64,000 bases of DNA, taken from IMG/VR virus record IMGVR_UViG_3300021960_000017; one strand, written 5' to 3'. The notes under the pieces are model-generated. The model did no database searches and was not told where the DNA came from. It worked only from the letters and a program-made list of their open reading frames with translations. Both the position numbers and the translations under genes were made by a program. Below are positions 1-64,000 of the stretch, in pieces. The stretch comes from a virus (Duplodnaviria; Caudoviricetes). How positions within the stretch are numbered: position 1 is the first letter of the stretch; every line of letters starts with the position of its first letter.

Positions 1-129
1 TGGGAACCAGATGTAAAAGATATTAATGCCGCAGTGGTACGATATGGCAAACTTTTTACTTTAAAATCCATTATTGATGCAAAACAAACCAATAGACTAA
101 AAATAAACTTAATGAGGAAAAAGTTATAA
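1..129 (+). CDS. 3' end of DNA primase (T4 gp61-like), partial
   Basis: Frame 1 reads WEPDVKDINAAVVRYGKLFTLKSII...KKL*; KDINxA resembles the Toprim C-terminal motif; one gene upstream of the helicase. Confidence 0.6.
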   Translation, partial: WEPDVKDINAAVVRYGKLFTLKSIIDAKQTNRLKINLMRKKL

Positions 130-962
130 TGGATATCTGGCTAGGGTTTCTGCCTGGAAGCGGTGCTACTAGTATAGAAATGCTTTTACGGTCTGACTGC
201 ACTAGTTTGGAAACATTACCTGTTGATGATTTTTGGGTTGAGGGGAAAGATTTTGTTACAGGGCATGGTAGTGGCAAACAATGGCATCCTTACACCTCCC
301 AAGAGTTATTTAATCCAAAATATAAAAAAGCTAAAGTTAATATTTTTACACCTATAATTCCTATGTCAGATCTCAAAGGTAAGGAAATTTTAGAACATAT
401 TTATATTCAACCAGGAATAAAATTTTATCTTGGACCATCATGTAAACGTAGTTGTGAATTTGCAGTAATAACAACACAAAAAGTACCTTCTTACCCTAAC
501 AACATTATAAATTTGGAGCATTCTGCTCAATGGAGTACTGGTAGTCTTGATAAATGGGAAATTAGGGAAGCAATAAGTCTAAACTTTATGCAATGGTTTG
601 TACCACAAATGATAGAACAATGGCAAATTGCTAGCAATCTTGGGTTTACTTGTATAGATACATTAGAACTGTTTAGTTGTTATCCAACAGTAGTAGATAG
701 CATAGTAAACCAAATTGGGTGTACTATTACTGATAATGAAATGTATAAGCAGCATGTTAATCACTGGTTTACGGGACAAGATAAAATATGGAATGATTGG
801 GACAGATATAATGAATATAAAAATGGTAAAGGAAAATTAACAGGAGATATTGTACATGAAGCAATGATCCAGTATAATTTAAGAGAACGTGGAATAGAAT
901 TAAAGTGTTATGGATTAAACGAGTTTCCAGACGCCCAGACATTAAAGGATTTTTATGAGTAG
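129..962 (+). CDS. hypothetical protein, possible divergent sulfotransferase-like P-loop fold
   Basis: 277 aa AT-rich ORF, TAATG-coupled to the primase; N-terminal FLPGSGATSIEMLL strand-loop-helix. Confidence 0.5.
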   Translation: MDIWLGFLPGSGATSIEMLLRSDCTSLETLPVDDFWVEGKDFVTGHGSGKQWHPYTSQELFNPKYKKAKVNIFTPIIPMSDLKGKEILEHIYIQPGIKFYLGPSCKRSCEFAVITTQKVPSYPNNIINLEHSAQWSTGSLDKWEIREAISLNFMQWFVPQMIEQWQIASNLGFTCIDTLELFSCYPTVVDSIVNQIGCTITDNEMYKQHVNHWFTGQDKIWNDWDRYNEYKNGKGKLTGDIVHEAMIQYNLRERGIELKCYGLNEFPDAQTLKDFYE

Positions 963-2352
963 AGAATACACACCAGATTTACAAAAACTGTTTTTAGAAA
1001 TGATGATGCAGGATGCACAGAATTATGTGCGAGTGCAGAACATTTTTAATCCAGAGAACTTTGACCGTAGTTTGCGTGATGCAGCAAAGTTTATTAAAGA
1101 GCATGCTACTAAGCATAGTACTATGCCTACATATGAACAGTTAAATGCAGTAACGCAGGTAGATGCAAAGCCTATTCCAGAGATGGCAGAAGGGCACAAC
1201 GATTGGTTCCTGGAAGAGTTTGAATCATTTACTAAACGGCAGGAACTGGAACGTGCTATTCTTAAAGCAGCAGACTTATTGGAAAAAGGAACATATGATC
1301 CCGTAGAAAAACTAATCAAAGATGCAGTGCAGATCAGTCTAACCAAGGACATGGGCACAGACTATTTTGAAGATCCTCGCAGCAGACTTATGAAGTTAAA
1401 AGACAACAATGGCCAAGTAAGCACAGGTTGGCCTGCGCTGGATCGCAAATTGTTTGGTGGCATGAACAAAGGTGAGTTGAACATTTTTGCAGGTGGTAGT
1501 GGTAGTGGTAAGAGTTTGTTTATGCAGAACTTGGCTGTTAACTGGGCAACGGCAGGACTCAATGGTGTATATTTGACACTGGAACTTAGTGAAGAACTGA
1601 GTGCAATGCGTATTGATAGTATGCTCACAAACATTGCCAGTAAAGAGATATTCAAGGATCTTGACACAGTAGAGATGAAAGTCAAGATGGTTAGCAAAAA
1701 AGCAGGCAACTTGCAGATTAAATATTTGCCAGCACAGAGCACAGTTAATGATGTTAGAGCATACTTAAAAGAACTTGAGATTACAAAGAACATGCGTATT
1801 GACTTCCTGCTTATTGATTATCTGGACTTGTTGATGCCAGTTAGTGCAAAGGTAAGTCCCAATGATTTGTTTGTTAAAGACAAGTATGTGAGTGAAGAAC
1901 TACGCAACTTGGCTAGAGAACTTAACACAATCTTTGTAACAGCATCGCAGTTGAACAGAAGTGCAGTTGAAGAGATTGAGTTTGATCACAGCCATATTAG
2001 TGGTGGTATCAGTAAGATTAATACAGCAGACAATGTGTTTGGTATCTTTACGAGTAGAGCAATGCGTGAGCGTGGACGCTATCAGATACAGTTAATGAAA
2101 ACTAGAAGTTCAAGCGGTGTTGGCCAAAAGGTAGACCTGGAGTTTGACATTGAAAGTTTGCGTATTAGAGACCTTGGCGAAGATGAAGACTATCAGAACT
2201 TTAAGAAGCAAAGCAGTTCAATCTACGAGCAACTAAAGAACGGAGACAAAACTCCTGAAGCTGAGGGCGATGCTGAAGTAAGTAAGATTACAGCAAATGT
2301 GCAGAGCAGTAAACTTAAAGACATGTTAGCAAGTTTAAAGCAAAGTGACTAA
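955..2352 (+). CDS. replicative DNA helicase, DnaB/T4 gp41-like
   Basis: Walker A GGSGSGKS, Walker B LLIDYLDL, TASQLNR, MKTRSS motifs. Confidence 0.93.
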   Translation: MSREYTPDLQKLFLEMMMQDAQNYVRVQNIFNPENFDRSLRDAAKFIKEHATKHSTMPTYEQLNAVTQVDAKPIPEMAEGHNDWFLEEFESFTKRQELERAILKAADLLEKGTYDPVEKLIKDAVQISLTKDMGTDYFEDPRSRLMKLKDNNGQVSTGWPALDRKLFGGMNKGELNIFAGGSGSGKSLFMQNLAVNWATAGLNGVYLTLELSEELSAMRIDSMLTNIASKEIFKDLDTVEMKVKMVSKKAGNLQIKYLPAQSTVNDVRAYLKELEITKNMRIDFLLIDYLDLLMPVSAKVSPNDLFVKDKYVSEELRNLARELNTIFVTASQLNRSAVEEIEFDHSHISGGISKINTADNVFGIFTSRAMRERGRYQIQLMKTRSSSGVGQKVDLEFDIESLRIRDLGEDEDYQNFKKQSSSIYEQLKNGDKTPEAEGDAEVSKITANVQSSKLKDMLASLKQSD

Positions 2353-2878
2353 AATACACACATTTAGTGATGGATTCGGTGCTGGTCATGCTTTTCCTAT
2401 GTGGCCCCAGATGATTGCTGCAAGTGGGTTTGATGTAGTTAATTATAGTGAAGTTAGCATTAGCGTTCCTGAACTACTGGATTTGTTTTATAAATCTTAT
2501 AACTTTTATGATAGATTTTTAGTACAACTTCCTGAGTTTGGTAGAATAATTGGTGTTAGGATGCCAGCACAGACAGATAGAAATCTTCATACCAGGGATC
2601 AAAATCTTCTAACGGATTTAAAAAATAAAAACTTTCGTAATGTAACCATACTACATGTGCCAGAAATGGATAAGTGGAGTAGGCAATTTTCTGACAGAGG
2701 AGAAGAACCTCAACCTCAGCCAGTGGTTCATGCTAGATGGTTGACGCAAAACTTTCCTGATTTAATTAGCCCAAACATATACTATACTATAGAAAAATTT
2801 GGCAAGTGGGAACCCTATTACTGGGATAGAGAACAACAATGGAAAGACTTAATAAATGAAGCTAGTTTGTTTCAGTAA
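2345..2878 (+). CDS. hypothetical protein (SGNH-like N-terminus)
   Basis: 177 aa, GTG start overlapping the helicase stop; TFSDGF..G...WP resembles the SGNH block I variant. Confidence 0.4.
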   Translation: MTKIHTFSDGFGAGHAFPMWPQMIAASGFDVVNYSEVSISVPELLDLFYKSYNFYDRFLVQLPEFGRIIGVRMPAQTDRNLHTRDQNLLTDLKNKNFRNVTILHVPEMDKWSRQFSDRGEEPQPQPVVHARWLTQNFPDLISPNIYYTIEKFGKWEPYYWDREQQWKDLINEASLFQ

Positions 2879-3491
2879 TAACACCGGTGGCGGATTAATT
2901 TGTGATTTACTAAATCATAAGCACACTTGGTCTGATAGTTATAAAATTTCAAATATAGAACATAATGTTTTTAAACAAACTGATACTCCGACTATATCTA
3001 CTAAGATATCAGACCTTGACATGTGGAATAAAGTTTCAAAAAAATATAAAAACTCTAACCAATGGTACGGAACACATGTTCATCCTAGTGCTATTCCCAA
3101 TCTAAATGACTTTGAAGAAGTATTAATTATAACAACTACTGGTCGTGACAGTAAATTATATAGATGGTTAAGGTATTACTACGGGTGGTTTTATAGTGTT
3201 GAACCCAATTGGATTGAAGATGATAACTTAGAACACATTGACAAAATTAGAGAAATGGCAAAAAATGTATTCATTGAATTCTCAGGATGGAAAGATTATC
3301 CATGTGTTGAGTTTTCAGATATAGTGTCTGGAAAATTTGTAACTGAGAGAAATCTCAATGTTGAAAGATTCAATGATTGGCAATCTAAAAATCAGTTTTT
3401 GTTTAATAGCTCTATTAACAAATGGGGTGTTTTAAGATTTGATGAAGCAGAATATGAAATAACTACTGGGCTAGCATACAAGTATCATTAA
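2856..3491 (+). CDS. hypothetical protein, possible sulfotransferase-like
   Basis: 211 aa; N-terminal CFSNNTGGGLICDLLN. Confidence 0.45.
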   Translation: MKLVCFSNNTGGGLICDLLNHKHTWSDSYKISNIEHNVFKQTDTPTISTKISDLDMWNKVSKKYKNSNQWYGTHVHPSAIPNLNDFEEVLIITTTGRDSKLYRWLRYYYGWFYSVEPNWIEDDNLEHIDKIREMAKNVFIEFSGWKDYPCVEFSDIVSGKFVTERNLNVERFNDWQSKNQFLFNSSINKWGVLRFDEAEYEITTGLAYKYH

Positions 3492-5181
3492 GATACTTGT
3501 CTAGTCTATAGCCCTTTGCTTCCCAACAGTCAATATAGCGTGTGCCGTTAGTCATTCGTATCTTGCCTGATCCTACAATAACATCGTGGTCTCTGTAGCC
3601 AAAGGGCTTCTTAATAGTTACGTCTACATATTCACTGTTGCCTACACCTAGCGTAACAAATGTAACATATCTTCCTTGCTCCCCCTTGAATACACGGCCG
3701 TTTGCTACTAGTCCTGCAAAGTTTACACGGTCCAGATAGGTTTCTTGTACAAACATATTGGGCATAAACTCTGGCTGTGACCAATAGCCATTGCGTTTGT
3801 ATTGTGTTACGGGAGATTCACATACACCGTTTTCGTATCCTAGTTCACGCAGGTCCCAGCCTGCTGTTTTTGCTTCCTGTTTGTGCACCCAGCGTTTATA
3901 TGATCCCTGGCAATGTTTGAGTGCTGCTTGCCAGAACTTCATAGGATTGTGTGCTTTTTGATATGCCAGTGCCCAGATAAGTCTGCCCAGGTTTACAGCA
4001 TGAGCACGACATAAACCAAAGTTGCCCAGCCCATATAACTCTTGTATAATTGCTTCCTTGTCATCATGCTCGCCCATGCGAGTCATAAACTCCATTACAC
4101 GCTCTTCATCTTTTTTAGCAAATGCCCGTCTGTACATGTCTGCTTCATACAAGTCACAACCTATGAGTTTGGCTATTTTGCGTATAGCATCGTCTTCATA
4201 TACAATAGTGTCCTCCAGTCTGTTCTCTGTCCAGTCCTGGAAAAAACTTGCCTTTTGTCTGCCAGTGGTTGCAACAGGGCGTATAAGTGCTGTAGCAAAT
4301 ACACAGTCTGCTTTTGATTGAGGTTGTATTGCACGGAATAGGCGGCGCATTGCAGGGGACTCCGCTTGTGTTACACCAATTACATCGCCTCTGCATAGCA
4401 GTTGACTTGTCTCAAAGTCTTGTTCTGGATATGCTTCCAGTGGTGTGTCAGGGTCTATTTCTATAAGTTGGCTTAGTCCACGGTTAGCCAGTATGTCTAT
4501 TTTAAGGTGCTCTAGATCTTCTACTTCACGTTTGTCTAATAATATTTGATTGTCTTTGTTGAATAAACTCTTGGGTAGTTTTCTTTCAAATACAAGAACA
4601 CCACCACAGTGTTTGCTGATACTACGTTTTTTGCCTATTAGTTTTCTTTCTATTCTCATGGCCTCTTCCTTGTCAATGTCTAAATCTTCATAACGAAAAT
4701 TGCGAGGAAGTCTACCAGACGCACCTAGACGGCGTGCCGCTTCTCTACGTGCACTGCGCTCCTTGTATAGCACATAGTTACTGATTCTTGCTGAACGTTC
4801 TGGCCAATTTGCAAAGATACGTTGCATGACAGTGTCCTGTTGCCAATGCGGAAAGTCTATGTCTACGTCTGGTAGATCATCCCTCAGTGGATTTAAGAAA
4901 CGTGCAACCGGTATTTGCCACCTTATGGGATCAACGTCTGTTATTCCTAGAAGATAACAGACAAGACTAGACCCTGCCGAACCCCGAGTCATATGTGTAA
5001 TGTCCTCGGTCAGAGCTAATACGTCACAAATTGTTAGGAAATAATCAGTAAAGCGAAGTTTGAGTATAATCTCAAGTTCTTCGACTAGTCTATCGTGGTA
5101 CTCTTGAGCCTCTGGTATGTGCCTTACAAACCTGCCAAGTAGCCTATCTAATTGAGCCTTCGCGTCTTTTGGTAATTTCAT
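3463..5181 (-). CDS. dnaE: minimal family C DNA polymerase (DnaE-like) lacking the PHP domain
   Basis: RGSAGSSLVCYLLGITDVDP, PDVDIDF, KHCGGVLV, KIDIL palm motifs, C-terminal OB-like region; only 572 aa. Confidence 0.88.
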   Translation of the reverse strand: MKLPKDAKAQLDRLLGRFVRHIPEAQEYHDRLVEELEIILKLRFTDYFLTICDVLALTEDITHMTRGSAGSSLVCYLLGITDVDPIRWQIPVARFLNPLRDDLPDVDIDFPHWQQDTVMQRIFANWPERSARISNYVLYKERSARREAARRLGASGRLPRNFRYEDLDIDKEEAMRIERKLIGKKRSISKHCGGVLVFERKLPKSLFNKDNQILLDKREVEDLEHLKIDILANRGLSQLIEIDPDTPLEAYPEQDFETSQLLCRGDVIGVTQAESPAMRRLFRAIQPQSKADCVFATALIRPVATTGRQKASFFQDWTENRLEDTIVYEDDAIRKIAKLIGCDLYEADMYRRAFAKKDEERVMEFMTRMGEHDDKEAIIQELYGLGNFGLCRAHAVNLGRLIWALAYQKAHNPMKFWQAALKHCQGSYKRWVHKQEAKTAGWDLRELGYENGVCESPVTQYKRNGYWSQPEFMPNMFVQETYLDRVNFAGLVANGRVFKGEQGRYVTFVTLGVGNSEYVDVTIKKPFGYRDHDVIVGSGKIRMTNGTRYIDCWEAKGYRLDKYLNDTCMLAQ

Positions 5182-5258
5182 TGCCTTTGTTTGCCTAAAT
5201 GCCTAAAGTTTTCGTTTTTTGCCTAAGTCATTACTGAGTAATGACGTTTTTATTTAGC
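5182..5258 (-). promoter_or_regulatory. late promoter plus hairpin plus AGGCA repeat leader of dnaE
   Basis: Minus strand: GCTAAATA, then GTCATTAC-TCA-GTAATGAC inverted repeat (5227-5245), then TTAGGCA x3 and AAGGCA directly before the ATG. Confidence 0.65.
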
Positions 5259-5289
5259 AATCAAGGCCAACAAATTTAATTTTTTTGAT

Positions 5290-5598
5290 TTATAATAGTT
5301 TCTTTTTTAGGATTTGGCGCACATCGTCATCTGAAAACTTAATATGCCAAGTGCCATTAAATGTTACATAATCAACATTTGTCAAATATGCATAGTCTTT
5401 ATTATCTGTTGTCATGGTACTGTATTGAAACAGTTCAGATAATATTAAATCTTTATACCTGATAGTGTTTATTTTGATATAACTATCAGAGTGTGTTCTA
5501 TAATTTTTTCCGTAAAAATGTAATTTTACTTCAGTAGGTGATATTTCTTCACGCTTTATATAAAATGGACCTATAGTTTCAAATTCAAATTCTATCAT
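5290..5598 (-). CDS. hypothetical protein
   Basis: 102 aa ORF coupled to the upstream gene. Confidence 0.55.
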   Translation of the reverse strand: MIEFEFETIGPFYIKREEISPTEVKLHFYGKNYRTHSDSYIKINTIRYKDLILSELFQYSTMTTDNKDYAYLTNVDYVTFNGTWHIKFSDDDVRQILKKKLL

Positions 5599-6236
5599 TT
5601 ATATCTCGTTAATATTAAAACACTTCTGCGAGGATACTTACCACTAAAGTTTGCACTTACGTGAAAACGGTTTCTAGGCCAAGTCATTGCTGTACCCAAA
5701 GTCCAATGATGTATAAAGTCTACAGTAAACCCTGATAATTTATTATAGTCTAAATGTGTAAGGTACGTGTAATCAGTTTTGTCAAATGGTGTGTTGTCTA
5801 GACCGTATTCTTCTCTAGTAGTTTGTTTATAAGTAGTAACACCTTTATTTCCTAAACCTGTTTCAGCATTAAACGAAACAGCTCGGTCACTGCTTTGATC
5901 AAAAATCAGTGTATAATAGGATTCCTCATCTACGTGCGTTAACGGAATAAGATAACTAGTAGCTATATTGTCATTTTTGTCATGTTCAATATAGCCATCA
6001 CTATGTACGCCACCTGCACCATAATCACTATTGATATTTACAGTAGTAATAACTTCATTATCAGGTAGTTTCGCTTGCAGTTGTTCAAGTTTATGAGCAA
6101 AAAAAGGCTGTGCATAGTGGCACATTGTTTGATAACGAAGGCCGTTGTTACGACTTAACTCTTTAGGAAGCACTGAGTCGTACCATAAAAACCATTCGCA
6201 TTCTTCTTGGGTAAAAAAGTTGGGTATCTGTTTCAT
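5595..6236 (-). CDS. 2OG-Fe(II) oxygenase-like protein
   Basis: HSD...H...R pattern (GVHSDG, RFHVS, RRSVL). Confidence 0.55.
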   Translation of the reverse strand: MKQIPNFFTQEECEWFLWYDSVLPKELSRNNGLRYQTMCHYAQPFFAHKLEQLQAKLPDNEVITTVNINSDYGAGGVHSDGYIEHDKNDNIATSYLIPLTHVDEESYYTLIFDQSSDRAVSFNAETGLGNKGVTTYKQTTREEYGLDNTPFDKTDYTYLTHLDYNKLSGFTVDFIHHWTLGTAMTWPRNRFHVSANFSGKYPRRSVLILTRYK

Positions 6237-6850
6237 ATTGATTTAAGTTTATTACTGACCATATCAAATACTAAAGCGTTGCCTTGTGTAGACAAATGAT
6301 TGATAAGTCCAGGATATTTTTTTTGTATTTTAACTAAGTTGATTGCATGATCTTCGGTTATAAATTGTGGATCTACGTTTAGATTATTTACTACAACGCA
6401 AGGTACTGCGCCAATCTTAAGATTAATTTCTTTGCGGAGCAGCCTGTAAATATTATTTTGATACTGTTCATCAAAATGATAAAAGAAAAAGTTTCTTGCA
6501 GTTCTTAATGCAGTATTAAATGGATTCAGAAGATTCCACCATCTTGTGTAATGATACTCAATATCAGCTAACATTAAGTCTGCATTATGGTGTAGTTTAT
6601 CACTATAGTGTACTGGATGTTTTTTTGTATTAACTCTCAATGGCGAAGTGTGGCTAACAATAACACAATCGTAGTCGCTGATATTTTTAACAGATTCAAT
6701 TTGTTGTAGGATTTTATATTCACCAACGCCAGCTTGTGCAAGATTTGTAACTGTGTGTTGTTTAGCTATCAGATTTGGCCAGCCTGAATCATCGTTATAC
6801 TTTACCGACCAATCAGCCGCATAACTATCACCTATGATAAGTATTTTCAT
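6233..6850 (-). CDS. SGNH/GDSL hydrolase-like protein
   Basis: ILIIGDSY block I, NLAQAGVG block II, C-terminal NHL. Confidence 0.65.
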   Translation of the reverse strand: MKILIIGDSYAADWSVKYNDDSGWPNLIAKQHTVTNLAQAGVGEYKILQQIESVKNISDYDCVIVSHTSPLRVNTKKHPVHYSDKLHHNADLMLADIEYHYTRWWNLLNPFNTALRTARNFFFYHFDEQYQNNIYRLLRKEINLKIGAVPCVVVNNLNVDPQFITEDHAINLVKIQKKYPGLINHLSTQGNALVFDMVSNKLKSI

Positions 6851-6859
6851 TATTATAAT

Positions 6860-6887
6860 AATATAACGGATGCCAATATTAAGTCAA
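6860..6887 (-). promoter_or_regulatory. sigma70-like promoter
   Basis: Minus strand TTGACT-N16-TATATT upstream of the 6850 start. Confidence 0.55.
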
Positions 6888-6888
6888 C

Positions 6889-7662
6889 TTATATCTGAAG
6901 AGTTTCCATTCCTCTAGCATATTTCTCAAGATGTTTAACATATTCAACCATACTATGGTCACCGAAGTTATCAATCTTACCTGCTAGTAGACCTCTCCAC
7001 ATGCCGCGGAATCTGTCCTTAACCATCTGGAAACCAGTTGGGTTACGAACATTACCCCAGGTGTTTAAGTAGTGCTGCTCGCCATGGTGTCTATAACCCA
7101 TAATTCTCAACGGTACACGAGTAACAATGTCGTTATTGTTTACCCAGCGATGGTGTGTAACTGCCAAACTATCTACATATTTTTTCCAACCTACTCTAGG
7201 TGACCCATATGTGTATAGTTCTTCTACTGCTGGAATACCTTCGTATAAGTGACAGCGGCTAGCCATAATAGTTGCCATTGCTGCACCTAAACTGTGGCCG
7301 CAAAACCATAGTTTTTGTTTTGTTTTCTGAATATCTTCAAGCACCATTGGCCAAAGTTCGTCTACCTCTGCTTTGAAGCCACGGTGTACACGGCTAACTG
7401 TCTCTGCTACAACTGGCATTGCCTGTAAGTCTGCTTTAATGTCGTTAAGTTCTGTTGGCTGTGTGCCTCTGCATGCAATAACACAATCGTCTTTGTTTTG
7501 AAAACGATATGCCTGTGCGCCATCTCTGTTATAAAATTTTGTTGTTGTAAATCCTAGAACTTTTGCAGCGGCTTTGGCGCCTTTCTCGTCTAGATATGCT
7601 ATTTGTGCAAGTTTTGCAAATAAAAGGCTTCTTTCTTGAAAATTCTGCTCAGTGATAGACAT
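6889..7662 (-). CDS. class 3 lipase family protein
   Basis: IACRGT, VHRGF, GHSLG nucleophile elbow, TYGSPRVG, NNNDIVTRVP. Confidence 0.88.
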   Translation of the reverse strand: MSITEQNFQERSLLFAKLAQIAYLDEKGAKAAAKVLGFTTTKFYNRDGAQAYRFQNKDDCVIACRGTQPTELNDIKADLQAMPVVAETVSRVHRGFKAEVDELWPMVLEDIQKTKQKLWFCGHSLGAAMATIMASRCHLYEGIPAVEELYTYGSPRVGWKKYVDSLAVTHHRWVNNNDIVTRVPLRIMGYRHHGEQHYLNTWGNVRNPTGFQMVKDRFRGMWRGLLAGKIDNFGDHSMVEYVKHLEKYARGMETLQI

Positions 7663-7687
7663 TGCTCTTCTCCCTTTGTTATAATAA

Positions 7688-7702
7688 TATTTAACATAAA
7701 TA
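7688..7702. promoter_or_regulatory. back-to-back T4-like late promoters
   Basis: TAAATA on the minus strand (7688-7693) and on the plus strand (7697-7702) between divergent genes. Confidence 0.6.
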
Positions 7703-7723
7703 CATGAAAATAGGCGTAGTAGA

Positions 7724-7978
7724 ATGAAAAAGCATACCCGCAGTATATTGCAGGAGCTCAGTTTAGCAGCTCATAAGAAAGATCGTCAGCATCTTATTGA
7801 AACTCGCGGCGAGAATATTATTGAAAGTGCAATTAATATTATTGAAGAAATCTATAGAAACTACGACGCTGAAACTGCCGGCGATCTTGAGCGCAGATTT
7901 ATTAACAGTATTCGCAATCGTGACACCAAGCGTTTTATAGTGGGCATGAAGCGAGCAGACACAGATGAAAATAAATGA
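7724..7978 (+). CDS. hypothetical phage protein
   Basis: 84 aa ORF after a late promoter. Confidence 0.6.
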   Translation: MKKHTRSILQELSLAAHKKDRQHLIETRGENIIESAINIIEEIYRNYDAETAGDLERRFINSIRNRDTKRFIVGMKRADTDENK

Positions 7979-9212
7979 AGTAGCATTCACTCAAGCATGG
8001 TATCTTGTTGAGGGTAAAGAGGGCAAGAATGTCCACTTAACTCATCTAGAAGACCTAGTGTTTGATGAAGGCTATGCTGGTGCACAAAAAGCTCTACAGT
8101 ATGTAAACGGTGTGCGTGACATGCTAGCACAGGGTGGCGGCAAGCAGAAAGTAACAGTAAAATGGGACGGTGCACCTGCTATATTTGCTGGCACAGATCC
8201 GGCAGATGGTAAGTTTTTTGTTGGCACCAAGAGCGTGTTTGCTCAGTCTCCTAAATTAGTTAAAGACAAAGCAAGTTTAGACGAGTATTATGCTGGTACA
8301 GCATTACACGATATACTGGGACAAAGTTTTACCTATTTAAAAAAGTTAGGCATACAGGGTGTGCTACAGGGCGACCTATTGTTTAGCCCACTAAGGCCTC
8401 CTGAAACATCTGAAATAGATGGTGAAAGTTATATTACTTTTAGACCTAACACAATTACATATGCTGTAAAAGATGGAACAGACTTAGCAAATCGTATTAA
8501 ACGTGCTAAACTAGGTGTAGTATTCCATACAACATACTCAGGCCCTAGTGTAGCAGACATGCAGGCAGAGTTTGGTGCTGATGTAAGCAGTTTAAAAGGC
8601 AGCTCAGATGTTTGGGTTGAGGATGCTTACTACAAAGATTATACTGGCACAGCCACACTAACTGATGCTGAAAATAAGGAAATGCTAGCCAAGGTACAGG
8701 GTATTAGCAACCAACTTAAAAAGACAGATCCTGCTACTTTTGACAAGTTCTTAAATGAACCTGACATAAGTGCTATGCTTAATATTTTTATGAACAGCCG
8801 AGTGCGTAGCGGTGAAATGGTAGGCGATCCTAAAGCATTTATAAATGGATTCCTTCAATTTTATAAAGACCGTATGCAAAAAGAAGTAGAGAAACTAAAA
8901 GGTGGCGCAGATTCACCAGCAGGCCAACGTCGCATGGAAAAGATAAATGCCATGAACGACTTTGTTAAAGATAACTTCAGTACACTTGTTAGTATGCTTG
9001 ACATTTATAGACAATTAATTGGTGCTAAACTATCCCTAATAAGCAAACTAAATACGGTAGAGGGTATTGGTACTTTCCTTAAAACTGATACTGGTTATAA
9101 GGTTACTAATCCTGAAGGCTATGTGGCAATAGGCCATGAAGGTGGTGCAGTTAAATTCAACGATAGATTGGAATTTAACCGTGCTAACTTTATGCTTGCC
9201 AAGGAATGGTAA
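7965..9212 (+). CDS. conserved T4-like phage protein (DUF6267-like)
   Basis: KNVHLTHLED, VTVKWDGAPA, GKFFVGTKSVF, PEGYV, KFNDRLEF motifs. Confidence 0.65.
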   Translation: MKINEVAFTQAWYLVEGKEGKNVHLTHLEDLVFDEGYAGAQKALQYVNGVRDMLAQGGGKQKVTVKWDGAPAIFAGTDPADGKFFVGTKSVFAQSPKLVKDKASLDEYYAGTALHDILGQSFTYLKKLGIQGVLQGDLLFSPLRPPETSEIDGESYITFRPNTITYAVKDGTDLANRIKRAKLGVVFHTTYSGPSVADMQAEFGADVSSLKGSSDVWVEDAYYKDYTGTATLTDAENKEMLAKVQGISNQLKKTDPATFDKFLNEPDISAMLNIFMNSRVRSGEMVGDPKAFINGFLQFYKDRMQKEVEKLKGGADSPAGQRRMEKINAMNDFVKDNFSTLVSMLDIYRQLIGAKLSLISKLNTVEGIGTFLKTDTGYKVTNPEGYVAIGHEGGAVKFNDRLEFNRANFMLAKEW

Positions 9213-9887
9213 ATGTTTGAATTTTTAAAAGAAGAATTAACAGAAGCAAAGTATATTAGATCTCCTCGCGACACAGTAGGCCGTAGTGATCAAGGTATTG
9301 CTGAAAGTTTCTTTGAACATTTATTAGTTCTACAACAAATGCGTTTTGAAAATCCAGCATATGCTCAGAAGTATGCTAGTGATACGTTACGCTACATGAG
9401 CTTTAACAATGTTAGAACTGGCGCAACTGATTTGCACAATCTAGCAAGCATACTTAATAATCCAACTAGATTTGCAGACAAAATGGGCACAAGTGGCTTA
9501 CAATTTGACGAACTAGGATTTAAACGCTACCTTCGCAATATTAAAGATGGCAAATATATGCCCGCTCAAGACCGTGCATTCTTTTATAAAATGCAAAAAA
9601 ATCTAGGCATAAAAAATGGTCTACTCAACCAGGCAAGACGCATGATGAGTGATTATACTGCGGCTAGTGGCAGTGAGCGTACTAATGTAAGTGCTAGAAT
9701 GGTAAATGCATTTAGACAAGATGGCCAATATCGCAGTGATATGTTTAGTCCATATGCTAAAACAATTAAAAACAATAAACTACTTCCTGACACAGAAAAG
9801 CCAGGAATGAGTTTGGCTGCAAAGACTGCTATTGCTACTGTAGGCGGTTTTGCTGCTGGATATGCAATTTCTAGAGCTCTAGACTAA
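9213..9887 (+). CDS. hypothetical (probably virion) protein
   Basis: 224 aa, late operon context. Confidence 0.6.
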   Translation: MFEFLKEELTEAKYIRSPRDTVGRSDQGIAESFFEHLLVLQQMRFENPAYAQKYASDTLRYMSFNNVRTGATDLHNLASILNNPTRFADKMGTSGLQFDELGFKRYLRNIKDGKYMPAQDRAFFYKMQKNLGIKNGLLNQARRMMSDYTAASGSERTNVSARMVNAFRQDGQYRSDMFSPYAKTIKNNKLLPDTEKPGMSLAAKTAIATVGGFAAGYAISRALD

Positions 9888-9949
9888 AACTTTTACTTTT
9901 CCGTGATAAATATCAGTAAGCTCGAAATGATCGGGCAATGGAGAAAGAA

Positions 9950-10366
9950 ATGGCAGAAATTACCAGAGTTCACGGTAATGCTTTTGGCGTTGTAGCCAAT
10001 GACCGCGGCGAAGCCGGTAGCGGTGCAATTAGTGCAGACGAAACAGTAATTCTTAATGGTCCACAGTTAGACTTCTTTAAGATCATTGTTAAGGATGTAT
10101 CAGGTAACGTAGAGGATCTACGCAACGAATTAGACGCAGGTGAAGGTGTAGAAGCAATTCTACGTCACATTGGTCTTAAGGGTAACATTGAAATTTACCA
10201 AGTTGAGGGCGACACAAGTGGTCAAATTAGTGTTGCTATTTACCCAGCAGGTGCTTATACAGCATCAACACTTCAAACAGCAGTTCGTACATTAAGTGCT
10301 GCTGGCGCTAACAACCTCGACTGCTCAAGCAGCGATGTAACAGATCCTGGCTTCGAGCTAGTATAA
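9950..10366 (+). CDS. putative virion structural protein
   Basis: ATG at 9950 with GGAGA RBS, TAAATA promoter near 9907; MAEITRVHG start. Confidence 0.6.
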   Translation: MAEITRVHGNAFGVVANDRGEAGSGAISADETVILNGPQLDFFKIIVKDVSGNVEDLRNELDAGEGVEAILRHIGLKGNIEIYQVEGDTSGQISVAIYPAGAYTASTLQTAVRTLSAAGANNLDCSSSDVTDPGFELV

Positions 10367-10386
10367 TATAAAAGGGAACAGTTCAA

Positions 10387-10692
10387 ATGGCTGATTTAAG
10401 TGAAGGCGTAAGAAACGCACAAACATATAGCGGTGACCGTCAGGTAGCCCTAACAAGTCTCTCAAAGAGCAACATGACACAGGACGAGCTCGACGCAGCA
10501 ATCCAGTTCATTCAGAAGACAGCAACAGTTATCGGTATCGGTGACGACACAGCAGGTGGCTTTAACGCTGGTGTTAGTGATGTTGTTTATGTACTTTCAG
10601 AAGGTCCTGCTCCAGCAGCAGGTTCAGACTTCGGTGAAGGCACAACAGGTGTAACAGCGGCAGTTGTTGCATACTTTGACAACCTTCTCTAA
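10387..10692 (+). CDS. putative virion structural protein
   Basis: 101 aa Ala/Gly-rich, followed by a terminator. Confidence 0.6.
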   Translation: MADLSEGVRNAQTYSGDRQVALTSLSKSNMTQDELDAAIQFIQKTATVIGIGDDTAGGFNAGVSDVVYVLSEGPAPAAGSDFGEGTTGVTAAVVAYFDNLL

Positions 10693-10711
10693 GGTTTAAA
10701 AATAAACTGTT

Positions 10712-10746
10712 AAAAGGGCGGTGTTTTTACATCGCCCTTTTTTATT
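10712..10746 (+). terminator. intrinsic terminator
   Basis: AAAAGGGCGGTG-TTTTTA-CATCGCCCTTTT followed by a T-run. Confidence 0.8.
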
Positions 10747-10762
10747 CTACATACATAATAAT

Positions 10763-11182
10763 ATGAGACATTGTTCAAGCGTATGGCAGGATCATCCTGG
10801 CATACATAAAGTAGATATCGATAAACTAAGTCCAATGAGTTGGCATGCAGATAACCGTTGGTACTGGCGAGATTTGCCACGCATAATGGATGACGGTTTG
10901 TGGTATCCATTACTATATTATAAATGTACACTAGACTGGTGGAACACAAGTTTCTACAAACGCAAAGGTTCACACGAAATGTGGACGCATATAAATCCTC
11001 CCCAAGTAAATGAAGATGGTATGATATGGGGCGTGTATATGGGCACAAACAGATTGAAATGTCTTAAGTTTATGTCGTATAATAGTGTTGATTGTATAGA
11101 ATGCAAAGGCCAGGCACAGTTAATCGAGCTAGGTGTATATTTAAGAGACAAGGATCCACTACACAATGCCGTTACAGTATGA
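10763..11182 (+). CDS. ParB/Srx-like nuclease-domain protein
   Basis: GLWYPLLY...VYMGTNRL resembles the ParB N-terminal GxxR motif; ATG at 10763 preferred because the track start lies inside the terminator. Confidence 0.45.
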   Translation: MRHCSSVWQDHPGIHKVDIDKLSPMSWHADNRWYWRDLPRIMDDGLWYPLLYYKCTLDWWNTSFYKRKGSHEMWTHINPPQVNEDGMIWGVYMGTNRLKCLKFMSYNSVDCIECKGQAQLIELGVYLRDKDPLHNAVTV

Positions 11183-11633
11183 AGAAATATGGCACCTGCT
11201 CACACTGGTTGACATTACAGAAACTGGACATACCAGAGGCACCGGACTATTAAGAAATCAACAACGTAATTTCGAAACTGTTCAGCAAGTAATAGGTATG
11301 CTAACACAGCCTTTTGGAATAGGGCCTCCTTCTAGTTACAAGTGGGGTAAAGTACATAGACGGTTTAAAGACACAGGCACGGTATGGGGCGAGGTCCATG
11401 ACTTTACTCAGGAAATGCTTGCAGATTTAAATGTGTGGTTGTGGCGTTTTGGTATAGAGCGTGAAGGTGTTTTTGATTTACATGAAAAATTTGACGGTAA
11501 AAATTTACTTAATGCGTTTGAAAATGTGCCTGTTATAACTGGATTAACAGAAAATGCAGTACTACAACCACCTGTGTTTAGTATATCCCCTAAACTACAA
11601 AATGTGCTATTAATATGTGAGACTAGGCGGTAA
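11166..11633 (+). CDS. hypothetical protein
   Basis: 155 aa ORF overlapping the upstream gene. Confidence 0.55.
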   Translation: MPLQYEEIWHLLTLVDITETGHTRGTGLLRNQQRNFETVQQVIGMLTQPFGIGPPSSYKWGKVHRRFKDTGTVWGEVHDFTQEMLADLNVWLWRFGIEREGVFDLHEKFDGKNLLNAFENVPVITGLTENAVLQPPVFSISPKLQNVLLICETRR

Positions 11634-11634
11634 C

Positions 11635-11723
11635 TAAATATGTATGATGCATTAGGCACAACTAGGCTCATTATAGGCAAAAAAATAGGCATACAATCAA
11701 GCATCACCCAAAGGAGTTGGTGA
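11635..11723 (+). promoter_or_regulatory. late promoter plus TAGGC x4 leader
   Basis: TAAATA 11635-11640; TAGGC at 11653, 11663, 11674, 11686, enclosed by TGATGC/GCATCA. Confidence 0.6.
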
Positions 11724-11734
11724 GACCGTAATCA

Positions 11735-11983
11735 ATGGCAGACATTGAAAAAGAAAGTTTAGAAGCACACGTAGAGTTGTGCTCTGAAAGGTATAAAGCA
11801 TTGCACGATAAACTCGATGCAGTAAATCTTCGTCTTGACAAACAAGACAAGACACTAACTCACATCGCTACTAGTATTAGCAAAATGGAAGAAGGACGCA
11901 ACAAGCAAGTAATGGCTTGGGGTGCAGGTATTATTGCTGCACTTGCTGCGGCAGTAGGCGTTTTACTTTTAAAAGTCCTTTAA
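11735..11983 (+). CDS. small membrane protein, XhlA/holin-like architecture
   Basis: Coiled coil followed by a single C-terminal TM helix (WGAGIIAALAAAVGVLLL). Confidence 0.5.
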   Translation: MADIEKESLEAHVELCSERYKALHDKLDAVNLRLDKQDKTLTHIATSISKMEEGRNKQVMAWGAGIIAALAAAVGVLLLKVL

Positions 11984-12003
11984 TAAAACTCATAAATACA
12001 TAT

Positions 12004-12273
12004 ATGTTAACGAGCGAAATTACAGAAGCTATGGCGTGGGCAAAGCGTGGCAATACAGTTGTCCGTAAGTTCCGTTGTTCTAGTGGCAGACGCAAAGGGC
12101 GTATTGTTGCTAAACCTGCTCAGTGTTTTGCTGCACCTGACATACAAAAGCGTATTAAGTTAAAGATGACTAAAATGCGTTTAGGTAGCAAGATGATCAG
12201 AAAGTCTAAAAGGACCAAAAAGGTTAATCCTGCTAGTAAGAGAGTAGCAGCCCTTAATAGGAGTAGCAGATGA
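12004..12273 (+). CDS. small basic phage protein
   Basis: K/R-rich; ATG at 12004 after TAAATA near 11995. Confidence 0.6.
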   Translation: MLTSEITEAMAWAKRGNTVVRKFRCSSGRRKGRIVAKPAQCFAAPDIQKRIKLKMTKMRLGSKMIRKSKRTKKVNPASKRVAALNRSSR

Positions 12274-12563
12274 AAATTTTAGAAGTTTTAACTCCCAAAC
12301 TAAAAAAGGGCAGTAATGTTGTTATCAACGAATCCCCTTACCAAGTGATTAATTATGAAGGCAATGTGTTAACCGCAGTGCCGCAGGGTGGAGACCAACC
12401 TATTAAAATTGATGTAACAGGCTGGGTATTAGAATTTAGTCCACAGGGTCTAGTATTTAGACAGCCTAAAAGCCCAGCAGAAAAAGATCGTAGTCTACCA
12501 CCTGGCAGTATTGTTGACATACAGGGCACGCCTAGAATCATAGGAACTCCAGAGAGGGGTTGA
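12270..12563 (+). CDS. hypothetical protein
   Basis: ATGA-coupled ORF. Confidence 0.55.
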   Translation: MKILEVLTPKLKKGSNVVINESPYQVINYEGNVLTAVPQGGDQPIKIDVTGWVLEFSPQGLVFRQPKSPAEKDRSLPPGSIVDIQGTPRIIGTPERG

Positions 12564-12564
12564 T

Positions 12565-12783
12565 ATGAGATTTTTAGAATTTTCCAAGGGACCAAGTACC
12601 TATATAACAAATGAAGAGCAAGATTTGTTGCACCATGTAGACGCAAATGGTGTTTTGTATAAAAAGAAGTTATCAGAACGTGAAGCAGAGATAGCAAACA
12701 GACTTGTAAACCGAGATTTGCTATTAAGGAAAAGAATCAATGATCAAATTACATACCAAAGAAGCTCTAAGTCAAAACCTTAA
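12565..12783 (+). CDS. hypothetical protein
   Basis: 72 aa in operon. Confidence 0.5.
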   Translation: MRFLEFSKGPSTYITNEEQDLLHHVDANGVLYKKKLSEREAEIANRLVNRDLLLRKRINDQITYQRSSKSKP

Positions 12784-13162
12784 TAAAATAATCGAAAACA
12801 ATACAACATTAAAAATATTACAAAAATCAGATAAGATCTTTGTTAATAATAAAACAATAAAACAAGAAGGTGACTTTTTTGTTTTAGATAATGCTGAGTA
12901 TTTCTTTAGAAAAAAGTCTGCTGTAGCATATGCAGTTTGTTTAGAAAATAAAAATTCCAGCCTGGCTAGTAAAATACAACGGCTTGACAGTAATTTAGGC
13001 AAACTTTATGAAGATTATTTCTGGTACAGCAATGGTGTAAAGAACACAAAAGACAAAATTAAAAAAATAAATCTATTTAATAGATTATCAGATCTCAAGC
13101 CTAAACTCATGTCCACAAAACGAGAGCTGGATCTAACTTTGAAATCCGTAAAAATAGCATAA
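12740..13162 (+). CDS. hypothetical protein
   Basis: 140 aa, AT-rich. Confidence 0.5.
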   Translation: MIKLHTKEALSQNLNKIIENNTTLKILQKSDKIFVNNKTIKQEGDFFVLDNAEYFFRKKSAVAYAVCLENKNSSLASKIQRLDSNLGKLYEDYFWYSNGVKNTKDKIKKINLFNRLSDLKPKLMSTKRELDLTLKSVKIA

Positions 13163-13188
13163 ATACAATAATAGTTGAGGAAATTACA

Positions 13189-13986
13189 ATGAATTTAGAC
13201 GACCTTATTCCGGCTCCCAATGCTAAGAAGGTAGCACAAATTGCAGGCAAGACATTTGGCTACACACTTGATTTAGACAAATTGAATCACGACAAGGCGG
13301 TAAAGTTACGTGAATCTTTTGCAGGCAAACTAGCACATATTGAAAAGAAACTAGGTGCTAAGATTGGCAATAACAGAAGTTATTTGCAAAACAAACTCTT
13401 CTTAGAAGCTATTGACAAGTTTATTGCAGAAGGCCATGGCGTGCATGGTAAGGTTTGTAAAGATTGTGGTTGTGAATTTGATAATCCAAAGCCAGGTTGT
13501 GACTGCAAACATGACGGTCATAATGCTAATGGCAGCAACTGGATCAGTGCACTAGAATTAGAAGAATCAGTTGTTACTGAAGGCACACTTGAAAATTCAG
13601 AACTAGTGCTTGCTGCTAAAGACATGGTAGACAAGATCCAGGCTATGGTAGAAGATCTAGGCGAGATGCAAAACGAACAATTAGGTCCTCTTACAGATGC
13701 TATTAGAGACGAGATGGGTACCGACGTTGCAGACCAATTTAAAGTTGCAATGGAACAGGTAGTAGTTAGCGCACTTGAAAATATGAGAGCAAGTCGCGAC
13801 GCTGCTGACCAAGCAAGTAGAATCCTACAAGGCGAAGCACCACCAGCAATGATGGGTCCAGAAGAGGAACCAGCAATGGAACCAACAACTGACATGGACA
13901 TGGAACAGCCAGCTGAAGAAGACTTTGGTGCTGCTGATGCCGCACAAGCAGGTGACGAAGAGCTAGGCAGAGAACGCCGTGGCTAA
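13189..13986 (+). CDS. putative head/scaffold-related protein
   Basis: Late promoter and GAGG RBS; acidic C-terminal tail; short Cys-rich insert CKDCGC..CDC. Confidence 0.5.
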   Translation: MNLDDLIPAPNAKKVAQIAGKTFGYTLDLDKLNHDKAVKLRESFAGKLAHIEKKLGAKIGNNRSYLQNKLFLEAIDKFIAEGHGVHGKVCKDCGCEFDNPKPGCDCKHDGHNANGSNWISALELEESVVTEGTLENSELVLAAKDMVDKIQAMVEDLGEMQNEQLGPLTDAIRDEMGTDVADQFKVAMEQVVVSALENMRASRDAADQASRILQGEAPPAMMGPEEEPAMEPTTDMDMEQPAEEDFGAADAAQAGDEELGRERRG

Positions 13987-15166
13987 ACTGTTTGCAGACT
14001 ATCTAAAAGAAGCAGACGAAAATCCCGCAGCCATTATAATGAGCGTTGCAGAACTTATGCGTAAGGATATGGATGCAGATAATGAGGTTGCTAAAACCAG
14101 TATTCCATTTTTCCTAATGCAGTTACGCAATGCTGGACTGCCTATTTCCTACGCTGGCTTAAAAGCATACTACAATGCTCATCCAGAACTTAAGAATGTT
14201 ATACAAACATTCAATGATGAGGAAATCATATTTGTAGGACAAGGCGACGAAGCTGACGGCGAAACACTAGGCGAACCACAGGGCGACATTCCTCCTGAAG
14301 AAGTGGTAGACAACATGGCAAAACGTGCTATGAATAAGAGAATGAACGAGGAAGAAGTTGAGCTTGATGAAGCAAGAGTCCCTAAAGATGACTTAAACTG
14401 GGTTGCAACAGGTGGAGAATTCGGTAAGAAAAGAAGATTTCCTGGTTACATTATTAAAAAAGAAGGCATTAAGTACAACGCATACGACGAAGATGATATG
14501 GACCGAAGAGCGGGAGCTATGTCTTTAGAGGGTTTGGCTAGAATGTTGAAGCCTTATATAGATAGAAGAATAGGTGGCGGTTGGGAACTAAGTAAAGCTC
14601 TTGGATTGGATGACACAATGATAGAAGGCAAAGATCAAGGCGCTTCCAAAGAAGAGGAAGATGAATTCCATGTTGCACTAGACGATTTAGTGCACAAAAC
14701 TTTTGGCCATAGTAGTATGGAAAAGAAGAAGAAACCAGCAAGGGAAGAAAGGATGTCTCAAGAAGAATTCGACTACTGGCAATCACCAGAGAGTCTAGCA
14801 AAACTTGCAGGCATTGCTGAAGCAAAAGCAGATCCCAAGATTGTAGCAAAATTTGCAAGAGTTCCAGGAAGCCAGCGTTCATACTACATTATGAAGTGGG
14901 CAGAAGAAAACGGCATTGATGGCAACGAAGCAATGGAGCTTGCTGGCTATGAAAAAGGTAGCTATATGGGCTATGGCACTTATAACTGGCGCTATGTTGG
15001 TGAATCAGACATTAGCGAACGCAAACTTACAGGTGGTGAAAAGCGTAGCCGCGAAGCCAATGTAAAAAAATTAAAAAAGCATAAGGGCGACTTTGAAAAA
15101 CGCTATGGCAAAGATGCTGAAAGCGTAATGTATGCCGTTGCTACAAAGCGTGCTAAAGGGGACTGA
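13979..15166 (+). CDS. putative internal head protein, modular
   Basis: Charged modular ORF with an ERKLTGGEKR...KRYGKDAESVMYAVATKRAK end module. Confidence 0.5.
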   Translation: MAKLFADYLKEADENPAAIIMSVAELMRKDMDADNEVAKTSIPFFLMQLRNAGLPISYAGLKAYYNAHPELKNVIQTFNDEEIIFVGQGDEADGETLGEPQGDIPPEEVVDNMAKRAMNKRMNEEEVELDEARVPKDDLNWVATGGEFGKKRRFPGYIIKKEGIKYNAYDEDDMDRRAGAMSLEGLARMLKPYIDRRIGGGWELSKALGLDDTMIEGKDQGASKEEEDEFHVALDDLVHKTFGHSSMEKKKKPAREERMSQEEFDYWQSPESLAKLAGIAEAKADPKIVAKFARVPGSQRSYYIMKWAEENGIDGNEAMELAGYEKGSYMGYGTYNWRYVGESDISERKLTGGEKRSREANVKKLKKHKGDFEKRYGKDAESVMYAVATKRAKGD

Positions 15167-15168
15167 TA

Positions 15169-15528
15169 GTGGCATATTTACCTACAGGTGCACAAGCTCG
15201 TGAGCGTTCACAAAACAACAATACAATAGCACAACAGATTGCTATTATGGAAATTGCAGTTTTGAATGCTATAGCAAGCAATGCGTTTAGTGCAACCATC
15301 AGTAATACTAGCACAGTAACAATACAGGGGTCTACTATTACTGGTAGCCCAATGACAGACAACGACGCAGCAGGTATAAACTACTACAAAGCCTGGCAGG
15401 GCACTATCACAGATGCAGTTGCTACAGAGCAAATGAACGAAGTTATTGCACACTTTGAAGGCAAAGGCTATACTATTGCTCGTAAAAGCACAAGCGGCAC
15501 ATATTTTTATTGGTATCTAACCTGGTAA
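15169..15528 (+). CDS. putative virion protein
   Basis: 119 aa, GTG start. Confidence 0.55.
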   Translation: MAYLPTGAQARERSQNNNTIAQQIAIMEIAVLNAIASNAFSATISNTSTVTIQGSTITGSPMTDNDAAGINYYKAWQGTITDAVATEQMNEVIAHFEGKGYTIARKSTSGTYFYWYLTW

Positions 15529-15543
15529 ATGCTATAATTTAGT

Positions 15544-16224
15544 ATGATAACAGAACAATTTGCTTATGGTAGTTTAAAGCGTAAAAGCGTAGACGGCCAA
15601 AGATTGTACACTACGCCTGACGGTTTAGCAGTGCCCAGTGTTACAACAATACTAGATAAAACAAAACCAGAACAAGCAAAGCAAGCTCTGCGTGAGTGGA
15701 AAAAGCGAGTAGGTGAAACAAAGGCTGCTGAAATTACTAAAGAAGCAGCAGGCAGAGGCACTCGTATGCATGCCTATTTGGAGCAGTATGTTAAAGAAGA
15801 TAACATAAGTGAACCCGGTAGTAATCCATATAGTCAGCAAAGTTACAAGATGGCCAACATTATTGTGGAACAAGGCTTATGCAATGCTGATGAATTTTGG
15901 GGCACAGAAGTCCCACTTTACTTTCCACAAGTATATGCTGGCACTACGGACTGTTTAGGCGTTTACAACGGCAAACCTGCAATCATTGACTTCAAGCAAA
16001 CAAACAAGCCCAAAAAGACTGAATGGATAAGTGATTACTTTATGCAGTTATGTGCATATGCTGATGCTCACAATGAAGTATATGGAACTGATATTGAGCA
16101 AGGCGTTATACTAATGTGTAGCAAAGATTTCCAATTCCAAACCTGGGTTATAGAAGGAGAAACCTTTCAAGACTACAAACGTCAATGGTGGACACGAGTA
16201 GGCGAATACTACGGCGCAAACTAA
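15544..16224 (+). CDS. PD-(D/E)XK exonuclease
   Basis: PSVTTIL, RGTRMH, YAGTTD, IIDFKQ, QLCAYA. Confidence 0.85.
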   Translation: MITEQFAYGSLKRKSVDGQRLYTTPDGLAVPSVTTILDKTKPEQAKQALREWKKRVGETKAAEITKEAAGRGTRMHAYLEQYVKEDNISEPGSNPYSQQSYKMANIIVEQGLCNADEFWGTEVPLYFPQVYAGTTDCLGVYNGKPAIIDFKQTNKPKKTEWISDYFMQLCAYADAHNEVYGTDIEQGVILMCSKDFQFQTWVIEGETFQDYKRQWWTRVGEYYGAN

Positions 16225-16251
16225 TAAATAACATATATTAGGAGTTTAGCC

Positions 16252-17823
16252 GTGGCTGTAGTACAAATTTCCAGAATACAACACCGCAGTGGTGTCTATG
16301 AAAACTTACCTCAACTCGCAAGAGGTGAGATAGGTTTGGCTGTGGACACACGTCAGGTTTATATTGGCAACGGTGGCAGTGATGCTCCAACTACAGAAAA
16401 TTTAGAAATCCTAACAAGTCGTAGTGATGTTCTAGCACTTGCTGATACCTATACATACAGTGATGTTCAAATTGGATTTAGTGCCCAAACAGGTGTTAGT
16501 GCACTTACTCCTATTACTAGAACACTACAAAATAAACTTGATGACTTTGCGAATGTAAGAGATTTTGGTGCAGTAGGTGACGGCGCAACAGATGATACTG
16601 CGGCTATTAACCGTGCACTTTATGAACTTTTCTCTAGAGAAACAGAAAAAAGAATACGCAGAGCACTGTATTTCCCAGGTGGTGATTATCTAGTAAGCAA
16701 CGAAATTAAAATCCCAACTTATGCCAAACTAGTTGGCGAAGGACCTGACAGTACAATTATTCGTAGCAATGACTCAACAGGGCCAGTAGCACAGTTTGCA
16801 GATAGTTTACAGCAAATTGATGCAAGTGTAGGATCAAGTAGTGCTACACGTCCAAGTTTTATTACTGTAGAAGGTATTACCTTTAAAGCAGACAATGATA
16901 TTGATGTTTTTAAAGTAGATCAAGCAAGTAATGTTCATTTTATAAATTGTGTATTTCAAGCTAACAAAACCACTGCACCTATTACAGTGGGCAATCAAAA
17001 GGCCTGTGTTAGACTTACAAGCAGTGCAAGTTATCAAACAGAGTTTGTAACATTTAGAAACTGTACACTACAAGGGCAAAGTTTTATTGTGATAGCAGAT
17101 GACGATATGAAGAATGTATTGTTTGATGGTTGTAAAATGGTTACAGCCTTCAAAGGTATGAAGATTGGCGAAACAATAACAGGCAGTGCTCCAAGTATTA
17201 TTGGTCCTAAAAGCATGAAGGTTATCAACACTCTTTTTGATGACATCTACAACAATGCTATTCACATTTACAGCACTATTAGAGGATTTGTTAGTAGCAA
17301 TAACATCTTTAAGGATTGTGGCAACAATGGACTTGGCAGCGGCAACCCTAATCATGATGTAATACTTTTTGCAGGCCAAGGCTGTTACAGTTTTGGTGAT
17401 AGTTTTGACAGACCAGACGTTGATGTAACTAGCACAACTAGAAAAATAGATCATGGTGCTAGAAACATCGCTACCGAAGACGATACCCTACAGGTAGGTT
17501 CACATATTAGACGCACTCAAGCCAACATAACACTTGCTAATAATACTACAGCAAGCACTGGTGTAACATTTGCTGACAATGGTGACTATTATGCAATTGA
17601 AATAGACTATTACATAAGCAGAAACAGCAAGTTTAGACAGGGCAAACTTACTATTACACATGATAGTTCAGCACAAGTACTTGATGATGATTTTAACGAA
17701 AATAATGGTGATGTAGGCGTAACATTTGCTTTATCCAATGCTGCTAATGTAACAACATTAAATTATACAACTGATAACCAAACAACAGGTACAGTGTACC
17801 TCACTACAAGAATAATAAGATAA
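16252..17823 (+). CDS. tail fibre/spike with pectate-lyase-like beta-helix
   Basis: N-terminal LPQLARGEIGLAVDTRQVYIGNG module; NVRDFGAVGDGATDDTAAINRAL. Confidence 0.8.
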   Translation: MAVVQISRIQHRSGVYENLPQLARGEIGLAVDTRQVYIGNGGSDAPTTENLEILTSRSDVLALADTYTYSDVQIGFSAQTGVSALTPITRTLQNKLDDFANVRDFGAVGDGATDDTAAINRALYELFSRETEKRIRRALYFPGGDYLVSNEIKIPTYAKLVGEGPDSTIIRSNDSTGPVAQFADSLQQIDASVGSSSATRPSFITVEGITFKADNDIDVFKVDQASNVHFINCVFQANKTTAPITVGNQKACVRLTSSASYQTEFVTFRNCTLQGQSFIVIADDDMKNVLFDGCKMVTAFKGMKIGETITGSAPSIIGPKSMKVINTLFDDIYNNAIHIYSTIRGFVSSNNIFKDCGNNGLGSGNPNHDVILFAGQGCYSFGDSFDRPDVDVTSTTRKIDHGARNIATEDDTLQVGSHIRRTQANITLANNTTASTGVTFADNGDYYAIEIDYYISRNSKFRQGKLTITHDSSAQVLDDDFNENNGDVGVTFALSNAANVTTLNYTTDNQTTGTVYLTTRIIR

Positions 17824-17829
17824 TAATAT

Positions 17830-18300
17830 ATGTGGTATGCAGATCCCCAGTCTAGGATTCTAGACTGGTTTAAATTTCGCCAATCCCTGGACATTATGTC
17901 TGAATATGAGGCAGTTTGTGCTACTAATAAATTGTATCACACTGCTCCTATTAGTAATAGATACTATCATTTTGATTTTCCTGAGGAATGGCCTGATCCC
18001 TGGGAATTAATTGTGGAAAATCATTACGATGATATTGCAAGAGCACTAGGAATGTTATATACTTTAAGATATAGTAGGCATGAGTTGTCCGGTGAGCTTA
18101 GATGCTACTCAGACAAAAACCACAGTAAGGAATATAATTTAGCATGGTTGTGCGAAGGAAAATATGTACTTAATTACGATCTCGGAGTTGTCGTAAATAC
18201 TAACATCGAACTTAAAGAATTAAATTTAAAAGCAAGAGTAACTCTAGAGGAACTAGTAGGAAATGAGTCAAATTCAAGTAACAAAAAGGAATGGTCGTAA
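17830..18300 (+). CDS. hypothetical protein
   Basis: 156 aa ORF. Confidence 0.55.
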   Translation: MWYADPQSRILDWFKFRQSLDIMSEYEAVCATNKLYHTAPISNRYYHFDFPEEWPDPWELIVENHYDDIARALGMLYTLRYSRHELSGELRCYSDKNHSKEYNLAWLCEGKYVLNYDLGVVVNTNIELKELNLKARVTLEELVGNESNSSNKKEWS

Positions 18301-20551
18301 AGAACCTTTAGACCTAGAAAAGTTACACAAAGTTGTATTTTATGCATGTAACGGTATTACAGGCGTTAGTGCAAGTGAAGTAGAAATCCGCAGTCATTTA
18401 CAATTTTTTGATGGTATTGAAACCAGCACTATACAAGAAACACTTATAAAGAGTACAGCAGATCTAATCAGTGAAGAAACTCCGGGATATCAGTATGTTG
18501 CTGGCAGACTTATTAACTATCACCTACGCAAAATGGTTTATGGGCAGTTTGAACCATGGCCACTATATAAACTCGTAAAGCGCAATGTAGAGACTGGTTT
18601 TTACGATCCAGCATTACTTGAAGATTATACTGAAGACGAGTGGAACGAATTAAACAATTATATTAAGCACGACAGAGATGAAAATTCAACTTATGCTGGC
18701 ATGGAACAGTGGCGCGGCAAATATCTAGTAAAGAATCGTGTAACTAACGAAATATTTGAAACACCGCAAATGGCTTATATGTGTATTGCTGCTACCCTTT
18801 TTAGCAAGTATACAGAAAATCGTTTGCGTTGGGTAAAAGATTATTATGACGCTATATCTACTTTTTATATTAGCCTACCTACTCCTGTTATGGCTGGTGT
18901 ACGAACACCGCAAAGACAGTTTAGTAGTTGCGTGCTTATTGAAACTGACGACAGCCTTGATAGTATTAACGCCACTGCTAGTAGCATTGTAAAATATGTT
19001 AGCCAGAAGGCTGGCATTGGCATTGGTGCCGGCAATATTCGTGCTATCGGCAGTCCAATCCGCCGCGGCGATGCTTATCACACAGGTGTTATTCCTTTTT
19101 ATAAACTATTCCAGAGTGCTACTCGTAGTTGTAGCCAGGGCGGTGTACGCAACGGTGCTGCTACCCTATACTATCCTATCTGGCATTTGGAAGTTGAAGA
19201 CCTACTAGTACTTAAAAACAACAAAGGCACAGAAGACAATCGTGTACGCCATATGGATTACGGTGTGCAGTTTAATAAACTAATGTACGAGCGTTTAATC
19301 ACTGGCGGCAACATTACACTGTTCAGCCCAAGTGATGTGCCCGGCTTATACGATGCATTCTTTGCAGACCAGGATAGGTTCAAGGAGCTCTATGAAACTG
19401 CAGAACGCAATACCCGTTTGCGTAAAAAGACTGTAAGGGCTGCTGACCTATTCTCAGCGTTCATGGAGGAACGCAAAAACACTGGACGCATTTATCTAAT
19501 GAATGTGGACCATGCTAATGACCACGGCAGTTTTAAAGCAGATGTTGCACCTATTAAACAGAGCAACCTTTGCTGTGAAATTGACCTACCTACCAAGCCG
19601 CTGTCAGACTTCAATGATCCAGAAGGGGAAATTGCACTATGTACACTTAGCGCAATTAACTGGGGACTTATTAGGGATCCTAAAGATTTTGAGAAGCCTT
19701 GCACTCTAGCAGTGCGCGGATTGGATGCACTATTAACATATCAAAACTATCCTGTCAAGGCAGCGGAACGTGCTACTATGCTACGTCGCCCATTGGGTAT
19801 TGGTATTATCAATCTAGCATACTGGCTAGCACGTAATGATACAAACTACACTAATCCTAACCTAGAGCTAGTAGACGAATATGCAGAAGCATGGAGTTAC
19901 TATCTTATTAAGGCTAGTGCTGATCTTGCTGTTGAGCAGGGTGCATGTCCTGGAACTAACGAAACAAAATATGGTGATGGTATTACGCCTAACCAAACAT
20001 ACAAATCAGACCTGGACGAACTTGTAGCACACACTGAGCGCATGGACTGGACTGGGTTGCGTAAGCAACTAGCAGAAACAGGCATTCGCAACAGCACACT
20101 AATGGCACTTATGCCAGCAGAAACAAGTGCACAAATCTCCAACAGCACTAACGGTATTGAGCCTCCTCGTGCCTATGTAAGCGTAAAGCAAAGCAAGGAC
20201 GGTGTGCTAAAGCAAGTAGTGCCAGGTTATCCGCGTTTAAAGAATAAATACGAACTACTATGGGATCAGGAGTCACCTGAAGGTTATCTAAAGATTATGG
20301 CTGTACTACAAAAGTACATTGACCAGGGTATTAGTGTTAATACCAGTTACAATCCTACCTTCTTTGATGACGAAAAGATTCCAATGAGTACTATGTTAAA
20401 GCACCTTATCATGTGTTATAAGTATGGTCTCAAGCAGTTGTATTACTTCAACACCTACGATGGTGCAGGTGACGATGTAGCGGAAAAGGAACAAATCAGC
20501 ATTGAACTATCTGAAATAGACGATGCAGATTGTGAAAGTTGTGTAATTTAG
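18263..20551 (+). CDS. nrdA: ribonucleotide reductase class Ia alpha subunit
   Basis: ATP cone VTKRNG, QFSSCVLIE, SNLCCEI, MPAETS, KQLYY, C-terminal CESCVI. Confidence 0.97.
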   Translation: MSQIQVTKRNGRKEPLDLEKLHKVVFYACNGITGVSASEVEIRSHLQFFDGIETSTIQETLIKSTADLISEETPGYQYVAGRLINYHLRKMVYGQFEPWPLYKLVKRNVETGFYDPALLEDYTEDEWNELNNYIKHDRDENSTYAGMEQWRGKYLVKNRVTNEIFETPQMAYMCIAATLFSKYTENRLRWVKDYYDAISTFYISLPTPVMAGVRTPQRQFSSCVLIETDDSLDSINATASSIVKYVSQKAGIGIGAGNIRAIGSPIRRGDAYHTGVIPFYKLFQSATRSCSQGGVRNGAATLYYPIWHLEVEDLLVLKNNKGTEDNRVRHMDYGVQFNKLMYERLITGGNITLFSPSDVPGLYDAFFADQDRFKELYETAERNTRLRKKTVRAADLFSAFMEERKNTGRIYLMNVDHANDHGSFKADVAPIKQSNLCCEIDLPTKPLSDFNDPEGEIALCTLSAINWGLIRDPKDFEKPCTLAVRGLDALLTYQNYPVKAAERATMLRRPLGIGIINLAYWLARNDTNYTNPNLELVDEYAEAWSYYLIKASADLAVEQGACPGTNETKYGDGITPNQTYKSDLDELVAHTERMDWTGLRKQLAETGIRNSTLMALMPAETSAQISNSTNGIEPPRAYVSVKQSKDGVLKQVVPGYPRLKNKYELLWDQESPEGYLKIMAVLQKYIDQGISVNTSYNPTFFDDEKIPMSTMLKHLIMCYKYGLKQLYYFNTYDGAGDDVAEKEQISIELSEIDDADCESCVI

Positions 20552-20560
20552 GGGAAGAAA

Positions 20561-21733
20561 ATGGCAGTATTGGACACAGACAACAGAGACCACAAAAACA
20601 GAAAAAGTTTTTTAGACGGCAATGTGGGCGTACAACGCTATGACGATGTAAAGTATCGTGCGTTTGACAAACTTACTGACAAGCAACTTGGTTTCTTCTG
20701 GCGTCCTGAAGAGGTAGATATTTTGCGTGATGCAAAAGACTTTAAAGAACTTACTGATCACGAAAAGCATATCTTTACTAGTAACCTAAAGCGTCAAATC
20801 CTACTAGACAGTGTGCAAGGACGCTCACCTAACCTTGCGTTTCTTCCACTAGTAAGTTTACCAGAACTAGAAACATGGATTGAAACCTGGGCATTTAGTG
20901 AAACTATTCACAGTCGCAGTTACACACATATTATTCGTAATGTGTATGCTGATCCGAGCAAGGTGTTTGACGAGATGTTAGACATCCAAGAGATTGTAGA
21001 TTGTGCAGACGATATTACACGGCACTATGATGATTTAGTTCGTATGGCTGGCTGGTACAATTTACTGGGCGTTGGTAAGCATCTTGTTGTCAGCGGCAAA
21101 GAACACGATACTTCCAAAGTAAACGGTAACTTCAGCAACGTTGCAACAGAGATCAATGTTGATTTGTATGAACTAAAAAAGAAGTTATGGCTTACACTAA
21201 TGAGTGTAAACATTCTAGAAGGTGTTCGCTTTTATGTAAGTTTTGCTTGCTCGTGGGCATTTGCAGAACTTAAGAAGATGGAAGGCAACGCCAAGATTAT
21301 TAAGTTTATCGCTCGCGACGAAAATGTGCATTTGGGTAGTACACAACAATTATTAAAACTATTGCCCAAAGAAGATCAAGACTTTGCAAAGATTGCTGAT
21401 GAAACATTGGAAGAATGTGTACAAATGTTTGTAAGTGCAGTTGAGCAGGAAAAGCGTTGGGCAGAATACTTGTTTAAAGACGGCAGCATGATTGGCTTGA
21501 ATGCACAACTACTAAGTCAGTATATTGAATGGATTGCTAACAAGCGTATGATTGCCATTGGTATCAAGAGTCCATTTAATGTTCCACAGGCTAGCCCACT
21601 TCCCTGGACACAGAAGTGGATCAGTGGCGGCGAAGTACAAGTAGCACCACAGGAAACAGAAATTAGCAGTTATATTATTGGTGGAACTAAACAGGATGTT
21701 GAAGAGAACACCTTTAGTGGTCTTAGTTTATAA
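20561..21733 (+). CDS. nrdB: ribonucleotide reductase class Ia beta subunit
   Basis: FFWRPEE, ETIHSRSY, LEGVRFYVSF, IARDENVH, APQETEISSY. Confidence 0.97.
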   Translation: MAVLDTDNRDHKNRKSFLDGNVGVQRYDDVKYRAFDKLTDKQLGFFWRPEEVDILRDAKDFKELTDHEKHIFTSNLKRQILLDSVQGRSPNLAFLPLVSLPELETWIETWAFSETIHSRSYTHIIRNVYADPSKVFDEMLDIQEIVDCADDITRHYDDLVRMAGWYNLLGVGKHLVVSGKEHDTSKVNGNFSNVATEINVDLYELKKKLWLTLMSVNILEGVRFYVSFACSWAFAELKKMEGNAKIIKFIARDENVHLGSTQQLLKLLPKEDQDFAKIADETLEECVQMFVSAVEQEKRWAEYLFKDGSMIGLNAQLLSQYIEWIANKRMIAIGIKSPFNVPQASPLPWTQKWISGGEVQVAPQETEISSYIIGGTKQDVEENTFSGLSL

Positions 21734-21802
21734 TGAAGACCCTAGTGTTAGGCGGACTAATAGTAGTCTGGATGATGGCTCTATTAGTAATAATTCATTT
21801 CC

Positions 21803-22255
21803 ATGCATGAAATAGAAGACTGGATATTAAACTTTTTGAGTAAACCCAATAGTGCTTTTGCAGGGATGCCTCCTTGTCCTTATGCAAAACGAGCATGGTT
21901 AGATGATAAGGTTATAGTGCATAAAATTTATCCATGGAATATAGAAGACGCTCTGCGTTGGACCTTAACTTACTTTCCACCTGACAAAGATGTAGTTCTG
22001 TTTTGTATGGATCCAAAACTCATTTCTGCAGAGCATCTTGAAAAACTTGCAATAAGTACTGATGACTATATTATTTTAGACGACCATCCTGCTAATCCTG
22101 AAGTTGTAGATGGAGTCTTGCTTAATCAAGGAACATATGCTATACTATTTGTACAGCGTAGGAAAGAATTAGAAAAGGCACGTCAAGAACTTTCCCAAAC
22201 AAATTATTATAAAAATTTTACAGAAGAGTATAAAAACGACGTAGTAAATAGATGA
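21803..22255 (+). CDS. DUF1415-like protein
   Basis: WILNF...PPCPYAKRA resembles the DUF1415 CPFA motif. Confidence 0.45.
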   Translation: MHEIEDWILNFLSKPNSAFAGMPPCPYAKRAWLDDKVIVHKIYPWNIEDALRWTLTYFPPDKDVVLFCMDPKLISAEHLEKLAISTDDYIILDDHPANPEVVDGVLLNQGTYAILFVQRRKELEKARQELSQTNYYKNFTEEYKNDVVNR

Positions 22256-22686
22256 CATTATATGCATATATTGATTTAACAGAAACAAACTATACTCCAC
22301 AACTTGAATATGAAATACTACCAAAGGACACAGATCCTGTTCCATTGTTAGAAATATACAAACAGTATTGTAAGCATAAAGAGTTTGAGAGTGCGTGGCC
22401 TATGTTTGCAGAAGAATTTGCAGCACCTCATAATGACATAATTGCATATAGAGTTAAAGATAAGATTGTAGCGTGGAGTTTGATATACAAGATTGCAAAA
22501 GACACTGTATGGAATATGCAATTTGCTTGGGACTACAAACAACCCAAATTAAAACTAGGCTATAAAAGTATAAGAACAGAGTGTGCCATTTATAGGGAAC
22601 TTGGATATAAAACTATGATGATAGATGATGACGTTCCTTATAAAGCAGAGTTACAAGGCTTTAAAATTTTTGGACCTATAAAATGA
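22252..22686 (+). CDS. aminoacyl-tRNA protein transferase C-terminal domain-like (ATE/Bpt-type GNAT fold)
   Basis: AYRVKDKIVAWS...FAWDYKQPKLKLGYKSIRTECAIYRELGYK resembles ATE_C. Confidence 0.55.
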   Translation: MTLYAYIDLTETNYTPQLEYEILPKDTDPVPLLEIYKQYCKHKEFESAWPMFAEEFAAPHNDIIAYRVKDKIVAWSLIYKIAKDTVWNMQFAWDYKQPKLKLGYKSIRTECAIYRELGYKTMMIDDDVPYKAELQGFKIFGPIK

Positions 22687-23003
22687 ACGTATATACAATA
22701 TACGCAGATCTTACAGAAGGTGCAAATGTAGACGACTTTTTGTCTAGCATCAAAGAGTTCTTTGGAACTCTGGACACACTTGTTGCCTATCGTATCACAC
22801 GAATGAAACTGGGATTTCGCAGCAAAGATATAGGCGAGTGGCGTATAGATATGGAATTCAAAACCATGCAAGACCTAGATGATGCTATGGAACGTGTTTT
22901 ACACAATAGGAAGACAGTGGACAGTCATATACATTTTACACAGTATATAGATGCTGACAGTCTAGATCATTTTTTATACAGGGACTTTCCAGATGAAGTA
23001 TAA
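22683..23003 (+). CDS. DUF6614-like dimeric alpha/beta barrel protein
   Basis: YTIYADL...YRITRMKLGFR...EWRIDMEF..MQDLDDA. Confidence 0.5.
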   Translation: MNVYTIYADLTEGANVDDFLSSIKEFFGTLDTLVAYRITRMKLGFRSKDIGEWRIDMEFKTMQDLDDAMERVLHNRKTVDSHIHFTQYIDADSLDHFLYRDFPDEV

Positions 23004-24198
23004 CATCTGGAACAAATGGGACCCGCTTAAGGTTGTAATGTTAGGCGACAACTGGGGTCCTGAATTTTTCCAAGGTATTAAAGATGATAGGATTCGTAGT
23101 CCATTACAGCAAATAGCAGAGGAAACTCTAGAAGAACTAGCATATTTTGAAAGTGTACTTAAAGACTTTGGCTGTACTGTTCTTAGACCTGTAATAGACA
23201 GAAACGATCGTATCGAGAATTATGTAAGTGAAAACGGAAAAATAAACGGTGGTGTTCCGCGTACCGCATTACAACCAAGAGATAGTCAAATAGTAAGTGG
23301 AAATGTTTTATATAGTGAATTTACTGACAATCCAGGAATAGTACAAGGATTAAAACAATACGGCGAAGTTAACCCTTTTTTAGACCAGCAGGATATTCAA
23401 CTTATTCTTCATAATAATCCTATGGATCAAGATCAATTTGATCGACGTGCTGGCGCCGATTACCCTACATATGAATATTATTTAGAAAATAGAAAAGACA
23501 AAAATAAATTTTTAGATTATGTTTGGGAAGAACTTAATAGTTTTGTTGATTTAGAAGGGATGCCTACTAGTGCAAACTCTTTTTTAATTGGTAAAGACAT
23601 ATATGTAGATTTTAAGTGCCCGCTACCCTATAGAATCTTAGAGAAGATTTTTCCAGATATCCGCATAAATGTTTTATCGCATGGCCATACCCACGCTGAT
23701 GCTTGTTTTCATCCTATTAAACCAGGAGCAATTTTAAGCATTACAGATTTCCAAAACTATGAAGAAACATTTTTTAATTGGGATGTTTGTTATTTAAAGG
23801 GTGAGAGTTGGGATAAAGTTAAGGGGTTTATAAAGTTAAAGAAAGAAAATCTTGGAGCATGGTGGGTTCCTGGTGCTGAAGATAATCCACAGTTTTCTAA
23901 CTTTGTTAATAGTTGGCTAGATGAATGGGTTGGATATGTTGAAGAATCAGTATTTGATGTTAATGTATTAGTGTTAGATGAACATCATGTTTGCGTTAAC
24001 AACATGGAAAATCCGCAACTATTAGAGTTTTTAAAAAAACATAAAATGGAGCCTATTCACATTCCCTGGAAGCATAGATATTTCTGGGACGGTGGATTAC
24101 ACTGTATTACTTTAGATTTATACAGAGAAGGTGTACAGCAAGACTATTTCCCTGATCGTAAACAACCAATAGTCCAAAAGGAATTAGTAAATTGTTAA
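22993..24198 (+). CDS. amidinotransferase family protein 1
   Basis: WNKWDPLKVV, QPRD, HADACF, DVNVLV, GGLHCITL. Confidence 0.85.
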   Translation: MKYNIWNKWDPLKVVMLGDNWGPEFFQGIKDDRIRSPLQQIAEETLEELAYFESVLKDFGCTVLRPVIDRNDRIENYVSENGKINGGVPRTALQPRDSQIVSGNVLYSEFTDNPGIVQGLKQYGEVNPFLDQQDIQLILHNNPMDQDQFDRRAGADYPTYEYYLENRKDKNKFLDYVWEELNSFVDLEGMPTSANSFLIGKDIYVDFKCPLPYRILEKIFPDIRINVLSHGHTHADACFHPIKPGAILSITDFQNYEETFFNWDVCYLKGESWDKVKGFIKLKKENLGAWWVPGAEDNPQFSNFVNSWLDEWVGYVEESVFDVNVLVLDEHHVCVNNMENPQLLEFLKKHKMEPIHIPWKHRYFWDGGLHCITLDLYREGVQQDYFPDRKQPIVQKELVNC

Positions 24199-25358
24199 GA
24201 GAAAAGTATAACATATGGAACAAATGGGATCCGCTTAAAGTTTGTATGTTAGGCAACAATTATGCTCCAGAATTTTTTAACGGCCTTCCAGACAAAGCAG
24301 GCGATCCACTAAAGCGCATATGTGAAGAGACTCTTGAAGATCTTGCAGGATTTAAAAAAATACTACAAGACTTTGGAGTAGAAGTAATACAGCCAGAAAT
24401 GGATCCTAACGAACGCTTTATTGACAATCCTAGCCGGTATCCAAGAGGACCACTACAACCAAGAGATCGTCAAATTGTACTTGCAAACAAATGTTATATA
24501 AGCGGCAATGATCATCCTTCAATTAAAACATGTCTGGAAAATTATGGTGAAGTAACAGATATAAGAGATGTAGATATTCACGTTCCTTATTATATGACTA
24601 GAGAAAGATATGACTTTATTCGTGGAGATGATTACCCAAGTTATGAAGACTTTTTAGAACATAGAAAAAATAAAGATTTTTTTAAAGATTTTGTATGGGA
24701 GGAACTTTTAGAAGTTAAAATAGACCTATCTCTTGACAGTGCTAGTAGTTTTCCTCTTGGTGATAATTTTACTATAGGCATAGGATTTGAGAAAAATATA
24801 TTTTTTTCTCACATTATACAAGAAATGAAATATTATTACACAGTTTTAGATCATTTTCATTGTAAATTAGTGCCTGTAATTGGTCATTCAGATTCAAATT
24901 TCCATCCTATTAAGCCAGGTGCAATATTAAGTTTGCATGATGTCCAAAATTATGAGAAAAATTTTCCTGGCTGGGATGTTTGCTATTTGCCAGAACAGGG
25001 TTGGAGTAAAGTTGAATCTTTTTTAAAACTTAAAAGATTAAACAAGGGCAAATGGTGGGTAGCAGGCGAAGAGGATAATGATGAGTTTACACATTTTGTA
25101 GAAACATGGTTGCAGGATTGGGTTGGATATGTAGAAGAAACAGTGTTTGACGTAAATGTTCTAATGCTAGACGAAAATCATTGTTGTGTTTCTAACCCCA
25201 ATAACGAGCAAGTAAACGCATTTTTTAAAAAACATAAAATCGAACCTGTGCATATTCCTTGGCGACATAGATGGTTTTGGGATGGCGGGTTACATTGTAT
25301 TACATTAGAGTTATACAGAGAAGGTAAACAACAAAATTATTTCAAAGGAGTTTGTTAG
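24192..25358 (+). CDS. amidinotransferase family protein 2 (paralog)
   Basis: WNKWDPLKVC, QPRD, HSDSNF, DVNVLM, GGLHCITL. Confidence 0.85.
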   Translation: MLREKYNIWNKWDPLKVCMLGNNYAPEFFNGLPDKAGDPLKRICEETLEDLAGFKKILQDFGVEVIQPEMDPNERFIDNPSRYPRGPLQPRDRQIVLANKCYISGNDHPSIKTCLENYGEVTDIRDVDIHVPYYMTRERYDFIRGDDYPSYEDFLEHRKNKDFFKDFVWEELLEVKIDLSLDSASSFPLGDNFTIGIGFEKNIFFSHIIQEMKYYYTVLDHFHCKLVPVIGHSDSNFHPIKPGAILSLHDVQNYEKNFPGWDVCYLPEQGWSKVESFLKLKRLNKGKWWVAGEEDNDEFTHFVETWLQDWVGYVEETVFDVNVLMLDENHCCVSNPNNEQVNAFFKKHKIEPVHIPWRHRWFWDGGLHCITLELYREGKQQNYFKGVC

Positions 25359-25631
25359 TTGTTAACACTATACACAAAAAATTTATGCCCTTATTGCGAT
25401 ATGGCTAAAACATATCTACTTGCTTATGAAATTCCCTTTACAGAAGTAAACATTGAAGAAGATACTGAAGCACGAGAGTTTGTATTAAGCAAAGGCCATC
25501 GCACAGTGCCACAGATATACCGAGACGGAGAATTATTTGTTGAGGGCGGCGCTGAAGGCTTGATTAAAGTAGGTCATGAAACTATCAAAGAGCGTTTAGG
25601 TGATTTAAATCTAGGCGGCCTAAGTCTCTGA
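25359..25631 (+). CDS. glutaredoxin
   Basis: CPYC active site, TVPQI, GG; TTG start. Confidence 0.92.
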   Translation: MLTLYTKNLCPYCDMAKTYLLAYEIPFTEVNIEEDTEAREFVLSKGHRTVPQIYRDGELFVEGGAEGLIKVGHETIKERLGDLNLGGLSL

Positions 25632-25668
25632 ATAATAGTAGCAGTTAATTGTACGGATAAATATTAGC

Positions 25669-25953
25669 ATGGCAAGACCTGTAGTAAGAATCGGTGACAG
25701 AAATAGTGCTGGCGGCGTAGCAGTTAGTCCAGTGCGTAATGTGCATGCTAATTTTAGACCTTTTGCAAGGTTTATGAGTAGTGTAACACCTCACCCCCCA
25801 TGTCCTAGAGTTCCAATCCACTGTGGCGCAAAAGCAGCATTGCCAGGCAGTAGAACAGTTCGTGCTGGTGGCAGACCTGTTGTTAGACGTGGAGATGTAG
25901 ACACTTGTGGACACCCTAGAGCATCAGGTTCTAGAAACGTCTTGTGTGGATAA
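25669..25953 (+). CDS. PAAR-like spike tip protein
   Basis: VVRIGD...VTPHPPC..H...GRPVVRRGDVDTCGH..ASGSRNV. Confidence 0.85.
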   Translation: MARPVVRIGDRNSAGGVAVSPVRNVHANFRPFARFMSSVTPHPPCPRVPIHCGAKAALPGSRTVRAGGRPVVRRGDVDTCGHPRASGSRNVLCG

Positions 25954-25956
25954 TTA

Positions 25957-27858
25957 ATGGCAACTATTAAAGCAACTATCACTAGTCTTGGTCTTAATGC
26001 ACTGGGTGGTGCAGTAAATGGTCAGGGTTTAAATAACCTAGGTAAAATTTTAAGTCAGCCTATGTCTAACCTTGGTGGATTTGGCGGTCAGATGGATGCC
26101 CAGGCTAAAATTGCAAATATAATTAAAACAGATTACGATACTCCAGCATTATTAAATGCTGGTGGTTTTAATCCATTAGTTTACCTTAGCAATGCATTAA
26201 CTGGTGTAGCAGATGAAGTAGGCAGCGCAACTAGTGATGGTCGTGGTGCTATTTCCGGATCACTAGGATCAGGTTTTCAAGCTCTAGATGGATCAGGTAT
26301 AGTAGATGCAATTAGTATACACACAGAGTACCTTAAAGGAAGTTATGGTGCTAATAGTATTATGCAGTGTTTTGTTGGTGTAGAAGCATTTTGCTTTATC
26401 AGTAAAGAAATGTACCAAACACTCGAAGGCGGTCTAGCAGCTCGTTTTGGTAGCGCATTTGCTGCGTTAAACAGTAGTTTACCAGCAAGTGAAACATTAT
26501 CAGCAGTAGATAGTACATTTTTAGCAAATAATAGTAACAGTGAAGTAGAGGAAATATTAGGTGGCGAATATGCCTTTACCAATTTTCTTGGTGTTAATAT
26601 AAACAACATCACAGACGCAATAACAAATGGTTTTAGTAATTTTATTACTGGTAATGTAAAAACAACTTTAGCACAACTTGCAGTTGATTTTACCAACCTT
26701 GGTAATGCGTATGATCTTACAGACATAGACAACTTTGGAAATCCCGGACAGATAGTAGACAGATTAATTAGTGTGGGTGCTGGTGATATTACGGGTGTAA
26801 TAGATGCTATGCAGGATATTGGTGGAAATCAATTACTTGCAAATGTTGGTAATTTATCCAGTAGCCAGTTTAACAGTCAATTAACAGATGCATTAAGTTT
26901 AATTACCAACTCTGAGATGATTGCAATAGCGCAACAAGCATTAGGTAGTAATGTTCCTAATTTGACTAGTTTGGCTGACTTAACTGATATAAGGAAAGTA
27001 TTACCAACGAGTTTTGATAATATTAGTCCTAATACTTTTACTCAACTAGTTGTTGAACTTAAAAATTTAAATATTGGAAATTTACAAACACCGCAACAAC
27101 TTGGTACATTACTCGGACGATTCGATTTTCCTGTAAGTTTGCCTACAATAGAAAATTCAACAGTATTAATTGACAATGACGCCGCTGCAAATATTAGAAC
27201 TAAGTTTTTAAATAAAAACTTTAAAGACATGAAAGTAAGTGATGCAATAGGGTCACTTGCGGGTGTTGGTATAAGAAACCCAATTACTAGGTTTACTAAT
27301 GCTATGACAGAAATGGCTAACGCTGGTGCATTTACTGCATTAAATGCTTTATATACTCGTCTTAATGCAGGGTTAAATGGAGATTATAATACAGGCGCTG
27401 TATATGGTGTAGATACTATTGATGATCCGGTAACCAGTATAAGTTATAATGACATGGATGCGTTTGTTAATGCTACACTTTCCCTTATTGGCGCAGAGAT
27501 AACCAGCATTGCGAGCACGGCTGCTTACAGTGATGCTTTTAATAGAGCCCGTGATGCAATTACAGAAATACAGCAAAAAATTTACGATGAAAGCATTACA
27601 TATATTCCTATGATGGATTTGCATTTAAATGATAGAAATAATGATCCTGTAAATGTATATGGTTTTGCGACAAGCATGGAGTCAAGAGTAGAAGACCCTG
27701 ATGCTTTAGATGTACTAAAAGGATTAGCAGAGGCGGCTAAATTACAGAATGATAAGTTTGGTAGCTATTGGGACGCATTTATAAGCGAAACCGTTAATAG
27801 AAACGCTGTTCAAACGCATTCAATAGACTGGATTGCAGAAGATAAAATAGAAATTTAA
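25957..27858 (+). CDS. putative tail/baseplate protein
   Basis: 633 aa A/G/N/S-rich, follows PAAR. Confidence 0.5.
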   Translation: MATIKATITSLGLNALGGAVNGQGLNNLGKILSQPMSNLGGFGGQMDAQAKIANIIKTDYDTPALLNAGGFNPLVYLSNALTGVADEVGSATSDGRGAISGSLGSGFQALDGSGIVDAISIHTEYLKGSYGANSIMQCFVGVEAFCFISKEMYQTLEGGLAARFGSAFAALNSSLPASETLSAVDSTFLANNSNSEVEEILGGEYAFTNFLGVNINNITDAITNGFSNFITGNVKTTLAQLAVDFTNLGNAYDLTDIDNFGNPGQIVDRLISVGAGDITGVIDAMQDIGGNQLLANVGNLSSSQFNSQLTDALSLITNSEMIAIAQQALGSNVPNLTSLADLTDIRKVLPTSFDNISPNTFTQLVVELKNLNIGNLQTPQQLGTLLGRFDFPVSLPTIENSTVLIDNDAAANIRTKFLNKNFKDMKVSDAIGSLAGVGIRNPITRFTNAMTEMANAGAFTALNALYTRLNAGLNGDYNTGAVYGVDTIDDPVTSISYNDMDAFVNATLSLIGAEITSIASTAAYSDAFNRARDAITEIQQKIYDESITYIPMMDLHLNDRNNDPVNVYGFATSMESRVEDPDALDVLKGLAEAAKLQNDKFGSYWDAFISETVNRNAVQTHSIDWIAEDKIEI

Positions 27859-27890
27859 CAAATTTTTCCAGTATTACTTACATAAATAAA

Positions 27891-28170
27891 CACTGTAACG
27901 TCGAAGGGCGTTGAAAAACGTAATGGACATGGGGGCAGTACCCATCGTCTCCACCATAAGCACATGGCATTTGTAGTGTGTTTATGTGGGGACGAACCAG
28001 GATCGACATGCGTGGAGTATACAACTGGAGTTATCGGTAGGCGTGACCGTAAATCAGCAAAACAAAGTAAATGCAAACGATAATTTTGCATCTGAGGATT
28101 TTGCCCTAGCGGCATAATACCTATGGGCGTACAGGGCGCCTGGAAACAGAAGGGACTTAGGTCCCACCTG
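27891..28170 (+). ncRNA. ssrA: circularly permuted (two-piece) tmRNA, alphaproteobacterial type
   Basis: 3' acceptor piece GGACATGGGGGCAGTACCCATCGTCTCCACCA ends at 27956; hairpin spacer; 5' piece GGGGACGAACCAGGATCGAC starts at 27988; tag frame 28073-28117 ANDNFASEDFALAA*; TAAATA at 27883; 5' boundary and 3' end approximate. Confidence 0.93.
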
Positions 28171-28195
28171 CATTCTTCAGAATAAGGAGTTTAAT

Positions 28196-29137
28196 ATGAA
28201 GAAGCTAATAGTTGCTGCCGCTGCGGTAGCATGTTTAACAACACCTGCGATAGCAGAAGAAAAGGCTGCAAGTCCTATTGATAACATGAACATCAAGACA
28301 TTCGGCCAAGTTCGTGCATATGCACAGGTAGATTCACGTGACAATGTTGATGCAGAAGTAACTTCTGATACAACTAGATTTGGCTTTACAGCTAATGGTC
28401 AGGCAGGTGCAGTTGGTCTATTCGGTGAATTAAGTGCAAATGTTAATGCCAATGACGGCAACGCACTTACAACCCGCTTTGGTTATGTTGGTGCTTCACT
28501 ACCAAAACTTGGTAGCATTAGCCTAGGTAGACAGCATAGCGTACAAGACGGTTTCACTGATCAGGCAGACATCTTCATGAGTGCAGGCAACAACAGTATT
28601 CAGCAAATGGGCTTTTACCAAAACAATAGTGTAAAGTACACAAATGAATTTGGTGGTGTCAAAGTTGCAGCACTTGTTGCAATGGCTGATGGCGACGCTG
28701 CAAACAACGACATTGACCGTTACGAAGTAGGCGTTAGTGCTTATGGTTTTGGCGTTTCAATGGGCAAAGAAGAAGATACTGATACATCATACTATGGCAT
28801 TGGTTACGGCGCAACATACGGTAAGCTCACTGTTGGTGCAACTTACAGCATCAAAGACGTAAACGATGGTGGTGGTTTTGGCGATATTATCCTGTACAAC
28901 AGTGACAAGACTACTGCGGTTACCCGTGGTGCAGAAGTTGCTGTAGGTTTCGCTATGACAGACAAGATCACAATCAACGGTGGTTACAATGTTACAGACG
29001 CTGACGGTGACGAAGGTAATGCTATTGGTGAAGTAGTATACGGCCTTGGTTCAAACGCTGTAGCATTTGCTAGTGTTGAATACGATATTGATGCAAGCGA
29101 GTCAATCACTCGTGCAGGTCTCAATATTAAATTCTAA
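28196..29137 (+). CDS. Gram-negative porin
   Basis: Signal peptide, FGQVR...TTRFGF, TRFGYVG...LGSISLGRQ, terminal LNIKF; AAGGAG RBS. Confidence 0.85.
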   Translation: MKKLIVAAAAVACLTTPAIAEEKAASPIDNMNIKTFGQVRAYAQVDSRDNVDAEVTSDTTRFGFTANGQAGAVGLFGELSANVNANDGNALTTRFGYVGASLPKLGSISLGRQHSVQDGFTDQADIFMSAGNNSIQQMGFYQNNSVKYTNEFGGVKVAALVAMADGDAANNDIDRYEVGVSAYGFGVSMGKEEDTDTSYYGIGYGATYGKLTVGATYSIKDVNDGGGFGDIILYNSDKTTAVTRGAEVAVGFAMTDKITINGGYNVTDADGDEGNAIGEVVYGLGSNAVAFASVEYDIDASESITRAGLNIKF

Positions 29138-29161
29138 TAATAACATAAGATGTTATATAAT

Positions 29162-29196
29162 AGAGGGGAGAGTAAAATCTCCCCTCTTCTTTTTTT
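29162..29196 (+). terminator. intrinsic terminator
   Basis: AGAGGGGAGA-GTAAAA-TCTCCCCTCT plus T-run. Confidence 0.85.
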
Positions 29197-29238
29197 GCCT
29201 GCTATAAATATGATATCTACAGGTAGGTACACACATAC

Positions 29239-29472
29239 ATGAAAAAAATCTTTATCTTGATGATAGGGTTTTCTCTATCAGGCTGTGCCGTGCCAGGTGC
29301 AATTGAACTTGCTAGCACTGTAGGCAGCTGGGCTGCTGATGGGCTAGTGCAGGCTGAAACAGGAAAAAACATACCTGATAAATTAGTAAGTGATCTAGTA
29401 GGTAAAGATTGTACACTAAAAAATATTTTTAAGAAAAAGTTAGATATTTGTAAAGAAATCGAAGAGGAATAG
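29239..29472 (+). CDS. small lipoprotein
   Basis: Lipobox LSGC after a hydrophobic stretch. Confidence 0.65.
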   Translation: MKKIFILMIGFSLSGCAVPGAIELASTVGSWAADGLVQAETGKNIPDKLVSDLVGKDCTLKNIFKKKLDICKEIEEE

Positions 29473-29475
29473 CTA

Positions 29476-29676
29476 ATGGCTAAGAAGAATAAAAACGACA
29501 AAGTACTAATGATTCCAGAAGGCGAGACTCGCGCCAATGCAAGTTTTCATTTTGTATATCCTAAAACAATAGGTGAAATTAGAAAAGACAAGAAGTTGCG
29601 TATGCGTAAATACCATCCTGGTAAGCGTGAGCATGTTTGGTTTGTAGAAACCAGAATGCCAAACCATAGTAGATAA
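29476..29676 (+). CDS. rpmG: 50S ribosomal protein bL33-like
   Basis: KVLMIPEG...KLRMRKYHPGKREHVWFVE matches the L33 KLELKKYDP..RKHV.F.E pattern. Confidence 0.75.
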   Translation: MAKKNKNDKVLMIPEGETRANASFHFVYPKTIGEIRKDKKLRMRKYHPGKREHVWFVETRMPNHSR

Positions 29677-29709
29677 GCCTATAAATAAAACATACCAGGA
29701 GATATCAAA

Positions 29710-29874
29710 ATGGCAAAAGGTGCAAAATCTATTGGTTCTAGCAAAGGCGTAAAACTAACCCTAAACAGAACTGGTACAAAAAAGCGTACAAGTATTGGTC
29801 AGAGCAACAATACAAAACCCAAAAATAAACATGCACGGCAGGACTTCAAAGCATATCGAGGACAAGGCAAATAA
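29710..29874 (+). CDS. small basic protein ending YRGQGK (not in ORF track)
   Basis: 54 aa, AGGAG RBS, TAAATA promoter upstream. Confidence 0.65.
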   Translation: MAKGAKSIGSSKGVKLTLNRTGTKKRTSIGQSNNTKPKNKHARQDFKAYRGQGK

Positions 29875-29899
29875 ATACTCCTGAAGAGGAGTATCGATT

Positions 29900-30343
29900 A
29901 TGTATGAATATCGAGTAACAGTTTTGAAAGTAGTCGACGGTGACACCGTAGACGTGGATATTGATTTAGGTTTTGGTGTTTGGCTACGCAATGAGCGTGT
30001 TCGTATAATGGGCATAGACACTCCAGAATCTCGCACTAGTGATCCAGTAGAAAAGAAGTTTGGCCTTGCTGCAAAAAACAGATTAAAGCAACTTCTTGGT
30101 AAAGAAGCCATACTTAAAACACAGGTAGACAAAGATGGCGAGGATATGAAGGGCAAGTTTGGCCGTATACTTGGTGACTTTGAATGCTATGACGCAAAGA
30201 ATGACAGACATACCGTAGTAACTGAAATATTAATACAAGAAGGTCACTGTGTTCCTTACTTTGGCGGTAGCAAAGAAGACGTTCAAGAGCAGCATATGCG
30301 TAACAGAGAACGTCTAATTGCTGAAGGTATTGTTACACTATAA
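29900..30343 (+). CDS. thermonuclease (SNase-like)
   Basis: VVDGDTVDV, VRIMGIDTPE, GKFGRILG. Confidence 0.9.
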   Translation: MYEYRVTVLKVVDGDTVDVDIDLGFGVWLRNERVRIMGIDTPESRTSDPVEKKFGLAAKNRLKQLLGKEAILKTQVDKDGEDMKGKFGRILGDFECYDAKNDRHTVVTEILIQEGHCVPYFGGSKEDVQEQHMRNRERLIAEGIVTL

Positions 30344-30347
30344 ACGG

Positions 30348-30375
30348 TTGACAAGCGTAAAATAACTGCTATAAT
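30348..30375 (+). promoter_or_regulatory. sigma70-like promoter
   Basis: TTGACA-N16-TATAAT. Confidence 0.75.
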
Positions 30376-30390
30376 GATCATATATTAACT

Positions 30391-31140
30391 ATGACGGAGG
30401 TTCCTGTGGGACCAAGAGCAGGACTGTTAATTATAGGATTTATGGCAGGCGTTGTCTCCTACTACTATGGTGGTGATCCTAGAACTGAAATAAAGTTTGT
30501 TGATGTTGAGCGGGTAGTTGAAAAACTAGTGCCTGTTGAGCGTGTAGTTGTCAAAGAAGTAGTAGTTCCTACTGTGGTAGAAAAAGTAGTAGTTAAAGAA
30601 GTTCCTACTACTAAAACTGTTATACAAACAAAAACAGTCTATGTCCCCGACACCAAAGAAAAAAATAGCGTACATGAAGATGACCTTTATTGTATGGCAC
30701 TAAACATATATCGTGAAGCAGCAAACCAAAGCCTTGCTGGCATGGTTGCTGTTGGCAGGGTAGTAATGAATAGAGTCAATGATAGAAGGTTTCCTGGTAC
30801 TGTGTGTGAAGTTATATACGAAGGACCTGTAAAAGAAAGTTGGAAAACTAAACAGAATCCTAATCTTGCAGAAGAAGATCGTGTATATTATCCACGTAAA
30901 AATCTTTGTCAATTTAGTTGGTATTGCGACGGCAAAAGAGACGAAGTGATAAACACTGAAAACAATATAAAGTGGCAAACCGCTACAGATATTGCCTATG
31001 ACATTTTGGCATATGATAGATGGAAAGGATTGGTAGAAGGATCTACACATTATCATGCAAACTATGTAAAGCCTACTTGGCGTAAGAGCATGACACTTGT
31101 AGCACATATTGATGATCATATCTTCTACAGAGCTGACTAA
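30391..31140 (+). CDS. cell wall hydrolase, SleB/Hydrolase_2 family
   Basis: CMALNIYREA, AVGRVVMNRV...FPGTVCEV, CQFSWYCDG, GSTHYHANYV.P.W, HIFY. Confidence 0.9.
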   Translation: MTEVPVGPRAGLLIIGFMAGVVSYYYGGDPRTEIKFVDVERVVEKLVPVERVVVKEVVVPTVVEKVVVKEVPTTKTVIQTKTVYVPDTKEKNSVHEDDLYCMALNIYREAANQSLAGMVAVGRVVMNRVNDRRFPGTVCEVIYEGPVKESWKTKQNPNLAEEDRVYYPRKNLCQFSWYCDGKRDEVINTENNIKWQTATDIAYDILAYDRWKGLVEGSTHYHANYVKPTWRKSMTLVAHIDDHIFYRAD

Positions 31141-31898
31141 TGTTTAACACAGATGGTTTAGAAAAAGCACGACAAGATTTTAAACAGAATAGGTTCTGTG
31201 TTATTGACAACATTATACAAGAGCCCTGGATAGGCGAGTTATATAAATGCTTGCCTAATATGAACATGGGTTATTGGATGTGTGCTGGACACAAGCATCA
31301 AAAGATAAGCCAAGAGCAGGCAAAAACACTGGACATGGCTGGTTATAAAAGTTATCATAAAACAGCAGCACAACAAGATTTCGGGTACTGGCATCGTGCG
31401 AAATGGATATTAAAAGAAGAAGACCTAATAGAGAATGATTTTCCAAGAGTAATAGAATTTACTAGAGTTGTTTTAGGAGATTACTCACTGGGGAAACCAG
31501 AGACTACATTTTTGGATATTGCTGAGTATATCAGCGAATTTACCAATATGTTTACTGAACAACCCAGTTACAGTGCATATGATAATGAGAGTTGGCTAAA
31601 TGCACATCATGATCCAAGACGCTGGTTAGCATATATTTTCTATTTTAATCCTGGGTGGCAAGCCCATTGGGGCGGGCAACTATGCATAATGAATGATGAT
31701 GAAACTACAATTAAGCATAGCATTGAACCATTTGGTAACCGTTTGTTAATAATGGATGTAAGTGAAACAACTGGTCCAAGAATTAACAAGCACTTTATTA
31801 GCCCTGTAAGTTATATTGCTCCTTATCCAAGATATAGTTTGGCAGGTTGGTTTTACCCAAAGGACGCAAGTGGCGCAATGCCTGTAATGAGACACTAA
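31140..31898 (+). CDS. 2OG-Fe(II) oxygenase
   Basis: LNAHHD, YIFYFNPGWQAHWGGQL, PFGNRL, KHFISPV, RYSLAGW. Confidence 0.85.
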   Translation: MFNTDGLEKARQDFKQNRFCVIDNIIQEPWIGELYKCLPNMNMGYWMCAGHKHQKISQEQAKTLDMAGYKSYHKTAAQQDFGYWHRAKWILKEEDLIENDFPRVIEFTRVVLGDYSLGKPETTFLDIAEYISEFTNMFTEQPSYSAYDNESWLNAHHDPRRWLAYIFYFNPGWQAHWGGQLCIMNDDETTIKHSIEPFGNRLLIMDVSETTGPRINKHFISPVSYIAPYPRYSLAGWFYPKDASGAMPVMRH

Positions 31899-31905
31899 AT
31901 AACAT

Positions 31906-32088
31906 ATGGAAAACAAACACACACAAGAACAGGAAGGCCCAGTCCAAAGTCATGACCCAGATCAGAGAGTATGGGAATATGATGGAACTGGACAAAAGAT
32001 TTATAAAAAAAGTCAAGGCTATCCTCACAAAACTCTTTACACAGAAGAACACTATACCCAGGAACACCTCAACCGCAAAGGTGACTAA
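31906..32088 (+). CDS. hypothetical protein
   Basis: 60 aa after TAAATA. Confidence 0.5.
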   Translation: MENKHTQEQEGPVQSHDPDQRVWEYDGTGQKIYKKSQGYPHKTLYTEEHYTQEHLNRKGD

Positions 32089-32780
32089 TGCTGAAGCTAA
32101 CACTAGCAACCAGTCCACTACAGCCTGATAAACATTTACTGGCACAAGTTGCCTACATGTTAGACGAGGTTAATGCAGAGTATGAAGATTTTCTAGCATC
32201 CAATAATGACAAAGACGATTTAGATGAGTTGCTGGAAATACTTCAGGCTAATACCGATGTAGACAATCTGGACATTGAGTGGCATATAGGACCTACAGGG
32301 CATATGGCAGTTGATTGGTACATACAATCTGCACAAGTACATGGTGATGGTAGCATGGACATAGTTATTGATCCTGACAGCACAATTGGCTATTGGGGTC
32401 CAAAAACTTTTAAGAAAAGTGTGCTAAAAACCGTAGCACATGAAACAATACACTTAGCACAACGAGATAGAATGGGAGCGGACAAGTACAATAGTTTACC
32501 TAGTGGATATCAAAACGGTTTAAAACTGATGAAAAAAACAGGTAATAACCGTGATCTTATTAGAACTTATTTGAGAGATCCACATGAACTAATGGCACAT
32601 GGTCACGATTTAGCAGAGGAAATTAAAGCAAGTAGCAATCCAGAGCAAGCATTGCGTAATCCAGAACGTTTCCGTGATGAGTTACCAGCATATGATAAGC
32701 ATAGGGCTATATTTCCGCCCAATGCAAAACAACTAAAAAGATTATTAAATTATACTGCAAAATACATTCTAAATGGTTGA
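32088..32780 (+). CDS. putative zinc metallopeptidase-like protein
   Basis: AHETIHLAQ (HExxH) plus downstream PHELMAH. Confidence 0.5.
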   Translation: MLKLTLATSPLQPDKHLLAQVAYMLDEVNAEYEDFLASNNDKDDLDELLEILQANTDVDNLDIEWHIGPTGHMAVDWYIQSAQVHGDGSMDIVIDPDSTIGYWGPKTFKKSVLKTVAHETIHLAQRDRMGADKYNSLPSGYQNGLKLMKKTGNNRDLIRTYLRDPHELMAHGHDLAEEIKASSNPEQALRNPERFRDELPAYDKHRAIFPPNAKQLKRLLNYTAKYILNG

Positions 32781-32805
32781 CTAAAAGTATACTTGCCTAT
32801 ATAAT
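32777..32805 (+). promoter_or_regulatory. sigma70-like promoter
   Basis: TTGACT-N17-TATAAT. Confidence 0.65.
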
Positions 32806-32833
32806 GATTAAAGTTAGAAATTGGGAGACAGTT

Positions 32834-33301
32834 ATGTCTGTTAAGAAGTTATTGATAGTTTGTGTTGCAGCAGTATCACTATCAGCATGTTTAAACAACA
32901 GTGGCCCTAAGGGACAAATGGGCGGATTGTTGGGCGCAGGCGGCGGTGCTTTACTTGGATCACAAGTTAAGGGTAAGGCCCAGATTCCAGCCATTGTTGC
33001 AGGTACTATCCTAGGCGGCGTTCTTGGCAATAGTATCGGTAACAGCCTGGACAAGGTTGACCAAATGACCATGGCAAAGACTACCCAGCGTACTCTTGAA
33101 GTGGTTAGGGATGGCGAAACAAATACTTGGCGCAATCCTAACACTGGCAATAGCGGAACTGTAGTGCCTACACGCACATATCAATCCAACAACACTTATT
33201 GTCGTGAATTCCAGCAGACTGTCGTAGTTGGTGGTCAACAGCAGAGTGCATATGGTACAGCCTGCAGACAGCCTGACGGTACCTGGAAAATCCAAGGCTA
33301 A
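32834..33301 (+). CDS. 17 kDa surface antigen-type glycine-zipper lipoprotein
   Basis: Lipobox LSAC, GGLLGAGGGALLG zipper, WRNPNTGNSG, CREFQQTVVVGG....YGTACRQPDGTW; ATG at 32834. Confidence 0.85.
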   Translation: MSVKKLLIVCVAAVSLSACLNNSGPKGQMGGLLGAGGGALLGSQVKGKAQIPAIVAGTILGGVLGNSIGNSLDKVDQMTMAKTTQRTLEVVRDGETNTWRNPNTGNSGTVVPTRTYQSNNTYCREFQQTVVVGGQQQSAYGTACRQPDGTWKIQG

Positions 33302-33307
33302 TAATAA

Positions 33308-33382
33308 TCCAGGATAGCTCAACGGCAGAGCCATCGGCTGTTAACCGATAGGTTGTAGGTTCGAATCCTACTCCTGGAGCCA
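33308..33382 (+). tRNA. tRNA-Asn(GTT)
   Basis: Full cloverleaf, anticodon loop CTGTTAA, GGTTCGAATCC, encoded CCA. Confidence 0.97.
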
Positions 33383-33387
33383 ATATA

Positions 33388-33470
33388 AAGGTAAGGTTCT
33401 GTGACTTTTGACTTTAGTGTCGATGTGCGGAATCATAGTGTAAGCGAGACGGCGGGGGCTGTACACTAGC
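33388..33470 (+). ncRNA. candidate structured element (two hairpins; loop GAGACGGCGGGG)
   Basis: TAGTGTA/TACACTA outer stem plus AGC/GCT inner stem; similar element at 58.2 kb. Confidence 0.4.
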
Positions 33471-33483
33471 ATGAGGAGATAAA

Positions 33484-34455
33484 ATGCGTATACTAGTTAC
33501 AGGTGGCATGGGTTTAATTGGCCACAATGTTGTTAAAAAATTATTAGACAGAGGTCACAAAGTATTAATTGTTGACACGATGACAAACTATGGATTCATT
33601 CCCAAAGACGAAATGAATCATCTGTTTGCAGAGCGTAGCAAAAAGATTGTAGAACAAGTCCCGCTTATCATGCTGGATATTGTGGACGATGGATTAGGCG
33701 TTCATTTCAACAGTTTTAAACCAGAACTAGTAATGCATTTGGCCAGTTTCCCAAGGCAAAAAGTTGTTAATGCTAACCCACAACTGGGTGCAAAAACAAT
33801 GTGCGAAGGACTACTTAATTTACTTGAACTCAGCGTTGCACACGGCGTAGAAAAGTTCATGTATGTAAGTTCAAGTATGGTGTATGGTGACTTTAACCAT
33901 AGTATTTCAGAAGATGAACCCTGCAATCCACAGGGACAGTATGGCATTATGAAGTACATGGGCGAAAAACTTGTAAAGGATTATGAGCGTAAAGGACACT
34001 TTAAGACACTGGTTATTCGCCCAAGTGCTGTATATGGTCCACTGGATGTTGAGGACCGTGTGATCAGCAAGTTTATACTTACAGCAATGCGTGGTGGTAC
34101 TCTTAATGTAAATGGAGAACATGAGCGTTTAGACTTTACCTATGTTGACGACACTGCTGAAGGTATGGTACAAGCAGTTACATCAGACATAACCTGGGGC
34201 AATACCTATAACATTACCAAGGGAGCAGACCATACTCTACTTGACGCTGCTAAACTTGCTATTAAAATTGTTGGCAAGGGCGATATTAGGGTGCGTCAAA
34301 AGGATGCAGACTTCCCAAGCCGTGCAGGACTTGACATTAGCAGGGCAGTAGCCGACTTTGGTTATGATCCTAAAGTCAACATAGAGACCGGATTCCAACA
34401 CTATTATGAATGGTTCTCAGAAGATGAATACTGGCAGGAAAGGTTGAAGCAATGA
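33484..34455 (+). CDS. NAD-dependent epimerase/dehydratase
   Basis: LVTGGMGLIG, SSSMVYG, YGIMK (YxxxK), RPSAVYGP. Confidence 0.92.
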   Translation: MRILVTGGMGLIGHNVVKKLLDRGHKVLIVDTMTNYGFIPKDEMNHLFAERSKKIVEQVPLIMLDIVDDGLGVHFNSFKPELVMHLASFPRQKVVNANPQLGAKTMCEGLLNLLELSVAHGVEKFMYVSSSMVYGDFNHSISEDEPCNPQGQYGIMKYMGEKLVKDYERKGHFKTLVIRPSAVYGPLDVEDRVISKFILTAMRGGTLNVNGEHERLDFTYVDDTAEGMVQAVTSDITWGNTYNITKGADHTLLDAAKLAIKIVGKGDIRVRQKDADFPSRAGLDISRAVADFGYDPKVNIETGFQHYYEWFSEDEYWQERLKQ

Positions 34456-34724
34456 TTACACCCGTTGACATTCAAGCAGGTAACAGTTACAGTTGCACAT
34501 TTACAGTAAATATTCCGCTGGATCGTTTTGGGCGTCCAGGCGGAATGTACAGCGCGGCAGACCTTCCTATACAACGATATGGTGACTATACAAGCACAGG
34601 CGATATTGTTGCTCGTGATTTAAATACCAAATTATTTGAAGTTCGTGATCATAAGTCAAAAAGTACATTTGTTGTAAAGTTTAATGATACGCAAGACATA
34701 AAAGAGAATGTTGGGCAGGCGTGA
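34452..34724 (+). CDS. hypothetical protein
   Basis: ATGA-coupled ORF. Confidence 0.55.
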   Translation: MITPVDIQAGNSYSCTFTVNIPLDRFGRPGGMYSAADLPIQRYGDYTSTGDIVARDLNTKLFEVRDHKSKSTFVVKFNDTQDIKENVGQA

Positions 34725-35133
34725 CCATAGGATAATGGAGTTTGTTCGTAGGCAGGCCATTGATAACAATGGTATGTCACGGGCTAAACTGGCAGCAGCA
34801 GTTGTTGTCAAAGGTAAAATTATCAGCATAGGCATAAACCAGAAAAAGAGTCATCCCTTTCAGCGTCAGTTTGCAAAGAACAAGGAAGCAATTTTTCTAC
34901 ATGCTGAAATAATGGCTATCAAGAATAGTCTTAATCATTTAACTCCAGCAGAGTTACGACAGGCTACCCTGTACATCTACCGTGTAAAGCGTCCCACAGA
35001 TAAAAGCAAGCACTGGGTAAATGGTATTGCCAAACCCTGCAAAGGATGCATGGGTGCTATTGCAGAGTTTGATTTTAAGCGAGTAGTATACACTACAGAT
35101 AATTTGCACGAGTTTGCAGTTATCGATAACTAA
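34708..35133 (+). CDS. cytidine/dCMP deaminase-like zinc protein
   Basis: LHAEIMAI and KPCKGC motifs. Confidence 0.8.
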   Translation: MLGRRDHRIMEFVRRQAIDNNGMSRAKLAAAVVVKGKIISIGINQKKSHPFQRQFAKNKEAIFLHAEIMAIKNSLNHLTPAELRQATLYIYRVKRPTDKSKHWVNGIAKPCKGCMGAIAEFDFKRVVYTTDNLHEFAVIDN

Positions 35134-35141
35134 ATACTAGT

Positions 35142-35435
35142 ATGGACACTAGTGAACTAATTAAAAAACTTTTAGGTATTATCGACGAGTTTCAGCAGGT
35201 AAATCAGCCTGCAGACCCCAATCATTTCCGTCAGATAGAGGAATTAACTGACGATGATCGCAGTCCCTATCAGCCTGCAAATGCTCCTAATGAGCAATAC
35301 GCTGGTATTGAAAGCGTAACAACTCATGCAGGTGGAGGCGTAAATGGACCCAAACACGCCGCAGATTTGCGTACAGACAGTCCAAGTCTATACCATTATC
35401 TAACACAAGTGGAGCATGATCGTGGCCAACATTAA
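35142..35435 (+). CDS. hypothetical late protein
   Basis: After TAAATA; GGGVNGPKHAADLR. Confidence 0.55.
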   Translation: MDTSELIKKLLGIIDEFQQVNQPADPNHFRQIEELTDDDRSPYQPANAPNEQYAGIESVTTHAGGGVNGPKHAADLRTDSPSLYHYLTQVEHDRGQH

Positions 35436-36627
35436 CATAACATACAAAGGCCTAACAGGTATTAGAAGTGCCCTGACTATTGACGATGGACAAACAATGG
35501 CACAACTTCGTACTGCTATTATTGCTGACGAAGTATTGAGTAGTGCCTATTATGGTCGTGTAAGTTTGCACAAAAATGGATTTGTAATTGATAGCACAGA
35601 TAACGCTGCCACCACACTTGCTAGTGCCGGAATGGTAAGCGGCGATATGGCAATAGTATCTACTGCTAAACAAACAACCAAAGAGGCACAACAGGTTATG
35701 AGTTTGGCTATCGCTCAACTAAAGCGTAGAGGCGGCAACGCTGCAGATGATACAGCACCCTATTTTAGAACTTACAATACCTACGACATTAATGCTCTAA
35801 GTCTAAAGTATGCTGGTAATGTTCCTGGTAACAACGCAGAAACTTATGATCCACTACAGCCTAGACGTCCCTGGCTAACTGGTGGTGCTGGTGCAGCACC
35901 TGAAACAGTTGAAGAAGCAGTTCCACAGGCTACACTAGATAGACTACAAACTAACTACGATGCTAGTACAAACACTTATATAAAACCACCCAGTCTTTCA
36001 AGTGGCGGTACTATTACACAGTGGACGGACCAATCTGTGTTTGCACACAACCTTAACAGCGGTGGCAGTGCTAGACCAACATGGCATAGTAATGTAAAGA
36101 ATAGCAAAGGTGTACTTCGTTTCGATGGTACAAATGACTGCCTAAATATTAATCCAGTAGCATGGTTGAACAGCGTACCACAAGCAACATTCTTTATTGT
36201 ATGTAAGCCCACTGCAACAACAGGTGACAGTGTAATGGGCAGTGATCAGGGTGACCTCCGTGTGTATAGTGACACCGGTGCGTGGAAAGTTGGCATGGCT
36301 GGTGCTACAGCAGGCCAAGCAAGTGGCACAGATGCTAATATAAGTGCTGGCAGTTGGTATTATCTTACTGTTGTTTATGATGGTACAGCAGGCACAAACG
36401 CTGACAGATTAAAATTTAAAGTAAATGGTACAGCAATTACATTAAGTTACACTGGTACAGTTGGTGCAACAACTAGTGCCACTAACACAGAATTTGCTGT
36501 TGGTTGTTATAATAGCACAGAGTTCTTTGCAGGTGACATCAGTGAGGTGCTAGTTTTTGATACCCTTCTAATTACTCCTGAAATTAATGCTATTGAGAGT
36601 TACTTGGCTGCTAGATGGGCTATATAA
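35422..36627 (+). CDS. virion protein with LamG/concanavalin-like domain
   Basis: GTG start with GGAG RBS; WTDQS...LRFDGTND...WYYLTVVYDG...FAGDISEVLVF. Confidence 0.7.
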   Translation: MANINITYKGLTGIRSALTIDDGQTMAQLRTAIIADEVLSSAYYGRVSLHKNGFVIDSTDNAATTLASAGMVSGDMAIVSTAKQTTKEAQQVMSLAIAQLKRRGGNAADDTAPYFRTYNTYDINALSLKYAGNVPGNNAETYDPLQPRRPWLTGGAGAAPETVEEAVPQATLDRLQTNYDASTNTYIKPPSLSSGGTITQWTDQSVFAHNLNSGGSARPTWHSNVKNSKGVLRFDGTNDCLNINPVAWLNSVPQATFFIVCKPTATTGDSVMGSDQGDLRVYSDTGAWKVGMAGATAGQASGTDANISAGSWYYLTVVYDGTAGTNADRLKFKVNGTAITLSYTGTVGATTSATNTEFAVGCYNSTEFFAGDISEVLVFDTLLITPEINAIESYLAARWAI

Positions 36628-36630
36628 TCC

Positions 36631-38199
36631 ATGGCAGTAAACTCTAGAAATAACACTACCCCTTATGCACATCCACAGGAAACAAACCTTCTCAATGTGC
36701 ATAAAGCCATGCAGTATAATGGTCAGGGCCAGCCTGTACTGAGAACAGGAAGTTTTGGACCAGAAGAAAGAAGTGCATTTGGTGAACCATATGCAATCCC
36801 CCTCACTCCTATATTACAGTTAGATGCACTATACGGATTGCCCAGCACAGAGTTTCAAACCTTTAGTGCAAGCAGTGGTACAGCAACCACAGAACGAGAC
36901 ATGTTCAAAGTCAGCACTGGCACCAGTGTTGGTGGCTATGGAGTTATTCGCAGTAGACGACTAGCACGATACAGACCTGGACAAGGCATGATGGCTAGAT
37001 TTACTGCTAGTTTTACAACGCCGGTTGCTGGAACTACACAACGAGCAGGATTCTTTGCACAGGAACAAGCACTTCAGATTGGTTTTGACGGAACACGATT
37101 TGGCATACTTAGACAAAATGATGGCAAAGCAGAACTGCGTGTGCTTACACTGTCAGCAGGTGCAAGTGGTGCTGGCGAAACAGCAACCATAACTGTAAAC
37201 GGTACAAGTTACACAGTGGCTCTAACAAACAGTAGTATAGAACAAAATGCCGCAGAAATCGCTGCCGCAGGTGCTACAGGTTATGTACTGGATCAAGAAG
37301 CCGGCAGTGTATACTTTTTTGCCGCAAGCAACGGTCCACAGACGGGCACATTTAGTTTTAGTAGCACAGGCAACGCCGCCGGCACATTCAGTCAACAACA
37401 AGCAGGCGTGGCAGATACCAACAACTGGATATATCAAGAAGATTTTAACATTGATAAACTGGATGGCACTGGATCTAGTGGCGTCAATATAGACTTTACT
37501 AAACTTAACATTTACCAAATCAGTTTCCGCTGGTTAGGAGCAGGCGAGATGCGATTTAGCATTGAAAATCCCGACACCGGCGATATGATGTTTTTCCATC
37601 ACATACACTACAGCAATCGCAACACTGATGTTAGTTTAGACAACCCTAGCTTTAGATTGGGATATATTGCGGCTAACCTATCAGCCAGTACTATTCCAGA
37701 TCTTGTGGTGCGTGGTGGCAGTATGGCAGCATTTAACGAAGGTGTAGTAAAAGATGTAGCATACTCTAGTTCAATCTCATCCAGTAAAAGTTCACTGGGC
37801 AGTAATACCTGGCATCACATATTGACCATTAGAAATCCATTGGTATTCAAAAACAAAGTTAATCTAAGAAATGTGATCCTTGAAAGAATAAGCATGGCGT
37901 TTCAGGGCAATGATCCACTCGAAGTAGCACTAATATTGGATGGCACACCCAGTACAACTTTATTCTATAATGGCGTAGACCTAACTGATACTATAAGCAG
38001 TTACTACAGTACCACTGACGCAACATTTACAAACCCTATTACAAGATTTAGAAGTATTGTTAACATCAACGGTAGCATTAATCTAGATATTAAAATATTG
38101 AGCATGGTTATACCTCCGCAGTGCGGAATAAGTCTAGCAGTTAGAAGTACCCAGACTATTAGTAAAGTAACGGCTGCACTAGTCTGGAACGAAATCTAA
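36631..38199 (+). CDS. putative virion structural protein
   Basis: 522 aa beta-rich; RYRPGQG, WLGAG motifs. Confidence 0.55.
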   Translation: MAVNSRNNTTPYAHPQETNLLNVHKAMQYNGQGQPVLRTGSFGPEERSAFGEPYAIPLTPILQLDALYGLPSTEFQTFSASSGTATTERDMFKVSTGTSVGGYGVIRSRRLARYRPGQGMMARFTASFTTPVAGTTQRAGFFAQEQALQIGFDGTRFGILRQNDGKAELRVLTLSAGASGAGETATITVNGTSYTVALTNSSIEQNAAEIAAAGATGYVLDQEAGSVYFFAASNGPQTGTFSFSSTGNAAGTFSQQQAGVADTNNWIYQEDFNIDKLDGTGSSGVNIDFTKLNIYQISFRWLGAGEMRFSIENPDTGDMMFFHHIHYSNRNTDVSLDNPSFRLGYIAANLSASTIPDLVVRGGSMAAFNEGVVKDVAYSSSISSSKSSLGSNTWHHILTIRNPLVFKNKVNLRNVILERISMAFQGNDPLEVALILDGTPSTTLFYNGVDLTDTISSYYSTTDATFTNPITRFRSIVNINGSINLDIKILSMVIPPQCGISLAVRSTQTISKVTAALVWNEI

Positions 38200-38201
38200 A
38201 C

Positions 38202-38231
38202 TTGACAAGCAAGTAAAAAAGGTAGTATAAT
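38202..38231 (+). promoter_or_regulatory. sigma70-like promoter
   Basis: TTGACA-N18-TATAAT. Confidence 0.65.
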
Positions 38232-38237
38232 AAAGGT

Positions 38238-39992
38238 ATGTTTTTAGGGATTCTTACATTACTGGTTGCTCTGTTCATTTCAGGTATTGCAGCCTATTAT
38301 AGTATTATTGGTTTGACTGCTATTTTTGCAGCAGCATTTATACCCATTGTTCTTATGGGTAGTGTGTTAGAGGTTGGTAAGATTTTAACAACTGTTTGGC
38401 TGCATCAAAACTGGCAACGAGCTCCCAGAATTATCCGCGGTTATTTGACTATAGCAGTTATAGTACTCATGTTCATTACAAGCATGGGTGTGTTTGGCTT
38501 TTTAAGTAAGAGTCATATTGAACAGGCAAGTGTTGGTGTAGAACAGCGAGCCCTTAGTGATAGTATTGATGAAAAGATTATTCGTAGCCAAGCAAAAATA
38601 GAACGCTGGGCTGAGGAAATAAAACGTCTTAACACAGGTGGTGATAGCACTCGTATTGATGGTTTGATTGCCAGAGAGCAACAACGCATCAAGGATGCAA
38701 ATGAAAGACTTGTACCACAGATTGATGCTGAAAATGCAAAGATACCTGGCCTAAGACAGCAAGCACAAAGAGAAATTGGTCAACAAGAAAAGCGTTTAGT
38801 TGATGCTCAAAAACGAGCAGAGGCAAGCATTAAAGTTGCACAGGATGAACTTACACGATTAGACGCAGATGTTGAAGCATATACTAAACAGGGCACAACT
38901 GGGTCCGGCGGATTTTTTGGTGGTAAAACTGATAATGTTGCCAAGGGTGCTGAACTACGCAAAAACCAAAAGCCAGAGCGTGATAAACTACAAGCAGACA
39001 TAGATGCAGCAAAAGCAAACGAACTTGCTATTGCAAGTAAGGTGCAGGCCGAAATAAGAGACATTAACAGTCGTTTGGCTACTAGCATTAAAGCAGTTGA
39101 AGCAAGAATTGTAGATATACGCAAGAGTATTGATCCTACCGTTAAACAGGCTAATGATAACATTGCTCGCTATACACTCGAAGCAGGCAATGCTAACAAA
39201 GGTGTAGATACTCGTATCTCTGAAATTGAAAAACTAATAGAAGCAGAGCAGCCTATTATTGATAAACTACGTGAAGAAAAGTTAGTATTTGAGAAAAAGT
39301 ACAGACAGTTTGAAGCAGAGGTTGGCCCAGTTAAATATATTGCTGAACTTATATATGGCACTACCACAGACAAAACGCTGTTAGAAGAAGCAGTGCGTTG
39401 GGTGATAATTATTATAGTAGCAGTTTTTGATCCACTTGCTGTCTGTCTTGTTCTTGCTGGTACAATGACCATAGGCTGGGCCAGACAAGAACGCAAGAAA
39501 AACATTAAAAAAAAGATAGTAAGAGTTGACGACCCTAGATTAGAGGAATTAGAAATGAAACTAGACCAACATAACGACATTCTCAGTGAACTTGAGAGAC
39601 TACTAGATGATAATCTAGGCAAAATGGATCCTGCAGAGTATGCAAAACTCAAAGCAGAATATGACAGCATGGTTGCAGAGCGTGACACACTTGCAGCAGC
39701 ACTTGAAGAAGCAAAAGCAGAGTCAGATGGTCTAGTTGACAAAGTAGTTGCTACTGAAGCAGAGCGTGATGCACTAGCAAAAAGATTAGATGATGTTGCA
39801 GCAGGTAGCAGTGCATTTGAAAAGCGTATTGAAGAATTACTAAAGCGTATAGCAGATCTAGAAGCAGAAGTTGAACGCCGTGATGCAGTGGTGCTTAAAA
39901 TGGCAGAGAAGTATCAGTTAGTTGAAAAAGACAGTTTTGGTGATGATTTAGTTGCAGCCGCTAACGGGCAGCAGACAGAAGCAAAAAACTAA
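38238..39992 (+). CDS. membrane-anchored coiled-coil protein
   Basis: Three N-terminal TM helices, long coiled coil, internal TM (IIIIVAVFDPLAVCLVL), second coiled coil. Confidence 0.75.
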   Translation: MFLGILTLLVALFISGIAAYYSIIGLTAIFAAAFIPIVLMGSVLEVGKILTTVWLHQNWQRAPRIIRGYLTIAVIVLMFITSMGVFGFLSKSHIEQASVGVEQRALSDSIDEKIIRSQAKIERWAEEIKRLNTGGDSTRIDGLIAREQQRIKDANERLVPQIDAENAKIPGLRQQAQREIGQQEKRLVDAQKRAEASIKVAQDELTRLDADVEAYTKQGTTGSGGFFGGKTDNVAKGAELRKNQKPERDKLQADIDAAKANELAIASKVQAEIRDINSRLATSIKAVEARIVDIRKSIDPTVKQANDNIARYTLEAGNANKGVDTRISEIEKLIEAEQPIIDKLREEKLVFEKKYRQFEAEVGPVKYIAELIYGTTTDKTLLEEAVRWVIIIIVAVFDPLAVCLVLAGTMTIGWARQERKKNIKKKIVRVDDPRLEELEMKLDQHNDILSELERLLDDNLGKMDPAEYAKLKAEYDSMVAERDTLAAALEEAKAESDGLVDKVVATEAERDALAKRLDDVAAGSSAFEKRIEELLKRIADLEAEVERRDAVVLKMAEKYQLVEKDSFGDDLVAAANGQQTEAKN

Positions 39993-40026
39993 TTCAGGTC
40001 TCTGTTGCAGAAACCATCAGGGACCT
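39983..40026 (+). promoter_or_regulatory. candidate -1 programmed ribosomal frameshift signal
   Basis: A AAA AAC heptamer in frame just before TAA; 6-nt spacer; 9-bp stem AGGTCTCTG/CAGGGACCT; -1 frame open to 40306. Confidence 0.7.
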
Positions 40027-40042
40027 TGACTTACCAGCAGGT

Positions 40043-40306
40043 GTGAATATAGACTTTGGTACTGTTTTTACTCAGTATCCAGACAAAGGCGATTTGTTTA
40101 TTAGAGTAGATGTATTACCAAACAGGTTGTTTAGATACACTGGCGATAAGTGGATAGAAATACCCAAAACACGCACTACTAGTTATTTGGGCAATGAAGA
40201 ATATATCAAGCATATTTTAAATGATATAAGTGCAGGAAAAATAAAACTTGAAGATCTTACTGAAGATGAACAGGAAGAAATACAAAAGTTTTTAGGCAAT
40301 GAGTAA
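40043..40306 (+). CDS. hypothetical domain, likely the C-terminal extension of 38238 via frameshift
   Basis: Weak GTG start; frame open from 39965; FGTVF..YPDKGDLFIRVD.LPNRLF. Confidence 0.6.
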   Translation: MNIDFGTVFTQYPDKGDLFIRVDVLPNRLFRYTGDKWIEIPKTRTTSYLGNEEYIKHILNDISAGKIKLEDLTEDEQEEIQKFLGNE

Positions 40307-40661
40307 ATTTACGATTGTAACATCGCCGGATTATTATTTTATGGACCAACCAAGTATTCTTAGTTACGGGTTGGATATCAATAATGAAAGAGTTTGCAAC
40401 TACATAAATGATGTAGATGTAGATGTAACAGTATACTTGGGAACACCAAGTTCAGATTTAAACTGGTTAATCAATGTTTCTAGGAGCGTTGATTATATAC
40501 TGTTAAATACTAATGTAGATATGTTAGTTACTGGTTTGTTAATTGACAAACCCAACACATACTACTATAATAATATCATTAACTTTGATATTTTAAATAA
40601 ACAACAAATCGAAGATCCAGTTGCATTTTTGATTAGTTGGCTGAACAAACTAGAGGTATAA
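40299..40661 (+). CDS. hypothetical protein
   Basis: 120 aa in operon. Confidence 0.55.
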   Translation: MSKFTIVTSPDYYFMDQPSILSYGLDINNERVCNYINDVDVDVTVYLGTPSSDLNWLINVSRSVDYILLNTNVDMLVTGLLIDKPNTYYYNNIINFDILNKQQIEDPVAFLISWLNKLEV

Positions 40662-40883
40662 ATGCCAGATAGACAACCACGTGGTCTTACAGTACAAGTC
40701 CACAATAATAATGTTAACAAGGCGTGGCGTCGCCTTAAGAAAATGATCCAAGAAGATGGATTATTTCAAGAATTAAAAGAGCGTGAACATTTCACAAAGC
40801 CTAGCGCAAAACGCAGGAAAGAACGTGATATGGCTCGTAAACGCTGGCTTAAGAAAAAGCGTGAAATAGAAATGAACTGGTAA
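40662..40883 (+). CDS. rpsU: 30S ribosomal protein bS21
   Basis: VQVHNNNVNKAWRRLKK...ELKEREHFTKPSAKRR. Confidence 0.9.
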   Translation: MPDRQPRGLTVQVHNNNVNKAWRRLKKMIQEDGLFQELKEREHFTKPSAKRRKERDMARKRWLKKKREIEMNW

Positions 40884-40889
40884 AAAAAG

Positions 40890-40917
40890 TTGACATTTCT
40901 TGTATAGAGTGTATAAT
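40890..40917 (+). promoter_or_regulatory. sigma70-like promoter (TAAATA also at 40925)
   Basis: TTGACA-N16-TATAAT. Confidence 0.7.
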
Positions 40918-40935
40918 ACACAGATAAATAAATTT

Positions 40936-41000
40936 AGAAGATGCCGTGAATTCGGGTCTTCTTTAAAATGTAAATTCTTGCTTAATAAAGGAGAAATGCA
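40936..41000 (+). promoter_or_regulatory. ROSE-like RNA thermometer candidate
   Basis: Two hairpins; the second pairs TTCTTGCTT with AAGGAGAA (SD), leaving a bulged G. Confidence 0.55.
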
Positions 41001-41426
41001 ATGAATACTCTTACAACTTTTGACATCCCCACACTGAACAGAAACTTTATCGGCATTGATCGTTTGCTTGATCGTATGCTGGTTAATGGACAAACCCAAG
41101 AAGGGTATCCTCCATACAACGTGGTAAAACTTGACGACGATAACTTTGAAATTGAGCTTGCAGTAGCAGGTTTTGGCGAAAAGGATATTGAAGTCACTGT
41201 ACATAACGGAGTACTTGCTATTGAAGGCAAGACTGCTGAAGCCCAAACAGAACGTACATTCCTCCACAAGGGAATCAGCAGCCGTAAATTCCGTCGTACA
41301 TTTAACCTTGCAGATCATGTAGAGGTTAAAGATGCAAAGGTACGTGATGGCATTCTTAGTATTGCACTAGAACGCCAAGTACCTGAAGAATTAAAACCAC
41401 GCAAAATTTCAGTAAATTTCGTGTAA
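41001..41426 (+). CDS. small heat shock protein Hsp20 (IbpA-like)
   Basis: YPPYNVVK, IELAVAGF, FLHKGISSRKFRRTF, DGILSI. Confidence 0.95.
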   Translation: MNTLTTFDIPTLNRNFIGIDRLLDRMLVNGQTQEGYPPYNVVKLDDDNFEIELAVAGFGEKDIEVTVHNGVLAIEGKTAEAQTERTFLHKGISSRKFRRTFNLADHVEVKDAKVRDGILSIALERQVPEELKPRKISVNFV

Positions 41427-41432
41427 ATATAT

Positions 41433-41464
41433 GTGCGGGGAGAGCAATCTCCCCGCATACTTTC
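41433..41464 (+). terminator. hairpin/terminator
   Basis: GTGCGGGGAGA-GCAA-TCTCCCCGCAT. Confidence 0.7.
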
Positions 41465-41474
41465 GGAGTTTTAT

Positions 41475-41780
41475 ATGTCTGAAAAAACAAACACAAAAAT
41501 TAAGGTTCGTCCTATAATTGAAAAGGAACCGCCTAAAGATTACAAGGTTATTTTTGTAAATGATCAAGTAACTACATTTGAGTTTGTTTGCGATAGTCTA
41601 GTGACTGTTTTTGATTATGATGAGTCAAAAGCACAAAAGAAAACACAAGAAATCCATGCCCAGGGTGCAGGCGTAGTTGCTGTACTTCCTTTTGAAATTG
41701 CAGAACAAAAAGGTGTGGAAGTTTTAGTACAAGCCCGTAATCAGGGCTATCCCTTAGAAGTTAAATTAGAACAAGAATAA
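41475..41780 (+). CDS. clpS: ATP-dependent Clp protease adaptor ClpS
   Basis: PPKDYKVIFVNDQVTTFEFV, EIHAQGAGVV, EIAEQK, YPLEVKLE; ATG at 41475 with GGAG RBS. Confidence 0.9.
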   Translation: MSEKTNTKIKVRPIIEKEPPKDYKVIFVNDQVTTFEFVCDSLVTVFDYDESKAQKKTQEIHAQGAGVVAVLPFEIAEQKGVEVLVQARNQGYPLEVKLEQE

Positions 41781-41816
41781 TTTGCTTTTTTATTAACATT
41801 AGCATATAATAAGAAT

Positions 41817-42887
41817 ATGAGAATAGAACATGATTTAAAACTGGATTATTCTGGCGTGCTGCTGCGACCCAAGCGTAGTACATTGGATAGTCGCAAGAAT
41901 GTAGGGCTCAGCAGAGAGTATACATTTATTAACAGTCATCAAAGTTACAAAGGCATTCCCGTAATTGCTGCTAACATGGATGGCGTTGGTACCTGGGACA
42001 TGCATGACGTCCTGGGTAAACAAGGTATGCTCACTGCTATTGTTAAGCACTACAATATTGCAAGTCAGGTAGAAAAATTTAATAAACCAGGTAGCGAATT
42101 TGCTGTATATAGTATGGGCATTACAGATGATGACCTTGCTAAGTTTAGGGCAGTGAATGTAGGTGCACCAGTAAAATGGGTGTGTATAGATGTTGCTAAC
42201 GGTTACAGCGAGCGTTTTATAGACTTTGTAGCAAGGTTTAGAGATGAGTTCCCTGATAAAATTATCATGGCTGGTAATGTAGTTACTGGCGATATAACAG
42301 AGGAGTTAATACTAAAAGGTGCGGACATTGTTAAAGTTGGTATTGGTCCCGGTAGTGTATGTACTACTCGTATCCAAACTGGTGTTGGTTATCCTCAATT
42401 GTCTGCTGTTATTGAATGCTCAGACGCCGCTCATGGGCTGGGTGGTCATATTATTGCTGACGGTGGGTGCACTTGTCCTGGCGACGTTGCTAAGGCGTTT
42501 GCTGGTGGCGCTGACTTTGTAATGCTTGGCGGCATGCTTGCTGGGCACGACGAAGGTGGCGGTGATGTAATTAGTAAAATGTATATTACTGATGAAGTTG
42601 ACAGTGATGGCAATCGTGTCCTAGAAGAGCGTCAGTTTGTTGAGTTTTATGGTATGAGTTCTCAAGCAGCAAACGACAAGCACAATGGTGGACTTAAAGA
42701 ATATCGCAGTAGTGAAGGCAGAGAAGTTCTTATACCCTACAAGGGTGCAGTAGAAGATACGCTGCGAGACTTGCTAGGCGGTGTAAGAAGTGCCTGCACA
42801 TATGTTGGCGCAAGACGATTGAAAGATTTAACTAAGTGTGCTACATTTGTAAAATGTACTGACACACATAATAGGATTTATGAATGA
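41817..42887 (+). CDS. guaC: GMP reductase
   Basis: [60 protein letters not shown]. Confidence 0.95.
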
Positions 42888-43210
42888 AATTACATGTAGA
42901 TGACATTGGTGGAGATATTGTAAAAGATACTGATGTTTATCTATTGAAAGATAATACTACGCTCAAAAATCTAGTGCTCAGTTCTACTAGGCTAAAACCT
43001 AATAAAAGCACTCGTGGGCATAAACACGATGGTTGTGAAGAAGTGTACTACTTTATTAACGGGTCAGGCACAATGGAACTGGATGAAAAAATTATTATGG
43101 TAGATCCAGGAGATGTTGTACTAGTTGAGGACGGTGTATTTCATCGTGTCCATGCTAGTCAAGCAGGGTGCTATTTTATTTGTATATTCAATGAAAAAAG
43201 AAGTCATTAA
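42884..43210 (+). CDS. cupin domain protein
   Basis: [18 protein letters not shown]...GVFHRV. Confidence 0.85.
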
Positions 43211-43221
43211 GGAGAAATATT

Positions 43222-43581
43222 ATGGCTTATTGGGGTTACCATGCAATGTACGATTGTGCATCTTGCGACGTTAGTACATTTAGTAGAGCAAACATTTATA
43301 ACTTTATTAAAGAATTGGTTGATGCAATTGATATGGTTGCATATGGTGAACCAATGATTGAACATTTTGCTACACATGCCCCTGATAAGGCAGGATTTAG
43401 TTTTTGTCAGATGATTGAAACTAGTAACATTTCCGGACACATGGTTGATATTAACGGTGATGCTTACTTTGACATTTTTAGTTGTAAACCCTACAGTATT
43501 GATACTGCACAAGAAGTTATTGAAAAATATTTCCAACCAGGCAAAGTGCGTGTAAATTATATTACACGCCAAGCTGGCTAG
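43222..43581 (+). CDS. pyruvoyl-dependent decarboxylase, AdoMetDC-like (variant ETSN site)
   Basis: GYHAMYD, QMIETSNISGH, YFDIFSCK. Confidence 0.75.
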   Translation: MAYWGYHAMYDCASCDVSTFSRANIYNFIKELVDAIDMVAYGEPMIEHFATHAPDKAGFSFCQMIETSNISGHMVDINGDAYFDIFSCKPYSIDTAQEVIEKYFQPGKVRVNYITRQAG

Positions 43582-43594
43582 GGGAGTAGAGCAA

Positions 43595-43960
43595 ATGTTG
43601 AGATCTGTAGAATATTGCGGTAGACATTTGCTTTTAGAAATTTGGACAGTAAAAGACTCGGAAAAACTAAAAAACATAGAAGAAATTTCTACAGTTATGA
43701 AGAGTGCAGCCAATATGGCAGGAGCCACAGTATTAGGTGACAACTGGCATAATTTTGGTGTAGGTTGTGGTATAACAGGTGTAGTGATGCTTAGTGAAAG
43801 TCATATGAGCATACACACCTGGCCCGAGCATGGTTATGCTGCTATTGACATATTCATGTGCGGCAATTGCAATCCACGAGATACTGTAGAATCTTTAGTT
43901 CAATATTTCGAGCCAATTGATTACACTGACAATCATTTGGTTAGAGGAATAATAGAATAA
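43595..43960 (+). CDS. speD: S-adenosylmethionine decarboxylase proenzyme-like
   Basis: GRHLL, GITGVVMLSESHMSIHTWPEHGYAAIDIFMCG. Confidence 0.9.
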   Translation: MLRSVEYCGRHLLLEIWTVKDSEKLKNIEEISTVMKSAANMAGATVLGDNWHNFGVGCGITGVVMLSESHMSIHTWPEHGYAAIDIFMCGNCNPRDTVESLVQYFEPIDYTDNHLVRGIIE

Positions 43961-43975
43961 CCTGAGGAATGTAAA

Positions 43976-44389
43976 ATGGCTATTTGGAATGTAGAAACAG
44001 CAAACAAAAAGGCCGTAGAAGAACATGAACTATGGCAAAAAGACGACATGGTTATCCGTCGCATTACTGGCTGGCGTTGGGGTGCATGGACTGTAACCAC
44101 TGAGGACGATGAACCTCCTGAGTTTGTTATGGACAGCGGCCCAAGTGGTGACGCTTGTAACATTAATGAAGACTGGCCAGACAATGTAGAAAGTGTTGAA
44201 CTAGATACACTAGACGATGGTGTATACGATGATATAATCTTCCCAGACGACATGAGCGAAGATGAACAAGTACGTCTAGAGCAACTATGGGAAGACGATC
44301 CTTACAATGGTTGGGAAGAAGACGGTTGGTATCATTATGATACTGAGTGCTGGGTTTGGGGTGAACTAGACATTGACCGTGTGGAATGA
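43976..44389 (+). CDS. hypothetical acidic protein
   Basis: 137 aa D/E/W-rich. Confidence 0.6.
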   Translation: MAIWNVETANKKAVEEHELWQKDDMVIRRITGWRWGAWTVTTEDDEPPEFVMDSGPSGDACNINEDWPDNVESVELDTLDDGVYDDIIFPDDMSEDEQVRLEQLWEDDPYNGWEEDGWYHYDTECWVWGELDIDRVE

Positions 44390-45038
44390 AGAAATTAATC
44401 TTGAAGCGGATTTTCTAGCCTGCTCTTGGTATTTGTACCGAACACAGAGTAATAATACGCTAAGGTCGGTTAAAAAATCTAGACTAAAACCGGAAGATTA
44501 TGATTACGCTAAAAAAATTAGGGCACACTTTTTAGGGAAACTAATGCTACTACAATTGGGTGGCAAACACATTACTCCCTATAGATCAGAACTCCTCAAG
44601 GTGTTGTCTCAAGAAAATACTACTACATACATGCAAGAACATGCAGGGATGTTGATGACACTTCCAAGATTGTATGTAGAAGATATGTTTTTAGACGATC
44701 TTAAAGAGAAGTATGATAACACTTCCTGGAGAATGACAGAAGTTCATAATGAAAATGTAGAACGCACACTGACTTATATAGGAAACCATCCTAAAAAAAG
44801 TTTTAGATATGGGTACCGCAAAACTAGTAACGACATGTTTACATGTAACTGGTTTCATGATGACAATGATAGATTATATTTAATAGAAACAGATGATGAT
44901 TGTCCTTATCGCTTTTTCTTTAAAAAACTAATAAACAAACCTTTTCGTATAGTGGGTAAGCCTATAAAACATCATAGTAGAGATGATTTAAGATACTATC
45001 AACTACACGATTACTATTTTGTACCTAACGCAGATTAA
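44373..45038 (+). CDS. hypothetical protein
   Basis: 221 aa. Confidence 0.55.
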   Translation: MTVWNEEINLEADFLACSWYLYRTQSNNTLRSVKKSRLKPEDYDYAKKIRAHFLGKLMLLQLGGKHITPYRSELLKVLSQENTTTYMQEHAGMLMTLPRLYVEDMFLDDLKEKYDNTSWRMTEVHNENVERTLTYIGNHPKKSFRYGYRKTSNDMFTCNWFHDDNDRLYLIETDDDCPYRFFFKKLINKPFRIVGKPIKHHSRDDLRYYQLHDYYFVPNAD

Positions 45039-45050
45039 ATAAATAGTTTT

Positions 45051-46454
45051 ATGTATACTAGTGATTTATTTGAAAGTGTAGGGTTTCCAAATCGTAAACA
45101 AGGCGATGAGTTTTATAATCCAAAAGATGATAACGACACCGCTACTTTTATTGAACTAATTGCATACCCTGACGGTACAACAAAGTTTGAAACTCCTGAA
45201 TTAAGAGATCAAACTCTTAAGAGTTTTTCAGATCAAGTTAAGGGTAATGTTTTTATTTTAAATAAACCCACCGCTAGTTTATTAGGTCTTTACATTGTCC
45301 ATATGGTAGACAGTAAAGGACAAGATGATTATTATGTTAAGTATGTTCGTAGCACTGCTAACCTAGCAGGTATACTAACACAGATCCCAGTAAACATAAA
45401 AGCCCCTGGTCATGGTGGATACAGATTTGGCAGCAAGAGTGCTAGAAAAGAGGCATATGCTATAAAACCAAGTAATATTTTTACTAGTGAAGGTCCATAT
45501 GAACCTGCTCAAATTCCTGGTTATATTCAAGCAGCACAGGGCATGCCAGATGATCTTAAAGCACAAATGGTAGGTTATTTAAGTGCACTTGTTAAGGGTA
45601 ACAAAGACTTCTTGATGCAGGATGGCGACAAATATAGATCTGTACATGAAAATTATACAGGTGAATTTGCTGCTCCTATTGCTATTATTACAGCACAAGT
45701 AAATGAACAAGCAATCAGACAAAAGGCAGAACAAACACTATTGGGTGGCGAACGTTTTGCAAATTGTAAAATAGTCTTTCCACTAAGTGCTACAGAAAAG
45801 CTAGTAGATAGCAAACTGGTTGCTCCAAATGGCCGTACAGTTAGAGTGAGCAGTAAAGCTGAAAGTGGTGGTGGTGCTGCCGCTAGTATGGAAGGCTTAA
45901 TGGATACTATTAACCTAAAACGTAATGATCCCGATTTTAAGCCTGTTATAGATCAGTTTGGTCCTGAATTGCGTATGATGGAAACTGTTGTAAAAAACAA
46001 TGCAGTAGATGGCTTCCTAATACTTGCAAGAGAACAAAAACTTATAGACCAGCAGGACGAGCAAGCAATTAGGGCTGGTATTGCTAGAGCAAAAGAAGGC
46101 CAAAAGAGCACACTAGAGCAACTTACTAGTAGACTACAAAACTATGTAGGCAATTATGGTGCAGATACAGACAATCCAAGATACAATGTTGTGTATCATG
46201 CAACAGCAGCACTAAGCAGAGTACTAGGTGCTAAACTTGGTGAAATGAATGTAACTGGTGCCGTTAAAGCGATACTTAATTATAGTTCATTTGTACAAAT
46301 TTATGCAGGCACACAAAAACTAGGCAATGATATAAAAATGAATAGTTTTAAAATGGTGTGGCCTCCAGAGTATGATGGTACTGTATATATTGACACTGCT
46401 AAGAACTTTACTGGTACAGAGATACGCGGCAAAATAAGTTTCAAATTTAAATGA
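45051..46454 (+). CDS. hypothetical late protein, possible PD-(D/E)XK-like domain
   Basis: After TAAATA; LVDSKL...VRVSSK. Confidence 0.45.
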   Translation: MYTSDLFESVGFPNRKQGDEFYNPKDDNDTATFIELIAYPDGTTKFETPELRDQTLKSFSDQVKGNVFILNKPTASLLGLYIVHMVDSKGQDDYYVKYVRSTANLAGILTQIPVNIKAPGHGGYRFGSKSARKEAYAIKPSNIFTSEGPYEPAQIPGYIQAAQGMPDDLKAQMVGYLSALVKGNKDFLMQDGDKYRSVHENYTGEFAAPIAIITAQVNEQAIRQKAEQTLLGGERFANCKIVFPLSATEKLVDSKLVAPNGRTVRVSSKAESGGGAAASMEGLMDTINLKRNDPDFKPVIDQFGPELRMMETVVKNNAVDGFLILAREQKLIDQQDEQAIRAGIARAKEGQKSTLEQLTSRLQNYVGNYGADTDNPRYNVVYHATAALSRVLGAKLGEMNVTGAVKAILNYSSFVQIYAGTQKLGNDIKMNSFKMVWPPEYDGTVYIDTAKNFTGTEIRGKISFKFK

Positions 46455-46774
46455 TAGAATATGCACTAGCATTAAGTTTCCACCTTGGGCTTAAAAATGA
46501 TTACAATAGTGTACACCCACATATAAGATATACTGACAAAGGTTTTATTGCTGGCGTTTACTACAATTCAGAAGACAATATAAGTTTTTATGCTGGAAAA
46601 CGCTGGGAGCATGGAGGCGTTGGATTTGAGGCAGGTGCTGTAACAGGATATTCCGGAGCGCCAGTAGTTCCTTATGGTCGTGTAACATACAATAATTTTT
46701 TTGCAGCACCAGCAATAGAAAAAACTGACACAGTTAGAGTAGGCGTAGTTTTAGGTTACGAAATTAAATTTTAA
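46451..46774 (+). CDS. small beta-strand-rich, possibly outer-membrane protein
   Basis: Alternating beta pattern, terminal GYEIKF. Confidence 0.45.
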   Translation: MIEYALALSFHLGLKNDYNSVHPHIRYTDKGFIAGVYYNSEDNISFYAGKRWEHGGVGFEAGAVTGYSGAPVVPYGRVTYNNFFAAPAIEKTDTVRVGVVLGYEIKF

Positions 46775-46981
46775 GATGCGCTAATTTTGCATATCAGACA
46801 TTATTGCGGCGCAACATTTTTCCTATTGATCTCCATATAAATAATATTGTACAATTAGAGTATAGCATATCCCATGCTTTACAAGAGATGCACTAGTACA
46901 GGCATCGTGGTAGCGCCGGGAGAGACCGGGGTCGTAATTCCTACATTACACATACATATACACTTATAAGGAGATGAAGCA

Positions 46982-47188
46982 ATGACTTCACTAGCAATGA
47001 CGGCTGACCATAGCCTACACTTTGTTGCAGAGTGGTTTAAAAGACTTAATGCAACTCTCACTCACAGAGCACAGATAAAAAGAACAATGACAGAGCTCAA
47101 CAAACTTAGCGACCGCGAGCTTCAGGACATTGGCATACATCGCACACAGATTACTAGCATCGCAATGGGAGTACACAGAAATGACTAA
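46982..47188 (+). CDS. DUF1127 (YjiS-like) small protein
   Basis: RTMTELNKLSDRELQDIGIHRTQI; AAGGAG RBS. Confidence 0.88.
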   Translation: MTSLAMTADHSLHFVAEWFKRLNATLTHRAQIKRTMTELNKLSDRELQDIGIHRTQITSIAMGVHRND

Positions 47189-47623
47189 AATTTTTGCTCC
47201 AATTCTAACAGCACTAGTTATTATTAGCGTAATGGGTGTAACATTTGTTGCACCAAATTTAAAATATTTCATTTAAGGAGTGGGACTATGACATTCTGGA
47301 ACAGAGTTATAAAGTTCTTTGAACAGATTGCAAAGCACAGAGTTGAGCGTGAATTGGCCATGCACAACATGACTTTTAAATTAGACAAGTAAACAAAAAT
47401 TTAATAAAATAAATATTACTATGCAAACTTTTCTTAAAAGCCTAAATAAAATTTTAACATGTTTTTTAAATAGTATAGCCGGTCATAATAAAGGTCTACA
47501 TGAATATTATATAAAAGAATATGGAAAAATAGAAGGCGAAAAACTCTACAGAGAATATCTAGTAGATTACAATAATGTGCAGAGTTTAAAAAGGTTTTAA
47601 GCCTAGTAAAAAACTAAAAACTC

Positions 47624-47653
47624 AAACCGCCACTGCAAAGTGGCGGTTTTTTT
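47624..47653 (+). terminator. intrinsic terminator
   Basis: AAACCGCCACT-GCAA-AGTGGCGGTTT plus T-run. Confidence 0.85.
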
Positions 47654-47681
47654 ATATAAATAGCCTTGGAGGAGTACGGAT

Positions 47682-48128
47682 ATGAAAACTGTCATAGTTA
47701 CAGTTGTTTTCAGTTATGTACTGTTGACTCAGGCATTTGCAAGTGAGTTAAGGCAGACTTGGAAAAGCCCTGCATTTAGTGGACAAGGCTATAGCAGTCA
47801 TGTATTGACCATTGAAAATCTAACACATCAACGCAAAGCAGAAATTAAATCAAAAGAAGAAGCCGCAGCAAGAGAAGCGGAACGAGACGCTGAAAATACA
47901 AACATTAATAAGTTCCTAAGAAACTTTGAAAGCCGAGTATATGCTGAATTGAGTAAACAGTTAAGTGAAAAACTGTTTGGAGAAGCAGCACAAGACAGTG
48001 GCACAATTGATATTATGGGAAATACTATTGAGTATAGTAGTGATGGAACAGCCGTGACAATGATTGTTACTGATGCTGATGGAACCACTACTACTCTTGT
48101 AGTACCACTATCAGGATTTGGATTCTGA
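47682..48128 (+). CDS. csgF: curli assembly protein CsgF-like
   Basis: Signal peptide; ASEL....KSPAFSG.G; FLRNFESRVYAELSKQL. Confidence 0.8.
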   Translation: MKTVIVTVVFSYVLLTQAFASELRQTWKSPAFSGQGYSSHVLTIENLTHQRKAEIKSKEEAAAREAERDAENTNINKFLRNFESRVYAELSKQLSEKLFGEAAQDSGTIDIMGNTIEYSSDGTAVTMIVTDADGTTTTLVVPLSGFGF

Positions 48129-48970
48129 TGTTAAGACTTGCTGCAATATGTTTACTAGCCTTGGGCTTGAGTGGGTGTATGATGGGCCACGAAGTTGCAA
48201 AAACTATGGAGCCCAGTGTGGCAGTAACTCCAATGCAACCTGGATTAAGAGACTTTCCCAAAATATCCAATGGCAAGCCAGTAACAGTTGCAGTTTATAA
48301 TTTTCTTGATAAAACAGGACAACGCAAGCCTGCAGATAACATAGCAAACATTAGCACTGCTGTTACCCAGGGTGCAGAGATATATTTAATTAAAGCATTA
48401 GACGATATTGCTGACGGAAACTTCTTTGATGTAGTCGAACGCAACGGAATGGAATCACTTATAAAAGAACGACAAATTATTCGCCAGGCACGAGAAAAGT
48501 ATGATCCCAATAAAGACCTGGCACCATTAAAATTTGCAGGTGTTATTATTGAAGGTGGTATTGTTGGATACGATTCCAACAAACATACAGGCGGCGCCGG
48601 CGCAAGAATAATGGGCATCGGACCACAAACAGAGTGGCGTGTTGATATTGTTACGGTAGGTATTAGAGCAGTAAGCGTTTTAACAGGCGAAGTTATATTA
48701 GCAGTTAGTGCGGAGAAGACAATACTAAGTACCAACACCGCTATTAATGTATTCAGATTTTATGATTTAGGCACAAAAGTTTTAGAAATTGAAGCTGGCA
48801 CTAGTACAAATGAGCCAGTCAATTATGCGGTACGGCAAGCAATAGAGTTCGCCGTGGTGCAGATGGTAGAAGAGGGAAAGAGAAAAGGATACTGGAATTA
48901 TGATAGCACAAAAATTCCAGAAAAATTTATAAAGAAGGAGTCTACACTCGATTTAAGAGACGTCAAGTAA
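48128..48970 (+). CDS. csgG: curli secretion channel CsgG
   Basis: Lipobox LSGC; VAVYNFLDKTGQRKP, STAVTQGA, FDVVER, LIKERQIIR, IIEGGIVGYD, EPVNYAVR. Confidence 0.92.
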   Translation: MLRLAAICLLALGLSGCMMGHEVAKTMEPSVAVTPMQPGLRDFPKISNGKPVTVAVYNFLDKTGQRKPADNIANISTAVTQGAEIYLIKALDDIADGNFFDVVERNGMESLIKERQIIRQAREKYDPNKDLAPLKFAGVIIEGGIVGYDSNKHTGGAGARIMGIGPQTEWRVDIVTVGIRAVSVLTGEVILAVSAEKTILSTNTAINVFRFYDLGTKVLEIEAGTSTNEPVNYAVRQAIEFAVVQMVEEGKRKGYWNYDSTKIPEKFIKKESTLDLRDVK

Positions 48971-48995
48971 CCGAGAGTACTTTAGGAGGATTACT

Positions 48996-49697
48996 ATGAG
49001 AGGCATAGTAGTAGGAGGAGCAATATTGCTATTAGCAATGTCCAGTAGGGCATTTGCTGATAACTTGATCTATATAGATCAAACAGGCAGTAGTGCAACC
49101 ATAAACATTAACCAGGACGGTACAGGTAACCGTGTTGGTGCAAGTGGCGATGACAGCGTAAGTGATGGTGCAACCACCACTATGGACATCGATCAAGTTG
49201 GTACAAGCAACGTCTTGGATTATGATATCTATGGCGACACAGCCAACATTACTTCCAATATAACTGGTAACTCATCAGACATTGATATTCAGGTTGGTAC
49301 CACAGGCGGTAGCAACGGTGGATCAGATGATGTTGACATTACAATTAATGCAAGCGGCGGTAACTCAAATACAGTTAGTGCAAATGTGGGCACATCCGCA
49401 AGTGGTGTTGATGATGTTGACATTGATGTTGATATTACTGGCGGAAGTAATAGTGTAACAATAACAGAAAACTCAACAGCAGCAAGTATTTCAGATAAAA
49501 TCACAGATGTAGATATTACTGGTAGTACAAACACTGTCACAGCAACAAAGAGCGGTGCTTCACAGCACGACACAACATTGAATATAACAGGCTCAAGTAA
49601 TACATTTAGTGTTACACAGTCTGGAGCAGAAGCGAGCACTGTAGATGTTACAACGAACGGGTCTAGTAGTAGCGTTACTATTACTGTTACAGATTAA
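48996..49697 (+). CDS. curlin-repeat-like secreted protein
   Basis: Signal peptide; repeated I-x-Q/I-x-G-x-x-N units (IDQTGSS, NQDGTGN, DQVGTSN, ITGSTN). Confidence 0.75.
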   Translation: MRGIVVGGAILLLAMSSRAFADNLIYIDQTGSSATININQDGTGNRVGASGDDSVSDGATTTMDIDQVGTSNVLDYDIYGDTANITSNITGNSSDIDIQVGTTGGSNGGSDDVDITINASGGNSNTVSANVGTSASGVDDVDIDVDITGGSNSVTITENSTAASISDKITDVDITGSTNTVTATKSGASQHDTTLNITGSSNTFSVTQSGAEASTVDVTTNGSSSSVTITVTD

Positions 49698-50727
49698 TTT
49701 TGTAACAGAGTCACATGCAGCCGTAGGGCAAGTTGAACAGCAGTTGGGTACTGCTGAAGTGCTGCGATCTGGTGACAAAAAGACCAGCAGTGTTGGATTT
49801 GGCATAGAGATGATGGATGAAGTCAGATCCGGCAACGGTATTGTAGGTATAGGATTTGAAGATCAAACAAAAGTTCGTGTTGACAAACATTCAAAGTTAG
49901 TCATAGATGATTTTATCTATGACCCCAAGAAACCCAATGCAAGCAAACTAGGACTAAAGGTTGCGTTGGGCACTGTCCGATATGCCAGTGGACTTATTGC
50001 TAAACAGAATAGACAGTCTGTTAGCATCCGCACTCCCACCGCTTCCATTGGTGTAAGAGGAACGGCATTCAGTATGACTGTGGATGAGATAGGTCGTTCA
50101 TTAGTCATACTGTTGCCTAACCCGGACGGCACAGTAGGTGAAATTGCTGTTACAAGTGATGTAGGAACTGTCATAATGAATCAAGCATTCCAGGCTACAC
50201 TTGTTACTGCTACTGAAAAGCCACCTGCTAAACCAGTAATACTGGATCTATCAGAGGCAATGATTAATAACCTCCTAATTATCAATCGCCCTAAAAGAAT
50301 TGAAAAAGAATACTCAACAGATGAAGAAAGTAGCAATGTCCTAGATTTTAATGAACTGGACGTTGACTACCTAGCAGCAAATGAACTTGAAGAAGAGCAA
50401 TTAGAATTTACAAGACTGGACTTTAACTTGTTAGATGCTGATTTACTACAAAATATTCTGGACATTGTAAACAGACGATTAGCAAGTGCAGATCGTTTTC
50501 CAACCAATCCTATATTTTCAGGACAATACGAAGGTGGTAACACACAGATATTTGGCGGCGAGAATGAAGATTGGGAAATATACAGACAAGTTGATGGACG
50601 CATAGTTAGTATTAAAACGCCAAGCACACAGGATACTCAGATAATTTTAAATCAAGCAGGTAGTGCAGTTACATTACACACAACGGAGGATGCTAGTGAT
50701 TCGGTTATTACTATTACTCAAAATTAG
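49645..50727 (+). CDS. FecR-domain periplasmic protein
   Basis: Signal/TM; DEVRSGNG, FEDQTKVRV..HSKLVID, IRTPTASIGVRGT. Confidence 0.85.
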   Translation: MLQRTGLVVALLLLLQINFVTESHAAVGQVEQQLGTAEVLRSGDKKTSSVGFGIEMMDEVRSGNGIVGIGFEDQTKVRVDKHSKLVIDDFIYDPKKPNASKLGLKVALGTVRYASGLIAKQNRQSVSIRTPTASIGVRGTAFSMTVDEIGRSLVILLPNPDGTVGEIAVTSDVGTVIMNQAFQATLVTATEKPPAKPVILDLSEAMINNLLIINRPKRIEKEYSTDEESSNVLDFNELDVDYLAANELEEEQLEFTRLDFNLLDADLLQNILDIVNRRLASADRFPTNPIFSGQYEGGNTQIFGGENEDWEIYRQVDGRIVSIKTPSTQDTQIILNQAGSAVTLHTTEDASDSVITITQN

Positions 50728-51490
50728 CATCCTAGTTTTTACTAGCGTTGCTCATGCTGACAATATTATTAATATTGAACAAGTTACGAGCGGCAACTCT
50801 AATAATATTACTGTTAGCATGGAAGGTAGTGGCAACAAAGTAGATTACAGCTTTGGCGGCGCTGGCAATACAGTAACCATAGACCAAAAAGGCGATGATG
50901 GTTATGTTGGGTATACAACAGCCTGGGGCAGTGGAGCACAGTGGGGCGGCGACTTGGACGGCGACAATAATAACTTGAATATAAAACAATTATGTAATCA
51001 ATCTCCATGTGGTGGAGATAGATTTGAATTTCATATCGCAGGCAATAGTAATGATGTTGATTTTTACCAGGGATATAGAGCATATAGTGATGGTACACTA
51101 GATACGGTGGATGATTATGAATATGGTGGCCACTTTGTGCAGTTAGACATCCACGGTTCCAACAATAAATTTTTAGGAAGTCAACGAGCAAATAATTCAG
51201 GTCACGAACATTCAAATACAACTGGCATATATGGTAATTACAATAACGTTTTTGCTGTACAGTGGGGCAATCAAGATAAGACAATAAACTTAACAATTAA
51301 CAATAGCAATAATGATGTAGATATTGTGCAAAAAGGCAGCGCACCTCATACTGCTACCATCAATTTAAGTGGTGACTATGGAACAACTCTAGACTTACTG
51401 CAACAAAGTGATACAACACAATCTTATTCTCTGAGCCAAAACTGTCTAACAGCAGGCGGTTGTAGCGTAAGCGTTACACAGGGTAACTAA
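50663..51490 (+). CDS. second curlin-repeat-like secreted protein
   Basis: Signal ending AHA-D; IEQVTSGNSN, IDQKGDDG, VQWGNQ, IVQKGS, LLQQS repeats; alternative ATG at 50690. Confidence 0.7.
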   Translation: MQLHYTQRRMLVIRLLLLLKISILVFTSVAHADNIINIEQVTSGNSNNITVSMEGSGNKVDYSFGGAGNTVTIDQKGDDGYVGYTTAWGSGAQWGGDLDGDNNNLNIKQLCNQSPCGGDRFEFHIAGNSNDVDFYQGYRAYSDGTLDTVDDYEYGGHFVQLDIHGSNNKFLGSQRANNSGHEHSNTTGIYGNYNNVFAVQWGNQDKTINLTINNSNNDVDIVQKGSAPHTATINLSGDYGTTLDLLQQSDTTQSYSLSQNCLTAGGCSVSVTQGN

Positions 51491-51607
51491 TAAATACTAC
51501 AGTTATACAGATAGATTCAATAGCAAATCAAGAATAATAGTTTGAATCAACACAAGTAAAATACATCGATAATATTATAACGCCCTTATTTTGTAGAGGA
51601 GAGAAAA

Positions 51608-53668
51608 ATGAGGCGTCTATTATTGACTAGCGTCAGTGTGGCTGCACTGATGTCAACAACAGCCATGGCTGGAACTGCTAGCCTACAAGCATCAGGCATG
51701 GGATTGCTTGAAAACGAATGGGTTAAAGCAGGTATAAACACAACAACAGGTACACTAGGTTCAGGAAACGGCACAAGTCCAGGATTATTGTTTGATCCAA
51801 CAGGAACTGGAACATTCAACCCTAGTTACGACTATCTAACCCCAGGATCACCATTTGATGGTTTTGCTGTGAAAGTAGATGGAACAAATTACTATAATAA
51901 CAACGCTGGAAACCAAGTTAACATAACAAAGTCCGGAGATGGAACAGGAGATAATGTTATCGCCTGGGACGGCAGTGTGTCCGGTGTTTTTGATTTGACA
52001 AATAACTATGTATTGTTAGCAGGAAACCCATACATTGATATTACCACAAGTATTACAATGAGCATTGCTGCTGACAGTGTAAGTTTTGCAAAATACATTG
52101 ATCCAGACAGTCAGGGTATGCCTGGCGACAGCTCAGCAACTGACAATGTGTTAGGTTATGGAGTTATTCCAAGTACTAATGTTGCGTTCTCAGAAGCAAC
52201 TGTAAGTCGTTACGCATTAGGTATCTATACAACAGATACAAACGTAACCGCAGGTGTAGAAAACTGGACACAAGAAGCTGATGGCTATAGTGGCACAAAC
52301 TATACAGACGCAGATGGTAATGCTTTAACCTACGGCACTAGTGACGACACCATTGGTATTAGTTGGACATGGACAGGCGTTAGTGCAGGTGACGTTTTAA
52401 CAGCAAGTTATGCTTACATCTTTGGTCCAAGTGCATTTGATGCAGCAGATGATGCTGTATCAGGCGGAGCAGGTGGTGGCGACACTACTGTTACAGATGG
52501 TTGGGGTACAGTTACAGACGTTGGTTCAGCAACTGATGCGGCAGAAAGTGGCGCAACAGGCGGTGATTCATCACCAACAGTTGTTAGCACAAGTACAGAA
52601 ACAATTACAAGCACAAGTGAAGCAACAAGTACTACACTTCCTGTTCTTACAGCAAGTTTAACACATCATGAAGCAAGTATTGCGGGTGGTGTACAAACAG
52701 TTGACAGAGAAAAAACTACAACTGTAACTACACCTGTAAATGTTACAACTACAAGTTTTGTACGAACAACAACAACATATAGTGATGGTAGTACAACTAC
52801 TTCAGATGGCGAAGCCACAAGTACAGTAGTAGTACGCAACGATGTTGTTTCAAGTTTAGAAATACTTCCTGACTTATCAGGACGTATTGATCAACAGCAA
52901 AAAATGGATGCAATTGGTGAAAGTATTAACCGTGGCATGCATGTAGATCCGTTTAAAGCAGGTGGTGCTAAAACTGAATGGGGTCAAATGTGGGCAATAG
53001 GCGGTTATGGCAAAACCAAATTGGATAACAGTTACGAAGCAGATACACAAAGTTTTGGCTTACAAATTGAATTCCAACCAATGGCAGAGTGGCGTATTAG
53101 TTTAGGTGTGGCAAAATCACACACTGATCTTTCTGGTACAGGTAGCTCAAGTGACTTGGATAAAATAAATGTTAACATTGGTAGCATTTATGATTTAGGT
53201 AGCATAATACTTGTTACAGATGCTGGTATTGCTAAAAATGAATATACAAATTCAAGAGACATTGATGTTTATTCAAATGCTAGCCAATCAGAAGGTACTG
53301 ACATGATACTTAAACAGCGTGTATACTACAAGTTGAGTGACAGCATTACTCCATTTGTTGGTGGTGCCGTTACAAGAACATCTAGAGATGCTTATGCAGA
53401 ATCTGGTTGGGTAGTAACTGCAAGAGAAGTTGGCAAGGTAGAAGAAACTACAGAATACGGTGAAGCAGGCGTTCGTTTACAACATAGCGTTGCAGGCTTT
53501 GATGTATTTGGACAGGGTAGTATTACTACAGACGAATATATGACTGCAAGTGCAGGCATTAGTTACGAAATTACAGAAAATGCTAGTGTAAGCATTACTG
53601 CTAATGGTAGCAAACAGGATGATATGAAATCCGTATCGGGTAACTTATCAGCAAACATTAAGTTTTAA
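51608..53668 (+). CDS. autotransporter-like protein (passenger, S/T-rich linker, C-terminal beta-barrel)
   Basis: Signal peptide; S/T-rich linker; WAIGGYG...GEAGVRL...SANIKF barrel. Confidence 0.75.
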   Translation: MRRLLLTSVSVAALMSTTAMAGTASLQASGMGLLENEWVKAGINTTTGTLGSGNGTSPGLLFDPTGTGTFNPSYDYLTPGSPFDGFAVKVDGTNYYNNNAGNQVNITKSGDGTGDNVIAWDGSVSGVFDLTNNYVLLAGNPYIDITTSITMSIAADSVSFAKYIDPDSQGMPGDSSATDNVLGYGVIPSTNVAFSEATVSRYALGIYTTDTNVTAGVENWTQEADGYSGTNYTDADGNALTYGTSDDTIGISWTWTGVSAGDVLTASYAYIFGPSAFDAADDAVSGGAGGGDTTVTDGWGTVTDVGSATDAAESGATGGDSSPTVVSTSTETITSTSEATSTTLPVLTASLTHHEASIAGGVQTVDREKTTTVTTPVNVTTTSFVRTTTTYSDGSTTTSDGEATSTVVVRNDVVSSLEILPDLSGRIDQQQKMDAIGESINRGMHVDPFKAGGAKTEWGQMWAIGGYGKTKLDNSYEADTQSFGLQIEFQPMAEWRISLGVAKSHTDLSGTGSSSDLDKINVNIGSIYDLGSIILVTDAGIAKNEYTNSRDIDVYSNASQSEGTDMILKQRVYYKLSDSITPFVGGAVTRTSRDAYAESGWVVTAREVGKVEETTEYGEAGVRLQHSVAGFDVFGQGSITTDEYMTASAGISYEITENASVSITANGSKQDDMKSVSGNLSANIKF

Positions 53669-53674
53669 TGTACT

Positions 53675-53697
53675 GGGGGGCGTTAAGCCCCCCTTTT
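53675..53697 (+). terminator. intrinsic terminator
   Basis: GGGGGGC-GTTAA-GCCCCCC-TTTT, followed by TAAATA. Confidence 0.8.
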
Positions 53698-53713
53698 ACT
53701 AAATAGAGTTGCA

Positions 53714-55771
53714 ATGGGAAAACTTTTAACCAGCACTTGGATGGCTGTTGTAACTCTATTAATATTAGTCACCCTGCGTGTTTGGGACCCAGCTCCTGTA
53801 GAAACACTGCGACTAAAAGGCTTTGATTACTTACAAAGCCAAGAGCAAAAACAGCAAAGCAAAGACATTGTACTCTTAGACATAGGTGAACCTAGTCTGG
53901 ATGCGTTTGGTCAGTGGCCCTGGCCACGTGATTACTTTGCAAGCATAATGATGAAGTTGCGTGAAAATGGCGCACAACTTATAACATTTGTAGTGTTTTT
54001 CCCAGAAGCAGATCGTATGCAACAGGATCCTGCATTTGCAGATATACTGTCACAGGATCCCTATACAATACTAGCACAAACAGCAACTAACCGTGCGCTT
54101 AAAACACACGGCAAACACATTGCAGCAAACTGGATAGGTGATGATCCCACACCCTGGTTATACAACTGGCCCGGACTTGTTAAGAACATTGACCTATTAG
54201 AAAATGCTGCTAAAGGTGTTGGCATGGTTGCAGTAGCACCTGAAGTGGATAATCTTGTTAGACGACTACCCTTGGTGGTAAGGATTGCGGATCAAATATA
54301 TCCTAACCTTGCTATAGAGTTTATTCGTGTAGCAACCGGTGATCCTGGTTATCAGATTAAAACAGGTGAAAGTGGTATTCAGGCCGTAAGAGTGCCTGGA
54401 TATAATGTTGTTAAAACTGATCCTCATAGTAGAATGTGGATTGACTTTAACAAAACCTATGACAGAATTGAAGTGTCGGAGGAAGACTGGAGCAGGGTAA
54501 ATGGCAAGCATGTGTTCATTGGAACTACAGCAGCCGGACTTGCCAACTTCATTAGTACGCCAACGGGCCTTGTATATCCACATGAAATACAAGCGAGCCT
54601 GGTTCAAACAATCCTAGATGGAACCTTTATACAACGACAAGACTTTATGAACACACTGGAAGCAATAGCGTTTGCAGTGTTTGGCATAATACTCTTGTTG
54701 GTTGTTCCCCGTACAAGCGTCTTGCTCACAGTACCAGTATTGCTGTTATACCTGGGCGGCGTAGGGGGTTACAGTTATTATGAGTGGACAGATAGTAAAA
54801 ATCTTGTGGACGCAACCTTCCCAATGGCAGCGGGCTTTTTACTATTTGCTCATCTCATATACAATAACTTTGCAAGAGAATTCCGTCAGAAGATGGAAAT
54901 TAAAAAACAGTTTGCAGGTTATTGCTCACCCGAAGTTGTTAAAATACTTCAAACAAATCCGGACTTGATCAAGAAGGGTGTTAAAAAAGATGTTAGCGTT
55001 ATGTTTAGTGATTTGCGTGGATTTACTCCCATTGGCGAACATTATGGTGACGATGTACAAGGCTTAGGAGAATATATGAATGGGTATATGGACTCAATTA
55101 CCCGACCAATTCTGGAAAAAAATGGTATGGTTATTAAGTATGTTGGGGATGCTAGCATGCATATCCATGGCGCTCCTATCGACGATCCTAATCATGCTCA
55201 TACTTGTGTGGATGTTGGATTAAAGATGATAGATGCTGTACAAAAATACAGCGCAGAAAAGGTAGCACAAGGATTACCCAAAGCAGAGATGGGCTTTGGT
55301 ATTAACACTGGTGATGGCTTTATTGGCGAGATGGGATCAACTGCCAGACACAGTTATGACATTTTAGGCGATATGGTTAGCACCGCAGCACGTCTAGAAG
55401 CACGTTGTAAGGCATATGGTGTACTGTGTATTATTGGTGCAGAAACATACAAACGCACCAGTGACGACTTCTTTTACTTGTTCTTAGATAACCTACAGCC
55501 CAAAGGCAAAAGCACTCCAGACTTTATCTATACAGCTCTAGGTGGCGACAGTAGTGGTTGGACCAAACACAAGTCAGATCATATTGAAATGCACAAACTT
55601 TACAAAGCACAAAAGTTTGATGAAGCCATTGCGATGTGTAAAACGATGTATGGTAACTTTGATGGTAAGATGGACAAGTATTATGACATCTGGATAGAGC
55701 GTTGCGAACTAATGAAGACACAGGACTTGCCCAAGGATTGGAACGGCGCATTTGTTGCTACGGAGAAATAA
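53714..55771 (+). CDS. CHASE2-domain class III adenylate/guanylate cyclase
   Basis: IVLLDIGE..L...GQWPWPR CHASE2; three TM helices; FSDLRGFT, KYVGDA, GINTG, GEMGS, ILGDMVSTAARLE. Confidence 0.92.
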   Translation: MGKLLTSTWMAVVTLLILVTLRVWDPAPVETLRLKGFDYLQSQEQKQQSKDIVLLDIGEPSLDAFGQWPWPRDYFASIMMKLRENGAQLITFVVFFPEADRMQQDPAFADILSQDPYTILAQTATNRALKTHGKHIAANWIGDDPTPWLYNWPGLVKNIDLLENAAKGVGMVAVAPEVDNLVRRLPLVVRIADQIYPNLAIEFIRVATGDPGYQIKTGESGIQAVRVPGYNVVKTDPHSRMWIDFNKTYDRIEVSEEDWSRVNGKHVFIGTTAAGLANFISTPTGLVYPHEIQASLVQTILDGTFIQRQDFMNTLEAIAFAVFGIILLLVVPRTSVLLTVPVLLLYLGGVGGYSYYEWTDSKNLVDATFPMAAGFLLFAHLIYNNFAREFRQKMEIKKQFAGYCSPEVVKILQTNPDLIKKGVKKDVSVMFSDLRGFTPIGEHYGDDVQGLGEYMNGYMDSITRPILEKNGMVIKYVGDASMHIHGAPIDDPNHAHTCVDVGLKMIDAVQKYSAEKVAQGLPKAEMGFGINTGDGFIGEMGSTARHSYDILGDMVSTAARLEARCKAYGVLCIIGAETYKRTSDDFFYLFLDNLQPKGKSTPDFIYTALGGDSSGWTKHKSDHIEMHKLYKAQKFDEAIAMCKTMYGNFDGKMDKYYDIWIERCELMKTQDLPKDWNGAFVATEK

Positions 55772-56249
55772 TCCTAATAACTTTCTTATGCCAAACATAT
55801 TCAGGCCAGGGCACTATATTTGTATATTCAATCTGTGTTATATACCATGGTTTTACTAAGTTAAATCTATTATCCAATAGCAAATCGTTTACTCTGACTA
55901 TGGCATGATACATATTGTCTTTTGGACTAAAAACAGTATATAGTCTAGGTTTGTAGCCTTGCTCGTCAAGTAATGTATAGATTGTTACAGCAAAATCATC
56001 ACAATCACCATAAAACCTTCTGTTCTTTTTCACTCTATAACTATAGTCTATCCATAAATCTTCGCCAGGACGGTCACTTACATAACTAAAGTTTTTGTAA
56101 ACACGATCGAATATGTTATAAATTTCAACAGACCTGTCTTGCTGGCGTATAGCCTGATCTAGTATGCTGTTTATATTTTGAGCATAAACACCACTAGAAA
56201 TTAGCAGAGCAACAACTAGAGTGCTACACCAAACATATAGCCTAGCCAT
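55758..56249 (-). CDS. transglutaminase-like cysteine protease (LapG/BTLCP-like)
   Basis: Signal peptide; GDCDDFAV, YHAIVRV, LLLDNR (Cys-His-Asp). Confidence 0.75.
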   Translation of the reverse strand: MARLYVWCSTLVVALLISSGVYAQNINSILDQAIRQQDRSVEIYNIFDRVYKNFSYVSDRPGEDLWIDYSYRVKKNRRFYGDCDDFAVTIYTLLDEQGYKPRLYTVFSPKDNMYHAIVRVNDLLLDNRFNLVKPWYITQIEYTNIVPWPEYVWHKKVIRIISP

Positions 56250-56351
56250 AAACCTAATGTGAATCCAGCCGCTAATGCAACAACCAGATCACTGCCTTTG
56301 TACTGATAGGGAAACTGTTCTTTCATTAGTTCCCGCATTCTTATTTCAGAG

Positions 56352-56663
56352 TCAGGTAACTTTTTTGTTTGACTTAGAAACTTCATCGACCTCTTCCTCC
56401 TTTACAGATATAAGTTTGTCCTCGCTTAATCTGTGCTTTTCTTGATACTCTAAAATCATGTTTAGTTTTTGATTTAAGCGTATAAGGTCATTGTCTAACA
56501 TTCTTATACGATCAATAAGTGCAATTAGCGTAGTGTTTGCTTCGCCAATTACAGGCTTTACTGTTTTGGTGCTCCATTGCCAAACGTAAAATACAAAGTA
56601 ACCTAATCCTACTGCCGCTACAATAGGAAATCCAAAATCTTTAATTAGTTGTGCTATGTCCAT
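56352..56663 (-). CDS. small membrane protein, YvrJ-like
   Basis: LIKDFGFPIVAAVGLGYFV. Confidence 0.55.
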   Translation of the reverse strand: MDIAQLIKDFGFPIVAAVGLGYFVFYVWQWSTKTVKPVIGEANTTLIALIDRIRMLDNDLIRLNQKLNMILEYQEKHRLSEDKLISVKEEEVDEVSKSNKKVT

Positions 56664-56865
56664 CCCACTGTCCTTTAATAAACCATTTTGTTAATTTGTC
56701 CATCTTAACAAGTTTGCCGGTTTCGTTGACTACAAAAATGTCGCCAACTTCAAATAACTTTTTATCCAGTAATTCAGTAGGCCAGTTTGTATCAGGCACT
56801 ACAGTTAAATCACCATTTGGATCCTGTTGTATAGTGTAATCTATCCATGATTTAAGACCACTCAT
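56641..56865 (-). CDS. hypothetical protein
   Basis: 74 aa, coupled to both neighbours. Confidence 0.5.
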   Translation of the reverse strand: MSGLKSWIDYTIQQDPNGDLTVVPDTNWPTELLDKKLFEVGDIFVVNETGKLVKMDKLTKWFIKGQWDGHSTTN

Positions 56866-57143
56866 TAATCTCTCCTTGCATCTTTTTTGCCATCTGCTCT
56901 GGCAATACGGTCCATATCAGGACGCACTCCGAAAGCATTGCTCATCAAAGTGTCGATGCGTATGACATCATGGTTCATAGTTTGCACACGGTTGTCCAGT
57001 GCAGTAATGATACCTTTCATACCATTAATGCTACCTTCAACTGAGTTCAAAATAAATTTTACTGATAAAAAAACAAAATAGCCCGCTGCACATGCCGCGG
57101 CGATGGGGAAGCCCACCTCGGCTATCAGACCAAAGATCTCCAT
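56865..57143 (-). CDS. small membrane protein, paralog of 56352
   Basis: LIAEVGFPIAAACAAGYFV; ALDNRVQTMNHDVIRID vs ALIDRIRMLDNDLIRLN. Confidence 0.6.
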   Translation of the reverse strand: MEIFGLIAEVGFPIAAACAAGYFVFLSVKFILNSVEGSINGMKGIITALDNRVQTMNHDVIRIDTLMSNAFGVRPDMDRIARADGKKDARRD

Positions 57144-57200
57144 CTTTGCACTCCTCGATTCACATCCTAGGATGTATACTTACTCTCCAGAAGTATTTAG

Positions 57201-57554
57201 TTAAAGGAGTACTATTATAGAATAATATGTGATGTAGTGACAAAGTTGATCAATGCTAGTAAGCCATAGCCAAACTTTTCCATACTTTACATACGGGCTT
57301 CGTTTTACTAGTGTGCTTTTAACGAAGTCAATGTGCCAGTGCGCCAACCAGTCTATTATACCAGCGAGTAAGGCAGTAACAGGGCCAACAAACATAAGTG
57401 CTACGAAAAAGGTAGCAATGCCATGCAACCCGTAATGATACTGGGCAAGTTTACTATAATAGTTTGCTTTGTTTAGGGGGCCTTGCATACCTTGTATGCC
57501 AATGTCCACTATAGCATGCTTGACTAGCAATGCTAAGAAAAAGGTTAATTCCAT
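57201..57554 (-). CDS. DUF3307-like membrane protein
   Basis: KHAIVD, LHG, HWHIDFVK, DQLCH. Confidence 0.7.
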   Translation of the reverse strand: MELTFFLALLVKHAIVDIGIQGMQGPLNKANYYSKLAQYHYGLHGIATFFVALMFVGPVTALLAGIIDWLAHWHIDFVKSTLVKRSPYVKYGKVWLWLTSIDQLCHYITYYSIIVLL

Positions 57555-57559
57555 AGAAT

Positions 57560-57576
57560 TATTTATAGACTAAATA
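57560..57576. promoter_or_regulatory. back-to-back late promoters
   Basis: TATAAATA on the minus strand (57560-57567) and TAAATA on the plus strand (57571-57576). Confidence 0.65.
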
Positions 57577-57594
57577 TTATAAACAAGTTAATAT

Positions 57595-57954
57595 ATGAAT
57601 ATGCAAATAATACTCGGAAAAGAAATCGCAGATCAAGTTGGCGACAAATATATTGTCCTTGAACTTGACACATTCAAACACGACAGTGAACTTAAAACTG
57701 CCTATGCAGTACTTGATGCTGGTGCTATTCCTCTTGGGGAAATGCAAGAGATACCTAAATGGGTAGAGCATCATAATAAGATTATAGAAAACTACCGTAA
57801 ACAAAACTGGAGTTTTTGTGAGCAAATGATTGAACACTGCCAGAACCGCTGGGGTGGCGAATTGAATAGTTTTTACACAGATCTCTATGTTAGAATACAA
57901 GACTTAAAAAATAAAGAGTTATCAGATTCCTGGGATGGAACACTACAAAGATAG
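57595..57954 (+). CDS. stand-alone homolog of the C-terminal region of the CHASE2 cyclase
   Basis: Colinear similarity to the last ~115 aa of 53714..55771. Confidence 0.65.
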   Translation: MNMQIILGKEIADQVGDKYIVLELDTFKHDSELKTAYAVLDAGAIPLGEMQEIPKWVEHHNKIIENYRKQNWSFCEQMIEHCQNRWGGELNSFYTDLYVRIQDLKNKELSDSWDGTLQR

Positions 57955-57982
57955 TTGACATTATAACAGTATCGTGTATAAT
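57955..57982 (+). promoter_or_regulatory. sigma70-like promoter
   Basis: TTGACA-N16-TATAAT. Confidence 0.75.
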
Positions 57983-58007
57983 GATAATAGTTGCTGAGGG
58001 ATAAACA

Positions 58008-58199
58008 ATGGCAGACAAAAAGTTTAATAAAATTTCAGATCTTATGGATCGTCATTATTTTGATCCTAAGGAAACTGGACCACGAAAGCGTACAGAGTAT
58101 CGTGGACAATTAAGAGAACAGGCTCGCATTGCGTATAGGATTGCTAAAAAGTCCCTTAGAGACATTCAACGAGCAGAAACTGGAAAAGATCCTGAATAG
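58008..58199 (+). CDS. hypothetical basic protein
   Basis: 63 aa, GAGG RBS. Confidence 0.55.
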   Translation: MADKKFNKISDLMDRHYFDPKETGPRKRTEYRGQLREQARIAYRIAKKSLRDIQRAETGKDPE

Positions 58200-58210
58200 G
58201 ATTATTTCTT

Positions 58211-58283
58211 AAGGTAAACCTGCGGAGCAAGACAACACCTAGCGGTTGTCAGATACAGGGCGAAGGCGGGGGCCACTGTAATC
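58211..58283 (+). ncRNA. candidate structured element (two hairpins; loop GAAGGCGGGG)
   Basis: GACAAC/GTTGTC hairpin; TACAG/CTGTA plus GGC/GCC stems. Confidence 0.4.
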
Positions 58284-58299
58284 AACTATAAATAGGCAC

Positions 58300-58572
58300 A
58301 TGATAGTAATTGCACCCTATCCCAAGGGATTTAAACTAGAGCAGACTGCACTAAGTTATTATTACTACAACACAGGTAGTAATATACCAGCCATCGTTCA
58401 AAGAAAACACAAACTTGCCTATACACATTATAGTAATGTTAAGCGTTGGTGTAAGGACAATCTTAGTGGGCCATTTGAGATAACCCTAGATGATATACTA
58501 CATGACGGCGTGCGTGTTAGATTAAGTACTAGTGATGATTTAGCATTTTTTCAACTAAGATGGTTAGTTTAA
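58300..58572 (+). CDS. hypothetical protein
   Basis: After a perfect TATAAATA. Confidence 0.5.
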   Translation: MIVIAPYPKGFKLEQTALSYYYYNTGSNIPAIVQRKHKLAYTHYSNVKRWCKDNLSGPFEITLDDILHDGVRVRLSTSDDLAFFQLRWLV

Positions 58573-58576
58573 TTTT

Positions 58577-59464
58577 ATGAAAAAGAATTTTTATCTATTA
58601 TATCCGCCAGGGTATATGGGAACTTATTTAAATTGGATTATTCAAGTAAGTGATAAACAAGGCAATGCTGTACTAAATCCAGTAACAGAAAATGCTAATG
58701 CCCATAATCATATAAAGCGACCAACACATCAAGTTATTCTTAAACATGGCATTTGGCGCTTATTAAATAAACCTCAAGAAAAGTTGGTTCATTGTGTTCA
58801 TACAACTAGTACAGCAGAAGACTATACTGCAAGGTCAGCTTGGGCAGCATACTTTATTTTGCTAAGTGACCCAGATCCTGTTATTATTAATATTCATGAT
58901 AATAATGATGATGATATTTATAAATTTGGTGCACTTAACACATATACTAAATGGAAACCTTTTCTGAAAACCAGAGAAGTATGGTTGCCTGAACTTTTTT
59001 CAAAAGCTCTTGCAGGTGACACGCCGCCCGAATTTTTAGCAGAGAATTGGAAAAAAATTTTCCAAAACAATAGTCCCTTAAATATGGAAGAGGTATATTT
59101 TAATTTGGATAAGCAACGTGCCTGGTTGGATATTCGTATACAAGAAAGTCCAGATGAGGTATTTGAGAACGAATATAACATCAGTAGAGATATCAAACCA
59201 AATACAATCTTTGACATAAACATGACTGACATAATGAAAGCAAATTTTATTGATAAGTTTGCTGAAATTTTGGCACTAACTGATAGCGCAGAATATGATT
59301 TTACTTATGCTAAAGAGTATCATCAAACTTATGTTAAAGCACAAAATAATTTTTTATTATTTGATGCAATTAAGAAATTTAGAGAAGATGGTGTTCGCGT
59401 CGATTGGTGGGACACTAATCCTTTAACAAAATCTTTTTTTATTTTAGAAACAATGAATGGTTGA
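58577..59464 (+). CDS. hypothetical protein, possible sulfotransferase-like
   Basis: LLYPPGYMGTYLNWII N-terminus; AT-rich. Confidence 0.45.
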   Translation: MKKNFYLLYPPGYMGTYLNWIIQVSDKQGNAVLNPVTENANAHNHIKRPTHQVILKHGIWRLLNKPQEKLVHCVHTTSTAEDYTARSAWAAYFILLSDPDPVIINIHDNNDDDIYKFGALNTYTKWKPFLKTREVWLPELFSKALAGDTPPEFLAENWKKIFQNNSPLNMEEVYFNLDKQRAWLDIRIQESPDEVFENEYNISRDIKPNTIFDINMTDIMKANFIDKFAEILALTDSAEYDFTYAKEYHQTYVKAQNNFLLFDAIKKFREDGVRVDWWDTNPLTKSFFILETMNG

Positions 59465-59488
59465 CATAAACTCAGACTCGTTTATAAT
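59461..59488 (+). promoter_or_regulatory. sigma70-like promoter
   Basis: TTGACA-N16-TATAAT upstream of tRNA-Arg. Confidence 0.75.
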
Positions 59489-59506
59489 AATAATTATAGA
59501 ACATAA

Positions 59507-59582
59507 GATTCCGTAGCTCAGAGGATAGAGCATCCGCCTTCTAAGCGGATGGTCGCAGGTTCGAATCCTGCCGGGATCGCCA
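59507..59582 (+). tRNA. tRNA-Arg(TCT)
   Basis: GATTCCG/CGGGATC acceptor stem, TCCGC/GCGGA anticodon stem, loop CTTCTAA, encoded CCA. Confidence 0.97.
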
Positions 59583-59596
59583 TTTGGAGTAACTCG

Positions 59597-59974
59597 ATGA
59601 CGATGCATCTTGTAGGTCCTTATTTGACCACAACCAACTTCAGGCCTCGCAAGGCCAAGAACAAAAGCAAGGCACAACTTGCTACAGATGCAGCTCATGC
59701 AAAGTTTCTCAAGAAGATGGGTTATAAGGGGAATGGTGTCAGTGGTAGCACAGTAGTCTCCAAAACTAACAGCGAGGGTTCGATTCCTTCTTCCTCTGCC
59801 ATCCCTAGCATAGGTGATGGTGTCGGTTATAATCCAGGTATGTCTCGGCGTAAAGAAAATGTCTATAGTGGCGAGCGCAAACTGTTAGGCGTTGCCACTA
59901 TGCATAAATCCAATATGGTGCCAGTATTTTCCAGTGAAGATGCTGAAGCAATATCCAAGATGAGACGTGGATGA
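59597..59974 (+). CDS. conserved phage protein containing a nested tRNA
   Basis: GGAG RBS, MTMHLVGP start; C-terminus LLGVATMHKSNMVPVF..EDAEAISKMRRG. Confidence 0.75.
   Translation: MTMHLVGPYLTTTNFRPRKAKNKSKAQLATDAAHAKFLKKMGYKGNGVSGSTVVSKTNSEGSIPSSSAIPSIGDGVGYNPGMSRRKENVYSGERKLLGVATMHKSNMVPVFSSEDAEAISKMRRG
59727..59801 (+). tRNA. tRNA-Trp(CCA), nested in frame in the CDS
   Basis: AGGGGAA/TTCCTCT acceptor, GTGT/GCAC D-stem, loop CTCCAAA, GAGGG-TTCGATT-CCTTC T-arm, G73 and CCA. Confidence 0.85.
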
Positions 59975-60225
59975 AAACCATTATTCACATTAATAAGAAT
60001 CTAAAACAGTCTAACGATAAACATGGTAGAACACTACCAGTATGTCGTGTTGAAGTAGATGGCAAAACCTGGTATGGGAGTAGTGTAGACATTCTTGGTC
60101 CAAGTAGGATGGTATACAGTCCTGACAAGCCTAGACAGTGTGGTGCTAAACTGTGGATCGAAACAGATAGTGATGTAGTTATACACGACAAAACCACATA
60201 CAAGGAAATGGATCGCAGTTTATGA
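59971..60225 (+). CDS. hypothetical phage protein
   Basis: IIHIN...GPSRMVYSPDKP..CGAKLWIET. Confidence 0.65.
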   Translation: MKTIIHINKNLKQSNDKHGRTLPVCRVEVDGKTWYGSSVDILGPSRMVYSPDKPRQCGAKLWIETDSDVVIHDKTTYKEMDRSL

Positions 60226-60428
60226 ATAAAGAACTTGTAGATAGTTTAGCAAAAAAAGCTACAACTGAAATATTGGGTGTGCCCTGTTTAAACGAGACAA
60301 AGTTTGCTCGATTAATTATAGAGCAATGTTGTGAAGTAATAGAAAATAATACAGTTACAAACGGAGCCGGAGGGTTCCTTAAAGTTGGTACAGCAGAACA
60401 AATTAAACAACATTTTGGAGTAGAATAA
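60222..60428 (+). CDS. hypothetical protein
   Basis: ATGA-coupled. Confidence 0.55.
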   Translation: MNKELVDSLAKKATTEILGVPCLNETKFARLIIEQCCEVIENNTVTNGAGGFLKVGTAEQIKQHFGVE

Positions 60429-60429
60429 A

Positions 60430-60621
60430 ATGGCAAAATTAGGAAAATTAGTAAAAGTAAATGATCAATTAACAATTAATCGTTATGACAACGGCTGGAT
60501 GGTCGAAGTTGGCGGTCGTAACAAGAAAGAAGATTGGGTAACTGCTAAGGTCATGTGCAGTTCAGAAGACGATCTCGTTGCACTCATTAAAGAATACAAT
60601 ACTATGGAAATAAACGACTAA
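60430..60621 (+). CDS. hypothetical protein
   Basis: 63 aa in operon. Confidence 0.55.
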   Translation: MAKLGKLVKVNDQLTINRYDNGWMVEVGGRNKKEDWVTAKVMCSSEDDLVALIKEYNTMEIND

Positions 60622-60920
60622 TGGGTCCTCCAATCCCAAGTGAACTTCAGGCAGCAGTTGAGCGGCAACGTCGTATTAGAATACGTCTTGCCCTTGCTGC
60701 ATATGCATATGAGTTTGATAACGACAGTATTATAACTGATGCAGAGTTTGATGAACTTGCGGATCAAGTTATACCCAGTATTGAAACTGGGAACGAGGTA
60801 ATGGATAAATTCTTTAAAGATATCTTTATTCCTGATACTGGTATGTGGGTGCACAATCATCCAGAACTGGACAAACTTAAAGATTTGTACGAGAGATTAA
60901 AAAAGGTGGGCGTTTATTAA
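60621..60920 (+). CDS. stand-alone NAD-dependent ligase domain Ia-like protein
   Basis: AAYAYEFDNDSIITDAEFDEL matches the LigA Ia YY...P.ISDAEYD.L pattern. Confidence 0.55.
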   Translation: MGPPIPSELQAAVERQRRIRIRLALAAYAYEFDNDSIITDAEFDELADQVIPSIETGNEVMDKFFKDIFIPDTGMWVHNHPELDKLKDLYERLKKVGVY

Positions 60921-61070
60921 TGGCAGACTGGAAAAAATATTTGTCACCACATGGACAATCTAAACAAGTATGTGAGTATGTTGTTAGCAAGTTTGGAGAC
61001 TATGCCGGTGACAATCTAGGATTAAAACGCTGGGTAGAGTGCAGCAAACAATGTTTAGAGGATGCTCACA

Positions 61071-61436
61071 ATGACGATTAGATACACAGAAGAACATGAA
61101 TGGCTGCGCCGCGAAGGCGATGTTCTAGTTGTAGGCATCAGCAAGTATGCTGTAGAACAACTGGGAGATGTTGTGTTTATTGATTTACCTCCAGTGGATA
61201 GTTCATTTAGTGCAAATGCAGATTGTGCTGTAGTTGAAAGTGTCAAAGCAGCAAGTGACGTTTATTGTCCTATTGCAGGAACTATTGTAGAAGTAAATCC
61301 TATTCTAAATGACGATCCTGAAATGGTTAATCGTGAGCCACTATCAGATGGATGGTTTTTTAAAATGGTTCCCGACAACTGGGACGATGTTGACGCACTA
61401 ATGACAGAAGAGCAATATCAAGAGTTTATTGCATAA
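61071..61436 (+). CDS. gcvH: glycine cleavage system H protein
   Basis: RYTEEHEW, VGISKYAVEQLGDVVFIDLP, VESVKAASD (lipoyl-Lys), GWFFKM. Confidence 0.93.
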   Translation: MTIRYTEEHEWLRREGDVLVVGISKYAVEQLGDVVFIDLPPVDSSFSANADCAVVESVKAASDVYCPIAGTIVEVNPILNDDPEMVNREPLSDGWFFKMVPDNWDDVDALMTEEQYQEFIA

Positions 61437-61669
61437 TGGAAAAGCCTCCCGTTAAACATGGTTTTTTTACACGGGACGATGAGTGGTTGGATCAATTTTG
61501 TGATTTTTTACGAGCAAACTGGGATACGCCCAGTATACCTGTAGAAGAAATTTTAGAACGAACAGGGTTAGAAAGAATAGACTTGCCAGTTGGTAGAATT
61601 CCATTTTACTATGAATTTATGGCAGACCAAACATACAGACTAGTGTGGACTAGTCCCAAGGAATACTAA
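61436..61669 (+). CDS. hypothetical protein
   Basis: 77 aa, coupled. Confidence 0.5.
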   Translation: MEKPPVKHGFFTRDDEWLDQFCDFLRANWDTPSIPVEEILERTGLERIDLPVGRIPFYYEFMADQTYRLVWTSPKEY

Positions 61670-62145
61670 TGAAAATAGGCATAGCAAGTGATCACGGTGG
61701 GTACGAACTAAAAGAATATCTAATAAAATGGTTAACAAAACGAGATTGTGAAGTATTTGATCTAGGTTGTTATTCCAAAGACAGTGTGGACTATCCTGTT
61801 TATGGTAACATAGTAGGACAAAGTATAACACAAGGTGAATTCGACTACGGAATAATTATTTGCGGCACTGGTATCGGAATCAGTATTGCCGCCAATAGGT
61901 ATCCTAGTGTAAGAGCGGCATTGTGCTATGATCTCACCACTGCTAGATTGTCCAGAGAACACAATGATGCAAACGTACTAGCACTTGGCGCACGTCAAAC
62001 TGCTCCAGAACTTGCTAGAGAAATCGTTAGTGTGTTTTTGTCAACGGAGTTTGATGGTAATAGACATCAATCCAGAGTTAGCATGTTGTCTGTAGAATTA
62101 GACAGATTAGAGCAACACCGTGCAAATATACTAAAGACTGACTAA
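61669..62145 (+). CDS. rpiB: ribose-5-phosphate isomerase B
   Basis: IASDHGG, DYP, ICGTGIGISIAANR, REHNDANVLALG, GNRH. Confidence 0.95.
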   Translation: MKIGIASDHGGYELKEYLIKWLTKRDCEVFDLGCYSKDSVDYPVYGNIVGQSITQGEFDYGIIICGTGIGISIAANRYPSVRAALCYDLTTARLSREHNDANVLALGARQTAPELAREIVSVFLSTEFDGNRHQSRVSMLSVELDRLEQHRANILKTD

Positions 62146-63291
62146 ATTATCTCTTAGTTCCTGCCAACACTGGTCAGCAAACCCATTATAAAACCAATTA
62201 TAATTGTGCTCTAGTATGGGCTTCATTTGTTCACGCATTTGCTCGCACTCTGCTAGAGTCATTTTGCCTATGCGATTTACAATGTCTGCTACTGCTTGTA
62301 ATCGTTTATCCTCGTCCTGAATCTGGTCATATTCTTCACTCCAAAAACCATCAAAGGTTTTAAAGCCATAACCTTTAAGATAGTTTAGTGCACCTGCTCC
62401 GCAAAGTAGCACAAAGGGTTGCTTTAGCACAACGGGTTTAAAAACCTTTTCTGTTAGATGGACACGGTCAATCATTGTTTCAGAAACAATGTGTAAGAAA
62501 CTAGTAGCCCATGGAGTAAAATTATAAATTTCTTTTTCTTCATTCCATGCACTAACAACTATTTCCGAACTACTGTTATTGTGATTATCGAAACTGTTGG
62601 GTTTAATTCTATTAGCAGGTAAAATTTCATTTAAACTAACGCCCGTATACGGATCCCGTTCTAGCAAACTATATAGACCAGCATTTACGTCTATTAGATT
62701 AAGAAATTTTATCCTATATTTTCTTTTTTCATCTATTAATCTATTTGCACAAATAAACTTATGTTCAATAGCTTTATAGTCCTCATAAAGTTTTATGCCA
62801 GTATAATTTCTATACCAATGTTCTGCTGCCAAGACGCCGTTGCCAAAAAAATGAACAGGTATACAATTATATTCATTTAGAGCACTTACTTCAGAAGAAA
62901 TTTCGCTATGCAAAATTATGTAATCATTTTTAAAGTAATCGTTTGGTATGTCTAAAAATTTTTCTATGTAATTTTTTAAAATATTCCAAAATTTATGGTC
63001 AATTTCATAAAGTATAGGCTCAAAACTGTGATTAGTTAATGTAATTTGGCGATTGTAATTTAATTCAAAAAATACTTGTTTAAATGTTAGATCATGCGGG
63101 ATCCGTGATACTGTTTTCAAAGGAATATATTCTTTCCATCTTTTTTTGGGATCAGAAAACACTGTGTCTAATTTACTATCATACCTATAGGTATTATTAA
63201 AATTTTTAATTTCTATGCAGGTTTTGTCCTGGTGTAAACATTCAACTAAAATATCAAAAATTTTAAAATTTATGTAGTCTAAATCTTGCAT
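62131..63291 (-). CDS. putative glycosyltransferase-like protein (GT10-like C-terminal motif)
   Basis: FLHIVSET...HLTEKVFKP..LKQPF resembles the fucosyltransferase E..Y.TEK motif. Confidence 0.45.
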   Translation of the reverse strand: MQDLDYINFKIFDILVECLHQDKTCIEIKNFNNTYRYDSKLDTVFSDPKKRWKEYIPLKTVSRIPHDLTFKQVFFELNYNRQITLTNHSFEPILYEIDHKFWNILKNYIEKFLDIPNDYFKNDYIILHSEISSEVSALNEYNCIPVHFFGNGVLAAEHWYRNYTGIKLYEDYKAIEHKFICANRLIDEKRKYRIKFLNLIDVNAGLYSLLERDPYTGVSLNEILPANRIKPNSFDNHNNSSSEIVVSAWNEEKEIYNFTPWATSFLHIVSETMIDRVHLTEKVFKPVVLKQPFVLLCGAGALNYLKGYGFKTFDGFWSEEYDQIQDEDKRLQAVADIVNRIGKMTLAECEQMREQMKPILEHNYNWFYNGFADQCWQELRDNLVSL

Positions 63292-63304
63292 AATAAGTAA
63301 CTAT

Positions 63305-64000
63305 GTGAAAATATCTTCCAGTAATGAATGGGACCAGTTACGGTCTATAATTGTAGGCACTGCCAATTATGCAAATTGGCCAGTACATTGTCCTGACTTC
63401 AGGAAACAAGAACAAACAACTCTATGGACTGAAACTCCATTGCCAGCTGGGCCTGTACCAGATTATATTATACAGGAAGCTAACCAGGATCTCGATTATT
63501 TAGTTAGCTTTTTAGAGGGCTGCGGAATAACGGTATACAGGCCTACTGATATCAACTTCCAGGAAACAGACGGATTTTATAACTATTGTCCTAGAGATAG
63601 ACTGCTGATACTTGATAATGATATCATAGATTGTCCAATGGCCTATGGTTGCAGGGATCAGGAATATGCTGCATATGACTTTTTACCACAGGATTGGGTA
63701 CCAGCATTAGGGCACTGGGATGCTGCAAATGTTTGTAGACTTAATGATGATTTACTCTATCTTAAAAGTGAAAGCGGAGACCTGGCAGGCTATAGGTGGT
63801 TGTCAGATTACTATGCAGACAAGCGAGTACATCTAGTAGAGTGTTATAGTGGTGTTCATATTGACAGCACTATTGTTCCAGTAAGAGAAGGCCTAGTAGT
63901 TTTAAATGCGGCCCGAATAACAGAAGATACTGTACCAGCACCACTAAAAAACTGGGACAAGATATGGATTCATGAATGTGCACACCAACCTTTTATTAAC
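63305..64000 (+). CDS. amidinotransferase family protein 3, partial (not in ORF track; runs off the window)
   Basis: GTG start; SSNEWDQLRSIIVG, YNYCPRDRLLI, WDAANVCRL, YSGVHIDSTIVPVREGLV. Confidence 0.88.
   Translation, partial: MKISSSNEWDQLRSIIVGTANYANWPVHCPDFRKQEQTTLWTETPLPAGPVPDYIIQEANQDLDYLVSFLEGCGITVYRPTDINFQETDGFYNYCPRDRLLILDNDIIDCPMAYGCRDQEYAAYDFLPQDWVPALGHWDAANVCRLNDDLLYLKSESGDLAGYRWLSDYYADKRVHLVECYSGVHIDSTIVPVREGLVVLNAARITEDTVPAPLKNWDKIWIHECAHQPFIN

Follow-up and report, generated by a model that had tools for sequence, protein, structure and literature searches.

Comparative sequence evidence for a probable -1 ribosomal frameshift that would extend a membrane protein in a clade of marine T4-like phages

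We analyzed a 64,000-nucleotide stretch of viral DNA (here called the window) in which a gene for a predicted membrane protein (ORF1) is followed by a small open reading frame (ORF). With good confidence, and on the basis of comparative sequence analysis, the two constitute one recoded gene with a -1 ribosomal frameshift rather than two genes. Ribosomes very probably slip back by one base at an A-rich heptamer at the end of ORF1 to add a conserved 105-residue tail. The mechanism is a textbook one; as far as our searches reach, what is new is the gene family, the clade-wide conservation of the site, and its single origin from unsplit genes. A literature search returned no report of a frameshift in this membrane protein gene. 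The coordinates of the relevant features are listed in Table 1.

Table 1. Features of the putative recoded gene in the window
Feature	Position	Strand	Description
Predicted sigma-70-type promoter	38202..38231	+	perfect TTGACA-18-TATAAT; 6 nt from the end of the -10 box to the ORF1 ATG
Zero-frame ORF1	38238..39992	+	584 aa; predicted to cross the membrane four times, with a long loop and a C-terminal tail that both form coiled coils
Slippery heptamer A_AAA_AAC	39983..39989	+	X_XXY_YYZ register of ORF1
Predicted -1 frame extension	39989..40306	+	105 codons plus stop; joined to residue 584
Zero-frame stop TAA	39990..39992	+	immediately 3' of the heptamer
Putative stimulatory hairpin	39996..40026	+	arms 39996-40004 / 40018-40026; 13-nt loop
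Conserved C-terminal domain	40043..40303	+	motif FG...KGDLF(I/V)RVD.LPN.L(F/Y)R..G..W

An earlier note on this DNA, made from the letters alone, had proposed the cassette, and its description of the site holds in each particular. ORF1 closes with the codons GCA (39981), AAA, AAC, and TAA, which confirms the claimed heptamer and its register. Six nucleotides (39990-39995) separate the heptamer from a 9-bp stem, both as described there, and the stem includes a single wobble pair (T40001.G40021). The -1 frame, which the note gave as open from 39965 through the ORF that begins at 40043, indeed continues to a stop at 40304-40306 and reads ...KLIQVSVAETIRDLDLPAGVNIDFG... Tandem slippage would yield ...EAKN followed by LIQVSVAETIRDLDLPAGVNIDFG..., or 584 + 105 = 689 residues. 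The predicted products are thus a short isoform of 584 aa and a long isoform of 689 aa, the sizes that the note had anticipated (584 and about 689), and the predicted junction peptide of the long isoform is NLIQVSVAETIR. When the window sequence alone is considered, the fold of a 78-nt piece compared with shuffled sequences gives z = -1.14, which is modest and not significant; the 50 nt after the heptamer out-fold 98.3% of the 50-nt windows in the surrounding 9 kb, placing them in the best 1.7%. A covariance model of the heptamer and hairpin finds exactly one match in the 64-kb window.

We evaluated the conservation of the cassette among relatives, which are metagenomic and in which homologs of the small ORF are called as separate genes of 64-87 aa. 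About 50 related syntenic loci provided 29 distinct junctions from about 16 independent lineages, and pattern scans of viral and metagenome contigs recovered about 90 further loci. The shared gene order comprises an ORF of roughly 590 aa, the small ORF, a 120-aa ORF, S21, Hsp20, ClpS, and a GMP reductase-like gene. In every locus with a stand-alone small ORF, that ORF shares 10-73 nt with a 580-611-aa ORF, relative to which it is in the -1 frame. The earlier note had suggested looking for a conserved heptamer in homologs, and both the heptamer and the hairpin are kept: A_AAA_AAN occurs in the zero-frame register in all 29 junctions, 0-3 codons ahead of the stop, with C (10), A (8), G (6), or T (5) as the last base. 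Elsewhere in the ORFs of this gene family, in-register slippery heptamers occur at 0.0022 per codon, which corresponds to about a 2% chance per independent lineage in the roughly 10-codon overlap, and there are about 16 such lineages.

A hairpin follows the heptamer in nearly all lineages and is built from differing bases, with stem arms such as AGGTCTCTG/CAGGGACCT, AGGCTTCTAC/GTAGGAGCCT, GGGTACCTAA/TTAGGTGCCC, and GGTCTCC/GGAGACC. A MAFFT alignment has zero gaps across the heptamer and the 5' arm, indicating a fixed spacing of 6 nt. The hairpin's G-C-rich foot stays at this distance while the stem bases vary in a compensatory fashion. RNAalifold did not find a consensus structure on the plain MAFFT alignment, and we instead scored a named structure with controls. 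In this 10-pair helix, 75-76% of the cells pair and both sides have changed in 6 of the 10 pairs. Its covariation score was reached by none of 500 shuffles, and slid registers all scored lower. About a quarter of the pair cells are unpaired because of bulges in some lineages. The 50 nt past the heptamer fall within the best 3.5% of the 50-nt windows of their own locus in 12 of 16 lineages. The covariance model gives a single match per split locus, at the junction, and no match in single-ORF relatives, phrog_11591 genes, or phage Mosig. We also considered an antisense terminator, as the complement of the cassette reads as a hairpin followed by a T run. This candidate was ruled out by the intervening gap of 6-7 nt, by a terminator scan that made no call, and by the codon register, for which a terminator has no need.

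The main rival explanation is transcriptional slippage, in which RNA polymerase inserts an extra A in the A run so that a share of the mRNAs has the two parts joined in a single frame, without any slip by the ribosome. The A runs span 6-9 bases, and lineage L033/L044 has nine A's and no hairpin; runs of nine-A-type length permit polymerase slippage in Thermus dnaX and in IS elements. However, 16 of the 29 junctions have just six A's, which is short for efficient bacterial polymerase slippage. The polymerase has no need of the zero-frame register, yet the register is kept at every junction, and compensatory changes in a hairpin at constant distance are a hallmark of ribosomal frameshifting. A contig from an RNA library also lacks an inserted A, although this is a weak point, as contigs drop minority forms. 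We therefore give transcriptional slippage a small chance as the general explanation and regard it as plausible chiefly for the nine-A lineage; ribosomal -1 frameshifting is favored because register, spacing, and covariation all fit. The loci of the nine-A lineage (L033 2321-2380 and L044 2146-2205) have three more codons before the stop and a minimum free energy of about 0 downstream, and this lineage possibly relies on transcriptional slippage or on a hairpin-independent shift. Together with the weak hairpin of L017, these loci indicate that the mechanism may not be uniform across the split clade.

A second explanation is that the small ORF is a gene of its own which starts at GTG 40043 or at a noncanonical codon, the heptamer and hairpin being incidental. 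Gene callers do report the ORF separately in all assemblies, and the window has this GTG at codon 19 of the -1 frame. However, the GTG lacks a properly spaced ribosome-binding site, and in 13 of 18 lineages the first ATG, GTG, or TTG of the -1 ORF falls past the conserved FG motif; in L012 it is reached only at codon 76, and L030 has no start codon in 114 codons. The poor initiation that the earlier note attributed to the ORF in the window has its counterpart in most lineages, where the downstream ORF is without a usable start. Conserved residues are also found ahead of the called starts, every locus shows the same -1 frame relation, and single-ORF relatives are common. Two separate genes are accordingly very unlikely.

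The extension itself is alignable across lineages down to 43% identity, and its strongly conserved domain starts about 20 residues past the slip site. The domain has a dN/dS of 0.06-0.12, indicating strong purifying selection. Across the first 20 codons, where the hairpin lies, dS is 0.14-0.64 in eight of ten pairs compared with 0.7-3 downstream, and dN/dS rises there. Low dS together with raised dN/dS is the signature expected of a putative RNA element that overlaps a loosely constrained linker.

An assembly artefact that dropped a base from the A run, or a real frameshift mutation that disabled the tail of a decaying gene, has a negligible chance of being correct: homopolymer runs are typical error sites, but about 50 loci, taken from many samples and assemblers, show the same split, purifying selection on the extension is strong, and the cassette itself is conserved. 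The earlier note had raised an indel in the A run as a concern, and the independent assemblies answer it at the level of contigs, where minority RNA forms would not show: contigs of three independent DNA studies and one metatranscriptomic contig (a relative with about 90% identity) cross the junction without an indel.

In the proposed ribosomal mechanism, most ribosomes would translate ORF1, halt at the TAA, and release the 584-aa protein. A fraction, held up by the resistance of the hairpin 6 nt downstream to unwinding, would pause while tRNA-Lys and tRNA-Asn occupy A_AAA_AAC. The two tRNAs would then each shift back by one base, and the 105 further codons would be read in the -1 frame, giving the 689-aa isoform with a small conserved globular domain at the end of its tail. 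The cassette would in this way set a fixed ratio of short to long isoforms from one mRNA. In E. coli, A_AAA_AAC is less slippery than A_AAA_AAG, which suggests that the long isoform may be the minor product; exactly A_AAA_AAG is present in six junctions among the relatives. The window also carries a tRNA-Asn gene (GTT anticodon; 33308-33382) that reads AAC, the A-site codon of the heptamer, and this phage tRNA may affect slippage or may be a coincidence.

The predicted promoter ahead of ORF1 is likely that of the recoded gene. The same layout is present in L045 (1157-1194), and the -10 part, GGTAGTATAAT, is found in L002 (2072-2092). Its position only 6 nt from the ATG suggests a leaderless or nearly leaderless early transcript. 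Virion structural proteins are encoded upstream of the gene in the window, and S21, Hsp20, and ClpS downstream. Two further 12-of-12 matches to the sigma-70 consensus lie at 40543-40571, ahead of S21 (40662), and at 40890-40917, ahead of Hsp20 (41001).

We assessed the origin of the split through relatives in which the two parts share a frame. The earlier note had also suggested searching homologs for natural in-frame fusions, and we found L060 and at least 71 representative proteins of greater distance from the split genes. L060 is a single 518-aa ORF whose front is 41-50% identical to ORF1 and whose end is 42% identical to the extension. In this freshwater-type locus (875-2431), the linker holds three tandem copies of a roughly 20-residue unit (VSAGDNLVVPEVQITPPDPI) and sits where the marine clade has the coiled-coil tail and slip site. 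A profile search with the extension matched 1,140 representative proteins; among the best 150 of these, 71 also carry an ORF1-like part, with the domain at the extreme C-terminus. The ORF1-like part begins at about the first residue (within the first ~20) in 55 of the 71, and the other 16 are shorter and hold its rear part only. Fused representatives with the N-terminus, again among the best 150, are 465-727 aa long. The 689-aa trans-frame product aligns end to end with the fused relatives, and the slip site falls in a variable linker.

When a tree is built from the first 440 residues, the split genes group together in one clade (SH-aLRT 100) that is embedded among fused genes. This nesting, in a tree rooted by midpoint only, suggests that the split genes derive from a fused ancestor. 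The cassette would thus have arisen once, in an abundant clade of marine T4-like phages, from single-frame ancestors. Loci L017, L019, L020, and L012 are near-identical over the first 440 residues of ORF1 (branch lengths of 0.03-0.14), whereas their extensions are far more divergent, with 44-71% identity to that of the window. This contrast is a hint of intragenic recombination, close to the slip site or ahead of it.

Among GenBank phages, tblastn with the extension gave no match, matches to ORF1 are limited to its N-terminal 90-200 residues (Pelagibacter phage Mosig and some jumbo phages), and a blastn search with 8 kb of sequence surrounding the site gave no close phage record. Mosig was considered as a cultured counterpart and rejected: it has a shorter homolog followed by a small ORF unrelated to the extension, and it lacks the cassette. 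The Mosig homolog (L001 5349-9178) has 326 aa, lacks the C-terminal domain, adjoins a putative glucosaminidase, and lies near a GH108 lysozyme; these neighbors may hint that the family acts at the cell envelope.

The AlphaFold model of ORF1 is all-helical (pLDDT 81), with helices at residues 2-29, 34-57, and 64-133, long helices up to 373, a further helix at 379-425, and then a helical tail. By the positive-inside rule, the loop between residues 100 and 385 is probably periplasmic, and the tail after ...RQERKKNIKKK, together with the extension, is probably cytoplasmic. Neither ORF1 nor the extension scores above threshold in Pfam; a sub-threshold match is to Phage_int_SAM_3. Matches in the protein atlas are to unnamed viral clusters only, and the family is represented in marine metagenomes by over 7,900 clusters at 90% identity, all of them unnamed. 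Sub-threshold Pfam matches among 49 members of the ORF1 family include Tetraspanin in 21 and DUF4407 in 12 (best E = 3e-4). The gathering threshold of DUF4407 (PF14362) is not reached, and the protein of the window has no DUF4407 match. AlphaFold DB entries for DUF4407 give E values of 3e-4 to 2e-3 but low TM-scores of 0.18-0.25. DUF4407 and tetraspanin-like proteins may share with the modeled ORF1 a topology of three membrane helices, a large helical loop, and a fourth helix; ORF1 differs from DUF4407 in its extra 170-aa coiled-coil tail and frameshift-encoded domain. We know of no function for DUF4407.

The model of the extension has four strands and three helices (pLDDT 73) and gives nothing significant against the PDB (best Foldseek E = 0.5; best VIA-align Z = 3.7). 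Against a viral library, it matches one single-ORF relative and gives short matches, of about 45 residues, to tail-fibre-like proteins. The strand part recurs in virion structural proteins of phrog_11591 (Pseudomonas phage PA5oct, Agrobacterium phage Atu_ph07, and other jumbo phages), which carry near their C-terminus a module of roughly 45-70 residues with the motif FG...GD.F.R.D.LPN.L(F/Y)R..G..W. The extension matches positions 413-486 of the 497-position phrog_11591 profile (E = 6e-5), while true members match from position 2. About the first 250 profile positions are absent here, the helical end of the extension is not common to the two, and the window has no phrog_11591 gene of its own. 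The extension and phrog_11591 thus have a module in common and are not the same protein. Eight large proteins (P0009-P0014, P0020, and P0021; 900-2,900 aa) contain the extension's strand motif, of roughly 40 residues, in 8-14 tandem copies, indicating that the module serves as a repeat too.

We infer a protein-binding role for the added domain, as a dosed head on a stalk anchored in the membrane. A doubtful but conceivable elaboration is that the long isoform acts as a membrane tether, in which the domain, at the tip of a cytoplasmic coiled-coil stalk, could hold at the inner membrane a component of the virion or of its assembly, or else a partner from the host.

Three known systems offer comparisons with the putative cassette. 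E. coli dnaX, which encodes tau and gamma, has a heptamer of the same A-rich class (A_AAA_AAG), a simple hairpin about 6 nt downstream, and a zero-frame stop near the site. However, the dnaX shift truncates the product while the shift proposed here would extend it, and the gene families are unrelated. dnaX also uses a Shine-Dalgarno-like stimulator ahead of its site, and the window shows no evident counterpart in the roughly 16 nt upstream. In lambda gpG/gpGT and its analogues, a -1 slip shortly before the upstream ORF ends produces a C-terminally extended isoform at a fixed ratio, and the arrangement is kept across many phages despite sequence divergence, as here. In contrast, the lambda site is G_GGA_AAG, and the protein here is an integral membrane protein in another genomic context, with S21, Hsp20, ClpS, and a GMP reductase-like gene (IMPDH family) as neighbors. 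The gene matches no tail assembly chaperone family in PHROG or Pfam and does not lie between tail tube and tape-measure genes; the earlier note was right to set it apart from the tail assembly chaperones. T7 gene 10A/10B and other capsid frameshifts likewise involve a -1 shift just before the stop that places a short C-terminal extension on some molecules, but those are capsid proteins, and the protein here has no capsid homology.

Gene callers split this gene in every assembly, and thousands of metagenomic entries are consequently annotated as two unrelated hypothetical proteins. Recognizing the frameshift corrects the gene model of a very abundant, uncultured group of marine T4-like phages and adds a well-supported nonchaperone case to the catalogue of phage recoding. 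The relatives also provide a natural series, spanning all four Z bases, several stem sequences, one hairpin-less lineage, and unsplit relatives, in which to study the emergence of a frameshift site from an unsplit gene and the factors that tune it. The C-terminal domain is flagged as the functionally dosed part of an uncharacterized family of phage membrane proteins. If the long isoform were indeed a membrane tether, the frameshift would fix how many stalks of an oligomer bear a docking head, and recoding would have a novel function in phage morphogenesis or in the remodeling of the cell envelope.

Follow-up and report, generated by a model that had tools for sequence, protein, structure and literature searches.

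We found that a stretch of viral DNA contains a late-expressed type VIII secretion (curli) module, that of the HTVC008M/Melnitz group of marine T4-like phages. The module lies in the window (the whole 64,000-nucleotide stretch that was analyzed, from IMG/VR record IMGVR_UViG_3300021960_000017), on a contig of roughly 228 kb, and it carries an additional autotransporter cassette. Its seven genes, all on the + strand, are csgF, csgG, curlin-1, a gene for a secreted protein with a FecR domain, curlin-2, and the genes for a type Va autotransporter and for a CHASE2 class III cyclase. We think it fairly probable (about 60%) that these genes combine curli-type fiber export with a FecR/CHASE2 envelope-sensing pair and an optional autotransporter. 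The features of the module and its flank are as follows.

47624..47649, + strand: intrinsic terminator closing the upstream unit (11-pair stem followed by a T run)
47655..47662, + strand: T4-type late promoter TATAAATA, an exact match, 20 nt 5' of the csgF start
47682..48128, + strand: CsgF, 148 aa (Pfam PF10614, E 3.8e-14; phrog_35372, E 2e-42)
48128..48970, + strand: CsgG outer-membrane lipoprotein channel, 280 aa (Pfam PF03783, E 1.6e-48)
48996..49697, + strand: curlin-1, a CsgA/B-like repeat protein with a signal peptide, 233 aa (NCBIfam CsgA, hhalign, AF2)
49645..50727, + strand: secreted FecR-domain protein, 360 aa (Pfam PF04773, E 4e-8; phrog_37870, E 4e-84)
50690..51490, + strand: curlin-2 (hhalign to curlin-1 98%, E 1.7e-13; to E. 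coli CsgA 68%, E 4.8e-5)
51490..51496, + strand: relaxed late-promoter-like word AATAAATA, a weak match, 118 nt 5' of the autotransporter ATG
51608..53668, + strand: type Va autotransporter, 686 aa (Pfam PF03797, E 1.7e-12, on residues 400-686)
53675..53693, + strand: strong intrinsic terminator between autotransporter and cyclase (seven G-C pairs, then TTTT)
53714..55771, + strand: membrane receptor cyclase, 685 aa (Pfam CHASE2, E 4.7e-39; Guanylate_cyc, E 5.6e-18)
55758..56249, - strand: secreted BTLCP/LapG-like cysteine protease, 163 aa (Pfam PF06035, E 5.9e-7, 29.8 bits against a cut-off of 27)
56352..56663, - strand: small single-pass membrane and coiled-coil protein, paralogue A (phrog_18771, E 4e-29)
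56865..57143, - strand: small single-pass membrane and coiled-coil protein, paralogue B (phrog_18771, E 5e-30)
57201..57554, - strand: DUF3307 membrane protein (Pfam PF11750, E 9.4e-7)

The preliminary description had proposed seven contiguous genes on one strand, and all of them were found where it had placed them and with the identities it had given them. The gene order is conserved across many diverged phages. Among 53 cyclase-anchored viral loci from IMG/VR with sufficient flank, CsgF was present in 50, CsgG in 52, curlin-1 in 49 and FecR in 52. About 50 of the 53, down to 41% cyclase identity, retained csgF, csgG, curlin, FecR and cyclase in this order. The proposed linkage is genuine and highly conserved: the cyclase and FecR do occur with csgF and csgG elsewhere, and because CsgG and FecR are each found at 52/53 cyclase loci, a lack of co-occurrence does not speak against it.

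The core order csgF-csgG-csgA/B-FecR-csgA/B-cyclase has been described as a conserved pelagiphage T8SS module, and the module, including FecR and the cyclase, has been seen expressed in ocean metatranscriptomes (Wittmers et al. 2022, PMC9599517). This gene order is also the one annotated in the records of Pelagibacter phage HTVC008M and of Methylophilales phage Melnitz. The module is therefore far less novel than was first assumed, since it has been in print with FecR and the cyclase since 2022. With the core already known, what is new is limited to a few details: the recurring autotransporter, the cellular FecR-CHASE2 pair, the change in the cyclase active site, the curlin-2 payloads and the two membrane paralogues.

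Three late promoters had been proposed, at about 47656, 51490 and 53699. The first is an exact match that comes right after the terminator at 47624..47649 and has a GGAGGAG ribosome-binding site downstream. The site at 51490 satisfies only the relaxed form NATAAATA, and the candidate at 53699 matches neither the exact nor the relaxed form. The exact word occurs 8 times in the window, where 7.5 occurrences are expected, and so shows no enrichment.

The genes for fiber export resemble those of curli. The N-terminal P-x-F-x-G motif of CsgF lines up with that of E. coli CsgF, and CsgG, with 37% identity to its E. coli counterpart, carries an LSGC lipobox. Curlin-1 aligned to E. coli CsgA with E 2.7e-4 (hhalign), and AF2 modeled it as regularly repeating strand-turn-strand units (pLDDT 87). 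The curlin-2 ORF opens at GTG 50663; its start is likely ATG 50690, which yields a signal peptide. By hhalign the two curlins are homologues (98%), and each matched E. coli CsgA (probability 41-68%; reversed controls, 0.1-0.4%). Relatives of curlin-2 accounted for 34 slot ORFs over 44 analyzable loci, with the curlin part C-terminal in every one; the relative in one locus (L105) passed the Pfam Curlin_rpt threshold (E 3.4e-8). The N-terminal payloads are swappable, and relatives bear, for example, F5/8 type C domains. We suggest that late in infection CsgG and CsgF would form an outer-membrane channel, through which curlin-1 and curlin-2 would be exported to polymerize as a beta-solenoid fiber on the infected cell, with curlin-2 bringing lineage-specific N-terminal payloads to the fiber.

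Several observations count against a fiber. Both curlin-like ORFs of the window fall below the Pfam and NCBIfam thresholds (curlin-1 against NCBIfam CsgA, E 7e-7), CsgA did not turn up in a Foldseek search, and cells infected with Melnitz did not clump. This last observation is from Buchholz et al. (2022, PMC9004378), who proposed from structure models and synteny that phage CsgG/CsgF are repurposed as a gated, pinholin- or secretin-like pore that depolarizes or opens the envelope to time lysis, with no fibers. Paralogues A and B are weakly similar to a holin PHROG (E 1e-3 to 3e-3), which also fits a lysis pore. However, CsgG is an outer-membrane protein and cannot by itself depolarize the inner membrane. 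A lysis pore would also leave the conserved FecR-CHASE2 sensor and the adhesin-like payloads unaccounted for. In addition, csgA and csgB were called missing in PMC9004378, yet CsgA-related curlin-like repeat proteins with signal peptides are present in 49/53 modules. We consider the lysis pore very unlikely and fiber export the better account of these genes.

Wittmers et al. (2022) likewise described a full viral curli system, with fibers serving aggregation ("sibling capture"), superinfection defense or nutrient import. In their account FecR is an iron/ferric-citrate-linked regulator, and the cyclase and a "histidine kinase" are general regulators of T8SS expression. Their report of identical gene order, global distribution and expression (PMC9599517) speaks for this account, and its fiber-export part is the same as ours. 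The FecR protein does not fit the regulatory part. It has a signal peptide, a FecR domain, an acidic linker and a conserved C-terminal unit, and the cleavable signal peptide is followed directly by the FecR domain, leaving no space for an anti-sigma domain. The earlier claim that the window lacks csgE/csgD, a TonB receptor and an ECF sigma factor held for the range checked: none was found in the cluster or its immediate flanks, and the absence of an ECF sigma factor or TonB transducer there also argues against iron regulation. The cellular relatives of this FecR pair with CHASE2 sensors and not with FecI/FecA. As to the kinase, the commonest genes 5' of csgF in the surveyed myophage loci encode ~100-aa membrane and coiled-coil paralogues without a kinase domain. 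Paralogues A and B (36% identical) accompany the module in 49/53 loci, with B often directly 5' of csgF. Taken whole, the account with an iron-linked FecR seems to us unlikely, and the phage FecR is probably not an iron-responsive anti-sigma factor.

In many bacteria, a gene for a FecR-domain protein stands next to one for a CHASE2 sensor. An upstream FecR-domain ORF on the same strand was present in 40 of 80 cellular loci and was directly adjacent in 25 of those. The pair was found in Hyphomicrobiales, Ruegeria and Shinella (the last two with annotated FecR-then-cyclase pairs), and the two genes travel together in cells also without csg genes. A 1209-aa ORF of S. meliloti that precedes a CHASE2 cyclase has FecR (E 8.7e-15) and TPR domains and matches NsrA. 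Thus, the suggested pairing of FecR and CHASE2 as an envelope sensor has cellular precedents in Ruegeria, Shinella, S. meliloti and Burkholderia, and such a pre-existing pair argues for envelope sensing over iron regulation. Our preferred notion is that the secreted FecR protein and the CHASE2 cyclase would be a single envelope-sensing pair of the NsrA/CyaK type, inherited from Alphaproteobacteria, in which FecR would signal the periplasmic or surface state to CHASE2, and CHASE2 would govern cytoplasmic cyclic-nucleotide synthesis. Direct contact between FecR and CHASE2 is conjectural, and so is the fiber as the signal that is sensed.

The cyclase has a transmembrane segment, a periplasmic CHASE2 domain, three more transmembrane segments, a class III cyclase domain and a conserved C-terminal tail. 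It is 47% identical to the cyclase of Melnitz and 38% to that of HTVC008M, and its closest cellular relatives are full-length CHASE2 cyclases from Hyphomicrobiales. Read against CyaB (3r5g), its residues include a Ser in place of the catalytic, transition-state Asn. Viral cyclases have an invariant pair of active-site changes (Ser/Thr to Asp, and catalytic Asn to Ser) that is absent from the HTVC008M cyclase and from cellular relatives, and the cellular enzymes retain the Asn. In mammalian cyclases, mutagenesis of this Asn to Ser strongly reduces turnover. Therefore, cAMP output is not assured. Two further findings count against our preferred explanation: the cyclase start lies 20 nt 3' of the strong terminator at 53675..53693, with no late-promoter word between them, and no PF00027 cNMP-binding domain was found in five phage records (Melnitz, HTVC008M and three related viral contigs), whereas controls matched in 11/14 genomes.

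It is possible that the genes are not wired together, and that the region is a hot spot of co-inherited, independently acting envelope-directed accessory genes. The cyclase would then be a host-takeover or counter-defense enzyme, its Asp and Ser altering activity or product, unrelated to the fiber. The restriction of the paired active-site change to viral cyclases, the terminator-bounded position of the cyclase here, the 0 to 7 unrelated ORFs in the slot between FecR and cyclase in related loci, and the placement of the operon in a hypervariable region (Zaragoza-Solas et al. 2020, PMC7029224) are consistent with this. In contrast, the core order persists despite the variable slot, FecR and CHASE2 stay together in cells that lack csg genes, and gene ratios are near 1:1 over 65 ocean stations (Wittmers et al. 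2022, PMC9599517). We give independently acting genes a small chance and favor fiber export alongside envelope sensing, two functions that may be physically coupled.

The "beta-barrel" of the preliminary description is a classical autotransporter. It has a signal peptide, a beta-rich passenger (22-290), a Thr-rich beta-hairpin stalk (325-426), a helix (429-442), a 12-strand barrel (459-684) and a terminal Phe (AF2, pLDDT 80.7). Foldseek matched it to the translocators of NalP (E 6.9e-12, TM 0.79 by target), EstA, BrkA and EspP, and the passenger fold is common to PEP-CTERM, T9SS and cadherin-type surface proteins. The gene has its own spacer and its own terminator and >1500 metagenomic relatives. 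It was present in 8/53 cyclase-anchored viral loci, the module was present in 27/36 autotransporter-anchored loci, and the autotransporter was apart from the module in ~14/72 loci. The gene does not encode a FecR-barrel fusion of the NsrA type; its passenger is one for surface display, and its presence in the module is optional. We suggest that the protein is not the signaling barrel and may be an adhesin or glycan binder, separately terminated and recruited to the envelope module. No autotransporter or barrel protein in the module is mentioned in PMC9599517, PMC7029224 or PMC9004378.

The BTLCP protease gene, which overlaps the cyclase stop, is an accessory gene found in only the closest relative (1 of 60 related loci). 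The DUF3307 gene is an occasional companion of the module (9/60 loci). On a Shinella plasmid, too, a DUF3307 gene is found close to the FecR-CHASE2 cyclase pair.

The module is closest to the viral T8SS/curli partner-AMG module of HTVC008M (KC465899), Melnitz (MZ577097) and HTVC023P-type podophages (PMC9599517, PMC7029224, PMC9004378). It shares the csgF, csgG, curlin, FecR, curlin, CHASE2 cyclase order, the phage group (T4-like, Kyanoviridae-type) and the lack of csgE and csgD in the cluster. It differs in having, between curlin-2 and cyclase, a separately terminated gene for a type Va autotransporter (686 aa), in the overlapping protease gene and in its larger contig (about 228 kb). With E. 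coli curli (csgBAC-csgDEFG) it shares the CsgG lipoprotein channel, the channel-binding motif of CsgF and secreted repeat proteins related to the CsgA core. Unlike E. coli, the phage has a single operon with csgF first and without csgE, csgC or csgD, and its curlins, at 233-275 aa, are longer, have diverged greatly and do not reach family thresholds, with N-terminal payloads in curlin-2 relatives.

The Burkholderia "BiofilmReg" operon (response regulator, LysM/FecR protein, CHASE2 histidine kinase, DUF4136), which has been tied to biofilm control (PMC5192318), likewise has a secreted FecR-domain gene directly 5' of a CHASE2 sensor. Its FecR protein has LysM, it signals through a histidine kinase and a response regulator rather than a cyclase, and unlike the phage module it has no secretion channel or fiber genes. 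In the envelope-to-cAMP signaling of Sinorhizobium meliloti (NsrA-CyaK, and CyaD1/D2), a gene for a CHASE2 class III cyclase also adjoins one for a FecR-domain envelope protein, and experiments showed that signal perception by CyaK needs NsrA. The cellular cyclases retain the catalytic Asn, whereas the phage cyclase has Ser. NsrA, whose signal is a plant ribosomal protein, combines FecR in one chain with TPRs and a large outer-membrane barrel. The phage FecR is a 360-aa secreted protein of its own, and CsgG and the autotransporter are the outer-membrane proteins of the phage module.

We found that the seven genes previously described as a curli-like cluster (csgF, csgG, a curlin, FecR, a second curlin, an autotransporter-like gene and a CHASE2 cyclase) are all on the + strand. 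From csgG onward they include, in the same order, the CsgA/B-like repeat protein, FecR, second curlin and adenylate cyclase genes of the module of Wittmers et al. 2022 (PMC9599517). The features are:

47682-48128, +, csgF (Pfam E 3.8e-14)
48128-48970, +, csgG (Pfam E 1.6e-48)
48996-49697, +, curlin-1
49645-50727, +, FecR-domain protein (Pfam E 4e-8)
50690-51490, +, curlin-2
51608-53668, +, 686-aa autotransporter
53675-53693, strong terminator between the autotransporter and cyclase genes (seven G-C pairs, then TTTT)
53714-55771, +, CHASE2 cyclase (CHASE2 E 4.7e-39; Guanylate_cyc E 5.6e-18)

The adjacent csgF and csgG genes, identified by Pfam, are in a phage genome. ORFs across the window matched phage families (PHROG) of virion structural proteins, ribonucleotide reductase and tail-spike-like proteins. 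The cyclase shares 47% identity with its counterpart in Methylophilales phage Melnitz (MZ577097) and 38% with the one in Pelagibacter phage HTVC008M (KC465899), both T4-like Kyanoviridae. The contig recorded for the proteins of the stretch is 228,546 bases. A megablast search of deposited phages with the 8.2-kb stretch gave no nucleotide matches; relatives were seen at the protein level only. The stretch occurs in DNA from marine and estuary metagenomes, and no RNA datasets were listed for the module or the autotransporter gene. By alignment to the E. coli proteins, CsgG keeps the LSGC lipobox (37% identity overall) and CsgF keeps the N-terminal P-x-F-x-G channel-binding motif. The absence of csgE, csgD, a TonB receptor and an ECF sigma factor, noted before, held among the cluster ORFs and their flanks, and csgC was also missing there.

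The cyclase and FecR genes do travel with csgFG. Using the cyclase as the anchor of an IMG/VR survey, we searched the flanking DNA of the 80 best loci; the counts are for the 53 that had 7 kb or more upstream. CsgG and FecR were each present in 52/53 loci, CsgF in 50/53 and curlin-1 in 49/53, so the co-occurrence on which the preliminary description depended is observed. Gene order was the same as in Melnitz and HTVC008M in ~50 of the 53, and thousands of non-redundant relatives of FecR and of the cyclase were found. The slot between the FecR gene and the cyclase was highly variable, with 0 to 7 ORFs; the autotransporter was present in 8/53 loci. Two loci (L010 and L011), on contigs binned as Bacteroidetes MAGs, also have csgF, csgG, a curlin and FecR, with a cyclase of 37-38% identity; these are probably either phage DNA sorted into a bacterial bin or a copy of the module in a cell.

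The two curlin-like ORFs are below the usual thresholds (Pfam Curlin_rpt E 0.04 and 2.5, both under the cut-off; NCBIfam CsgA E 7e-7, 29 bits against a cut-off of 160), but remote homology to CsgA is supported. Using hhalign, the E. coli CsgA repeat core was matched by curlin-1 (41%, E 2.7e-4) and by curlin-2 (68%, E 4.8e-5), with reversed controls at 0.1-0.4%. In addition, a curlin-2 relative from a related locus (L105) passes Pfam Curlin_rpt at 3.4e-8. Profiles built from viral relatives indicated that curlin-1 is homologous to the C-terminal part of curlin-2 (98%, E 1.7e-13). The model of curlin-1 has strands of ~9 residues joined by 2-residue turns (pLDDT 87, pTM 0.83). Foldseek searches of the PDB and AFDB Swiss-Prot with this model did not retrieve CsgA and gave weak generic beta-helix rows only. 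We treated this null as uninformative, since the query is a predicted repetitive solenoid.

Curlin-2 relatives accounted for 34 slot ORFs across 44 analysable loci and were usually the first ORF in the slot. The curlin part was always C-terminal, and the N-terminal extension was very variable (139-803 aa in total); several extensions hold F5/8 type C (discoidin) domains. Slot ORFs in four loci (L007 7772-9661, and L107, L114 and L126) are curlin-2 relatives fused to these galactose-binding-like domains. Judged by their domains, such fusions are putative fibre subunits with a lectin-like head. The L007 slot protein was also considered as an autotransporter. This was ruled out, as it is a discoidin-curlin fusion.

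The phage FecR protein does not resemble an iron regulator. It has a cleavable signal peptide followed at once by the FecR domain (residues 27-200; the Pfam match spans residues 59-151 only), and it ends, after an acidic linker, in a conserved C-terminal unit. There is neither an N-terminal cytoplasmic anti-sigma domain nor a membrane anchor before the FecR domain, and neither an ECF sigma factor nor a TonB-dependent transducer in the cluster or its flanks. That is, the phage protein differs from a FecIRA anti-sigma regulator in the anti-sigma domain, in the anchor and in its sigma and TonB partners, and a role as an iron regulator is unlikely.

We found cellular precedent for a different partner. 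In the window, the FecR gene and the CHASE2 sensor are on one strand, as in an NsrA-CyaK type pair. Among cellular proteins, the cyclase is closest to full-length CHASE2 cyclases from Hyphomicrobiales (Bradyrhizobium, Afipia and Methylobacterium; 31-33% identity). A same-strand FecR-domain ORF was upstream of the cyclase in 40/80 cellular loci and directly adjacent in 25; the adjacent FecR domains are the N-terminus of giant proteins of 1200-2600 aa. One from Afipia has cadherin-like repeats, with an ABC/HlyD export pair next. On Ruegeria and Shinella plasmids, a FecR gene followed by a cyclase gene is annotated. In S. meliloti, a 1209-aa ORF with a FecR domain (8.7e-15) and TPRs is directly before a CHASE2 cyclase, and it matches NsrA in size and position. 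NsrA is an outer-membrane protein with a barrel as its C-terminal half, and the CHASE2 cyclase CyaK needs it for signalling. A second S. meliloti gene, smc02177, a target of the same cAMP/Clr pathway as CyaK signalling, also encodes a FecR domain, and Burkholderia operons encoding LysM/FecR proteins and CHASE2 kinases control biofilm (PMC5192318). Based on these linkages, we infer that FecR and CHASE2 form a portable cellular sensing pair. The pairing of FecR with CHASE2 as an envelope sensor, proposed in the preliminary description, is therefore precedented in 40 of 80 cellular loci and in Ruegeria, Shinella, S. meliloti and Burkholderia. Phages have joined this pair to a curli export set.

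Giant N-terminal-FecR proteins directly 5' of CHASE2 cyclases were seen in Bradyrhizobium and relatives (loci L015-L088; for example, L029 994-7797). These pairs look like a cAMP sensing system, linked to adhesins and so far undescribed, in soil Alphaproteobacteria.

The FecR C-terminal unit may be related to the curlin repeat. Its last ~44 residues can be aligned over their whole length with the final repeat of each curlin (hhalign, 20-30%, E ~1e-3). Reversed controls for this match were 0.1-0.3%, and one curlin-versus-reversed-curlin control reached 15%, so we regard the relationship as suggestive only, a weak hint of a physical link. The free-standing FecR partner in Ruegeria does not have this C-terminal unit. 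A complex prediction of the FecR domain (residues 27-215) with the CHASE2 periplasmic domain (25-312) scored 0.00 and gave no verdict; we used it neither for nor against contact.

The cyclase has an altered active site. Aligned to P. aeruginosa CyaB (3r5g), it keeps the metal Asp residues D433 and D479, the Lys/Asp adenine pair K475 and D549, and the phosphate/transition-state Arg560, and all five are invariant in its relatives. The transition-state Asn of CyaB (in the V-N-x-A-x-R motif) is replaced by Ser556. This Asp...Ser form was invariant in 118 metagenomic relatives and 89 distinct viral-locus cyclases, down to 41% identity, and is present in Melnitz. The canonical Asn, together with Ser/Thr at the specificity position, was seen in HTVC008M and in all 78 cellular relatives. 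The Asp/Ser change is a paired, conserved change of a virus lineage and not decay. A search of Melnitz, HTVC008M and three related viral contigs for PF00027 cNMP-binding domains gave none (11/14 control genomes matched), so any signal would need host or non-canonical receptors.

The beta-barrel protein of the preliminary description, called autotransporter-like there, is an autotransporter. Searched as a whole, the 686-aa ORF had no Pfam match; residues 400-686 matched the autotransporter beta-domain PF03797 (48 bits against a cut-off of 26). In the AlphaFold2 model (pLDDT 80.7), a beta-rich passenger (22-290) is followed by very long hairpins rich in Thr (325-426), and a helix (429-442) precedes the twelve strands of the barrel (459-684). 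Foldseek matches were the translocators of NalP (TM 0.79), EstA, AaaA, BrkA, Hbp and EspP. With a signal peptide at the start and a Phe at the end, these features make it a classical type Va autotransporter. A signalling barrel of the NsrA type was ruled out by the lack of a FecR domain, the 12-strand type Va barrel, the surface-display passenger and the optional presence of the gene. The same passenger fold is seen in bacterial surface proteins whose sorting parts are of the PEP-CTERM, T9SS or cadherin type, and it is a generic domain for surface display.

There are >1500 metagenomic relatives of the autotransporter. A survey anchored on it covered 72 loci, 36 of them with both flanks, and 27 of those 36 hold CsgG, FecR and the cyclase. 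The gene was usually 5' of the cyclase and was outside any module in ~14/72 loci. In five loci (L204, L208, L227, L233 and L235) it sits between csgF and csgG, indicating that the family entered the module at more than one position.

Late promoters had been placed at about 47656, 51490 and 53699. The first is an exact TATAAATA at 47655-47662, right after an 11-pair terminator and 20 nt 5' of csgF. The second, AATAAATA, is only the relaxed NATAAATA form, 118 nt 5' of the autotransporter start, and the 53699 site is neither the exact nor the relaxed form. Based on this layout and on the terminator at 53675-53693, the autotransporter looks like a self-contained cassette inserted in an older operon. 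Just upstream of the module is a gene for a small DUF1127 protein (46982-47188; Pfam E 1.2e-9); no such gene was seen close to the module in related loci.

Downstream of the cyclase are five ORFs:

55758-56249, -, secreted BTLCP/LapG-like cysteine protease, overlapping the cyclase stop codon (29.8 bits against a cut-off of 27)
56352-56663 and 56865-57143, -, two small paralogues of ~100 aa, 36% identical, each with an N-terminal membrane helix and a coiled coil (phrog_18771)
57201-57554, -, DUF3307 membrane protein
57595-57954, +, 119-aa ORF colinear with the cyclase C-terminal tail

The small paralogues were present in 49/53 loci, often directly 5' of csgF. They have no kinase domain, and they may be the 'histidine kinase, sometimes two' of Wittmers et al. 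(PMC9599517). Their similarity to a holin PHROG was weak (E ~1e-3), and we rejected them as holins. Candidate Cys, His and Asp residues are visible in the barely passing BTLCP domain, and no LapD- or LapA-like partner was seen. Since the protease was present only in the closest relative (L092; 1/53 loci, 1/60 in a wider count), it appears to be a recent add-on and not a component of the module. DUF3307 genes were near the module in 9/60 viral loci (L091 copy, 17943-18281). A Shinella plasmid has genes for a DUF3307 protein and a cNMP-binding protein a few genes 3' of its FecR-CHASE2 cyclase pair. There are hints here that DUF3307 is part of the FecR-CHASE2 signalling neighbourhood. The 119-aa ORF had no significant pairwise BLAST match to the window's own cyclase (E ~1). 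In a more distant viral clade, it matches the tail region of the cyclases (~+1700 nt; E <1e-5), and it may be a tail domain copied as a separate gene.

The gene identities, the operon structure, its conservation and the cellular linkage of FecR with CHASE2 are established by these data, and from them we infer one model. Both curlins would be exported by CsgG/CsgF and build a fibre on the infected cell, with adhesin-like heads supplied by the curlin-2 payloads and the autotransporter. FecR would report envelope state to CHASE2, which would set cyclic-nucleotide synthesis. In its specific form, FecR would be the physical link: its C-terminal unit would dock on the curlins or on the CsgG/CsgF fibre base and its FecR domain would engage CHASE2, so that the state of secretion or assembly becomes a cyclic-nucleotide signal made by the Asp/Ser cyclase (its activity or product possibly altered), and the curlin-2 payloads and autotransporter would be swappable heads of the same organelle. 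We consider this form improbable, at roughly 15%. The Asn-to-Ser change, the terminator 5' of the cyclase, the missing signal reader and the sub-threshold curlins count against the model, as does the lack of clumping in Melnitz cultures (Buchholz et al. 2022 PMC9004378). The recurrent autotransporter, swappable curlin-2 payloads and Asn-to-Ser cyclase variant suggest that these phages alter the surface of infected cells by more than a fibre, and they are also concrete experimental handles. A portable FecR and CHASE2 envelope-sensor pair is a sharper hypothesis than the published iron-regulator reading.

Much of this module has been described. A csgFG operon was reported in pelagimyophages (Zaragoza-Solas et al. 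2020 PMC7029224), and CsgGF of Melnitz was discussed as a possible lysis-timing pore in a paper that does not mention FecR or the cyclase (Buchholz et al. 2022 PMC9004378). Wittmers et al. 2022 (PMC9599517) described the full module in podo- and myo-pelagiphages (CsgF, CsgG, CsgA/B, FecR, a second CsgA/B and adenylate cyclase, with a 'histidine kinase' before), detected it at 65/65 GOV2 stations as well as in metatranscriptomes, and pointed out that bacterial curli operons do not include FecR or the cyclase; CHASE2, an autotransporter and a barrel are not mentioned there. In abundant ocean phages, few accessory cassettes are as widespread as this module. The preliminary observation was essentially right and its interpretation a reasonable sharpening of a published module; taken as a whole, the finding is not new. 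The annotations of Melnitz and HTVC008M list csgF, csgG, a curlin-associated protein, a FecR-domain protein (hypothetical in HTVC008M), a second curlin or hypothetical protein and adenylate cyclase, the same order as in the window but without the autotransporter. To these known systems the window adds an autotransporter-bearing variant, evidence for FecR/CHASE2 as an NsrA/CyaK-type sensor pair, a virus-specific cyclase site, a modular curlin-2 and two small companion membrane proteins.

Follow-up and report, generated by a model that had tools for sequence, protein, structure and literature searches.

Genes for tRNAs and genes for proteins are generally assumed to exclude each other, and an overlap between a coding sequence and a tRNA is usually put down to an annotation error, so that such a layout would tend to stay unannotated. 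In the tRNA region of phage T5, ORFs overlap tRNAs. In Alphaproteobacteria, a bioinformatic prediction placed selC (tRNA-Sec) in the 3' end of selB, which was presented as the first case of a tRNA nested within a bacterial ORF (Mukai 2021, Int J Mol Sci 22:4605, PMC8124441). The mitochondrial cox1 gene of Armadillidium vulgare was described as containing a tRNA-Lys (Doublet et al. 2015, as cited in PMC8124441). In T4-type phages, tRNAs and small ORFs are co-transcribed from tRNA regions whose tRNA content differs between close relatives, and the authors of the SegB paper suggested that ORFs in tRNA clusters are expressed less as a result of transcript processing (PMC2330249). Our full-text literature searches returned no description of a tRNA nested in a phage gene, and in a citation search phages were not the subject of further papers citing Mukai 2021 (PMC8124441).

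Here, we describe a tRNA-Trp gene that lies inside a protein-coding gene of a virus of the Caudoviricetes (IMG/VR record IMGVR_UViG_3300021960_000017), from which a stretch of 64,000 nucleotides, hereafter the window, was analyzed. The window belongs to a large tailed phage, with genes for a DnaB-like helicase, a DNA polymerase, a ribonucleotide reductase, and virion proteins; no close cultured relative of this phage was found. DNA of the window was present in estuarine and marine metagenomes of 13 studies.

ARAGORN detected three tRNAs in the window, two of which, tRNA-Arg(tct) and tRNA-Trp(cca), are adjacent on the + strand. The tRNA-Trp(CCA) at 59727-59801 (+ strand), proposed in the earlier note from the sequence alone, was upheld by both ARAGORN and Rfam: the match to RF00005 covered model positions 1-71 of 71 with 49.6 bits, for a gathering score of 29 (E=1.8e-9). 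A1-U72, G73, and the encoded CCA end, as read in that note, were all confirmed in the bases. The length of 75 nt was also correct, but not its description as exactly 25 codons: the tRNA begins at position 2 of codon 44, and is therefore not codon-aligned, its bases corresponding to residues 44-69 of 125. Similarly, the G27-A43 mismatch, which had been given as the only defect, is present and is the one non-standard pair of the Rfam match (27:43), but the tRNA also contains three wobble pairs, G3-U70, U13-G22, and G51-U63. The anticodon loop, CUCCAAA, has seven bases with U33 and a purine at position 37; the T-loop, GGTTCGATTCC, is of the GTTCGAnTC type, and the 3' end is GCCA. The identity set known from E. 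coli tRNA-Trp, which consists of the anticodon CCA, the discriminator G73, and A1-U72, is complete in the window tRNA, in which the G3-U70 wobble is atypical. When folded alone, the tRNA-Trp sequence did not form a cloverleaf and was no better than its shuffles (z-score of 0.04). As the single-sequence fold is uninformative, the case for this tRNA rests on the covariance model and on comparison rather than on thermodynamics.

The host gene is a 125-codon ORF at 59597-59974 (+ strand) that is open throughout, including the tRNA, and is preceded by a Shine-Dalgarno-like GGAG (59586-59589, + strand) located 7 nt before the ATG, in agreement with the uninterrupted ORF and ribosome-binding site that had been noted earlier. 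Relatives of the same clade have GGGAG or GGAGG at this site. The product matched the family phrog_27048 over its full length (E=1.1e-13; residues 2-124 on profile positions 2-127 of 127). In a large protein collection, we found 1,737 relatives of this family, typically of about 127 aa and mostly from aquatic metagenomes. With respect to function, no match was obtained for the host protein in Pfam, NCBIfam, PADLOC, PDB sequences, or the ESM Atlas. A tblastn search of 50,697 phage records gave no cultured phage with a nested tRNA, and only two annotated homologues, both tRNA-less, in the cultured phages Acidovorax phage ACP17 and Delftia phage W14; when a tRNA-bearing query was used against phage records, the matches were exclusively translated tRNA-Pro genes located elsewhere. 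The G+C content of the ORF was 46-52%, versus roughly 26-37% in most of the neighboring sequence.

In the family alignment, a hypervariable middle was found between two conserved parts. The N-terminal part (MTMHL..TTTN..basic run..HAKFLKKMG; 59597-59725, + strand) is predicted to form a helix at residues 25-40, and the C-terminal part (IPSxGDGVG ... VYSGERKLLGxATMHKSNMVPVF..DAEAISKMRR; 59802-59971, + strand) a beta-hairpin followed by a helix. The C-terminal consensus across relatives was VYSGERKLLGIATMHKSNMVPVF..DAE.IAKMRR, and the invariant positions of the family were H34, L38, Y90, G92, ATMHKSN.VP, and MRR. In many relatives, the hypervariable middle resembles a translated tRNA, with GSNP, GSIP, or GSTP derived from GGTTCGAnTCC. 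AlphaFold (49 homologues) gave a pLDDT below 50 at residues 49-71 and better predictions for the flanks, with an overall pTM of only 0.25. Most of the residues encoded by the tRNA bases thus fall in the segment predicted to be disordered.

Upstream of the host gene, a sigma-70-type promoter was predicted at 59461-59488 (+ strand; TTGACA, 16 nt, TATAAT), with 12/12 matches to the consensus. A free-standing tRNA-Arg(UCU) (59507-59582, + strand; ARAGORN; Rfam 72.2 bits, full-length model) begins 18 nt after this promoter and ends 15 nt before the start codon of the ORF. No terminator-like site was found on the + strand between the promoter and position 61200, and the promoter probably drives the tRNA-Arg, the ORF with its nested tRNA-Trp, and small ORFs downstream, in line with the common promoter proposed in the earlier note for the two tRNAs. 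The tRNA-Arg itself is stop-free in the frame of the ORF, with a TAA directly before it, and its homologue sits within the ORF in many relatives. The next gene (59971-60225, + strand) encodes a protein of 84 aa that matched the profile of phrog_8676, a function-unassigned family. The stop codon of the host gene overlaps the start codon of this gene (ATGA at 59971-59974), which suggests that the two are probably translationally coupled.

The region recurred in DNA contigs from other studies, with 0-2 differences; the whole ORF was spanned by a single 553-nt contig (run X4) and was covered by overlapping contigs of another run (X2). As a control for chance open frames, free-standing tRNAs on related contigs were inspected for stop codons. 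When a flank of 90 nt was included on each side, 3 out of the 49 free-standing tRNAs were stop-free, as compared with all 11 embedded tRNAs of the control set. Because contigs from other studies reproduce the region and so few free-standing tRNAs are open with such flanks, the arrangement is neither a product of chance nor an assembly artefact.

Of 79 family loci drawn from IMG/VR by similarity rank, 8 had a tRNA inside the ORF, 15 had a same-strand tRNA within 3 kb, and the other 56 had none nearby. Nesting is therefore optional and not essential to the protein, since 71 of the 79 loci had no tRNA inside. In addition, in a frame-independent scan of the DNA of IMG/VR and of JGI metagenomes, we sought T-loop motifs with codons for MHKSN 87-117 nt downstream. 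The IMG/VR scan returned at least 120 loci, with at least 107 complete tRNA-bearing genes of the family and, among the matches listed, none with a broken frame; the other matches listed were chance matches or loci cut by contig ends. In each of these 107 loci, a continuous ORF leads from the N-terminal motif, across one to three tRNAs, into the C-terminal part. At least 14 architectures were distinguished in IMG/VR. Among the matches listed, these were Arg (34 loci), Arg+Pro (24), Pro (20), Arg+Met (9), and Ala+Pro (5), as well as rarer ones with Thr, Ala, Met, Trp, or a long UAU tRNA; each embedded tRNA was read in an open frame, which was often its sole open frame.

The JGI scan gave at least about 100 intact tRNA-bearing loci, including four that were assigned by eye, their N-terminal motif having been missed by the regular expression. 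Among the JGI matches listed, there were also two intact loci with decayed tRNAs and one frameshifted locus (L279), in which the second tRNA is chimeric, with a Met/Pro junction at the T-loop; this locus may be an assembly chimera. Additional cargo in these matches comprised Cys, Leu, and Gln tRNAs, together with the triples Arg+UAU-tRNA+Pro, Ala+Leu+Thr, and Trp+UAU-tRNA+Pro. Overall, the two collections, whose locus counts overlap and are not independent since they share contigs, contained at least about 200 loci with one to three tRNAs in the same linker, and the frame was open in all but one of those listed. The cargo included tRNAs of the kinds Arg, Pro, Met, Ala, Thr, Trp, Leu, Cys, and Gln, and the long UAU tRNA.

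Selection on the two readings was compared in close relatives of the window gene. The same tRNA-Trp was found in the same place in two other assemblies, at loci whose proteins shared 91% (L083) and 76% (L084) identity with that of the window. Across the three, the 75 tRNA-Trp bases differed at just 2 positions, one of which makes G3-C70 of the relatives a G3-U70 in the window. Between the window and L084, third codon positions differed at 21/42 and 26/56 sites in the two flanks (47/98 in total), versus 1/25 in the tRNA, and first and second codon positions of the flanks had far fewer changes than third positions. The near-invariant tRNA bases, together with the third-position changes on either side, point to selection at the RNA level on the tRNA and at the protein level on the flanks. 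Likewise, in the clade bearing an embedded tRNA-Arg, nucleotide diversity in the flanks was about 0.10, 0.05, and 0.30 at codon positions 1, 2, and 3, respectively, which argues that the protein reading is still selected in genes that carry a tRNA; within the tRNA, diversity was 0.03-0.07, with no three-base periodicity. These codon-position statistics cover the Arg set and the Trp set (the latter on alignment A2), the Pro set having been left out because indels put it out of register.

Compensatory double changes were observed at 15 out of 22 pairs among 27 distinct embedded tRNA-Pro, in which almost no pair was broken, at 8 out of 21 pairs among 29 embedded tRNA-Arg and the free-standing copy of the window, and at 9 out of 20 pairs in the tRNA-Trp set, embedded and free-standing. 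All of the embedded tRNAs in the Pro, Arg, and Trp sets had an encoded CCA end. The same DNA thus seems to have been kept by selection both as tRNA and as coding sequence. The dual coding suggested in the earlier note is strongly supported by this comparison of sequences: the tRNA is nearly invariant, its stems show compensatory changes, the flanks vary mainly at third positions, and an open frame has persisted through many cargo changes in about 200 loci among the matches listed.

These data bear on two other readings of the locus. One is that the embedded element is a tRNA-like RNA signal, for instance an RNase P cleavage site that limits the life of the mRNA, and is never charged and never decodes. 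The G27-A43 mismatch and the G3-U70 wobble of the window copy would fit such a role, as would its unremarkable single-sequence fold. We nevertheless regard it as improbable: the anticodon loops, the identity positions, and the encoded CCA ends have all been conserved intact, covariation extends to all four stems of the embedded Arg and Pro tRNAs, and the cargo (Arg-UCU, Pro-UGG, Met, Ala, Thr, Trp, Leu-UAA) is similar to the free-standing tRNAs of related phage contigs, tRNA-Arg(UCU) being free-standing in the window and embedded elsewhere. The other reading is that the ORF is not translated across the tRNA, in which case the N-terminal and C-terminal parts would represent either relics or small genes in their own right, with an open frame due to chance or to a gene-caller artefact. 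Gene callers do readily call through tRNAs, and 6 out of the 49 free-standing control tRNAs were open when flanks of 60 nt were taken on each side. This reading appeared very improbable to us, given that about 200 loci were in frame across one to three tRNAs with one exception among the matches listed, that the cargo indels examined in near-identical genes were multiples of three, and that the third-position pattern was seen on both sides of the tRNA within tRNA-bearing clades. Moreover, there was neither a stop codon before the tRNA nor a conserved start or ribosome-binding site after it.

We consider it likely that the sequence at 59727-59801 is a real elongator tRNA-Trp gene located in the disordered-linker part of a phrog_27048 gene, that both readings are under selection, and that the transcript has a dual use. 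On the comparative evidence, full-length translation must matter, as the frame is preserved and both flanks show codon-level constraint, and the tRNA must also matter as an RNA. In the proposed mechanism, a single early transcript, starting from the promoter at 59461-59488, would carry the tRNA-Arg, the mRNA of the 125-residue protein with the tRNA-Trp inside it, and further small genes. A copy covered by ribosomes would yield the full-length protein, with the tRNA bases supplying about 25 linker residues, while on a ribosome-free copy the cloverleaf would fold. RNase P would then cut at the 5' end of the tRNA, and an endonuclease and exonucleases would trim the other end to the encoded CCA. 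Release of the tRNA-Trp would destroy that copy of the mRNA, leaving a 5' half without a stop codon and a 3' half without a start, so that each copy of the transcript would end either as a protein template or as a tRNA. The comparison shows constraint on the tRNA at the RNA level, constraint on the flanks at the protein level, and a preserved frame; excision and charging of the tRNA, reading of its bases by ribosomes, and any regulatory effect, such as the coupling of tRNA supply to protein shut-off through RNase P/E put forward in the earlier note, are inferred. A dual-use transcript would be the simplest way to have both products.

RNA data were available as assembled contigs from runs that were chosen for holding this stretch, and such contigs show no molecule ends. 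In four metatranscriptome runs from four studies, one contig each lay over the tRNA-Trp and the ORF (59696-59873, 59697-59845, 59684-59810, and 59672-59845), with a low depth of 2-3.4 and 5-14 differences from the window. The 5' border of the tRNA was bridged by at least 30 nt in all four contigs, and the 3' border by at least 44 nt in three of the four. These bridging contigs fit unprocessed transcripts of related strains, and carry-over of DNA is possible.

Codon use was also considered with regard to an attenuation-like feedback acting through cognate codons outside the tRNAs, and this candidate was not supported. AGA accounted for 8% of the Arg codons in genes with tRNA-Arg(UCU) and for 19% in the others, the use of CCA was no different, and the N-terminal part of the window gene has no Trp codon.

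Cargo changes were frequent within the family. On a protein tree restricted to the flanking parts (79 alignment columns, with many forks unresolved), 41 cargo changes were required, with a minimum of 15, and genes at very short distances on this tree differed in their cargo. For example, four genes with nearly identical flanks contained Pro, Ala, Ala+Pro, and Arg+Pro, with lengths of 381, 372, 435, and 438 nt, respectively. The indels compared among these genes were of 54 and 63 nt, both multiples of three, and the Ala-only gene retained the last ~19 nt of a tRNA-Pro as codons. A 3' remnant of a tRNA-Pro was retained in L200, consistent with a deletion by recombination. Moreover, two loci (L283 and L251) exhibited mutated tRNA-Arg and tRNA-Trp that were not called by ARAGORN, with the ORFs intact. 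We propose that the linker is a slot in which tRNAs are gained, swapped, lost, and decayed, and from which only in-frame and stop-free variants would survive, as judged from the sequences compared. The alternative raised in the earlier note, that the tRNA had been captured by a tolerant linker, was borne out by the predicted disorder, by the alignment of homologues, in which others carry tRNAs at the same spot and tRNA-less relatives have unrelated sequence there, and by the two decayed copies that remain as linker codons. Such a capture is compatible with dual coding and does not compete with it. Clear decayed copies were limited to these two, in loci next of kin to tRNA-bearing ones. The idea that tRNA-less linkers are decayed tRNAs in general was discarded, as relaxed ARAGORN searches (80% threshold) gave 0.50 hits/kb inside the ORFs versus 0.52 outside.

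The same turnover is open to a more passive interpretation, in which the linker is simply one of the few harmless sites for a tRNA in a packed genome with translationally coupled small genes: both products would be made, the placement would have no regulatory role, and cargo would turn over by recombination between tRNA genes in a tRNA-rich neighborhood. This interpretation differs from the dual-use transcript only by denying functional coupling. We give it somewhat less than an even chance, and it is a serious alternative for the placement of the tRNA. It accords with the 71 tRNA-less loci out of the 79 similarity-ranked ones, with the unrelated linkers of tRNA-less relatives, and with the persistence of decayed tRNAs as linker codons. 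Same-strand tRNAs within 3 kb at 15 of the 79 loci, some tRNAs lying 10-30 nt from the ORF, are what such a neighborhood would provide, and the tRNA-Pro remnant of L200 fits a recombinational deletion; furthermore, the codon that the cargo tRNA decodes showed no enrichment among upstream codons. What speaks against mere lodging is that one gene family has been reused for at least 10 tRNA species in more than 20 architectures, and that the 8 similarity-ranked loci with a tRNA inside had no other tRNA within 3 kb. Taken together, these two observations suggest that the slot is a preferred home of the few tRNAs of these phages and not an accident.

Functional coupling may also be taken further than in the dual-use transcript that we favor. 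The gene would then be a dedicated tRNA host, with the linker as an exchangeable cassette site for the few tRNAs of aquatic phages, and ribosome traffic would decide between mRNA and tRNA, copy by copy, as a translation-sensing switch. We hold this extension to be doubtful. If it were true, phage tRNAs would be released when translation of the early transcript slows, and excision of the tRNA would shut off the protein together with the coupled downstream genes. More generally, if the two uses compete for each transcript, translation and tRNA supply would be linked in a simple and natural way during infection.

Among the described systems, selB-selC shares the most features with the phage locus. 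In both, a complete tRNA on the same strand lies inside an ORF whose reading frame continues through it, some lineages retain tRNA remnants as codons, and the stop codon of the ORF overlaps the start of the next gene. For selB-selC, the same model was proposed, in which folding and processing of the tRNA would destroy the mRNA and make the two products alternative (PMC8124441). However, selC is a single special tRNA that forms a C-terminal extension, whereas the phage tRNA-Trp provides residues 44-69 of 125, between two conserved parts. In selB, no conserved domain follows the tRNA, so that selection on the frame is hard to prove; in the phage genes, the position of the tRNAs between two conserved protein parts makes such selection demonstrable. 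In addition, SelB binds its nested tRNA-Sec, whereas the phage host protein belongs to a function-unassigned family, and the variation of its cargo among at least 10 tRNA species argues against a partner-specific link between protein and tRNA. The phage cargo consists of ordinary elongator tRNAs of at least 10 kinds, present as one to three per gene and exchanged between near-identical genes.

The tRNA-Lys of Armadillidium is comparable in that, in the account given in PMC8124441, it lies wholly inside a protein gene in direct orientation, and its processing is expected to cut the mRNA. In that account, it differs in being a single case, with a reduced tRNA of 60 nt in an extremely compact organelle genome and with no family-wide exchangeable slot. 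The T4-type tRNA regions resemble the phage family described here in their variable tRNA content and in the idea that processing limits co-transcribed ORFs, but their ORFs occupy the spaces between tRNAs instead of enclosing them, and none of the tRNAs doubles as codons.

The phage genes offer an unusually clean comparative proof of DNA that is both tRNA and coding sequence, with conserved parts on either side, about 200 variants among the matches listed, at least 10 tRNA species, and swaps that stay in frame. They also illustrate a route by which a tRNA decays into ordinary protein linker sequence, and a 0.8-kb segment, expressible in a laboratory host, would be a tractable system in which to test the selB-selC model. 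The kind of arrangement is already known from selB-selC; what differs in the phage genes is that the nested tRNAs are elongator tRNAs, that they lie between conserved protein parts, and that they are exchangeable and present as one to three per gene.

The phrog_27048 family gene is tightly tied to tRNAs, even when it carries no embedded one. The stop of the family gene is followed 10-30 nt later by a tRNA in some relatives, as in the family loci L211 (tRNA at positions 2367-2442) and L018 (at a distance of 30 nt). In the window, the distance from the end of the free-standing tRNA-Arg(UCU) (59507-59582, + strand) to the start of the host ORF (59597-59974, + strand) is 15 nt. The third window tRNA, tRNA-Asn(gtt) at 33308-33382, is distant from the other two. 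In L220, a 335-kb contig from a bin assigned to Neomarinimicrobiota, a distantly related family member is preceded by a tmRNA gene (positions 241-585), approximately 1.4 kb upstream.

The host ORF and tRNA-Arg (window 59500-59950) had a G+C content of 46-52%, compared with roughly 26-37% for most of the neighbouring sequence. This content was raised in the coding flanks of the host ORF as well as in the tRNAs, and may mark a module that is swapped between phages differing in base composition.

Two metagenome contigs, L283 and L251, carry intact family genes in which mutated copies of tRNA-Arg and tRNA-Trp are retained in frame as linker codons; none of these copies is any longer called by ARAGORN. 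They are snapshots of a change from tRNA to protein sequence. Among the matches listed, only one family gene was frame-broken, that of L279 (metagenome contig LUMR01005561.1), in which a tRNA-Arg is followed by a chimeric tRNA that switches within the T-loop from tRNA-Met sequence (5' part) to tRNA-Pro sequence (3' part). The C-terminal part of the gene is out of frame because of this chimeric tRNA. The locus may have arisen by genuine recombination, or the assembly may have fused variants that occur together.

The tRNAs embedded in the family gene include, in some loci, such as L004 (3152-3244) and L119 (5341-5433), a 93-nt tRNA with anticodon UAU, which scored 59.4 bits with Rfam. It is an unusual long-arm tRNA, has a 23-nt insertion in its variable region and is only tentatively identified by its ARAGORN call, Ile(tat). 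A possible second tRNA-like element, also of 93 nt and with a T-loop motif, was located in L053 (823-915), where it precedes the tRNA-Pro that the ORF also contains, and was called 'Gln ctg' by ARAGORN at a relaxed threshold only.

Among bacterial genomes, a tRNA-less family member, possibly within a prophage, was found in Rhodospirillales bacterium URHD0017 (L208; 439187-443543 of a 551-kb scaffold). The remaining genome matches were mostly short contigs in metagenome bins of many phyla, which are probably phage contigs co-binned with bacteria.

Finally, positions 3 and 70 of the embedded tRNA-Trp(CCA) (window 59727-59801), at 59729 and 59796, form a G3-U70 wobble pair, whereas both closest relatives have G3-C70. 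The wobble pair recurs in an independent embedded tRNA-Trp (L184, 8718-8791). Alanyl-tRNA synthetase recognises its tRNAs mainly by G3-U70, so mischarging of such a tRNA-Trp with alanine is conceivable.
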